Source of the DNA: a virus
Taxonomy: Duplodnaviria > Heunggongvirae > Uroviricota > Caudoviricetes
IMG/VR virus record: IMGVR_UViG_2695420643_000029
DNA length: 21,877 bases
Direction: 5' to 3' (one strand)
In this document: piece by piece, positions 1 to 21,877 of the stretch
Layout of the letters: the number at the start of each line of letters is the position of its first letter
Position numbering within the stretch: the first letter of the stretch is position 1
The notes under the pieces: model-generated
Told to the model about the DNA's origin: nothing
The model's database searches: none
What the model saw: the letters and a program-made list of their open reading frames with translations, nothing else
Translations under genes and position numbers: made by a program

Positions 1-1236
1 CTACGATAGCCGCGCATTCAACATGGCTACCTGTTCGTCGTTCATATCATCAATCCACATACCGTAAATTTCATACACCATCTGCGCAGTTTCATGCCCC
101 ATCTGGCTGGCTATAAATGCCGGGTTCGCTCCTGCCGTCAACAGCCAGCAGGCAAAAGTATGCCGCGTATGGTACGGATTACGGCGGCGAATACCAGCAC
201 GTTTTACTGCTGCATTCCACCTTGCCCCCAAACTGCTTACCGAGTAATAAGGTTTCTGTTTTCCGTTACACACCCTGGGCATGAAAACAAAATGCAGTTT
301 TTGCTTTTCGGTTCTGCCGTACTCCCGATGATAAAAGGTGATTTCGCTTTTGCGATGATGCCCGGTCAGTTTGTATTGCACCTTCAGTGCTTCAAGAGCA
401 GGCTGCAGTAATGTTACTGTCCGGATCCCGGCATTTGTTTTTGGGGGACCGAACATATCCAGTATCGTCAGGTTTCTTCTGACATTCACAGTTCCCTTCT
501 CGAAATCCACATCCTCCCACGCCAGAGCTGCCAGTTCCCCGTGACGAAGCCCGGAGTAAACGGCAAATTTCCACAAGTTTTGGCTCTGTCCTTTTTCACT
601 TTCCATTAATGCATTGAATTCTGTTTTAGATAACGGGTCAGGCTTTATTCTGTTTCGCTGTAATTTTTTTACTCCTTCAAATGGTTTGGTTGATATAAAT
701 CCCGACTGATACGCAAAACGTAACAGCGAACAGAGCAGGGCGATATAGTTATCAACTGTGCGCACGGTTCTTCCTTTTTTGTTGGATCTTGGATTATCCA
801 GGTAAAGCGTTTCTCCATGCAGCAGTTCATTCCGGTAGTTTAAGATATCGCTATAACGAATATATGATATCGGGGTACTTTCACAAATTATTATTCTGAG
901 TGTTTTTAATTGTGATTTCGTTTTCTTCATTGTGTTTGTTGTTAACTCTGTCTCTTTAATTTTTGTCCAGATATCACAAAGCTCCCCGAACGTTTTTATG
1001 ACTCTCGTTGTCACCATTTTTGCCCCAGTGCTGGACTGGGGAAAACGTCTTAAATACTCAAATTCACCGGAGTTTATTTCATGAACTATCAGCGCTCTTA
1101 AATTTCCGGCCTTTTTAATATTACTGTTTGTAATCTCCCAGCCTTTTAATGTTTCCCGACATCGTTTTCCTCGAAACATGAACCAGATGCGAATGTTTCT
1201 ACCTCTAATCTCGACACCTGTTGGTAATTTAGACAT
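1..1236 (-). CDS. int: Phage tyrosine integrase (lambda-Int-like)
   Basis: 411-aa ORF; C-terminal tyrosine-recombinase motifs (HTRHTFACWLL...Y near C-terminus); ATG at 1234-1236; stop lies at window edge; xis stop directly abuts start. Confidence 0.93.
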   Translation of the reverse strand: MSKLPTGVEIRGRNIRIWFMFRGKRCRETLKGWEITNSNIKKAGNLRALIVHEINSGEFEYLRRFPQSSTGAKMVTTRVIKTFGELCDIWTKIKETELTTNTMKKTKSQLKTLRIIICESTPISYIRYSDILNYRNELLHGETLYLDNPRSNKKGRTVRTVDNYIALLCSLLRFAYQSGFISTKPFEGVKKLQRNRIKPDPLSKTEFNALMESEKGQSQNLWKFAVYSGLRHGELAALAWEDVDFEKGTVNVRRNLTILDMFGPPKTNAGIRTVTLLQPALEALKVQYKLTGHHRKSEITFYHREYGRTEKQKLHFVFMPRVCNGKQKPYYSVSSLGARWNAAVKRAGIRRRNPYHTRHTFACWLLTAGANPAFIASQMGHETAQMVYEIYGMWIDDMNDEQVAMLNARLS

Positions 1237-1237
1237 A

Positions 1238-1453
1238 TCATGAGTCTTTGATAAACTGATTTATCTTTGGATAGTTGTACCAGATAATCCCTCGTTTGCT
1301 GTCTGGCTTACCTAAAGGAGATACTCGTTTGAAGTGGAAGCCCTCCACCCAACAGTTCTGGCGGTATGCTTCAATTTGTCTGCCCCCCAGACCAGTGCGA
1401 AGCATCAGGCCGTATTCAACCATCCACTCTTCATTAAAGATTACTTGTGCCAT
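1238..1453 (-). CDS. xis: Excisionase (Rac XisR/YdaQ-like)
   Basis: 71 aa from [23 protein letters not shown]...; position directly upstream of int; longest ORF extends to 1477. Confidence 0.8.
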
Positions 1454-1552
1454 CGCATCACCTCTGGCAGGCGCCAATGTTAGACTGAAATTGACGCCTG
1501 ATGTTGATTATTAATAATCAGCTATGAAGTTTTAATTTGTATATAATGCAAC

Positions 1553-1741
1553 TCACGAGGACAGAAGTTTCTCGCAATTAAAATTTATCAGCTTTACTTT
1601 CTGCTCTCTGGACACGCCTGCTTCTTTTTTCCCTGAGAGCATTTTTTCGCATTCTGATTTCGTTAATTTAGATTTTGAATATCTTGTCCAGTTAGTAGGA
1701 GTGCCACCTTCTTTTTCAATAGTGGCAGTTATTTTATACAT
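1553..1741 (-). CDS. Small hypothetical protein, YdaC-like by position
   Basis: ORF MYKITATIEKEGGTPTNW...; ATG at 1739-1741 preceded by GGAGGTG; lies between xis and ralR as ydaC does in Rac; family assignment uncertain. Confidence 0.55.
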   Translation of the reverse strand: MYKITATIEKEGGTPTNWTRYSKSKLTKSECEKMLSGKKEAGVSREQKVKLINFNCEKLLSS

Positions 1742-1928
1742 GAACACCTCCATTATTATTTCCAGTAGTTCGTTTATTCCATCTTTCGAGTGCTTCTTTT
1801 TCACTTCCACCATAGCCAGTTCGGGATTCGCATCCGTTGCATTTTGCCCGGTAATATCCTGAAATTGCTTTCACCGTAACAGATGGACAACCACAAAACG
1901 GACATGGTTTAACATCGTCATATCTCAT
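1734..1928 (-). CDS. ralR: Lar/RalR restriction-alleviation protein
   Basis: 64 aa MRYDDVKPCPFCGCPSVTVKAISGYYRAKCNGCESRTGYGGSEKEALERWNKR...; Cys4 pattern; alternative start at 1940. Confidence 0.85.
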   Translation of the reverse strand: MRYDDVKPCPFCGCPSVTVKAISGYYRAKCNGCESRTGYGGSEKEALERWNKRTTGNNNGGVHV

Positions 1929-1984
1929 AATTTTTGTCATAAAAACTGTCTCGCGTTGGCGGTGCATTACACCGCCAGGCTGAA

Positions 1985-2794
1985 TTATTCTTCTGAATTA
2001 TCGATCACACTGTATTCCCCGGTTAATACAGAGGAGTCTGCCGGATCGATTGTCAGTGGTTCCTTTTCATCCATTGATACTGCACGCTGGATTTCAATTG
2101 AGACAGGCAGGTATTTAAACAGGCGACGAATAGCCGTTTTTTTTGCCATTTCTTCCCAGTGAGTTACCCATGGCCCGTTATTACCAGCCTTACTCTGGCT
2201 GCGCACCAGTTCAATCTGTTTGCGCGTCATAACTTCAAACTGAGTCCCTCCGTCTTTCAGTCTTGCGACAGCATAGACGTGGGTAACCGGGGCATCTTCG
2301 TTTTCTCCCGGGCGGTGTATTAACTTTTCATCAAGGCCAAATTCGAAGCTAAACTCGTCACCTTCACGGACAACACGGGCTGACAGGCTGGCGATTTGAC
2401 CAGAACGGCGAGCCAGATCAATCATGCCGCGATAGCCAATGATTAGCTGAACGTTTTTTTTACCGCTCTTTTCGTTTTTATTACCAAAAGGCAGTAAATA
2501 TGCATGACCGAGAGCGCTACCGGGCTCAAGCCCGAGCTGTGAACACTGTACGATTGCACTGACAAAACTCATAGTGTCACAGTTTCCTAACGCCGGAACT
2601 TTACGAATTTCTGTGGTGGCGATACGGATCATACGTTCAGCCGTCATATGGCGTGGAAGAGCTGCTGCCAGTTGCTCTTTCATTGATGGCTGGTTAATAA
2701 AACTAATCACGTCGTTATTTTTAATTGCTGCTGGTGCACGGTTTCCCTGAGTTTTTTGCAGATCGGCTTTTGCGATTGGTGGTTGCTTAGTCAT
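1985..2794 (-). CDS. recT: RecT single-strand annealing recombinase
   Basis: 269 aa starting [35 protein letters not shown]...; start overlaps recE stop (2787-2789). Confidence 0.95.
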
Positions 2795-5456
2795 TTGCAT
2801 ATTCCTTAGCCCAGCGGGGCAGTGATAACGTTTTAATAGCTGGCCATTCATTGGTATTGAGGCAGTCAGCCAGGGTTCGCAGATTGCGGTGATATTCCAG
2901 CTGACCTGCCAGTTTTGCTTCTTCGCCCATCATGAAAATTTCAACCGGATAACGTCCGCATTCAATAGTTGTGCTGGCAACCAGAAAAACGAAAGTTGGC
3001 TGCACTCCAAACTGTGCTTCATAACCGTCACTGTAGAATGCATCCTGAACGTGATAGCGGTAGTCGTAATAAGCGGTTTTGAATCGTTGAATATCCGCCG
3101 TAGTTTTCACGTCCATGATCCAGTGAAATTCAGGGATAATTTTGTCCGGACGGCACCGACACAAAATTCCTGTTTCAGGATCTTCCCAGTAAATTGATGA
3201 TTCAGCGTGTCCGGCGCTTTCAACAAGCCATTGCCCCAGCGGCAAAGCCATAACGCTTTGATACATGAGTTCAATTTTCAGACCTTCTTCCGCAGTGATA
3301 ACCGTTTTTCCTGTGCTTGCGCATTCCATCAGAAACGCTTTCTCTTCTTCTTTTCCGGCGTTTGTACGGCGGTTAAATTCAGGTGCTACGATAAAGCGGT
3401 TACTGAATTCTTCCGGTTCAAGTACCCGGCAGTGGAAAGCGGTTCCTAAATCGAGCGTTTTTGTCTTTGTGTTGTCCACGGGGGCATTTTTACGCCACAA
3501 ATACAGTGCCGGAGTATCAGCAATGTCATCGAGCTGAGACTTACTGACACCGGGACCTACGTGGTAATTCTCATTCGAAATTCCGTAATAAATACCTGGC
3601 TCTATGTCTTCTACGATTACGGGATCTGCGACTTCGCCAGTTTCATCACTGCAATCGCGATGCGGATCGCTGCCAGCATTCTCATTGTGCGGATGTTCAG
3701 CGCCTTCCATTTCCTCCGGATCATTTTCCTTAGCTTCAACCTGATTCTCTTCATCGAATGTTTCCTGGTATGTTGCGTCGCCCATCACCGCGCCACAATC
3801 AGGGCAGTTGCCGCCACTCCTCTGGCCGCAGGCGGTGCAGATCTTTTCCGGTTCCTGTTGCACTACTGGTTCAGGTTGTTTCGTTTCTGGCTCGTTTTGT
3901 TGCGTATTTGGGCTGTTCTGTTCCGCTTTCTGGTCGTTCTGTTCCGTTTCTGGCTGATTCTGGTACACAGAATCGCGGGTCTGGATCCCCTTAATCCATT
4001 TCGGATCATTCGGGTCGCTAATCCCTTCAACAAATTCTCCGCGAGAGGCAGCCAGCAATTTGTCGGCATCGACAGGATTTTTGGGCGGAATGGTTTTCCG
4101 GGCTTCATGGAGTTCTGCCCGCAGTTTCTGATATTTCGCATCAACAGAATTTACCTGTGACTGAGCATCCAGCGGCTGCGTGTCCTGATGATGTTCAGTT
4201 GCATCCGGTTCCACTGTTTCAGCCGTTGCCTGTTTATCTGCCATTGCGCAAGATGGTTGCGGTTTTTCTTCACCATCGTGTTTTCCTTCTTCTGTTACAC
4301 GCTGCGGCATCGGGGCAGAGGAACGACCGCAGGCAATATCCACGATTTCCGGATCAGGGTTGGCATGATCGGTTTCAATCAGCACCTTGTTCAGATATTC
4401 AGTGACATGCGCAGGGATAACCTCGATCCCAATTGGTGCTTCTTTTACGGACGCAACCACGATGGCGCGGGAATAATCCAGCCCGCCAGGCATGGTGATG
4501 AATTTGTCGCGGAAAACAGAAAAGGGCGGTTTATTTTCAGCGATAATTTCCTCGACACGTTTAGCGTGTGCCGGATGAAGGTTATAAATATCCACATCCA
4601 TTGAACGGGCCAGAACGCCGGTGGCTACATCTCGTGCGAGTGATGTCTTATCATGTTTGAATCCTTCACCACGATCGGTAATATTTCCGCCGCCAGCGTT
4701 AGCGCCGGATGGCGTGCGGCTGATGCGTGAAACACGATTTCCTTTCATCCACTCTTTTGTAAGCAGACCGCGATCGGTGTAGTCAGCGCCCAGGTATGCT
4801 TCGATAAAAGAGGTCATCAGTCCCAGGTCCGAATTTACGGGGGCGGGGAAAACTTTGTCAGTGTCTCGCACCAGTTTGTACAAATCCCGAATCTCCAGCG
4901 GTTCGAGTTGCACTGCTTTATTTGAGATGGCCAGCGCGGTAACGGCGGGAAGTTTTTCATCCTGTGCGTTATGTAATGCGCGCAGTTTGTCCAGTGAAAC
5001 GTGCGTGAGCGGTTTTTCGCTGTTGTGTTGCGCCAGCCAGCGAACAGGCAGAATCTGACCTGAAACCGGAAGAAGCATATTCTCCTCAATCTTAGCCATG
5101 TCTTCGCCGTTGACGTTGGTATTGTCAGTACTGGCTGGTTTGTCCGGAACAGAGGGCGCGATAAGTATCATTGTGATACCATCTTCTCCGCCTTTTTCGT
5201 ATCGGTTGCAGAATTCAGTATCAAACACACCTTCCGGTGGAAGGTCATTCACAACGGGTAAATGGACGCGGATGGGTTTTTTAAAATCCTCTTCGTCAAA
5301 TCCGGCATCGTCCATTGCAGCAATGCAGCGTGAAACCGCAACAGAAAGTTTTTTTGCCTCTGTCCAGAAAAAGCCGCCTTTGATGCCGAGGCGTTTTCTG
5401 GTTTTATCATTTTTCGCGTCGCAATACAGAGCGTAATTTTCTTTATCAGTACTCAT
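2787..5456 (-). CDS. recE: RecE exodeoxyribonuclease VIII-like
   Basis: 889-aa ORF; C-terminal PD-(D/E)xK-type nuclease region (IMDVKTT); central Q/E/P-rich low-complexity linker; CxxC-N12-CxxC motif; operon partner of recT. Confidence 0.9.
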
Positions 5457-5536
5457 TGATAAACCTCATAACTATTTTAAGGTTGAGCGAACCCCTGCCA
5501 TTGCTGGCATAAATTCAGTTTCGAATAGTCAGTTAG

Positions 5537-5707
5537 TTAAAGTTCGTGTGCCATCTGGTCTTTTTCGGCACAATTTTCACTACAATATTTTTTCATTTCC
5601 GTCGTTGGGATAACTCCACGCATGAAATGAAGTGGTCTTTTAATACTTTTGCTTTCTTCAATTCCTTTATTGCAAAGGTGGTAAGCACATTTTATTTTCT
5701 TAGTCAT
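5537..5707 (-). CDS. ydaE: YdaE-like small zinc-binding protein
   Basis: Hand-translated 56 aa [59 protein letters not shown] overlaps kilR stop (ATGA); not in ORF track (<60 aa). Confidence 0.75.
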   Translation of the reverse strand: MTKKIKCAYHLCNKGIEESKSIKRPLHFMRGVIPTTEMKKYCSENCAEKDQMAHEL

Positions 5708-5928
5708 CACCATGACTCCGCCTTTACAGGTAAACCATCACGACCGAGGAAGACTTTAATCATGCAGTCAGAAATGCATGTTTTTGTAGTCAGGCTACGA
5801 ATATAAAGTTTTCGCTTTTTAATATTGTTTGCCGAGGCGATATATGTCCGACCTTCATGAAGAACATAATCGCCAGGAGTCACACACTGACGTGGTATTT
5901 CATCAGTTCCGAAGTGATGAGCAATCAT
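5707..5928 (-). CDS. kilR: KilR killing protein (cell-division inhibitor)
   Basis: 73 aa [46 protein letters not shown]...; strong AAGGAG SD upstream. Confidence 0.85.
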
Positions 5929-5974
5929 AATTATCTCCTTAATAAATTTCTCGTATTAAGAAAATTCCAGAAAA

Positions 5975-6823
5975 CTATTTAATACTCAGCAACTGCTCGA
6001 CGGTCATATTTTTAATTGCGCTTCGGTTTACAAGAGTCCAGCCCTGTTTCTCCAGATAAAGGCGGAAAGTGTCCAGGGTACAGACGAGAGCGCCATCAGG
6101 AACGGTTTCAGTGAATTCGACGTTGCCGAATTTGTCGAAGCGAACAACCAGAGTGCGCCCATCGCCCGGAATGATTTTGTTTGTGGGAGTGGTATTATTC
6201 TGGCGTAGCTCTGCTTCCATGCGGTCGAACTCAGCGATGTAGGCCTCTTTGAATGCAGCGGCTTTTTTGCCAGTGAAACCCATCACCAGGAAAACGAAGC
6301 CGTTTTTGGTGATTTGGTACATTGGGAGTTTGCGCCCGGTTGAGTCGGTGTATTCACTTGGCTTAAAATTAAGCTCAGTGAATTCTGAGGAACATTCCAG
6401 AGCTTCAATTTTTTGAATGACGTTTTTATGCAGCTTGCGGAAAAACTCTGCAACTGCAACAGACGTAGTGACAGCACGACCATTTTCGATGGTTACGTCA
6501 GGGTGAGAAAGGGTAGGGATAGTAGCCATGATGGCAGCCTCTAGTGATAAGTTGGTAAACTCACCACCGGAGGTGCAAATCTCATGGGTGGTGAGACGTA
6601 CAGGGTTTGCACTACCGGTCACTAGAGAATCCGGCCCGCCCGAAAACGGCCCCATACGCCCCACCATAATCTGAATGTGGCTGCGCTTTACGCATAAAAA
6701 AACCGCTTTGGCGCGGTTATGCGCTCTAGTGATCATCGGGGTGCAAATCCCGGCACCCGTTTTATGAGGTGCAGGTGCACTATAATTCCACCCGTTCTGG
6801 TTTTCAATAGCTACATCCAACAT
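5975..6823 (-). CDS. Rha-family phage regulatory protein (Phage_pRha-like domain), with possible ~98-aa N-terminal extension
   Basis: Rha-like core (...GRAVTTSVAVAEFFRKLHKNVIQKIEAL...PMYQITKNGFVFLVMGFTGKKAAAFKEAYIAEFDRME); AGGTGAG SD before ATG 6823; alternative internal start at 6529 (MATIPTLSHPD) with AGAGG SD. Confidence 0.7.
   Translation of the reverse strand: MLDVAIENQNGWNYSAPAPHKTGAGICTPMITRAHNRAKAVFLCVKRSHIQIMVGRMGPFSGGPDSLVTGSANPVRLTTHEICTSGGEFTNLSLEAAIMATIPTLSHPDVTIENGRAVTTSVAVAEFFRKLHKNVIQKIEALECSSEFTELNFKPSEYTDSTGRKLPMYQITKNGFVFLVMGFTGKKAAAFKEAYIAEFDRMEAELRQNNTTPTNKIIPGDGRTLVVRFDKFGNVEFTETVPDGALVCTLDTFRLYLEKQGWTLVNRSAIKNMTVEQLLSIK
6694..6718 (-). terminator. Terminator-like hairpin (AACCGC-N6-GCGGTT + U7) inside the 5' part of the Rha-like ORF
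   Basis: Minus-sense stem-loop followed by TTTTTTT; its intragenic position is unusual. Confidence 0.35.
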
Positions 6824-7234
6824 TTTCTCTCACCTTTCATCACTGAAGTGAACTTTGTTGATGCGGTGCCTGGTGCCTCCAGGTGACGTTAACCAGTTAA
6901 CAATTAACGCCGGATAATCCACCCATAACACTGATGCTTTTAACTGTGCCGCGTGCGCTCAGCCGCATTCACCGCATCACAAAATTCACTTTAAAAAGGG
7001 GCGGCAGGGCAGCCACGGAGTAGAACTGATGCCGCCAAGACTACACACAGCAATGTCGTTATTTACAACCGGAGGCGCACTCCCACCATTTAAATTTAAC
7101 AGACAAGACCGACTCTTTATGGATATCGGAAATGCGCCTTCGTGTTGTGCCCGGTTTTATTTCACCACCTCCGGGCTTTGGTGGCCTCGGCTATACCCCT
7201 ACAGCAAGAATATTGAATTAATCCAATAAATGGT

Positions 7235-7387
7235 TTAGCTGGTATTTTTGGCAAGCCAGCGACGTGCGCCAGCTTCGGTTTTAAACGATTTGCTTTTGGT
7301 ATACGTCATTGCGGTGAACGCGCCGTCTTGGTTTGGAAACACGCCGCACACCAGGGATTCGTTATTGCCGAGGTCGATTTTTTGCAT
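7235..7387 (-). CDS. ydaF: YdaF-like small protein
   Basis: Hand-translated 50 aa MQKIDLGNNESLVCGVFPNQDGAFTAMTYTKSKSFKTEAGARRWLAKNTS; position matches Rac ydaF. Confidence 0.6.
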   Translation of the reverse strand: MQKIDLGNNESLVCGVFPNQDGAFTAMTYTKSKSFKTEAGARRWLAKNTS

Positions 7388-7397
7388 TTTTCGCACC

Positions 7398-7532
7398 TCA
7401 CATTTTGTTGTTGCGGATAGAGGCTTCTGCCTGCCAGAGATCCCAGTCGTTGCTGCGTAGAGCCTGTACAGCCTGGCTGTAAGTGATATCGCAACAATCC
7501 ATCAAATACTGAACTACTTCGTAATGCACCAT
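7398..7532 (-). CDS. ydaG: YdaG-like small protein
   Basis: Hand-translated 44 aa MVHYEVVQYLMDCCDITYSQAVQALRSNDWDLWQAEASIRNNKM; GGGGAGAG SD upstream. Confidence 0.6.
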   Translation of the reverse strand: MVHYEVVQYLMDCCDITYSQAVQALRSNDWDLWQAEASIRNNKM

Positions 7533-7598
7533 CTCATCTCTCCCCTTAACGCCGGGTGGCGGAACTAAAACCTACAGCGCCGTGCTGCTTCTGCAATA

Positions 7599-7627
7599 AT
7601 ATTAGTTATATTCATATAAGTGATCAA
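7599..7627 (-). promoter_or_regulatory. Candidate sigma70 promoter for ydaG-ydaF (TTGATC-N17-TAATAT on minus strand)
   Basis: Hexamers read directly from reverse complement; about 60 nt upstream of ydaG. Confidence 0.4.
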
Positions 7628-7721
7628 CACAAATATGCATTTTATTGATAAAAATGTACTATCGTAATGAAATTTTTAGTGTTTTTTTTGATAAAAAAGT
7701 AAGGTGAGGGAGCAGAGGGGA

Positions 7722-7748
7722 CAAAAAAACCGCCAAAAATGGCGGTTT
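7722..7748 (-). terminator. Rho-independent terminator after repressor gene
   Basis: Stem ACCGCCA/TGGCGGT, loop AAAA, U-run on minus-strand transcript; about 20 nt past racR stop. Confidence 0.7.
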
Positions 7749-7767
7749 AGTTACGAGGTTGCGGGAG

Positions 7768-8232
7768 CTATTTCTTCATGCGTTTCTGAGCTGCCAGCAT
7801 CTTTTCAAACGCTTCTTTGTAGAGTTCATTCTGACCTTTAAGCCTTTCGATTAGTTTTGCTTTTTCTGATTCGGGTAGGATTTCAAAAAGATCCAGTAAA
7901 TCAGCTTGTTGCTTGTTAACCATCCGCCAACCTTCGCCTTCGAAACTTTCGTCATAAGTTCCTGAGGAACGGACGTAGTTCATCAGATCAGCTAAATCAG
8001 GCCTCAACTCTTCAGGCTTAACTCTTAGTAATACAGCGAATTTTAATGCTGCATCAGTGTTTAGTGGAGCCTTTCCGTTGAGATAGTGGCTAACTGTGGA
8101 TTGAGTCTCAAAGCCCATTAGCTCAGCAGCAAGCTCCTGAGTCAGTTTGAGCTCTCTTTTTTTGGCATCCCAGACTGCGCGCAGACGCTGCGTAGCTTCT
8201 GGCGATGCGATTTCTTCGCGTTTTCTTCTCAT
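7768..8232 (-). CDS. racR: cI-like prophage repressor (XRE HTH), RacR-like
   Basis: 154 aa; HTH segment LTQELAAELMGFETQSTVSHYLNG; divergent to Cro-like ydaS; start very close to candidate -10 (leaderless-like). Confidence 0.7.
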   Translation of the reverse strand: MRRKREEIASPEATQRLRAVWDAKKRELKLTQELAAELMGFETQSTVSHYLNGKAPLNTDAALKFAVLLRVKPEELRPDLADLMNYVRSSGTYDESFEGEGWRMVNKQQADLLDLFEILPESEKAKLIERLKGQNELYKEAFEKMLAAQKRMKK

Positions 8233-8336
8233 ACCACCATCTTATGAACACAACTCATAATCTCAAACTGATATGGGTATTGATCATTTAAATTAGTATG
8301 GTTAATATTTTGACAGGCATTACTAAGGTGACCCTT
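8233..8336. promoter_or_regulatory. Immunity-region divergent promoter/operator segment
   Basis: Perfect inverted repeat TTATGA-N7-TCATAA (8241-8259); plus-strand TTGATC(8280-8285)-N17-TAATAT(8303-8308); minus-strand TTGAGA...TAAGAT immediately before racR ATG. Confidence 0.5.
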
Positions 8337-8612
8337 ATGACATTAGATGAATATTTGAAAAAAAATCGTGTACGACAGTCTTGTTTGGCCGCACTCGCTG
8401 GTTGTTCGCAATCGATGATTAGCCTCGTAGCTACTGGCCGTAGTCAGTTAAGCCCCGAGAAGGTATTACGTATCGCGGAGGCTACGAATTTCGAGGTTAC
8501 ACCTCATGAACTCCGGCCTGATATCTACCCGAATCCGACCGATGGTTTACCTGTTGGATGTAAGGCTAACACACAAAATACACCGGAGTTGATTCATGAA
8601 AATCAGGCATGA
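8337..8612 (+). CDS. ydaS: Cro-like HTH regulator YdaS
   Basis: MTLDEYLKKNRVRQSCLAALAGCSQSMISLVATGRSQLSPEKVLRIAEATNFEVTPHELRP...; AAGGTGA SD before ATG 8337; longest ORF starts 8298. Confidence 0.75.
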   Translation: MTLDEYLKKNRVRQSCLAALAGCSQSMISLVATGRSQLSPEKVLRIAEATNFEVTPHELRPDIYPNPTDGLPVGCKANTQNTPELIHENQA

Positions 8613-9018
8613 GCACATCGAATCAGTGCTGTTAGCCCTGGCAGCCGAAAAAGGGCAGGCGTGGGTCGCTAACGCAATTACTGATGAATATCTGCGCCAG
8701 GGGGGCGGCGAATTGCCCCTGGTACCAGGCAAGGACTGGAACAATCAGCAGAATATCTATCACCGTTGGTTGAAAGGTGAAACGAAAGCGCAAAGGGAAA
8801 AAATTCAGAAACTGATCCCTGCGGTTCTGGCAATTCTTCCGCGCGAGCTGCGTCACCGACTCTGCATCTTCGATACCCTGGAACGCCGTGCATTACTGGC
8901 GGCGCAGGAAGCGTTGAGTACGGCAATTGATGCGCATGATGATGCAGTCCAGGCCGTTTACCGGAAAGCACATTTCAGCGGTGGTGGGTCGCCCGGTGAT
9001 TCTGTCGTAGTGCATTGA
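8596..9018 (+). CDS. ydaT: YdaT-like protein (CII-position partner of YdaS)
   Basis: 140 aa MKIRHEHIESVLLALAAEKGQAWVANAITDEYLRQ...; overlaps ydaS end by 17 nt. Confidence 0.75.
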   Translation: MKIRHEHIESVLLALAAEKGQAWVANAITDEYLRQGGGELPLVPGKDWNNQQNIYHRWLKGETKAQREKIQKLIPAVLAILPRELRHRLCIFDTLERRALLAAQEALSTAIDAHDDAVQAVYRKAHFSGGGSPGDSVVVH

Positions 9019-9063
9019 TTGAAATTAATCGTGCCGGATTGTTTTGTTCGGTATCAGTTAAAT

Positions 9064-16949: not shown

Positions 16950-18896
16950 ATGACATTTAAACATTATGATGTTGTCAGGGCGGCGTCGCCGTCAGACCTT
17001 GCTGATGCACTTGCTCAAAAAATTCGTGAAGGATGGCAACCATACGGCGGGCCGTTTTCTTCGTATACGGATGATGGCGCAGCACTTATTCAGGCGATTG
17101 TCGCAGAAGGTGATGTGAGCACACCTGTTGTGGTGAAGCCGACAGGTGGAGAAGGTGCAGTAATCAGCGCCACCAGCGACCCGGAGTATTACTTTGTTGT
17201 GGTTCTGGCGGGGCAGTCAAACAGCATGGCATATGGTGAAGGCCTTCCGCTGCCGGAGACATATGACCGTCCGGACCCGCGCATTAAGCAGCTGGCGCGT
17301 CGCAGTACGGTGACACCGGGCGGTGTCGCCTGTAAATATAACGACATCATTCCGGCGGACCATTGTCTGCATGATGTGCAGGACATGAGCCGCCTTAACC
17401 ATCCGAAAGCGGACCTGTCAAAGGGGCAGTACGGAACCGTGGGGCAGGGGCTGCATATCGCCAAAAAATTGCTGCCGTTTATACCGGCGAATGCGGGCAT
17501 TCTGCTGGTTCCGTGCTGTCGTGGTGGTTCAGCGTTCACCACCGGAGCTGATGGCACATACAGTGACGCGAGTGGTGCTTCGGAGAATTCAACCCGCTGG
17601 GGTGTGGACAAGCCGCTGTATAAGGACCTTATCGGTCGAACAAAAGCAGCACTGAAGAAGAACCCGAAAAATGTGCTGTTTGCCGTGGTGTGGATGCAGG
17701 GGGAATTTGATTTTGGCGGTACGCCGGCAAATCACGCAGCACAGTTTGGTGCGCTGGTTGATAAATTCCGTGCAGACCTGGCGGATATGGCAGGTCAGTG
17801 CGTCGGTGGCTCTGCTGGCGGTGTTCCCTGGATATGTGGAGATACGACGTATTTCTGGAAGCAGAAGAACGAATCCACGTACCAGACGGTGTACGGCAGC
17901 TATAAAAACAAAACGGAAAAGAATATCCATTTCGTACCGTTCATGACCGATGAGAACGGGGTGAATGTGCCGACGAACAAACCGGAAGAAGACCCGGACA
18001 TTCCGGGTATCGGATATTACGGTTCGAAATGGCGTGACAGCTCAGCCACCTGGACGTCACAGGACAGGGCGAGCCATTTCAGCGCCTGGGCACGCCGTGG
18101 GATTATTTCCGACCGTCTGGCAACGGCGATTTTGCGCCATGCGGGAAGAGTGGCGCTAAACGCGGGGGCATCATCGACAGTATCAGAGGTGCGCCCTTCA
18201 TCGCCTTCCGATGCAGAAGCCACAGGCGTCACAACACTGCTCTCTTACCTTGCCAGCGAGTCAGAGGGAAGCCTGAAAGTACAGGGATGGTCAGCCAGTG
18301 GCGGCAGGGCAGAAGTGGTCAGCGATGCGGAGGGAACCGGAGGTAAGGCAGTGAAGCTGACCAAGGAGGCCGGTAAAAGCAGCTGGGTGCTGGAGTACGC
18401 CGCGGGCAACGGTGCGGCTCTGTTACAGAAAGGGGGGCAGATTCGCTGCCGCTTTAAGGTTTCGGGAGCGCTGGCTGCGAACCAGTATGTTATGGCGTTT
18501 TACTGGCCGGTATCTTCACTGCCACAGGGCGTTGCCCTGACCGGAGACGGGGGGAATAACCTGCTGGCAGCGTTCTACATCCAGACAGATGCAAAAGACC
18601 TGAATGTGATGTACCACAATGCGAAAGTGGCGACAAACAACCTGAAACTGGGAACCTTTGGCGCATTTGATAACGAATGGCATACGCTGGCTTTCCGCTT
18701 TGCCGGGAATAACAGCCTTCAGGTGACGCCGGTTATTGATGGTCAGGATGGCACACCGTTCACGCTGACGCAGTCACCGGTCAGTGCATTTGCGGCGGAT
18801 AAACTGCATGTGACAGACATTACCAGGAGTGCGACTTACCCGGTGCTGATTGACAGCATTGCGGTGGAAGTGAACAGCACAGACACTGCGGCATGA
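16950..18896 (+). CDS. nanS-p: Prophage sialate O-acetylesterase-like protein (NanS-p type; SGNH/SASA esterase core)
   Basis: 648 aa; GQSN motif in FVVVLAGQSNSMAYG; GGGAGG SD; position between Q region and lysis cassette as in Stx-type lambdoid prophages. Confidence 0.65.
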   Translation: MTFKHYDVVRAASPSDLADALAQKIREGWQPYGGPFSSYTDDGAALIQAIVAEGDVSTPVVVKPTGGEGAVISATSDPEYYFVVVLAGQSNSMAYGEGLPLPETYDRPDPRIKQLARRSTVTPGGVACKYNDIIPADHCLHDVQDMSRLNHPKADLSKGQYGTVGQGLHIAKKLLPFIPANAGILLVPCCRGGSAFTTGADGTYSDASGASENSTRWGVDKPLYKDLIGRTKAALKKNPKNVLFAVVWMQGEFDFGGTPANHAAQFGALVDKFRADLADMAGQCVGGSAGGVPWICGDTTYFWKQKNESTYQTVYGSYKNKTEKNIHFVPFMTDENGVNVPTNKPEEDPDIPGIGYYGSKWRDSSATWTSQDRASHFSAWARRGIISDRLATAILRHAGRVALNAGASSTVSEVRPSSPSDAEATGVTTLLSYLASESEGSLKVQGWSASGGRAEVVSDAEGTGGKAVKLTKEAGKSSWVLEYAAGNGAALLQKGGQIRCRFKVSGALAANQYVMAFYWPVSSLPQGVALTGDGGNNLLAAFYIQTDAKDLNVMYHNAKVATNNLKLGTFGAFDNEWHTLAFRFAGNNSLQVTPVIDGQDGTPFTLTQSPVSAFAADKLHVTDITRSATYPVLIDSIAVEVNSTDTAA

Positions 18897-19032
18897 TAAA
18901 AAAAACCGCCAGCGACAGGAATGGACGCTGGCGGTGGTAATACCTATGGAGAAAAAATAAAGGAACGATACTTTCGTACTCTGGTTTTTTAATGAAAACA
19001 GTTCTTATTGTCAACAATAACGGAAAGAAATT

Positions 19033-19212
19033 ATGACATTTCTGAACCAGTTAATGCTGTACTTCTGTACGGTGGTCTGTGTGCTGTATCTCCTTTCGGG
19101 TGGGTACAGGGCCATGCGTGACTTCTGGCGCAGACAGATTGACAAAAGGGCCGCTGAGAAAATCAGCGCCAGTCAGTCAGCCGGAAGCAAACCCGAAGAG
19201 CCGCTCATTTAG
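19033..19212 (+). CDS. Small hypothetical membrane protein (59 aa)
   Basis: Hand-translated MTFLNQLMLYFCTVVCVLYLLSGGYRAMRDFWRRQIDKRAAEKISASQSAGSKPEEPLI; hydrophobic N-terminus. Confidence 0.4.
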   Translation: MTFLNQLMLYFCTVVCVLYLLSGGYRAMRDFWRRQIDKRAAEKISASQSAGSKPEEPLI

Positions 19213-19252
19213 CGGCAACTTTCTTAATCACATCTTTCGACGAGAAAATCCC

Positions 19253-19498
19253 ATGTCAGAAATTACATCCCTGGTCACTGCTGAAGCAGTGAAGGAAGTC
19301 CTGCGCTCTGAAGAAGTCCGGAGCGCACTGAAACAGAAACTTCGCCATAACCTGGAAGCGCGTCTTGATGCAGAAGTGGATGCCATTCTGGATGAACTGC
19401 TGGGCGCACCGGCAGCTCCGGAGCCGGAAGGCATCGCGGGTGAGGGGAGTGCTTCAGATAGCGGTGACCCCACACCGGACAGCGACATGATGATGTAA
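19253..19498 (+). CDS. Small hypothetical acidic protein (81 aa)
   Basis: [50 protein letters not shown]...; longest ORF from 19079 overlaps previous ORF. Confidence 0.5.
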
Positions 19499-19575
19499 GC
19501 ATGCGTCAGGGACCATCGGTGTGTGCCGGTGGTCTTTTTTATTGTTGTGAGCTTCCGGATTGCGGGAGGCGGGGT

Positions 19576-19791
19576 ATGAACCAGATGGAAAAAATCACAA
19601 CAGGTGTGTCATACACCACGTCAGCGGTGGGAACGGGCTACTGGTTCCTGCAGTTGCTGGACAGGGTTTCCCCGTCTCAGTGGGCGGCAATAGGCGTGCT
19701 GGGGAGTCTGCTGTTTGGTCTGTTGACGTACCTGACGAACCTGTATTTCAAAATCAGAGAGGACCGTCGTAAGGCGGCGCGGGGAGAGTAG
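19576..19791 (+). CDS. S: Class II holin / pinholin (phage-21 S-like) with dual-start motif
   Basis: 71 aa [71 protein letters not shown]; two in-frame Met starts (19576, 19585); GGGAGG SD. Confidence 0.85.
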
Positions 19792-19794
19792 ACG

Positions 19795-20436
19795 ATGAAC
19801 CATGAAGAAATGAATCAGCGCATAAGTTGCCTGGAAAATGAAATCACTGAACTGAATAAAAAACTGTCGGTGCTGATGGTTTCTGAAGATGAAAAAAAAC
19901 GCCGCGATGAGCAGGAAGCAGCGTTTTACGATGATTGCATCAAAATTGCTCGCAGGACCTTTGCGAAGATTTTGCAGGAAAAGTTTTTACCGACCGCATT
20001 GTCAGAAAAGTACTCCATTACAGTTAAAAGTGCCGGAGAGGAAGGCAATAAACGTTATTTTATTGCGTCTGCACCGGATAAAGACCAGGAATGGGAGTGT
20101 AATCGGCCATCTTTTATTGTGACCAGCGATGACTGGAATATCACGATCAGTGAAGATGGAAAAGTAACACCAGCATCGCACCAGCACAGTGAGGCGCTCA
20201 TTGAATTTGCCATTGATTACCTGAAGAACAATAAAAAGCAGGGACTAATGAAGCGCATTGGTCGTTGCATGGGATATCTGCAGGTAGCTGCTGAGATTGA
20301 AGCGCTGGCCAGTGGTGCGGACAAGGATGCAGTTGTGCGGGAGGCTCTTCTTCGTGATTTTGATAATCCGCCCTTTAAAAAAGTGCCGGCTTACTGGTTT
20401 CATCCAGGACTGACTTATCTTAAAGGACGTATATAA
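19795..20436 (+). CDS. Unknown 213-aa protein inserted between holin and endolysin
   Basis: ORF with GGGGAGAG SD, starts 4 nt after holin stop; N-terminal coiled-coil-like segment; no catalytic motif recognised. Confidence 0.7.
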   Translation: MNHEEMNQRISCLENEITELNKKLSVLMVSEDEKKRRDEQEAAFYDDCIKIARRTFAKILQEKFLPTALSEKYSITVKSAGEEGNKRYFIASAPDKDQEWECNRPSFIVTSDDWNITISEDGKVTPASHQHSEALIEFAIDYLKNNKKQGLMKRIGRCMGYLQVAAEIEALASGADKDAVVREALLRDFDNPPFKKVPAYWFHPGLTYLKGRI

Positions 20437-20478
20437 GCTGGCTCGTTATCTGTTGCCGATAAATCCTGATAAATATCC

Positions 20479-21012
20479 ATGAACACCAAAATCAAATACG
20501 GCCTGTCGGCTGCCGTTCTGGCGCTGATTGCCGCTGGTGCGTCTGCGCCTGAAATTCTCGACCAGTTTCTTGACGAAAAAGAAGGTAACCACACCACGGC
20601 ATACCGTGATGGTGCGGGGATCTGGACCATCTGCCGTGGAGCCACCCGGGTGGATGGTAAGCCTGTTATTCCCAGCATGAAGCTGTCGAAGGCAAAATGC
20701 GCTCAGGTTAACGCCATTGAGCGTAATAAGGCGCTGGCATGGGTGGAGAAAAACATCAAAGTGCCATTGACCGAACCACAGAAAGCGGGGATTGCGTCAT
20801 TCTGTCCGTACAACATTGGCCCCGGTAAGTGTTTCCCGTCGACGTTTTATAAACGAATTAATGCAGGCGATCGCAGGGGGGCGTGTGAGGCGATTCGCTG
20901 GTGGATTAAGGACGGTGGCAGAGACTGCCGTATTCGCTCAAACAACTGTTACGGTCAGGTATCCCGTCGCGACCAGGAGAGTGCGCTGGCGTGCTGGGGA
21001 ATTGACAGATAA
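20479..21012 (+). CDS. R: SAR endolysin (T4-lysozyme-like muramidase with N-terminal signal-anchor-release domain)
   Basis: 177 aa; hydrophobic N-terminus YGLSAAVLALIAAGASA; catalytic-region pattern EGNHTTAYRDGAGIWTICRG. Confidence 0.85.
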   Translation: MNTKIKYGLSAAVLALIAAGASAPEILDQFLDEKEGNHTTAYRDGAGIWTICRGATRVDGKPVIPSMKLSKAKCAQVNAIERNKALAWVEKNIKVPLTEPQKAGIASFCPYNIGPGKCFPSTFYKRINAGDRRGACEAIRWWIKDGGRDCRIRSNNCYGQVSRRDQESALACWGIDR

Positions 21013-21105
21013 GCAGAATATTTTGCTGAAAAATGCGGTTTGCTCACACGGACGGATAACACGAAATCCTGCGAACTGACAAAAACTAAGTGAATAAAAG
21101 TAAAA

Positions 21106-21140
21106 AACCCCGTTTGTTGGCTGCAAGCGGGGTTTTGTGT
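21106..21140 (+). terminator. Hairpin terminator between endolysin and spanin genes
   Basis: CCCCGTTTG-TTGGCTG-CAAGCGGGG followed by TTTTGTGTTT. Confidence 0.55.
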
Positions 21141-21172
21141 TTCCTGACTCTGGAAAAGTCAAAGGAGAAAGT

Positions 21173-21310
21173 GTGTTTGATTTTAGCAAACTGATTCGGG
21201 AGATTCGAGTGATGGCTGAAAAATTATCCACCTGGAAGTTCATTCTTATCTGGCTGGTGTTTGTGATTATGGCCTCCGGTTATTTCATCGGTCAGATACG
21301 CTGGTGGTGA
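21173..21310 (+). CDS. Possible small membrane peptide upstream of Rz (45 aa, GTG start)
   Basis: AAGGAG SD 5 nt upstream of GTG; hydrophobic WKFILIWLVFVIMASGYFIG; stop 1 nt before Rz ATG. Confidence 0.35.
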   Translation: MFDFSKLIREIRVMAEKLSTWKFILIWLVFVIMASGYFIGQIRWW

Positions 21311-21311
21311 A

Positions 21312-21806
21312 ATGAACCGCGTACTGTGCGTGGTCATCATTGCCCTGCTGGTGGCCTGTGGTGCGCTTAGTCTGGGGCTGAATCATTACCGTGATAACGC
21401 CATAACCTACAAAGAGCAGCGCGATAAAAAAGTCAGTGAGCTGGAGCAGGCAAATGCAACCATTACTGATATGCAGCAGCGCCAGCGTGATGTTGCTGCA
21501 CTCGATGCAAAATACTCGAGGGAATTAGCCGATGCGAGAGCTGAAAATGAAACTCTGCGTGCTGATGTTGCCGCTGGTCGTAAGCGCCTGCGGATCAACG
21601 CCACCTGCCCCGGTACCGTGCGTGAAGCCACCGGCACCTCCGGCGTGGATAATGCAACCGGCCCCCGACTGGCAGACACCGCTGAACGGGATTATTTCAT
21701 CCTCAGAGAACGGTTGATGACAATGCAGAAGCAGCTGGAAGGGGCGCAGGAATATATCCGCACTCAGTGCACTAAGCTGGCTTTTTATTATCCGGAGGAT
21801 ACATGA
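21312..21806 (+). CDS. Rz: Rz i-spanin
   Basis: 164 aa with lambda-Rz-like NHYRDNAITYKEQRDK...QRQRDVAALDAKYSRELADA...RLADTAERDYFILRERL. Confidence 0.9.
   Translation: MNRVLCVVIIALLVACGALSLGLNHYRDNAITYKEQRDKKVSELEQANATITDMQQRQRDVAALDAKYSRELADARAENETLRADVAAGRKRLRINATCPGTVREATGTSGVDNATGPRLADTAERDYFILRERLMTMQKQLEGAQEYIRTQCTKLAFYYPEDT
21532..21717 (+). CDS. Rz1: Rz1 o-spanin lipoprotein embedded in +1 frame of Rz
   Basis: 61 aa MRELKMKLCVLMLPLVVSACGSTPPAPVPCVKPPAPPAWIMQPAPDWQTPLNGIISSSENG; lipobox-like LVVSAC; Pro-rich. Confidence 0.85.
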   Translation: MRELKMKLCVLMLPLVVSACGSTPPAPVPCVKPPAPPAWIMQPAPDWQTPLNGIISSSENG

Positions 21807-21877
21807 AGAAATTACTGGTAACCGTAAAGCCTTTTCAGGGAACAATTCCGTTCCGTGTTTTGCAGCGTGGTCGTGTT
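21803..21877 (+). CDS. 5' end of a further ORF (MKKLLVTVKPFQGTIPFRVLQRGRV...), truncated by window end
   Basis: ATG overlaps Rz stop (ATGA); only 25 codons visible. Confidence 0.3.
   Translation, partial: MKKLLVTVKPFQGTIPFRVLQRGRV

What the first reader, a model, noticed from the sequence alone, without database searches (positions are those of the whole stretch)
1734..1928. Anti-restriction gene lar/ralR at the head of the recET operon
Established: Lar/RalR relieves type I restriction. The gene is intact here, so this prophage carries both anti-defence (ralR) and candidate defence cargo (12.1-14.4 kb), an arrangement worth testing functionally.
Basis: established knowledge. Interest (0 to 1): 0.28.

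Follow-up and report, generated by a model that had tools for sequence, protein, structure and literature searches.

The report
Known ralR/RalA toxin–antitoxin gene of Rac
The gene is really there and intact, but it is the well-known ralR (lar) gene of the Rac prophage, it lies at the tail rather than the head of the recET operon, and it comes with its published small-RNA antitoxin RalA, so it is an ordinary, already annotated feature whose anti-restriction role is disputed rather than settled.

Summary
Window 1734..1928 (minus strand) holds an intact 64-codon ralR/lar gene. It differs from E. coli K-12 RalR at one residue (D5 vs N5) and is 100% identical at DNA level to Rac-type prophages of STEC genomes, where RefSeq names it [quoted passage not shown]. 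It scores above the curated cut-offs of Pfam Lar_restr_allev, NCBIfam RalR and TIGR03655 anti_R_Lar.

- **Position.** Transcription runs recE > recT > ralR > rcbA > xisR > intR, so ralR is downstream of recT, at the tail of recET.
- **Missed partners.** The convergent antitoxin sRNA RalA is at 1557..1735 (+), Rfam 219 bits against a gathering score of 170. The overlapping rcbA/ydaC gene (DUF1187) is at 1553..1741 (-).
- **Function.** "Relieves type I restriction" rests on 1995 genetics. A 2014 study recast RalR as a non-specific DNase toxin, but used an hsdR-mutant host and ran no restriction assay. The physiological role is therefore unresolved.

The "candidate defence cargo" is a Rosmer system (RmrT/RmrA) followed by hok/sok.

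Minor new observations: the RalA pairing box is weakened here (A75C), the ralR:RalA pairing is absent from Salmonella and Citrobacter cassettes, and rcbA evolves like a real protein-coding gene.

Verdict: already known, low interest.

The parts
1734..1928 (-). ralR (lar) CDS, 64 aa: 4-Cys zinc ribbon plus a C-terminal helix carrying a WNxR motif
   Evidence: ORF. Pfam Lar_restr_allev. NCBIfam RalR equivalog 165.9 bits against 113. 63/64 identical to K-12 RalR. AF2 model at pLDDT 76.
1557..1735 (+). RalA small RNA, the antitoxin of ralR; convergent with ralR and antisense to rcbA
   Evidence: Rfam RF02694, 219.2 bits against gathering score 170, model 1-179/179. K-12 annotates ncRNA ralA at the homologous position. 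Eight differences from K-12.
1619..1634 (+). RalA 16-nt pairing box (RalA nt 63-78), TGCTTCTTTTTTCCCT; carries A75C relative to K-12
   Evidence: Box defined in PMC4041452. Sequence and duplex energy -13.3 kcal/mol against -17.5 in K-12.
1791..1806 (-). Target box in ralR mRNA (nt 123-138, codons S42-A46), AAGTGAAAAAGAAGCA; identical to K-12
   Evidence: PMC4041452.
1708..1718 (+). Second 11-nt perfect complement to ralR nt 126-136, in the loop of the RalA terminator hairpin; created by C156T and interrupted in K-12
   Evidence: duplex -12.5 against -9.1 kcal/mol. Function is not shown.
1542..1547 (+). Candidate -10 hexamer TATAAT of the RalA promoter, 9 nt before the RalA 5' end; K-12 has TACAAT
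   Evidence: Sequence. The 5' end is taken from the Rfam match and from primer extension in PMC4041452. Promoter activity is inferred.
1553..1741 (-). rcbA/ydaC CDS (DUF1187), 62 aa; its ATG overlaps the ralR stop by 8 nt
   Evidence: Pfam DUF1187 E 1.5e-37. NCBIfam NF007283 136.7 bits. PGAP CDS. dN/dS 0-0.16 with third-position bias p<=0.012.
1747..1751 (-). GGAGG Shine-Dalgarno for rcbA, inside the 3' end of ralR, 5 nt before the rcbA ATG
   Evidence: Sequence.
1957..1977 (-). Stem-loop TGGCGGTG-TAATG-CACCGCCA in the recT-ralR spacer; conserved in K-12 and Salmonella; not a canonical intrinsic terminator
   Evidence: Not called by the terminator scan.
1985..2794 (-). recT, immediately upstream of ralR in the direction of transcription
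   Evidence: Pfam RecT E 1.5e-56. PGAP coordinates.
2787..5456 (-). recE (exonuclease VIII), 889 aa, upstream of recT
   Evidence: Pfam Exonuc_VIII plus DUF3799. PGAP.
1238..1453 (-). xisR excisionase, downstream of rcbA
   Evidence: PGAP annotation of the identical genome.
1..1236 (-). intR integrase, at the end of the prophage next to ttcA
   Evidence: ORF. PGAP.

Best explanation
This is the ralR (lar) gene of a Rac-type lambdoid prophage inserted beside ttcA in a Shiga-toxin-type E. coli. It encodes a 64-residue zinc-ribbon protein, the founding member of the Lar family. It is the promoter-distal gene of the leftward early operon (kilR - ydaE - recE - recT - ralR - rcbA - xis - int), so it is made together with the RecET recombinase when the prophage is derepressed. 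In the lysogen, leaky ralR mRNA is held in check by the convergent Hfq-dependent small RNA RalA (1557..1735). [quoted passage not shown] Two activities of the protein are inherited by near-identity (63/64) from K-12 experiments: alleviation of EcoKI restriction with enhanced modification when expressed, and DNA cleavage with SOS and toxicity when over-expressed. My reading is that both are faces of one DNA-directed activity of a small zinc ribbon, and that which face appears depends on dose. Identity, arrangement and the presence of RalA are shown here. The activities are taken from the literature on the K-12 orthologue. The link between the two activities is inference.
For: - **Identity.** (family models above curated cut-offs; one amino-acid difference from K-12; 100% identical DNA in annotated STEC genomes, named RalR toxin).
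- **Purifying selection.** dN/dS 0.02-0.05.
- **Operon order.**. The same recE-recT-Lar-DUF1187-xis-int order occurs in Salmonella and more distant cassettes.
- **RalA.** Rfam 219 bits, full length. The 11-nt contiguous core of the published 16-nt pairing is intact. Compensatory-mutation evidence exists for K-12 in PMC4041452.
- **Fold.** Invariant C9, P10, C12, C30, C33, W50, N51 and R53 across 70 diverse family members. The AF2 model shows a beta-hairpin zinc ribbon plus a helix.
- **Dose-dependent toxicity and DNase activity.** PMC4041452.
- **Route from DNA damage to restriction alleviation.** DNA damage is known to trigger ClpXP-dependent alleviation of EcoKI (PMC11109961).
Against: - No activity was tested here, and the 1995 restriction-alleviation paper could not be read in the library.
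- K52, whose K52Q change abolished DNase activity in PMC4041452, is naturally Q, E, T or M in relatives.
- The RalA copy here is weaker on paper than in K-12: A75C removes a pair (-13.3 against -17.5 kcal/mol), and the 5' hairpin has two mismatches.
- The ralR:RalA complementarity is absent from the Salmonella and Citrobacter-type cassettes, so RNA control is lineage-specific.
Confidence: 0.85

Rival explanations
1. One reading: ralR is simply an anti-restriction gene. Like lambda Ral, it acts directly on the EcoKI complex to favour methylation over cleavage. Its toxicity and DNase activity are over-expression or purification artefacts.
For: - Family names and curated models call it Lar restriction alleviation.
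- The family is very large in phages and metagenomes: 994 cluster representatives at E<=1e-3.
- The domain occurs as tandem arrays of 3-5 copies and once fused to a C-5 DNA methylase fragment. That fits a binding module better than a nuclease.
- No nuclease fold or catalytic motif was found.
- The paper that denies anti-restriction used an hsdR514 host and lists no restriction assay.
Against: - PMC4041452 reports DNA cleavage by purified protein with a K52Q negative control, SOS filamentation, and a 10^3-fold CFU drop.
- A dedicated sRNA with compensatory-mutation support represses it.
- Lar is unrelated in sequence to lambda Ral (24% identity quoted; no Ral-family Pfam hit), so 'same mechanism as Ral' is an analogy only.
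- The 'head of the operon' claim is wrong.
Confidence: 0.3
2. [quoted passage not shown]
For: PMC4041452. RalA is present at full length here. RefSeq and K-12 annotation use this name.
Against: - Restriction was never assayed in that study.
- The gene sits in a conserved recE-recT-Lar cassette of the early operon, not as a free-standing TA module.
- The RNA pairing is not conserved where the protein is: Salmonella -5.6 kcal/mol, and the longest Watson-Crick run of 7 nt is no better than shuffles.
- The RalA structure breaks down in distant cassettes.
- The protein shows no nuclease fold.
Confidence: 0.2
3. Indirect alleviation: RalR nicks or breaks DNA. Together with RecET-driven recombination this creates unmodified EcoKI sites or damage signals, which trigger the host's own ClpXP-dependent degradation of HsdR. 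The 'anti-restriction' is then a by-product of the DNase activity.
For: DNA damage and recombination launch ClpXP-mediated restriction alleviation of EcoKI (PMC11109961; PMC4231737 abstract). RalR over-production induces SOS filamentation. ralR is co-transcribed with recET by gene order.
Against: This is purely inferential. From memory of the 1995 work, Lar also enhances modification, as Ral does, which suggests an effect on the methyltransferase rather than only loss of HsdR. The DNase activity itself lacks support from fold or motif.
Confidence: 0.2
4. The conserved functional pair is RalR plus the RcbA/YdaC protein (DUF1187), translationally coupled. RalA is a recent E. coli-specific overlay on the antisense strand of a real protein-coding gene.
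For: - The Lar-DUF1187 gene pair is kept in every Rac-type cassette examined, including those about 65% identical.
- rcbA shows dN/dS 0-0.16 and third-codon-position bias with p 0.012-0.0003.
- Seven of the eight differences between the window and K-12 RalA are synonymous in rcbA.
- A GGAGG lies 5 nt before the rcbA ATG, inside ralR.
- Pfam, NCBIfam and PHROG all have models for the protein.
- K-12 annotates rcbA as 'double-strand break reduction protein'.
Against: - PMC4041452 could not detect a tagged YdaC protein.
- It found that start-codon and early-stop mutants of ydaC still neutralised RalR, so the protein is not needed for antitoxin activity under over-expression.
- In a Lar homologue outside the recET context the downstream gene is unrelated to DUF1187.
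Confidence: 0.2

Closest known systems
RalR/RalA type I toxin-antitoxin pair (lar, b1348, and ralA, b4714) of the cryptic prophage Rac of E. coli K-12
   Same: Same locus and gene order (intR-xisR-rcbA/ralA-ralR-recT-recE next to ttcA). RalR is 63/64 identical. RalA is 171/179 identical and scores above the Rfam gathering score. The ralR target box is identical and the 11-nt pairing core is intact.
   Different: - RalR has D5 instead of N5.
- RalA A75C removes one pair of the 16-nt box (-13.3 against -17.5 kcal/mol).
- There are two mismatches in the RalA 5' hairpin.
- C156T creates a second 11-nt complement in the terminator loop.
- The -10 hexamer is TATAAT instead of TACAAT.
- RcbA ends 7 residues earlier.
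- This haplotype is in 182 of 1915 E. coli genomes that carry the region; most carry the K-12 haplotype.
- The rest of the prophage differs: no racC, sieB or racR, with a Rha-family gene and C4/isrK/DicF RNAs instead.
Lar family of restriction alleviation proteins (Pfam PF14354, TIGR03655, PHROG 599)
   Same: Scores above the curated cut-offs. Has every invariant family residue: CPFC...CxxC zinc ribbon and WNxR helix.
   Different: Most family members are free-standing phage genes, or tandem arrays without RalA or DUF1187 neighbours. Anti-restriction has been shown only for the Rac protein.
Ral of bacteriophage lambda
   Same: Functional analogy only. It is a small early-operon protein that alleviates EcoKI restriction and turns the maintenance methyltransferase into a de novo enzyme (PMC3874165).
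   Different: No detectable homology: 24% identity quoted in PMC4041452, and no Ral-family hit in Pfam. Ral is not reported to be toxic or a zinc ribbon.
Trans-encoded type I TA systems with short pairing (TisB/IstR-1, ZorO/OrzO, ShoB/OhsC)
   Same: The antitoxin sRNA is encoded next to the toxin gene but is not fully antisense to it, and it acts through a short 16-21 nt complementarity (PMC4041452 discussion).
   Different: Those toxins are small membrane peptides. RalR is a soluble zinc-ribbon protein, and RalA pairs inside the coding region.

Membership tests
RalR equivalog (NCBIfam NF007260) | Full-length HMM score above the curated cut-off (113 bits) | tested here: met
   165.9 bits, residues 1-64 on profile 1-64/64.
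Lar family (PF14354 / TIGR03655) | HMM score above the gathering or trusted cut-off | tested here: met
   Pfam 53.8 bits against 28.6. TIGR03655 55.3 bits against 39.6. PHROG 599 E 1.7e-16.
Lar family (PF14354 / TIGR03655) | Four-cysteine zinc ribbon (CPFCG ... CxxC) followed by a helix ending in WNxR | tested here: met
   C9, P10, C12, C30, C33, W50, N51 and R53 are invariant in 70 diverse members and present here. The AF2 model has strands 17-22 and 25-30 and helix 43-53. Zinc binding itself was not tested.
Lar family (PF14354 / TIGR03655) | Alleviates type I (EcoKI) restriction and enhances modification | not testable with these tools
   Known only from genetics on the K-12 orthologue (King & Murray 1995, cited; the paper is not held).
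RalR/RalA type I toxin-antitoxin system | Adjacent, convergently transcribed RalA sRNA | tested here: met
   Rfam RF02694, 219.2 bits against 170, at 1557..1735 (+), ending 2 nt inside the ralR stop codon.
RalR/RalA type I toxin-antitoxin system | 16-nt complementarity between RalA nt 63-78 and ralR nt 123-138, with an 11-nt contiguous core | tested here: met
   The core of 11 Watson-Crick pairs plus one G-U is intact. One further pair is lost through A75C (12 paired positions against 14 in K-12; -13.3 against -17.5 kcal/mol). Whether this still suffices in vivo is untested.
RalR/RalA type I toxin-antitoxin system | RalA secondary structure (5' hairpin, central domain, intrinsic terminator) | tested here: inconclusive
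   The full-length CM match marks two non-canonical pairs in the 5' hairpin. The terminator stem and U-tail are present. Across 8 cassettes 73% of cells pair and 7 pairs have double changes, but the distant group breaks about half the pairs.
RalR/RalA type I toxin-antitoxin system | Toxicity and DNase activity of the protein; Hfq dependence of RalA | not testable with these tools
   Taken from PMC4041452. No nuclease fold or catalytic motif could be found by structure or conservation.
Lambda Ral family | Sequence homology to lambda Ral | tested here: not met
   The only Pfam hit is Lar_restr_allev. 24% identity is quoted in PMC4041452. The two are functional analogues at most.
   The minus-strand order is recE 5456->2787, recT 2794->1985, ralR 1928->1734. 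K-12 has the same order.
Known anti-phage defence systems (PADLOC) | Match of RalR or RcbA to a defence-system model | tested here: not met
   No PADLOC hit for either protein.

The most novel reading that the evidence does not exclude
The evolutionarily conserved unit is not ralR/RalA. It is a translationally coupled two-protein module, RalR (Lar zinc ribbon) plus RcbA (DUF1187), riding at the end of recET. RcbA would be the protein-level moderator of RalR's DNA-damaging or anti-restriction activity. The RalA sRNA would be a recent E. coli-specific layer that arose from a chance in-frame EKEA/KKEA codon repeat shared by the two genes. The published statement that ydaC encodes no protein would then be wrong.
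Probability: 0.2. Interest if true: 0.4.

Novelty: already known. Interest (0 to 1): 0.12.

Why it matters
As a discovery it matters little. The gene, its sRNA antitoxin and its neighbours are already annotated in RefSeq, and the region occurs in about a third of complete E. coli genomes (1915-1925 of 5426).

The useful outcome is a corrected record:
- ralR is the distal gene of recET, not the first.
- It must be considered together with RalA and rcbA.
- The label "anti-restriction" rests on one 1995 genetic study, and was contradicted in print in 2014 without a restriction assay.

Anyone planning the suggested lambda/EcoKI assay has to control for RalR toxicity, for SOS- and ClpXP-mediated restriction alleviation, and for the RalA allele.

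The comparative side results give a cheap, testable handle on an unresolved contradiction in the literature. They are that rcbA behaves like a protein-coding gene, and that the RNA pairing is confined to E. coli-type Rac.

Tried and rejected
- **PDB sequence search.** It gave only spurious low-score matches to the chitin-binding protein CbpD. Rejected.
- **The search for related loci with the diverse family alignment.** It failed because no stretch was conserved enough. The single-protein scan gave only 9 loci.
- **Full-length RNA duplex folding of ralR against RalA.** It is meaningless because it ignores intramolecular structure. Only the local box energies were used.
- **King & Murray 1995.** The paper is not held, so its content is cited second-hand or from memory.
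- **Literature searches for later tests of Lar anti-restriction.** They found none.
- **Is the Lar-DUF1187 pairing general?** In a 65%-identical Lar homologue in a different phage context (L017), the downstream 62-aa gene is unrelated to DUF1187. The pairing is therefore specific to recET cassettes.
- **Upstream in-frame ATGs.** The 77-aa ORF starts at 1967 inside the spacer hairpin loop, and a 68-aa ORF starts at 1940. Automatic gene calls in metagenome data use the 77-aa form (P0001, P0002). Both were rejected as conserved starts, because distant cassettes have a stop codon there.
- **Sigma-70-like match inside the recT 3' end (2026..1997, minus strand, 9/12).** It could give ralR its own promoter. 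The region yields 6 such matches against 3.0 +/- 1.6 in shuffles, so it is not evidence.
- **PADLOC.** It has no model matching RalR or RcbA.

Full report
**Observation**

The stretch 1734..1928 read on the minus strand is an uninterrupted ORF, ATG to TAA, of 64 codons. The protein is MRYDDVKPCPFCGCPSVTVKAISGYYRAKCNGCESRTGYGGSEKEALERWNKRTTGNNNGGVHV. It is not a chance ORF:
- It matches Pfam Lar_restr_allev (E 2.3e-14, 53.8 bits against a cut-off of 28.6).
- It matches the NCBIfam equivalog [quoted passage not shown] over its full length (165.9 bits against 113), and TIGR03655 "Lar family restriction alleviation protein" (55.3 against 39.6).
- It matches PHROG 599, "Lar-like restriction alleviation protein".

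A 701-base query around the gene is 100% identical to the chromosomes of many STEC strains. There PGAP annotates ralR at exactly these coordinates, flanked by a DUF1187 gene, recT and xisR. The region is present in 1925 of 5426 complete E. coli genomes.

Compared with K-12 MG1655, the protein differs at one residue (D5 for N5). The gene carries 12 nucleotide differences, 11 of them synonymous. dN/dS is 0.02 against K-12 and 0.02-0.05 against Salmonella. The gene is therefore intact and under strong purifying selection.

Two longer in-frame ORFs exist, of 68 and 77 aa, and some automatic gene calls use the 77-aa form. In more distant cassettes an in-frame TAA lies three codons upstream of the conserved MRY start.

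**Position in the operon**

All genes at this end of the window are on the minus strand. In transcription order they are:
- recE, 5456->2787
- recT, 2794->1985
- a 56-nt spacer
- ralR, 1928->1734
- rcbA/ydaC, 1741->1553
- xisR, 1453->1238
- intR, 1236->1

K-12 has the same order. So do Salmonella and more distant Rac-type cassettes. ralR therefore lies downstream of recT, at the tail of recET. The title's "at the head of the recET operon" holds only in plus-strand coordinates and is wrong in the biological sense.

The recT-ralR spacer holds a conserved stem-loop, TGGCGGTG-TAATG-CACCGCCA (1957..1977). It is not followed directly by a T-run and is not called as a terminator. Its role is unknown. 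A weak sigma-70-like match inside the end of recT is no more than chance would give.

Rfam finds the small RNA RalA, "RalR antitoxin" (RF02694), at 1557..1735 on the plus strand. It scores 219.2 bits against a gathering score of 170 and matches the model from end to end. RalA is convergent with ralR and lies wholly antisense to rcbA. K-12 annotates it at the homologous position.

PMC4041452 shows the following for K-12:
- Over-produced RalR is toxic and purified RalR degrades DNA.
- RalA neutralises it through a 16-nt complementarity to ralR codons 42-46, supported by compensatory mutations.
- Hfq is required.

In the window the ralR box (1791..1806) is unchanged. The RalA box (1619..1634) reads TGCTTCTTTTTTCCCT instead of ...TTACCT. 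The 11-nt Watson-Crick core and one G-U remain, but one A-U pair is lost, and the local duplex drops from -17.5 to -13.3 kcal/mol.

Other differences from K-12 RalA:
- Two mismatches in the 5' hairpin, flagged by the covariance model.
- C156T, which creates a second perfect 11-nt complement to ralR nt 126-136 in the terminator loop (1708..1718; -12.5 against -9.1 kcal/mol).
- A -10 hexamer that is TATAAT here and TACAAT in K-12.

This 91-nt RalA haplotype is found unchanged in 182 of 1915 genomes. Most others carry the K-12 haplotype, and intermediates are rare.

**Comparative test of the RNA layer against the protein layer**

I compared eight cassettes: window, K-12, E. ruysiae, Salmonella, and four Citrobacter-type loci whose RalR is about 65-73% identical. 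The Lar gene and a DUF1187 gene are adjacent in all of them.

*rcbA/DUF1187 evolves like a protein-coding gene.*
- Seven of the eight window-to-K-12 differences inside RalA are synonymous in the rcbA frame.
- Differences concentrate at third codon positions, e.g. 7/2/18 for window against Salmonella (p 0.0006). dN/dS is 0-0.16.
- A GGAGG lies 5 nt before the rcbA ATG, inside the 3' end of ralR.

*The RNA features decay faster.*
- The box duplex is -5.6 kcal/mol in Salmonella and -4 to -7 in the distant group.
- The longest ralR:RalA Watson-Crick run there is 7-8 nt, no better than shuffled controls.
- Even the 11-nt run of E. coli is reached by 2-5% of mononucleotide shuffles of these A/T-rich sequences.
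- The Rfam score falls to 144 bits in Salmonella and about 30-40 bits in the distant group.
- About half of the RalA base pairs, including the terminator stem, are broken in the distant group. With only eight sequences this count has little power.

The two "16-nt repeats" are in-frame codon strings for similar peptides, S-E-K-E-A in RalR and G-K-K-E-A in RcbA. This offers a simple origin for the complementarity.

None of this contradicts the K-12 experiments. It does show that RNA control is a lineage-specific layer, whereas Lar plus DUF1187 after recET is the conserved arrangement. It also sits uneasily with the published conclusion that ydaC encodes no protein.

**The protein family and fold**

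An exhaustive HMMER scan finds 994 cluster representatives at E<=1e-3. Many are 55-65 residue phage-like proteins. Others carry 3-5 tandem Lar domains, and one is fused to a C-5 DNA methylase fragment.

In 70 diverse members the invariant residues are C9, P10, C12, C30, C33, W50, N51 and R53, with F11 and G13 nearly invariant. This describes a four-cysteine zinc ribbon followed by a helix ending in WNxR. AlphaFold2 gives exactly that, with strands 17-22 and 25-30 and helix 43-53, at mean pLDDT 76.

No acidic or histidine residue is invariant. K52, whose K52Q change abolished DNase activity in PMC4041452, is naturally Q, E, T, M or R in relatives. Sequence and fold therefore support a small nucleic-acid- or protein-binding zinc ribbon. 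They neither explain nor exclude the reported Mg/Ca-dependent DNase activity.

**State of knowledge on function**

The anti-restriction claim goes back to King & Murray 1995 and Toothman 1981, cited in PMC4041452. I could not read the 1995 paper. From memory, it showed EcoKI restriction alleviation and modification enhancement when lar is expressed, as in sbcA strains and lambda reverse.

[quoted passage not shown] However, its host BW25113 is hsdR514, its methods list no phage-plating or restriction assay, and its discussion argues from low identity to lambda Ral. I found no later experimental test. Both activities therefore stand untested against each other, and "established" is too strong.

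A plausible bridge is that DNA damage and recombination are known to trigger ClpXP-dependent degradation of HsdR, which is the host's own restriction alleviation (PMC11109961; PMC4231737). A DNA-damaging protein co-expressed with RecET could thus alleviate restriction indirectly. That link is inference.

**Most likely mechanism**

- *Shown by sequence:* ralR is the distal gene of the early leftward operon of a Rac-type prophage, and it has RalA and rcbA as immediate partners.
- *By near-identity to K-12 experiments:* in the lysogen the operon is repressed and leaky ralR mRNA is blocked by RalA. On derepression RalR is made with RecET. At low dose it alleviates type I restriction. At high dose it damages DNA and is toxic.
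- *Inferred:* the two phenotypes are dose-dependent faces of one DNA-directed activity.

The rivals are scored in the report: direct Ral-like inhibition with DNase as an artefact, pure toxin, indirect ClpXP-mediated alleviation, and RcbA as the real protein partner. They are not mutually exclusive.

**The defence-cargo remark**

The ORFs at 12199..12891 and 12842..13999 match PADLOC RmrT (E 1.7e-18) and RmrA (E 6.4e-107; Pfam HTH_3 plus Peptidase_M78). That is the Rosmer defence system. Directly after it come sok RNA (14009..14184) and a Hok protein (14122..14334). The prophage does carry a known defence system together with ralR, but this is a co-occurrence of two known elements.

**Verdict**

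The feature is already known and annotated, and interest is low. The residual value lies in the corrected anatomy and in the comparative hints that rcbA is a genuine protein partner and that RalA control is recent and variable.

Noticed in passing
window 12199..13999 (+): Two overlapping ORFs of 230 and 385 aa match PADLOC RmrT (E 1.7e-18) and RmrA (E 6.4e-107; HTH_3 plus Peptidase_M78). That is a Rosmer anti-phage defence system. RefSeq calls them only 'hypothetical protein' and 'helix-turn-helix domain-containing protein'.
   Followed up: partly
window 14009..14334 (+): A hok/sok type I toxin-antitoxin locus (Rfam sok 120 bits; Pfam HOK_GEF E 1.8e-23; hokD in RefSeq) lies directly after Rosmer. 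The prophage therefore carries two type I TA loci.
   Followed up: partly
window 5975..7049 (-): The regulatory region differs from K-12 Rac. There is no racC, sieB or racR. Instead there is a Rha-family regulator gene (5975..6823) overlapped or preceded by Rfam C4 antisense RNA (6584..6671), isrK (6696..6772) and DicF (6999..7049).
   Followed up: no
window 16401..16802: A tRNA (16401..16460, tRNA-Met in RefSeq) is followed by sRNA STnc100 (16547..16740, +) and the anti-GcvB sRNA AgvB (16741..16802, -). This is a prophage-borne sRNA cluster typical of EHEC.
   Followed up: no
window 1553..1741 (-): rcbA/ydaC (DUF1187) shows clear protein-coding constraint (dN/dS 0-0.16, third-position bias, GGAGG 5 nt before its ATG). 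A published claim says it encodes no protein. Here it ends 7 residues earlier than in K-12 (62 against 69 aa).
   Followed up: yes
L012 (Salmonella) 3001..3372; L009, L010, L015, L016: The ralR:RalA 16-nt complementarity and the RalA terminator stem are not conserved in Salmonella or Citrobacter-type recET-Lar-DUF1187 cassettes, although both proteins are.
   Followed up: yes
window 1708..1718 (+) and 1619..1634 (+): This RalA haplotype loses a pair in the canonical box (A75C). It gains a second 11-nt complement to the same ralR site in the terminator loop (C156T). The two changes are linked in 182 of 1915 genomes.
   Followed up: partly
proteins P0023, P0029, P0031-P0033, P0049 (metagenomic relatives): The Lar domain occurs as tandem arrays of 3-5 copies in single proteins, and once fused to a C-5 cytosine DNA methylase fragment.
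   Followed up: partly
window 1957..1977 (-): A conserved GC-rich stem-loop lies in the recT-ralR spacer. The upstream in-frame ATG used by some automatic gene calls (the 77-aa form) sits in its loop.
   Followed up: partly
window 2787..5456 (-): recE is 889 aa here against 866 aa in K-12. The central, low-complexity part of the protein differs.
   Followed up: no

Follow-up and report, generated by a model that had tools for sequence, protein, structure and literature searches.

The Rha-family gene and its 5′ extension

The DNA analyzed here, referred to as the window, is a 21,877-nucleotide stretch of a Caudoviricetes virus (IMG/VR record IMGVR_UViG_2695420643_000029). The ORF listing shows an open reading frame of 282 amino acids on the minus strand (5975..6823), in which the Rha core recognized by Pfam occupies residues 119–203. 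The initial annotation described about 300 nt of in-frame extension ahead of the Rha-like core, and the frame is indeed open over its whole length. Two ribosome-binding motifs had also been pointed out, and both are present in the sequence: AGGTGAG before ATG 6823, and AGAGG (plus-strand CCTCT, 6538–6542) 8 nt ahead of an internal ATG at 6529.

The suggestion that ATG 6529 could be the true start was borne out, as it is from here on that the sequence shows codon periodicity. In the leader, the three codon positions are about equally diverse (0.311/0.304/0.301 and 0.224/0.255/0.246), and a third-position excess appears after ATG 6529 (0.26/0.167/0.435). The equivalent ATG is found 53–57 nt after the C4 element described below in 17 of 17 loci, and in a P1-like phage the protein read from the annotated start of Icd has the same first 11 residues as the 184-aa form of Rha, a form that is also found among deposited proteins. 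Hence, the true Rha protein is the 184-aa product that starts at ATG 6529, and its gene, stop codon included, spans 5975..6529(-). Membership of the Rha family is indicated by matches to Phage_pRha (PF09669, E 2e-31) and TIGR02681 (E 6e-33), and the PHROG families that match the downstream gene are Rha-like and anti-repressor; on these matches, its product is classified as a putative antirepressor-type regulator. Genes kilR, ydaE and recE/recT follow downstream in the same orientation.

The annotated 5′ extension (6530..6823(-), residues 1–98 of the 282-aa ORF) lacks a protein-coding signature. Its pN/pS ratio is 0.87–0.94 and equal in all three frames, the control frames behaving alike. The long frame is interrupted in 7 of the 17 phage loci and in 53 of 118 sampled leaders, a figure that counts the matches listed in a pattern-selected and phylogenetically related sample, as do all leader counts given below. 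Even near-identical relatives (L009 and L010) differ by a frameshifting 1-nt indel. In phages of another type (L006), the frame is open for 609 nt upstream, up to a cII-like gene. Their upstream 116 residues gave no Pfam match, and an alternative ORF of 59 aa in another frame looks more protein-like than the extension; this very long extension may be due to chance.

An IsrK-like RNA, a C4-type RNA and their target sites

A sigma-70-like promoter is predicted at 6779..6807(-), with a −35 element TTGAAA (6807–6802), a 17-nt spacer and a −10 element TATAGT (6784–6779). It matches the consensus at 10 of 12 positions and ends 6 nt before the 5′ end of a short RNA of the IsrK type. By eye, each of the 17 loci has a promoter-like pair, differing in sequence, at an unchanged distance from the IsrK 5′ terminus, which is also where homology to distant phages starts (query position 59–60, equivalent to 6772/6771). 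Residues 1–17 of the 282-aa ORF would therefore lie upstream of the transcription start. Antirepressors of the Gifsy prophages are under LexA control; inspection of the module promoter by eye revealed no evident LexA box.

The IsrK-like RNA (6696..6772(-)) is made of hairpin 1, a hairpin that presents target site b1, target site a1 and an intrinsic terminator. It matches Rfam RF01394 over its full length with 68.6 bits (gathering score, 50), while the c4-a1b1 model (RF03163) reaches just 18.8 of the 46.7 bits required, in a region that the isrK match overlaps. The z-score of the IsrK fold is −2.3, and hairpin 1 is 97.7% paired in the alignment, all 6 of its 6 pairs showing compensatory changes. 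A score above threshold, a promoter-like site 6 nt upstream and a terminator are the features of the IsrK/seqA/c4-a1b1 leaders, and the RNA is the counterpart of P4 seqA and of the a1/b1 leader of P1. The terminator (6696..6718(-), AACCGC-GCCAAA-GCGGUU plus a U-run) had been recognized as a hairpin in the initial annotation. The hairpin is real, with slightly different limits: the stem-loop covers 6718–6701(-) and the T-run extends to 6696, instead of the 6694–6718 originally given. Under strict criteria, a hairpin followed by T5 or more was found 20–28 nt (mostly 23–25) before C4 in 89 of 128 leaders, with differing stems.

The second element is a C4-type antisense RNA (6584..6671(-)) whose 17-bp outer stem encloses two hairpins, of which hairpin 2 presents loop a′. 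The Rfam C4 model (RF01695) is matched at positions 1–87 of 87 with 78.1 bits (gathering score, 45), and the fold has an energy of −41.6 kcal/mol and a z-score of −3.1. Across 107 sequences, pairing in the outer stem stays fully (100%) canonical, while 4 of its 17 pairs show double changes. Double changes are found at 5 of 5 pairs of hairpin 1, and a CG pair of hairpin 2 is replaced by UA in 8 sequences. Pairing of stems was scored on a MAFFT alignment, and the IsrK terminator and C4 hairpin 2 were evaluated by direct parsing. This RNA is the counterpart of P1/P7 c4, P4 CI and Salmonella STnc1160.

Two segments of the C4-type RNA are complementary to sites found both upstream and downstream of it. 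Loop a′ (CUCUAGUGA, 6619..6627(-)) is complementary at 9 of 9 positions to both a1 (AUCACUAGAG, 6724..6733(-)), located in the IsrK-like RNA, and a2 (AUCACUAGAG, 6538..6548(-)). The single-stranded segment b′ (GUGCAAA, 6606..6612(-)) is complementary to b1 (GAUUUGCACC, 6740..6749(-)) on the IsrK-like RNA and to b2 (GAUUUGCACC, 6572..6581(-)). Within the window, complementarity to the targets thus amounts to 9/9 for a′ and to 7–10 nt for b′, and 127 nt separate b1 from b′. As in the C4 family, a2 (6539–6548) lies over the Shine–Dalgarno sequence AGAGG (6542–6538) of the Rha gene, with the ATG 8 nt beyond; in most leaders, the ATG is found 9–13 nt after the end of a2. In local folds, the mean pairing probability of the Shine–Dalgarno region is 0.70. 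Furthermore, CUCACCACC (6595–6587), which is the 3′ strand of the C4 outer stem, can pair with GGUGGUGAG (6568–6560) to form an alternative hairpin (6560..6595(-)) with b2 in its loop. This hairpin and the C4 outer stem are mutually exclusive; its pairs are 92–100% canonical, with compensatory changes at 4 of 9.

These pairings account for the repeats that had drawn attention to the leader. The two direct repeats said to occur twice each do so: CTCTAGTGAT at 6539–6548 and 6724–6733, and GGTGCAAATC at 6572–6581 and 6740–6749. The inverted repeats are also real, after small corrections. One pair is formed by CTCTAGTGA (6539–6547) and TCACTAGAG (6619–6627), its first arm having been placed 1 nt off at 6540–6548; the other is formed by CTCACCACC (6560–6568) and GGTGGTGAG (6587–6595), previously given 2 nt off as 6562–6570/6589–6597. 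Additional inverted pairs that had escaped notice are 6619–6627/6724–6732, 6603–6612/6741–6750 and 6566–6579/6606–6619. The same geometry, with other repeat sequences, recurs in every related locus examined. A chance origin of the repeats was considered and ruled out, as each 10-mer direct repeat has just two occurrences in the 21.9-kb window and loops co-vary with their targets across leaders.

The latter observation comes from 127 unique leaders, which contain 51 distinct a′ loops and 24 distinct b′ segments, each co-varying with the targets of its own leader. Complementarity to own targets exceeded complementarity to those of other leaders for a2 (8.5 vs 4.6 nt), a1 (6.8 vs 4.4 nt), b1 (6.9 vs 4.9 nt) and b2 (6.95 vs 4.8 nt), and in none of the four cases did any of 2000 permutations reach the observed mean. 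A pair of antisense segments complementary to upstream and downstream target pairs, with specificity that co-varies, is one mark of the C4 family. The examination of RNA structure and covariation in relatives, proposed in the initial annotation, thus yielded conserved stems with compensatory changes and loops that follow their targets.

The arrangement recurs in other phages. Among phage loci fetched by similarity, C4 was found at matching spacing in 16 of 16, and isrK scored above threshold in 15; the remaining locus belongs to a P1-like punavirus, in which the corresponding ATG is the annotated start of an Icd CDS. The tandem of isrK and C4 is present in phage P4 as well. The module behaves as a cassette, found before unrelated genes and in different operons: on the pR side, on the pL side, in P1, in P2-like phages and in satellites.

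Related immunity systems

In phage P1, c4 RNA is excised from a precursor by RNase P, represses translation and causes polarity on ant, so that the output combines translational repression and Rho-dependent polarity. The P1/P7 immI region is organized as c4-icd-ant1/ant2 (Citron & Schuster 1990 and Riedel et al. 1993, as cited in PMC8201110; Rfam RF01695 and RF03163). The window element belongs to the same RNA family by covariance model and has the same order: a1/b1, C4 with a′/b′, b2/a2, and the start codon, with a2 over the ribosome-binding site. In both cases, the loops set a specificity that varies between phages. The P1-like punavirus shares with the window the distance from C4 to the ATG (54 nt) and the first 11 codons (MATIPT..). 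There are also differences. Downstream in the window, one gene for a Rha-domain protein takes the place of icd and ant1/ant2, and the element is located in a Rac-like lambdoid prophage upstream of kilR-recET, whereas P1 is a plasmid prophage. In addition, the a1/b1 leader of the window scores as a terminated IsrK-type sRNA, unlike that of the P1-like locus, which falls below the isrK threshold.

A second parallel is found in the isrK-orf45-anrP-isrJ region of Salmonella Gifsy-1 (Hershko-Shalev et al. 2016, PMC4825925), where processing of the orf45′ RNA gives STnc1160. Experiments in Gifsy-1 have shown that the IsrK terminator is partly read through, that the processed STnc1160 RNA measures ~80 nt, that anrP is silent at the level of translation, that IsrK activates it in trans, and that anrP is coupled to translated orf45 (PMC4825925). 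The window likewise has a terminated IsrK, from which predicted read-through would enter a C4-like region, and then an antirepressor-type gene, whose AUG is at +244 (~+241 in Gifsy-1); IsrK is, in both cases, complementary to the region downstream of it. PMC4825925 does not use the a/b nomenclature of P1, and helix b-I of Gifsy-1 would correspond to b1:b′. Unlike Gifsy-1, the window has no isrJ that could be found, its flanking genes differ, and the orf45-like frame is fused to the Rha ORF, while the orf45 stop overlaps the anrP AUG (AUGA) in Gifsy-1. The fusion resembles an orf45-anrP arrangement of S. dysenteriae noted in PMC4825925.

Immunity of P4 involves seqA, the CI RNA (seqB) and seqC (summarized in PMC4825925 and PMC10111431), and relatives of CI and seqA are detected by the C4 and isrK profiles of Rfam (PMC10111431). 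In P4, the C4 match (8420–8507) and the isrK match (8615–8692) have the same order and orientation as in the window, and the processed antisense RNA has complementary sites on both sides. However, the isrK–C4 spacing is ~108 nt in P4 compared with 24 in the window, and the output described is not control of an antirepressor start codon: pairing of CI RNA with seqA/seqC causes premature transcription termination of the replication operon (PMC4825925).

Proposed control of the ATG 6529 start

Family membership, structure, co-variation, geometry, the lack of selection on amino acids and the location of the true start, all observed here, converge on one reading: the 6529–6830(-) region is, with high confidence, an RNA module of immunity/antirepressor control of the P1 immI, P4 and Gifsy-1 type, and not an N-terminal domain. 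The operation that we infer for this locus, from promoter and transcription start to processing, direction of regulation and uORF translation, would be as follows. Transcription would start around 6772 from the module promoter (6807–6779), and most transcripts would end at the terminator (6718–6696), yielding a 77-nt IsrK-like RNA with b1 and a1. Transcripts that read through would include the C4-type RNA (6671–6584), whose exposed a′ and b′ could pair with b1/a1 as well as with b2/a2, the latter located directly before the Rha-family gene and with a2 over its Shine–Dalgarno sequence. Acting in cis or after processing, C4 would pair with b2/a2 and, together with local hairpins, close the ATG 6529 start; the antirepressor-type protein would therefore not be made in the lysogen. 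The target copies on IsrK may compete for C4 as an anti-antisense or decoy, turning translation on as in Gifsy-1. AUGs 6667 and 6655, located inside C4, probably start an orf45-like uORF whose translation would open the downstream start. The alternative hairpin (6560..6595) may be a further part of the control. The outputs described for the three characterized relatives differ (translational repression with Rho polarity in P1, premature termination in P4, translational activation by IsrK in Gifsy-1), and judged by sequence alone any of them may apply here.

Two other explanations of the extension deserve consideration. One is that a genuine N-terminal ‘Ash’ domain exists and that the 282-aa protein annotated by PGAP is actually made. 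The ORF is open from 6823, residues 14–108 match Pfam Phage_ASH (E 2.6e-15; 57.2 bits vs gathering score of 26), PHROG profiles include the extension, the 282-aa form has been deposited from at least 1000 contigs, and even longer fusions are annotated in several phage records. Still, we regard this explanation as highly improbable. Codon periodicity and frame-specific pN/pS are both lacking, and 1-nt indels and stops interrupt the frame in relatives near and far. The conserved promoter and the 5′ end of the RNA are situated downstream of ATG 6823, and it is at this 5′ end, not at the ATG, that homology to relatives begins; in addition, the ORF contains an intrinsic terminator. The ‘domain’ coincides exactly with two Rfam RNAs and is joined to unrelated proteins (Icd, Rha and other antirepressors), and the Ash-matching CDS of P4 is the old conceptual ‘cI protein’ over the CI RNA. 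Hence, the initial proposal of a real N-terminal domain is not upheld. It had been reasoned that homologues with a conserved N-terminal domain and synonymous-site variation across the repeats would discredit an RNA leader. Domain homologues do appear, in the form of Phage_ASH, but the repeats co-vary with their partners instead of showing synonymous-site variation. That reasoning was misleading because Phage_ASH (PF10554, the source of ‘Ash protein family’ and ‘ash family protein’ annotations) appears to represent the isrK-C4 leader in conceptual translation and not a folded domain. In the window, in P4 and in phage ZX5 alike, the family coincides with the RNA genes, and the region has no coding signatures.

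The other explanation is that the leader works as an attenuator, or terminator–antiterminator, of a rha-kilR-recET operon, with regulation of the IsrK terminator or of a Rho-dependent site as in P4. An intrinsic terminator does lie within the leader, the alternative hairpin excludes the C4 stem, kilR, ydaE and recE/recT follow in the same orientation, and the P4 and P1 precedents involve termination or polarity (PMC4825925). Yet the module has its own predicted promoter and recurs before unrelated genes and in different operons, and its strongest and most conserved pairing, that of a2, covers the Shine–Dalgarno sequence, so that translation is indicated as the main step under control. The change measured in Gifsy-1 was 8-fold for transcription and 139-fold for translation (PMC4825925). 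Attenuation as the main function is thus considered unlikely. The initial view of a structured leader or riboregulator was right in kind, but not as an attenuator of the kilR-recET operon: the module is self-contained, with a predicted promoter of its own, and would regulate the Rha/antirepressor-type gene itself.

A further question, which adds to the RNA module without replacing it, is whether C4 is also translated. Two in-frame AUGs (6653..6667(-), reading MVGRM) lie at 6667 and 6655, at the 5′ end of C4. Counted from the IsrK 5′ terminus, their positions are +106 and +118, and they are in frame with ATG 6529, 46 codons upstream of it. In Gifsy-1, orf45 is translated and has AUGs at +107 and ~+119 (PMC4825925); the pair of in-frame AUGs is thus common to both, and AUGA is not, as the window frame continues without a stop, in phase, into the Rha ORF. 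An AUGA-type overlap was found in 3 of 118 leaders, and fusion in 80. Stop codons in the ant frame of the leader are depleted 5- to 6-fold (0.18 and 0.13 per sequence vs 1.08 and 0.65 expected); ribosomes therefore probably read part of the leader, and to call it ‘non-coding’ would be incomplete.

Translation from the C4 AUGs into the Rha ORF might either open ATG 6529 or produce an isoform of 226–230 aa, and we consider it a possibility to be taken seriously, if a little short of an even chance. Such an isoform would consist of Rha with an extension of 42–46 residues of arbitrary sequence. Besides the AUGs occupying the orf45 start positions, translated orf45 is required for anrP translation and its nucleotides are conserved while its amino acids vary, and an orf45-anrP fusion was noted in S. 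dysenteriae by the same authors (PMC4825925). The frame enters the downstream gene in the 80 fused leaders, the P1-like one included. Stops are rarer in the AUG frame only (observed/expected 0.03–0.18 vs ~1 elsewhere; 10 stops vs 53 and 45 in the other frames of distinct C4 sequences), with 15 of 16 candidate positions below the stop expectation in statistics that ignore shared ancestry. Against this, AUG 6667 has no Shine–Dalgarno sequence, 35 of 118 leaders stop ahead of the downstream ATG, amino-acid-level constraint is lacking, and the 230-aa form is absent from protein databases, an absence that reflects gene callers only. Moreover, the AUG lies within the C4 outer stem, and its conservation could therefore be structural.

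Stop depletion in the AUG frame of C4 suggests that the uORF mechanism of Gifsy-1 may be general to the family. In this speculation, which we hold to be rather doubtful, the antisense gene of most C4 family members, those of the window and of P1-like phages among them, doubles as the 5′ part of a frame that starts at the conserved AUG of the C4 stem and is fused to the regulated gene, kept free of stops with amino acids unconstrained, and ribosome transit acts as a general ON-switch. If so, transit through C4 would compete with C4 folding and processing, and fused versions would also yield a longer antirepressor isoform. The non-fused Gifsy-1 locus is the only case in which a uORF mechanism has been tested experimentally (PMC4825925).

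The RNA module family is already known, and it is the long gene annotation in databases that is misleading. An RNA leader is being carried as protein sequence in RefSeq/PGAP, PHROGs and Pfam (Phage_ASH); the Rha entry should therefore be trimmed to 184 aa, and two ncRNAs should be annotated. For the phage, the module marks the Rha gene as a tightly gated switch of the antirepressor type, located beside kilR-recET in a Rac-like prophage of Shiga-toxin-producing E. coli. Related modules are present in several further prophages of these genomes, with which a/b specificity could mediate cross-talk.

The isrK-C4 module of the 5' extension

The minus strand carries a 282-codon ORF (5975..6823) that is open without interruption; its Rha domain, as defined by Pfam, spans residues 119-203. 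Both ATG 6529 and ATG 6823 are preceded by Shine-Dalgarno (SD) motifs, AGAGG and AGGTGAG respectively. The initial annotation read the ~300 nt between them (6530..6823, codons 1-98) either as a real N-terminal domain or as a structured leader of the kilR-recET operon. When the window was scanned with Rfam at curated thresholds, two described RNA families were found in tandem inside this extension, both on the minus strand: isrK (RF01394, 6772-6696; 68.6 bits, gathering score 50) and C4 antisense RNA (RF01695, 6671-6584; 78.1 bits, gathering score 45). A predicted sigma-70-like promoter on the same strand (6807-6779; TTGAAA, 17 nt, TATAGT) stops 6 nt short of where IsrK begins, so that ATG 6823 lies upstream of the module's own predicted transcription start. 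The terminator-like hairpin noticed initially, a stem-loop (6718-6701) with a trailing T-run that scores as a minus-strand intrinsic terminator, is the IsrK terminator.

The repeats of the region were also recovered: CTCTAGTGAT at 6539 and 6724, and GGTGCAAATC at 6572 and 6740, each 10-mer without any other copy within the window. The inverted repeats are present (6539-6547/6619-6627 and 6560-6568/6587-6595), although some arms had been placed 1-2 nt off, and three further inverted pairs join the same words. The repeats can be assigned to the elements of the classical P1 nomenclature, all on the minus strand. Target sites b1 (6740-6749) and a1 (6724-6733) lie inside IsrK; a' (6619-6627) is in the loop of C4 hairpin 2 and b' (6606-6612) in a single-stranded joint of C4; b2 (6572-6581) and a2 (6539-6548) are found shortly before ATG 6529, with a2 overlapping the AGAGG motif. 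The CTCACCACC/GGTGGTGAG repeat corresponds to an alternative hairpin in which the 3' strand of the C4 outer stem pairs with downstream sequence, leaving b2 in the loop. Fold z-scores against shuffled sequences were -2.3 for IsrK, -3.1 for C4 and -4.6 for the downstream region of the window. The SD and the AUG are paired in the local fold, with a mean pairing probability of 0.70 for the SD region among 118 leaders. A mini-hairpin around the antirepressor AUG, GCCA-UCA-UGGC (6523-6535, minus strand, in the window), is conserved in all leaders of the 142 and 145 classes, with CG to UA co-variation at one pair.

Other RNA elements were detected in the window. The early leftward operon that holds the module also has a DicF-family sRNA (6999-7049, minus strand; 54.7 bits, gathering score 48), which ends in a terminator of its own (7016-7001) and lies ~190 nt 5' of the module promoter. 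The interval between the two is occupied by a sub-threshold STnc100-like match (6840-7009, minus strand; 41.8 bits vs 47). The Rfam scan also yielded a tRNA-like match (16401-16460, plus), STnc100 (16547-16740, plus) and the anti-GcvB sRNA AgvB (16741-16802, minus), a combination characteristic of EHEC lambdoid prophages. The same prophage region has two more toxin-antitoxin elements based on RNA, with the antitoxin RNAs RalA (1557-1735, plus; 219 bits), which adjoins ralR, and hok/sok-type sok (14009-14184, plus).

Related loci and co-variation

Identical copies of the locus exist in many STEC/O157 genomes, where RefSeq names the 282-aa product "Rha family phage regulatory protein". The flanking order in these copies (DUF1391, rha, kilR, ydaE, recE, recT, ralR, xis, int) is that of a Rac-like prophage. 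A sensitive DNA search of phage genomes returned 211 records, and in most matches listed homology begins at query position 59-60, the exact IsrK 5' end. Sixteen diverse loci were fetched, from Stx phages, a P1-like punavirus, a P2-like phage, Yersinia and Salmonella phages and a Uetakevirus. C4 was found in 16/16 and isrK above threshold in 15/16, with matching spacing; when the window is included, the distance from C4 to the downstream ATG is 53-57 nt in 16 of the 17 sequences and 47 nt in the remaining one (L004). Phage P4 itself has the same pair, and in GenBank LC710660 both ncRNAs and the short CDS are already annotated. In the P1-like phage, the gene annotated at the equivalent ATG is Icd, which has only its first 11 residues (MATIPTPTHPE) in common with the window protein. 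Hence, the mobile module starts where IsrK starts, reaches to about codon 11 and is joined to unrelated proteins.

Six IMG/VR prophage contigs (L038, L039, L056, L107, L125 and L133) harbor isrK-C4-Rha modules in tandem, two or three per contig, at a usual distance of ~655 nt (869 nt in L133). Modules of one contig carry different pairs of a' and b', each module with a separate Rha-like ORF (120-187 aa). Such tandems look like arrays of orthogonal RNA-gated regulators. In two Oslovirus Stx and Shigella phages, sRNA-Xcc1 (RF02221; 79.6 bits) is found downstream of the Rha gene (L009, 2524-2607; L010, 2523-2606).

When IMG/VR was scanned with a pattern based on the 5' half of C4, 128 unique leaders were obtained; the 127 that could be parsed comprise 51 a' loop variants and 24 b' segment variants. 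Complementarity to a leader's own targets was far above that to the targets of other leaders in all four pairings: 8.5 vs 4.6 nt for a'-a2, 6.8 vs 4.4 nt for a'-a1, 6.9 vs 4.9 nt for b'-b1 and 6.95 vs 4.8 nt for b'-b2, the observed mean being reached in 0/2000 permutations in each case. Stems also showed compensatory changes. Across 107 sequences, pairing in the C4 outer stem was canonical throughout (100%), and 4 of its pairs showed double changes; C4 hairpin 1 had compensatory changes at 5/5 pairs and IsrK hairpin 1 at 6/6; and the alternative hairpin was 92-100% canonical, again with compensatory changes. A terminator hairpin of variable stem sequence was present at a fixed distance 5' of C4 in at least 89 of the 128 leaders.

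Coding capacity of the extension

At the protein level the extension has homologues: residues 14-108 match Pfam Phage_ASH (E 2.6e-15), and the extension also falls within PHROG profiles. DNA-level evidence, however, speaks against a coding N-terminal domain. In the two largest length classes, leader diversity is flat across codon positions (0.311/0.304/0.301 and 0.224/0.255/0.246), and pN/pS in frame (0.87-0.94) is the same in two control frames; the leader is not under amino acid selection. Directly after ATG 6529, a third-position excess begins (0.47/0.374/0.546 and 0.26/0.167/0.435) and pN/pS falls in the true frame only, which identifies ATG 6529 as the true start, as had been considered initially. 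The extension frame is broken in 7/17 phage loci and in 53/118 sampled leaders; in the case of Ss-VASD and TL-2011c, two phages that are nearly identical, the shift comes from a 1-nt indel within the T-run of the terminator.

The Ash family appears to be a conceptual translation of the RNA. In phage P4 (NC_001609), the old CDS "cI gene product (AA 1-137)", kept in the record at 8168-8584 (minus strand), has its Ash match over the exact stretch with the C4/CI RNA, and C4 of phage ZX5 lies under a CDS annotated as a 37-aa "ash family protein". Judging by P4, L004 (1599-1712) and the window (6500-6784), PF10554 "Phage_ASH", PHROGs 995, 821, 6928 and 3960 and the NCBI "ash family protein" names are apparently conceptual translations of isrK-C4/CI leaders. 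Deposited forms of the window protein are 184 aa in 4 contigs vs 282 aa in at least 1000. In modules on the pR side (L006, L007, L012, L017, L008 and L013, ~1140-1750), the ant frame is open 546-660 nt upstream, to the end of a cII-like gene, and annotations call the 383-aa product of this long frame "antirepressor", "peptidase" or "Rha"; its extra 116 residues gave no Pfam match. In L006, a 59-aa ORF in a different frame (1293-1472) has a more protein-like appearance.

One signal is at odds with a purely non-coding leader: the frame of ATG 6529 has a deficit of stop codons. In the two classes, 0.18 and 0.13 in-frame stops per leader were observed vs 1.08 and 0.65 expected from column composition, while other frames were close to expectation. 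Candidate stop positions fell below expectation at 15/16 in frame and were balanced in other frames, and 83 distinct C4 sequences read from the conserved AUG contained 10 in-frame stops vs 53 and 45 in the other frames. The depletion can be explained by an orf45-type reading frame, known from the Salmonella Gifsy-1 locus, where orf45, of 45 codons, begins at two in-frame AUGs (+107 and ~+119 relative to the start of isrK), its nucleotides but not its amino acids are conserved, and it is apparently fused to anrP in S. dysenteriae (PMC4825925). The window counterparts of these AUGs, at 6667 and 6655 (+106 and +118), are in phase with ATG 6529. Among 118 leaders, fusion of the C4-AUG frame to the downstream gene was the commonest arrangement (80), followed by an earlier stop (35) and an AUGA-type overlap (3). 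Translation of 6667-6530 is probable, and graded no higher because the stop counts ignore shared ancestry; stop depletion gave no such support for 6668-6823, upstream of C4.

Regulation and place among known systems

The riboregulatory side of the initial structured-leader proposal stands; the module may additionally exert transcription polarity on kilR-recET, as with P1 ant or P4. By analogy with P1, P4 and Gifsy-1 (summarized in PMC4825925, PMC8201110 and PMC10111431, with general background on P1 and P4), the module promoter would produce mostly terminated IsrK. Read-through transcripts would include C4, which may be excised like STnc1160 in Salmonella. The a'/b' segments of C4 would pair with b2/a2 and, together with local hairpins, keep the Rha start closed, while IsrK, through b1/a1, would compete for C4 and activate translation. 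Ribosomes that initiate on the C4 AUGs may make the downstream start accessible or yield a longer isoform.

The module belongs to the described family on every feature testable here except the AUGA overlap with the uORF stop found in Gifsy-1, in whose place the window has an in-frame fusion of a type already in the literature. That relatives of P4 CI and seqA are picked up by the C4 and isrK profiles of Rfam is already stated in PMC10111431. The practical value of the analysis lies in correcting a widespread mis-annotation. Its only mildly new point is that, across the family, the C4 AUG frame seems generally to avoid stops and to be fused to the regulated gene.

Follow-up and report, generated by a model that had tools for sequence, protein, structure and literature searches.

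Esr41 (EcOnc14) is a ~70-nt RNA of enterohaemorrhagic Escherichia coli (EHEC) O157, encoded on SpLE1 (OI-43/48) near iha and the ter cluster, and it depends on Hfq for both its stability and its function. It binds the chuA, cirA and bfr mRNAs at the ribosome-binding site (RBS) and represses them (PMC5286369, PMC8065619, PMC9002310). Esr41 is among the few pathotype-specific sRNAs with validated virulence-related targets, which comprise haem and siderophore receptors, bacterioferritin, the LEE and flagella, and it has so far been regarded as belonging to one island, in a single copy.

A second group of described RNAs is represented by PasA and PasC of EPEC E2348/69, which have been validated by Northern blot, by Hfq-dependent stability and by RIL-seq (Pearl Mizrahi et al., PMC8550237 Table S6). 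On NC_011601, PasA runs from 743499 to 743415, with a minor 236-nt isoform that ends at 743264, and PasC from 1290909 to 1290832; PasA is flanked by an esterase gene and the gene after it and points against both ('> < >'; same table). EcOnc51/52 are the EHEC homologues of PasA. The published PasA/PasC family was defined by blastn and has the synteny esterase-pasA/pasC-holin-lysozyme, with a pasD-to-pasA distance of ~2,170 bp (2026 preprint of Zhu, Shabalina and Storz; 10.64898/2026.05.13.724894); the same work reports frequent Rfam Esr41 matches near PasD. Minus-strand sRNA genes within plus-strand phage operons of this type are already known (Tree et al. 2014, PMC4104026).

Here we present a locus at 18898-19014, minus strand, of a 21,877-nt stretch of viral DNA (IMG/VR record IMGVR_UViG_2695420643_000029, hereafter the window) that is probably a small-RNA gene, Esr41-like from promoter to terminator. 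Judged from its sequence, the element is most likely an unannotated, diverged paralogue of Esr41, a discrete sRNA gene lodged in the slot that PasA and PasC occupy. The missing RNA annotation at this position carries no weight, because PGAP leaves even canonical Esr41 unannotated. Other literature on Esr41, the EcOnc RNAs and sRNA103 makes no mention of the locus.

The window is the late region of a lambdoid Stx-type prophage without stx genes (Table 1), in which the element is followed by the genes for DUF1378, DUF826, a P21-type holin, lysozyme and Rz. The earlier note, which had drawn attention to the hairpin and palindrome in this gap, took all nearby genes to lie on the plus strand; this is right for the protein-coding genes, including the small ORF that it placed at 19033 and that encodes DUF1378, but overlooks the minus-strand sRNA gene AgvB ~2.1 kb upstream. 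A 213-aa ORF in the holin-lysozyme interval, 19795-20436 (+), has no Pfam match at E <= 0.001. STnc100 and AgvB converge on each other, a pairing of sRNAs that is typical of the PR' 'moron' site, and nanS-p directly follows; from this arrangement and the lack of stx, the prophage resembles the non-Stx Sakai prophages Sp10 and Sp17, which carry AgvB1/2. Like the element, AgvB and AsxR are short minus-strand Hfq-type sRNAs with their own promoters in the late operon of the same prophages. Unlike it, they lie upstream of nanS-p, have no sequence similarity to it and are anti-sRNAs that sponge core sRNAs, whereas the element looks like an mRNA-targeting RNA of the anti-Shine-Dalgarno (anti-SD) type.

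Table 1. Features of the element and of its surroundings in the window (positions of the 21,877-nt stretch).
Feature	Position	Strand	Score or basis
RalA antitoxin RNA	1557-1735	+	Rfam gathering score
C4 antisense RNA	6584-6671	-	Rfam gathering score
IsrK	6696-6772	-	Rfam gathering score
DicF	6999-7049	-	Rfam gathering score
hok/sok-type Sok RNA	14009-14184	+	Rfam gathering score
Q-like antiterminator, followed by a tRNA-like element	15586-16248
PR'-leader sRNA STnc100 (StxS-PasD-like)	16547-16740	+	141.8 bits
Anti-sRNA AgvB, exact	16741-16802	-	96.5 bits
nanS-p	16950-18896	+	DUF1737 + SASA esterase + DUF6645
U8 terminator tail, likely Hfq-binding 3' end	18898-18905	-	direct sequence reading
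Terminator hairpin	18906-18934	-	9-bp stem CCGCCAGCG/CGCUGGCGG, 11-nt loop UCCAUUCCUGU
Small hairpin GGUAUUACC	18936-18944	-	RNAalifold and single-sequence fold
Single-stranded U-rich stretch with putative seed	18946-18963	-	unpaired in MFE and centroid folds
5' hairpin GUAC-GAAA-GUAU(C), GNRA-type loop; predicted +1 at ~18979-18980	18967-18979	-	fold
Putative -10 TAAAAA	18986-18991	-	weak, A in place of the consensus final T
-35 hexamer TTGACA, within the dyad	19009-19014	-	consensus-perfect
Dyad TTATTG-N4-CAATAA	19005-19010/19015-19020	.	perfect in 17 of 57 variants
DUF1378 ORF	start 19033	+
Rz	21312-21806

We begin with the hairpin of the element. The nanS-p stop codon (TGA, 18894-18896) is followed by a single T, by eight A residues and then by the GC-rich stem, whose left arm CCGCCAGCG occupies 18906-18914 and whose right arm CGCTGGCGG occupies 18926-18934. 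Both the perfect 9-bp stem with its 11-nt loop, put by the earlier note at about 18905-18934, and the A8 run before it were thus present, and the U-run does fall on the minus-strand transcript. On the plus strand the stem is succeeded by TGGTAATACC, not by a U-run, the sequence directly past it being UGGUAAUACC. A GC-rich stem-loop with an immediate U-run, the hallmark of an intrinsic terminator, is therefore found on the minus strand and not on the plus strand, and a consensus scan likewise called a terminator-like site here on the minus strand and none on the plus strand. A plus-strand or bidirectional terminator was rejected, since the plus strand has no U-run. The element shares the GC-rich stem and U-run with canonical intrinsic terminators, including the tR' of StxS and PasD, but in contrast to these its terminator points the opposite way to the operon and is part of a separate gene on the minus strand.

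The hairpin has a predicted dG of -18.3 kcal/mol, and the values across all family members range from -13 to -21 kcal/mol. Using a strict definition (a perfect 8-bp stem with at least five G/C and at least seven T in the next nine bases), we found two sites in the 21.9-kb window, namely the hairpin next to nanS-p and a tR'-like site at 16709 (+). Each of 40 dinucleotide-preserving shuffles contained none, which argues that the hairpin is more than a chance occurrence. The 151-nt region as a whole also folds better than expected on both strands, with z = -3.6 for the minus and -3.9 for the plus strand. Among 24 distinct variants the seven core pairs of the stem are unchanged. The only changes between variants are at the eighth pair, which passes from C-G through U.G (L004) to U-A (L005), and at the next, which is G-C or A-U depending on the subfamily; the tail is T6-T9 in all 57 variants. 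Covariation support was nil within the subfamily, where RNAalifold and pair counts on 13 and 24 variants equalled those of shuffles, the stem core being invariant and partly fixed by the retrieval pattern. A MAFFT alignment of the hairpin across subfamilies was set aside because it misplaced the 3' arms. The proposed terminator structure is supported by thermodynamics and by analogy with the mapped 3' ends of homologues, to which we return below.

The loop UCCAUUCCUGU, at 18915-18925, hardly varies and contains a second copy of the UCCAU motif found in the putative seed (18946-18951). In AsxR and FnrS, the terminator loop serves as a pairing site. By analogy, the loop of the element might offer Hfq a contact or serve as a further seed.

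Upstream of the hairpin, with respect to the minus strand, lies what appears to be a promoter. The TTATTG-N4-CAATAA palindrome, proposed earlier to be a protein-binding site, does exist, one base to the right of the 19004-19019 first given for it. Most of the 57 variants match at four of the six dyad positions, and the changes are not compensatory; the hexamer within it reads TTGACA in 52 distinct variants and TTGACT in the other 5, so that TTGAC(A/T) is present in 57 of 57. With the dyad so seldom perfect (Table 1) and its changes uncompensated, we rejected a conserved operator. The symmetry looks incidental to a -35 box. A putative -10 follows after a 17-nt spacer; in every variant it has the form TA(A/G)AAA and is separated from the -35 box by 17-18 nt. 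The consensus promoter scan of the window did not call this TAAAAA, as it demands T at position 6. Canonical Esr41, an expressed sRNA, has a similarly imperfect -10, TATATA, with an 18-nt spacer.

We infer from these boxes an active promoter of the sigma-70 type that would start an RNA at ~18979-18980. The predicted transcript is ~82 nt long (18979->18898) and would consist of a GNRA-capped 5' hairpin, a U-rich single strand that includes UUCUCCAU, a second, small hairpin and a terminator of 9 bp with its U8 tail, so that transcription would stop just short of entering nanS-p in the antisense direction. The predicted RNA folds with z = -4.96, and none of 200 shuffles folded as well. Its 5' hairpin is moderately supported: CGAAAG is nearly invariant among variants, and the register of the stem moves between them. 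The full single-stranded stretch reads UUCCUUUAUUUUUUCUCCAUA, and the putative seed UUCUCCAU (18953->18946) is invariant in 13 BLAST-derived copies that were not picked by pattern. In the small hairpin, two G-C pairs are kept in 22 of the 24 variants, and the third pair is weak.

Neither strand of the element shows coding potential, and the overlapping ORFs are non-coding. An ATG on the plus strand opposite the seed opens MEKK* in the window and unrelated longer peptides in other variants; as, in addition, the lengths of the variants are divided evenly among the three classes modulo 3, the coding reading was rejected.

The homology to Esr41 covers the RNA in full. When 18700-19300 was scanned with Rfam under permissive settings, one notable match was returned, to Esr41 (RF02676) at 18898-18974 (-), which spans model positions 1-74 of 74 with 30.9 bits and E = 6.6e-4. 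The gathering score of this model is 102 bits, and the scan at gathering threshold gave no match. For direct comparison, canonical Esr41 was taken from an O157:H7 genome, where it lies near iha (L003, between iha and an IS3 element). Local alignment of the predicted RNA with Esr41 scored 44, as against 14.1 +/- 2.4 for shuffles, 0 of 2000 of which reached 44; the scores against PasC and PasA were 26 and 25.

Esr41 is laid out as TTGACA, an 18-nt spacer, TATATA, ~5 nt, a hairpin GAUGC..GCAUC, ACAUUUUCUCCAU, GGGGUAUUCCC, CGCCGGCA..UGCUGGCG and a U-run. The element has this plan in common with it from end to end: a promoter TTGACA-N17/18-TA(N)A(N)A followed after ~5 nt by the 5' hairpin, a single-stranded block containing UUUUCUCCAU, a small hairpin of the GG..CC type (GGUAUUACC, corresponding to GGGGUAUUCCC of Esr41), and a CGCC(A/G)GC...GCUGGCG terminator with a long U-tail. 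The homology thus takes in 5' hairpin, seed block, small hairpin and terminator with U-tail. The 5' hairpin of the element aligns with GAUGC...GCAUC, and the Esr41 +1 aligns to ~18979-18980. Identity is ~77% over the alignable part, with differences in the loop sequence and the 5' hairpin. The two also differ in setting, Esr41 residing on its island and the element between nanS-p and the DUF1378 gene in a lambdoid late operon, as well as in copy number, with up to 7 elements per genome as compared to 1-2 copies of Esr41.

The converse search gave a concordant result for Esr41. Model R1, a covariance model of 24 distinct esterase-linked variants from which Esr41, PasA and PasC had been left out, recovers canonical Esr41 at full length with 29.1 bits (E = 1.5e-4). 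PasA and PasC score a marginal 19.9 and 19.6 bits (E ~0.015-0.018), with the 21-nt central module missing. The tR' of StxS in Sakai Sp5 (L015, 529-605 +), which has the GCCAGC..GCUGGC stem in common with them and with the Esr41-like terminators, reaches 18.7 bits; since this unrelated terminator scores almost as well, the R1 scores of PasA and PasC alone are weak evidence. Terminators with a GCCAGC stem seem to recur as a module in phages of this kind.

Position and mapped ends also link the element to PasA and PasC. Both share the slot and the orientation of the element, being antisense to the SASA esterase gene on one side and to the lysis genes on the other. The RefSeq esterase genes of NC_011601 end at 743265 and 1290830, so the 3' end of PasC (1290832) and that of the minor PasA isoform (743264) adjoin an esterase stop. 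Both ends thus fall at an A-run and a GCCAGCG..CGCUGGC hairpin abutting the stop, as in the window. Esr41, too, has its 3' end at a homologous hairpin. That homologous hairpins in the same place and orientation coincide with mapped RNA 3' ends supports the reading of the window hairpin as a minus-strand terminator, a PasC-type GCCAGC(G) stem with a U-run directly against the esterase stop. No change is seen in TTGACA, the GCCAGC arms or the T-run when the window is compared with PasC, PasA and an unannotated third copy from prophage PP2, and TTGACA stands at a corresponding distance in PasA, PasC and Esr41. Ten nucleotides comprising a stem arm and the start of the loop, GCCAGCGUCC, are identical in PasC and the window RNA, and the 5' hairpins are related. 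Similarity to PasA and PasC does not run through the whole RNA, however, and goes no further than the -35 box, 5' hairpin and terminator; they lack the central 21-nt seed and small-hairpin module of the element as well as its complementarity to chuA. They are also followed by a class II holin-RrrD cassette, in place of the DUF1378-DUF826-P21-type holin order found after the element. In the window, the distance from the end of STnc100, the PasD relative (16740), to the U-run of the element (18898) is ~2,160 bp. The published Esr41 matches near PasD are probably of the element type; the source gives neither thresholds nor coordinates for them.

The third PasC-like unit of E2348/69, in PP2 (L001, 2767-2880 (-)), has a TTGACA promoter, a GCCAGCG terminator and T7. 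It sits between the esterase stop and pasA, and its terminator is where the minor PasA isoform ends (743264). This 236-nt isoform may therefore be read-through of PasA into the third unit.

The element is widespread. Of 5,426 complete E. coli genomes, 973 contain the 151-nt region, in a median of 2 and at most 7 copies and always between an esterase gene and a DUF1378 gene. The region is also present in 306 of 50,697 phage records, mostly those of Stx1- and Stx2-converting phages. A strict 24-base pattern, searched in 185,579 species representatives and in IMG/VR, occurred in more than 120 IMG/VR prophage contigs and, among the representatives, in E. coli and S. flexneri only, both times as canonical Esr41, apart from one chance match in a Chloroflexi MAG. 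The latter was rejected as a relative, having nothing in common beyond the letters of the pattern. Spread beyond Escherichia and Shigella was thus not seen with this pattern, which may miss diverged relatives.

Mean pairwise identities were computed for 13 deliberately diverged copies. The whole intergenic region is 0.86 identical, better conserved than the last 300 nt of the adjoining esterase gene (0.68), and the DUF1378 gene stands at 0.91. Within the gap, the -35 box and spacer are the best-conserved part (0.97), followed by the terminator (0.885), the 5' part of the RNA (0.845) and the seed (0.83), with the lowest value (0.64) in the start-site zone, where indels cluster. The T-run is the exact point at which four different esterase 3' ends are joined on, and in L012-L014 homology to the window starts exactly there. 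The switch of esterase ends at this point implies that the 3' end of the RNA is a mosaic boundary and that the element travels with the DUF1378-lysis module.

Several individual copies deserve mention. A divergent class from IMG/VR (L042, L054, L068 and L123) has a -35 box TTGACT, the loop AGGUCUCAGGCAA and the seed UUGAUUCUCCAUGAA, and L119 looks recombinant, joining a divergent-class seed to a window-type terminator. In Sakai Sp5 (L015, 4504-5813), IS629 splits nanS-p, and the downstream Esr41-like element and DUF1378 gene are intact.

Complementarity to a known Esr41 target points to a possible function. The Sakai chuA leader contains ...UUUUCCUCAUGGAGAAUCGCUAUG, and the seed UUCUCCAU is complementary to AUGGAGAA over its SD sequence. 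Duplexes were predicted within the accessible region of each RNA, a whole-molecule prediction with chuA having been dropped because it over-extended into the terminator. Under these conditions Esr41 pairs with the chuA SD through 12 contiguous pairs at -20.2 kcal/mol (0 of 1000 shuffles as good), and the window RNA through the 8-bp core UUCUCCAU:AUGGAGAA plus 3 pairs at -15.3 kcal/mol (15 of 1000 shuffles). The L010 type forms 9 pairs over the SD and two short stretches upstream (-18.1 kcal/mol; 3 of 1000), and the L042 type forms 13 contiguous pairs with the SD region (-20.3 kcal/mol; 0 of 1000). PasA and PasC, at -8.0 and -8.5 kcal/mol, did no better than shuffles and are not significant. 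The in silico pairing of the window RNA is suggestive only, because an 8-nt seed complements a generic SD-like motif.

The most economical hypothesis is that the element specifies an Hfq-type anti-SD sRNA with targets that overlap those of Esr41. By analogy with its relatives, the RNA would be made in the lysogen and would be bound by Hfq through its terminator and U-tail. The CUCCAU block, again by analogy, would act as an anti-SD seed and repress the translation of host mRNAs such as chuA.

Against this stands the possibility that the element is of Esr41/Pas-type descent but a relic or silent gene without appreciable expression, wedged between the esterase stop and the DUF1378 RBS; of the alternatives it fares best, and we consider it unlikely. 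Sakai Sp5 carries a near-identical copy of the element, and the 60-odd Hfq-CRAC EcOnc peaks of Sakai in Table S2 of Tree et al. include EcOnc51/52 and EcOnc14 (Esr41) but none at this copy, as would be expected of a silent gene; peak calling on a multi-copy element may, however, have dropped multi-mapping reads. The weak -10 points the same way, and the high conservation of the -35 box and the sequence upstream of it, which come within 19 nt of the DUF1378 start codon, could in part serve a plus-strand RBS or 5' UTR. Against a relic speaks the conservation, which covers the whole RNA, terminator, seed and 5' part alike, and exceeds that of the adjacent coding sequence. Moreover, the BLAST-derived copies all have the same loop and seed, with indels in the start-site zone and nowhere else, and the diverged variants keep or improve their complementarity to the chuA SD.

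We regard as very unlikely the proposal of the earlier note that the hairpin is an antisense insulator. On this reading a stand-alone terminator would do no more than halt stray minus-strand transcripts coming out of the lysis region, and the RNA would play no part in trans. The hairpin is unidirectional, acts on the minus strand and not on the plus-strand genes if it terminates as predicted, and lies exactly at the 3' end of nanS-p, which it would shield from antisense read-through; to this extent the proposal holds. It fails in that the hairpin is not free-standing but forms the 3' end of a conserved ~82-nt unit, homologous at full length to a trans-acting sRNA and possessing a conserved single-stranded seed. 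This unit has its own conserved -35 and -10 boxes ~80-115 nt upstream, and the transcription stopped at the stem would mostly be the element's own. Least probable of all is a plus-strand role, as a nanS-p 3' stabiliser or processing site, a DUF1378 5'-UTR structure or, through the dyad, an operator for a DNA-binding protein: the same stem does form in plus-strand RNA, and it is the DUF1378-DUF826-holin module, rather than the esterase, with which the element is genetically linked, but there is no plus-strand U-run past the stem, the conserved A-run would be left without a function, the dyad is mostly imperfect, and the full-length resemblance to Esr41, promoter included, would go unexplained.

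Taking the element, then, as a small-RNA gene of the Esr41 type, its interest lies in its being widespread, multi-copy and phage-borne. It would account for a very common 'orphan' reverse terminator downstream of nanS-p. If it is expressed, ~18% of complete E. coli genomes and most sequenced Stx1 and Stx2 phages carry 1-7 extra Esr41-type genes, relatives that Rfam-based annotation has missed; in that case studies of esr41 deletions could be confounded by paralogues, and phage carriage could modulate iron uptake. Esr41, PasA and PasC are possible members of one modular family.

A bolder extension of this reading is conceivable, although we hold it to be rather doubtful. The esterase-lysis slot as a whole would be a modular sRNA slot, in which PasA, PasC and Esr41-like cassettes with at least 4 seed variants are swapped by recombination at the shared promoter and terminator, and the Esr41-like ones would be active, multi-copy, dosage-dependent repressors of haem and iron uptake (chuA, probably cirA/bfr). 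Were this true, the Stx1 and Stx2 phages themselves, beyond the SpLE1 island, would rewire the iron acquisition of the host, and the kept or extended complementarity to the chuA SD among variants would reflect selection on chuA.

Finally, one more minus-strand sRNA may be encoded near the end of the window. In Sakai Sp10 the distance from AgvB1 downstream to EcOnc11, an Hfq-CRAC peak of great strength, is 5,036 nt, and in Sp9 EcOnc12 lies 5,025 nt from EcOnc03; EcOnc10, EcOnc11 and EcOnc12 have near-identical read scores. The equivalent offset from AgvB in the window falls at ~21777-21830 (-), just past Rz, where, by analogy, another uncharacterised sRNA may be found.

Follow-up and report, generated by a model that had tools for sequence, protein, structure and literature searches.

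A modular YdfR-slot gene lacking DUF1327 in the lysis cassette of a Rac-site Escherichia coli prophage

The window (the whole stretch of DNA analysed, 21,877 nucleotides) was recognized as a lambdoid Escherichia coli prophage of the Rac site (ttcA/intR) with a late region resembling that of Stx phages, stx genes being absent. The gene under study, here called gene A, occupies positions 19795..20436 of the + strand, starts with ATG, ends with TAA (20434-20436) and encodes a product of 213 aa (24.4 kDa, pI 5.9). It is preceded by gene S of an S21-type class II holin, or pinholin (19576..19791, +; PF04971 'Bacteriophage P21 holin S', 9e-33; phrog_9876/phrog_20), which has the dual start M1/M4 (MNQM) and the stop codon TAG at 19789-19791. 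Three bases (ACG) separate the two genes, the ATG of gene A beginning at the fourth base past the holin stop, and a Shine-Dalgarno sequence GGGGAG (19781..19786, +) lies within the final holin codons, 8 nt 5' of this ATG. A junction of 3-4 nt between S and gene A recurs among the relatives; no unusual RNA structure was found at the junction (z = -0.16) and no Rfam family within gene A. A spacer of 42 nt (20437..20478) extends from the stop of gene A to the ATG (20479) of gene R, encoding a SAR-type endolysin (R21-like lysozyme; 20479..21012, +; PF00959, 2.8e-24; phrog_7 endolysin) whose N-terminus, YGLSAAVLALIAAGASA, is a Gly/Ala-rich, weakly hydrophobic segment. Further downstream lie the i-spanin gene Rz (21312..21806, +; PF03245, 4.9e-50; phrog_13) and the o-spanin gene Rz1 (21532..21717, +), a 61-aa ORF embedded in Rz with a lipobox-like LVVSAC. 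The ORF, its Shine-Dalgarno sequence and its tight fit between pinholin and SAR endolysin could all be read from the sequence as the earlier note had described them.

Several further elements were observed around the cassette. A terminator-like hairpin of 13 pairs with a T-run (19508-19537) lies between a DUF826 gene and the holin start, and Q-modified polymerase would need to read through it. Directly 3' of the endolysin gene there is a strong hairpin of 14 bp with flanking A and T runs (21104-21136). The small ORF that comes next (21137-21310; phrog_6632), of 57 aa if started at GTG and 45 aa if started at ATG, contains a hydrophobic segment and forms a second intervening gene of the cassette, between R and Rz. 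The region from Q to nanS, the position of stx in Stx phages, includes zero stx genes and three RNA features (16401-16460, 16547-16740 on the + strand and 16741-16802 on the - strand), namely a tRNA-like element and the sRNAs STnc100 and AgvB (anti-GcvB); the tRNA-like element reached 37 bits with Rfam yet was not called by ARAGORN. Other prophage RNAs, RalA antitoxin, C4/isrK/DicF and sok, gave Rfam gathering-score matches at 1557-1735, 6584-7049 and 14009-14184.

A Q-like late antiterminator is encoded upstream of the cassette (15586..16248, +; PF06576 DUF1133, 3.6e-103; PF06530 Phage_antitermQ, 29.1 bits with a cut-off of 26). The consensus scan found no sigma-70-like promoter on the + strand at 18800-21877 and no terminator-like site between gene A and R. 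Judged from its placement, the upstream Q and the lack of a detected promoter of its own, gene A is plausibly co-transcribed late with S and R, which agrees with the late co-expression proposed earlier. Because gene A is embedded 3 nt past the holin stop and neither a promoter nor a terminator of its own was detected, it would be a late gene and not a moron expressed in the lysogen.

The whole gene A product matched the profile phrog_1085, a family of unknown function, with an E value of 4.6e-104 (349 bits), covering positions 117-296 of the 296 in the profile. The homologues found in the databases were all from E. coli or Shigella and included short forms of 185-222 aa and long forms of 268-333 aa. 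The first ~100 residues of the long forms constitute DUF1327 (PF07041), and the sources name these proteins 'YdfR family protein'. The gene A product aligned over its full length to the C-terminal two thirds of the long forms, from the coiled coil after DUF1327 to the C-terminus, and its match to phrog_1085 is partial because the long homologues carry the additional N-terminal DUF1327. This domain was not detected in the gene A product (no PF07041 match at E up to 0.1), nor anywhere in the window when the DUF1327 of long forms from E. coli and Salmonella was used as tblastn query. Gene A thus has the position of the YdfR family, between an S21-type holin and a lysozyme, and lacks its DUF1327 domain. 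As judged from the alignments, it is a natural short isoform in which the coiled coil and the C-terminal domain, CTD1, have been kept and DUF1327 is missing. The gene that the earlier note could not assign to any family is therefore a DUF1327-less and partner-less form of a known but uncharacterized modular YdfR-slot gene, and it carries a domain of orphan fold. More distant homologues, in Salmonella enterica prophages, start with a DUF1327-like head (with a weak PF07041 match), which is followed by a coiled coil and then by the same C-terminal domain.

The annotation of these genes is uneven. In NZ_CP091682.1 (1858688-1859578; locus L229, 1952-2842) an intact long-form ORF of 296 aa has been called a partial pseudogene by RefSeq/PGAP; it is labelled 'YdfR family protein, missing C-terminus', and the part coding for CTD1 has been left unannotated. 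In many E. coli genomes 'none' is annotated under the CTD1 match, probably owing to the same pseudogene mis-call.

The gene A product was divided into three modules. Module 1 (aa 1-63; 19795..19983, +) is a helical hairpin or coiled coil and aligns to the linker helix that succeeds DUF1327 in the long forms. Module 2 (aa 64-100; 19984..20094, +) is a variable linker, which the 185-aa and 268-aa forms have lost or exchanged for other sequence, and module 3 (aa 101-213; 20095..20433, +) is the conserved CTD1. An AF2 model built with 17 close homologues was unusable (pLDDT 52.7), and the analysis was rerun with 46 diverse sequences, giving a mean pLDDT of 78. The second model predicts a hairpin at residues 3-63 (helices 3-26 and 31-63, pLDDT ~66-90), a low-confidence linker (pLDDT <50 for residues 66-99) and, for CTD1, three short strands followed by four helices (pLDDT 85-97). 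The motifs of CTD1 are GRCMGYLQVAAEIEA and DFDNPPFK..P..W..PG..YLK.R. In the alignment of 46 Escherichia and Salmonella sequences, the gene A product included, the residues G156, R157, L162, Q163, A165, P193, K195, W201, P204 and Y208 of CTD1 were invariant. Many of the E. coli forms and most of those from Salmonella have the domain fused to DUF1327.

Comparisons with known proteins gave few matches. In Foldseek searches with the full-length AF2 model, which a weak domain-level match may escape, the best E values were 0.37 in BFVD and 2.6 in PDB. Sequence searches of PDB, both with the single sequence and with the 46-sequence profile, found nothing below E 0.07. The sole Pfam match of the gene A product was a 14.8-bit Relaxase_C on the coiled coil, and NCBIfam gave no match. 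No PADLOC model (PADLOC-DB 2.0) matched the gene A product, one long form or two proteins of the convergent gene B described below, and the library matches of the long forms, the B proteins and the alternative slot genes were limited to DUF1327 and PHROGs of unknown function. Lysis-accessory, defence and toxin families searched for in the family libraries, PDB and BFVD did not match the gene A product, nor did it have sequence or fold similarity to spanins, releasin, RI/RIII, LydB and the like. In CTD1 no catalytic-looking motif or toxin fold was seen in the 46-sequence alignment or with Foldseek. The profile and structure searches proposed in the earlier note, which had named homology to a lysis-accessory family of defined function as decisive, neither supported nor contradicted its readings of gene A as a lysis modulator or a late moron for exclusion, host interaction or anti-defence. 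Literature searches with the accession and PHROG identifiers returned no paper on the gene A product or any CTD1 protein, and nothing relevant was found on genes intervening between holin and endolysin; DUF1327 came up in one comparative-genomics paper, and the sole functional paper found on ydfR was PMC13232886.

The product of gene A is acidic and hydrophilic (GRAVY -0.59), with a maximum 19-residue Kyte-Doolittle mean of 0.76. Neither a transmembrane segment nor a signal peptide was detected in it, at least one transmembrane segment being characteristic of holins and antiholins. A membrane or secreted role was rejected, there being no hydrophobic segment.

Selection was studied by comparing gene A with six collinear 213-aa homologues, of which the sixth, 99.2% identical, was too close to inform dN/dS. 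With the other five (88-94% identical DNA) the overall dN/dS was 0.20-0.29, the C-terminal domain having 0.09-0.25 and the first 66 residues 0.6-0.8. In the related 185-aa form all 14 distinct alleles were intact and lacked gene B, with dN/dS of 0.15-0.42. The start Met of gene A is common to its homologues, and its GC content is 44%, versus 55% in S and 54% in R. Gene A is a true coding gene, and purifying selection acts on it. An annotation artefact or a chance ORF was rejected on the basis of conservation and dN/dS.

The same data bear on whether gene A is a decaying remnant, without function, of a longer YdfR-family gene that was truncated at its N-terminal end. Both DUF1327 and the partner gene are gone, a deletion scar is visible and the window is a Rac-site prophage, a kind that is often defective. 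However, the forms without DUF1327 make up a widespread lineage whose own start and Shine-Dalgarno sequence are conserved, and neither the low dN/dS of CTD1 (0.09-0.25) nor the intactness of all 14 B-less alleles is what decay would leave, so that this explanation is highly improbable. Very probably gene A is a real late accessory gene of the modular YdfR-slot family.

The occupancy of the slot between holin and endolysin was surveyed in 80 IMG/VR loci with a holin at least 97% identical to that of the window, and 69 of these loci were evaluable. A gene of the modular family was present in 59 of the 69 S21-type cassettes, while in ten the slot was empty, with 4 nt between S and R. The occupants were a DUF1327-only gene in 28 loci, a DUF1327-only gene followed by a convergent phrog_2411 gene in 13, a CTD1-containing gene in 15, a gene with DUF1327 and coiled coil only in two, and a CTD2 gene with a convergent 233-aa gene in one. 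Also in complete E. coli genomes, those of O157:H7 Sakai-type and ST131 included, a 'YdfR family protein' typically separated the holin from the lysozyme in the best matches to the S-R region. In the closest phage-database matches to this region, among them 933W-like Stx phages, S was joined directly to R, and 4 of the 369 matching phage records covered at least 80% of an S-R query that included gene A. The slot gene is accessory and common, and the 'canonical' empty cassette is a minority among resident prophages. An intervening gene is thus not the departure from the S-R arrangement that it had been taken for, and the comparison with the lysis cassettes of related prophages, which had been suggested at the same time, revealed a slot normally occupied by a gene of the modular family.

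The nearest relative of the window was 98.4% identical over 97% of the window, yet had a different slot occupant, consisting of DUF1327, the coiled coil and a different C-terminal domain, followed by a convergent 233-aa gene. The slot is thus a recombination hot spot. This alternative occupant and its convergent 233-aa gene, the latter without family match, lie in locus L005 (22783-23574, +, and 23323-24024, -) and in L261. In an ST131 locus (L232) a DUF1327-only YdfR of 114 aa (1021-1365, +) is accompanied by a convergent 90-aa phrog_2411 gene (1331-1603, -); this third type of convergent gene, the 3' end of which overlaps the end of ydfR, was also the one found in 13 IMG/VR loci.

CTD1 DNA was present in 787 of 5426 complete E. 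coli genomes (about one in seven), in up to five copies each, and in 5 of 50,697 phage records. An exhaustive HMM search of 1.84 billion representative proteins gave 43 matches, all of them fragments or relatives of the same family. A scan of 185,579 species-representative genomes yielded three loci, each from Escherichia or Shigella, and an IMG/VR scan with the alignment of the Salmonella branch found E. coli-type loci only. The family is confined to lambdoid prophages of Escherichia, Shigella and Salmonella. In E. coli the CTD1 gene followed directly after the S21 holin in all 80 of 80 loci. In the Salmonella loci with a holin in the sequenced stretch the gene was located upstream of the holin, at most one or two genes away, and there the holins belonged to another family, PF16080. 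In one Salmonella prophage (L179, 3157-4469) the family member was situated just downstream of a pertussis-toxin-S1-like (ArtA-like) gene and its small partner, a site equivalent to the cargo position of stx.

This constant contact with the lysis cassette is what would be expected of a lysis-timing modulator, a cytoplasmic protein tuning the triggering of the pinholin, for instance via the charged cytoplasmic tail of the holin. In addition to the adjacency in all 80 E. coli loci and the near adjacency in Salmonella, the start of gene A 3 nt past the holin stop, with its Shine-Dalgarno sequence, suggests coupled expression. The gene is nevertheless dispensable, as many functional Stx phages and ten of the 69 cassettes join S to R, and the dual start of the holin already supplies an antiholin. 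The product has no transmembrane segment and no similarity to known lysis regulators, the Salmonella copies lie beside a different holin family, PF16080, and the intervals from Q to S and from S to R are also classical cargo sites (stx, hicAB and artAB-like genes). The explanation furthermore leaves the coupling to the convergent gene B unaccounted for, and a role in lysis timing is considered unlikely.

Gene B is a convergent ORF of ~105 aa (phrog_1853, unknown function), located 13-16 nt stop-to-stop from the CTD1 gene. It is present after this gene in Stx2 phage 86, other Stx2a phages and many prophages; copies, all on the - strand and convergent to the CTD1 gene, were located in L003 (2585-2899), L002 (2549-2863), L001 (6652-6924), L088 (5807-6124), L091 (585-902) and L179 (5599-5916). 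In the Stx1a prophage of strain 08-00022 (L001) an IS1 (6966-7660) lies between gene B and the endolysin gene, parting S-A-B from R. The B proteins of E. coli and Salmonella were 37-50% identical, and the placement of the pair differs between the two: E. coli has the order S-A-B-R, Salmonella the order Q...(hicAB or artAB-like cargo)...A-B-holin. In IMG/VR, CTD1 was found convergently beside B in all 44 evaluable B loci, one more locus having no sequence room, while 48 of the 80 A loci (60%) were without B. CTD1 is thus genetically coupled to gene B in Escherichia as well as in Salmonella. A consensus scan detected no promoter for B; Pfam, NCBIfam, PADLOC and PDB gave no matches for B, and the B-protein profile matched RecA in PDB at chance level only. 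The neighbour varies with the type of the C-terminal part: CTD1 goes with phrog_1853, CTD2 with the 233-aa gene and the DUF1327-only form with phrog_2411, which points to a separate partner gene for each C-terminal type.

The window contains no intact gene B, and phrog_1085 is accordingly present there without the phrog_1853 of the A-B module. A remnant of the 3' end of gene B was recognized at 20446..20457 (-), 12 nt comprising the stop and codons for R, N and G, when compared with the intact B end (...SGNR*) in L006 and L003. The left 22 nt of the spacer are identical to the bases after gene A in the B-containing loci, and the right 20 nt to those that directly precede R. Both breakpoints are in the imperfect repeat CCG[G]ATAA, and the B-containing relatives are 410 nt longer. 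Read from these junctions, the window has lost B by a deletion of 410 bp, and the 42-nt spacer is its scar. Because the same scar is found behind the 185-aa and 268-aa forms, the deletion is old and has later been spread by recombination.

The loss of B could also mean that gene A is a late effector without its safety catch. CTD1 would then be harmful or reprogram the host in the terminal phase and B would be its cognate inhibitor, absent here; DUF1327 would target the long forms to RNase E, and B would guard lysogens against leaky expression. Such a role would suit the shared N-terminal modules with alternative C-terminal domains and a specific neighbour gene for each, as well as the small, fast-shuffling, low-GC and narrow-range character of the family and its far greater frequency in resident prophages (787/5426 E. 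coli genomes) than in sequenced phages (5/50,697 records). It does not fit well with the 60% of loci that lack B and still have an intact and constrained gene, CTD1 has no catalytic-looking motif or toxin-fold match, and the toxin and defence libraries gave zero matches. A late effector is accordingly rather improbable.

The explanation preferred here is a partner-binding late accessory protein, which as a whole is put forward tentatively, from sequence and predicted structure, and with less than even confidence. In this model the gene A product would be a non-essential, soluble cytoplasmic accessory protein whose action depends on binding, not on catalysis or on insertion into the membrane. 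It would oligomerize, probably through the N-terminal hairpin, and the ligand of CTD1 would be a B-type protein and/or a host factor; in the long relatives the same module would be tethered to RNase E via DUF1327. The accessory nature is supported by the joining of S to R in 10/69 cassettes and in the closest phage-database matches, and gene A is likely to stand outside the core lysis machinery. A binding protein is proposed because of the adjacency to holins in two genera, the fusion to DUF1327, the asymmetric coupling to B and the selection in the absence of B; also the confident model of CTD1 without an enzyme-like structural match was counted in its favour. Whether the product acts by binding a partner through CTD1 is evenly balanced. 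The favoured direction is that of a late-made antidote or neutralizer, because A stands alone under selection without B and B was never found without A, and the copy in the window would then be an orphan neutralizer or counter-measure. That the product is specifically the antidote of B-type proteins is nonetheless doubtful.

Certain observations count against the binding model. No promoter was found for B, and its expression in the lysogen is an assumption. The asymmetry between A and B fits equally well with B being a mere regulator or safety catch of an effector A, and polymorphic effectors have the same layout of conserved N-terminal part, variable C-terminal part and cognate neighbour, in which case A would be the effector. 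The adjacency to holins in two genera could instead mean a role in lysis timing, and PADLOC has no model for A or B. A broader reading joins these elements: the slot of enterobacterial lambdoid prophages, Stx phages included, may host an unrecognized polymorphic two-gene system combining prophage defence or toxin with late self-immunity, the window gene being an orphan antidote or counter-defence. The late protein of such a system may be modular, in that a DUF1327 head binding RNase E is present in some forms only, a coiled coil comes next and the C-terminal domains, of orphan fold, can be exchanged; each C-terminal type may be paired with its own convergent, independently transcribed partner. 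This joint reading is speculative and unlikely to hold as stated.

Gene A lies in the cassette that times host lysis and hence, in STEC prophages, the release of Shiga toxin. The whole family has been annotated as 'hypothetical' or mis-called as truncated pseudogenes, although its CTD1 is present in about one in seven complete E. coli genomes. Three results make a defined module of the ORF, namely the usual occupation of the slot by a modular gene, the identification of the window copy as the DUF1327-less half and the coupling of its conserved domain to a partner that has been deleted. If A and B constitute a defence/self-immunity or effector/antidote pair, or if they tune the fate of late RNA or the moment of lysis, they would add a new accessory layer to the textbook cassette; if they have no such role, gene A is one more lambdoid cargo gene.

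Among known systems, T4 RIII is a cytoplasmic co-factor of lysis inhibition that acts on the T holin. It and other soluble lysis-timing factors are small, soluble, lysis-encoded proteins and resemble the gene A product by functional analogy only; no sequence or fold similarity to them was detected. Toxin-antitoxin and effector-immunity pairs share with A and B the asymmetric dependence of two genes and the covariation of the partner type with the C-terminal domain. Unlike in those pairs, A and B are convergent, not co-transcribed and without a match to a toxin-antitoxin, defence or toxin model. Lambdoid morons and cargo genes (bor, lom, stx, hicAB) are, like gene A, found in late operons, present or absent among near-identical prophages and low in GC. 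Of the features by which Hendrix defined the moron, gene A shows variable presence and atypical composition, while the promoter and terminator of its own were not found in the consensus scan, the only search made for them.

The closest comparisons are within the YdfR family itself. K-12 YdfR (Qin cryptic prophage, b1555, 103 aa, PF07041) occupies the same slot, between the class II holin gene essQ and the lysozyme gene rrrQ, and the Qin ydfR, to which the earlier note had pointed, proved a good positional lead. YdfR consists of DUF1327 and an unrelated tail and has zero residues in common with the coiled coil, linker and CTD1 of the gene A product. In two-hybrid and pull-down experiments its residues 1-72, belonging to DUF1327, interacted with the N-terminal, catalytic half of RNase E, and RNA co-purified with it (PMC13232886). 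The gene A product is predicted not to bind RNase E, because the surface of YdfR residues 1-72 is absent from it. The long YdfR-family proteins, e.g. gp05 of Stx2-converting phage 86 (YP_794052, 268 aa), all of which are annotated as hypothetical, differ from gene A in having an N-terminal DUF1327 and many of them a gene B, the window being without either. They share with it the slot, the same S and R flanks and a CTD1 76-91% identical. The K-12 YdfR and the gene A product each correspond to one piece of the long modular proteins (268-333 aa), and because they align to separate parts of these long forms, ydfR and gene A represent non-overlapping halves of one modular family.
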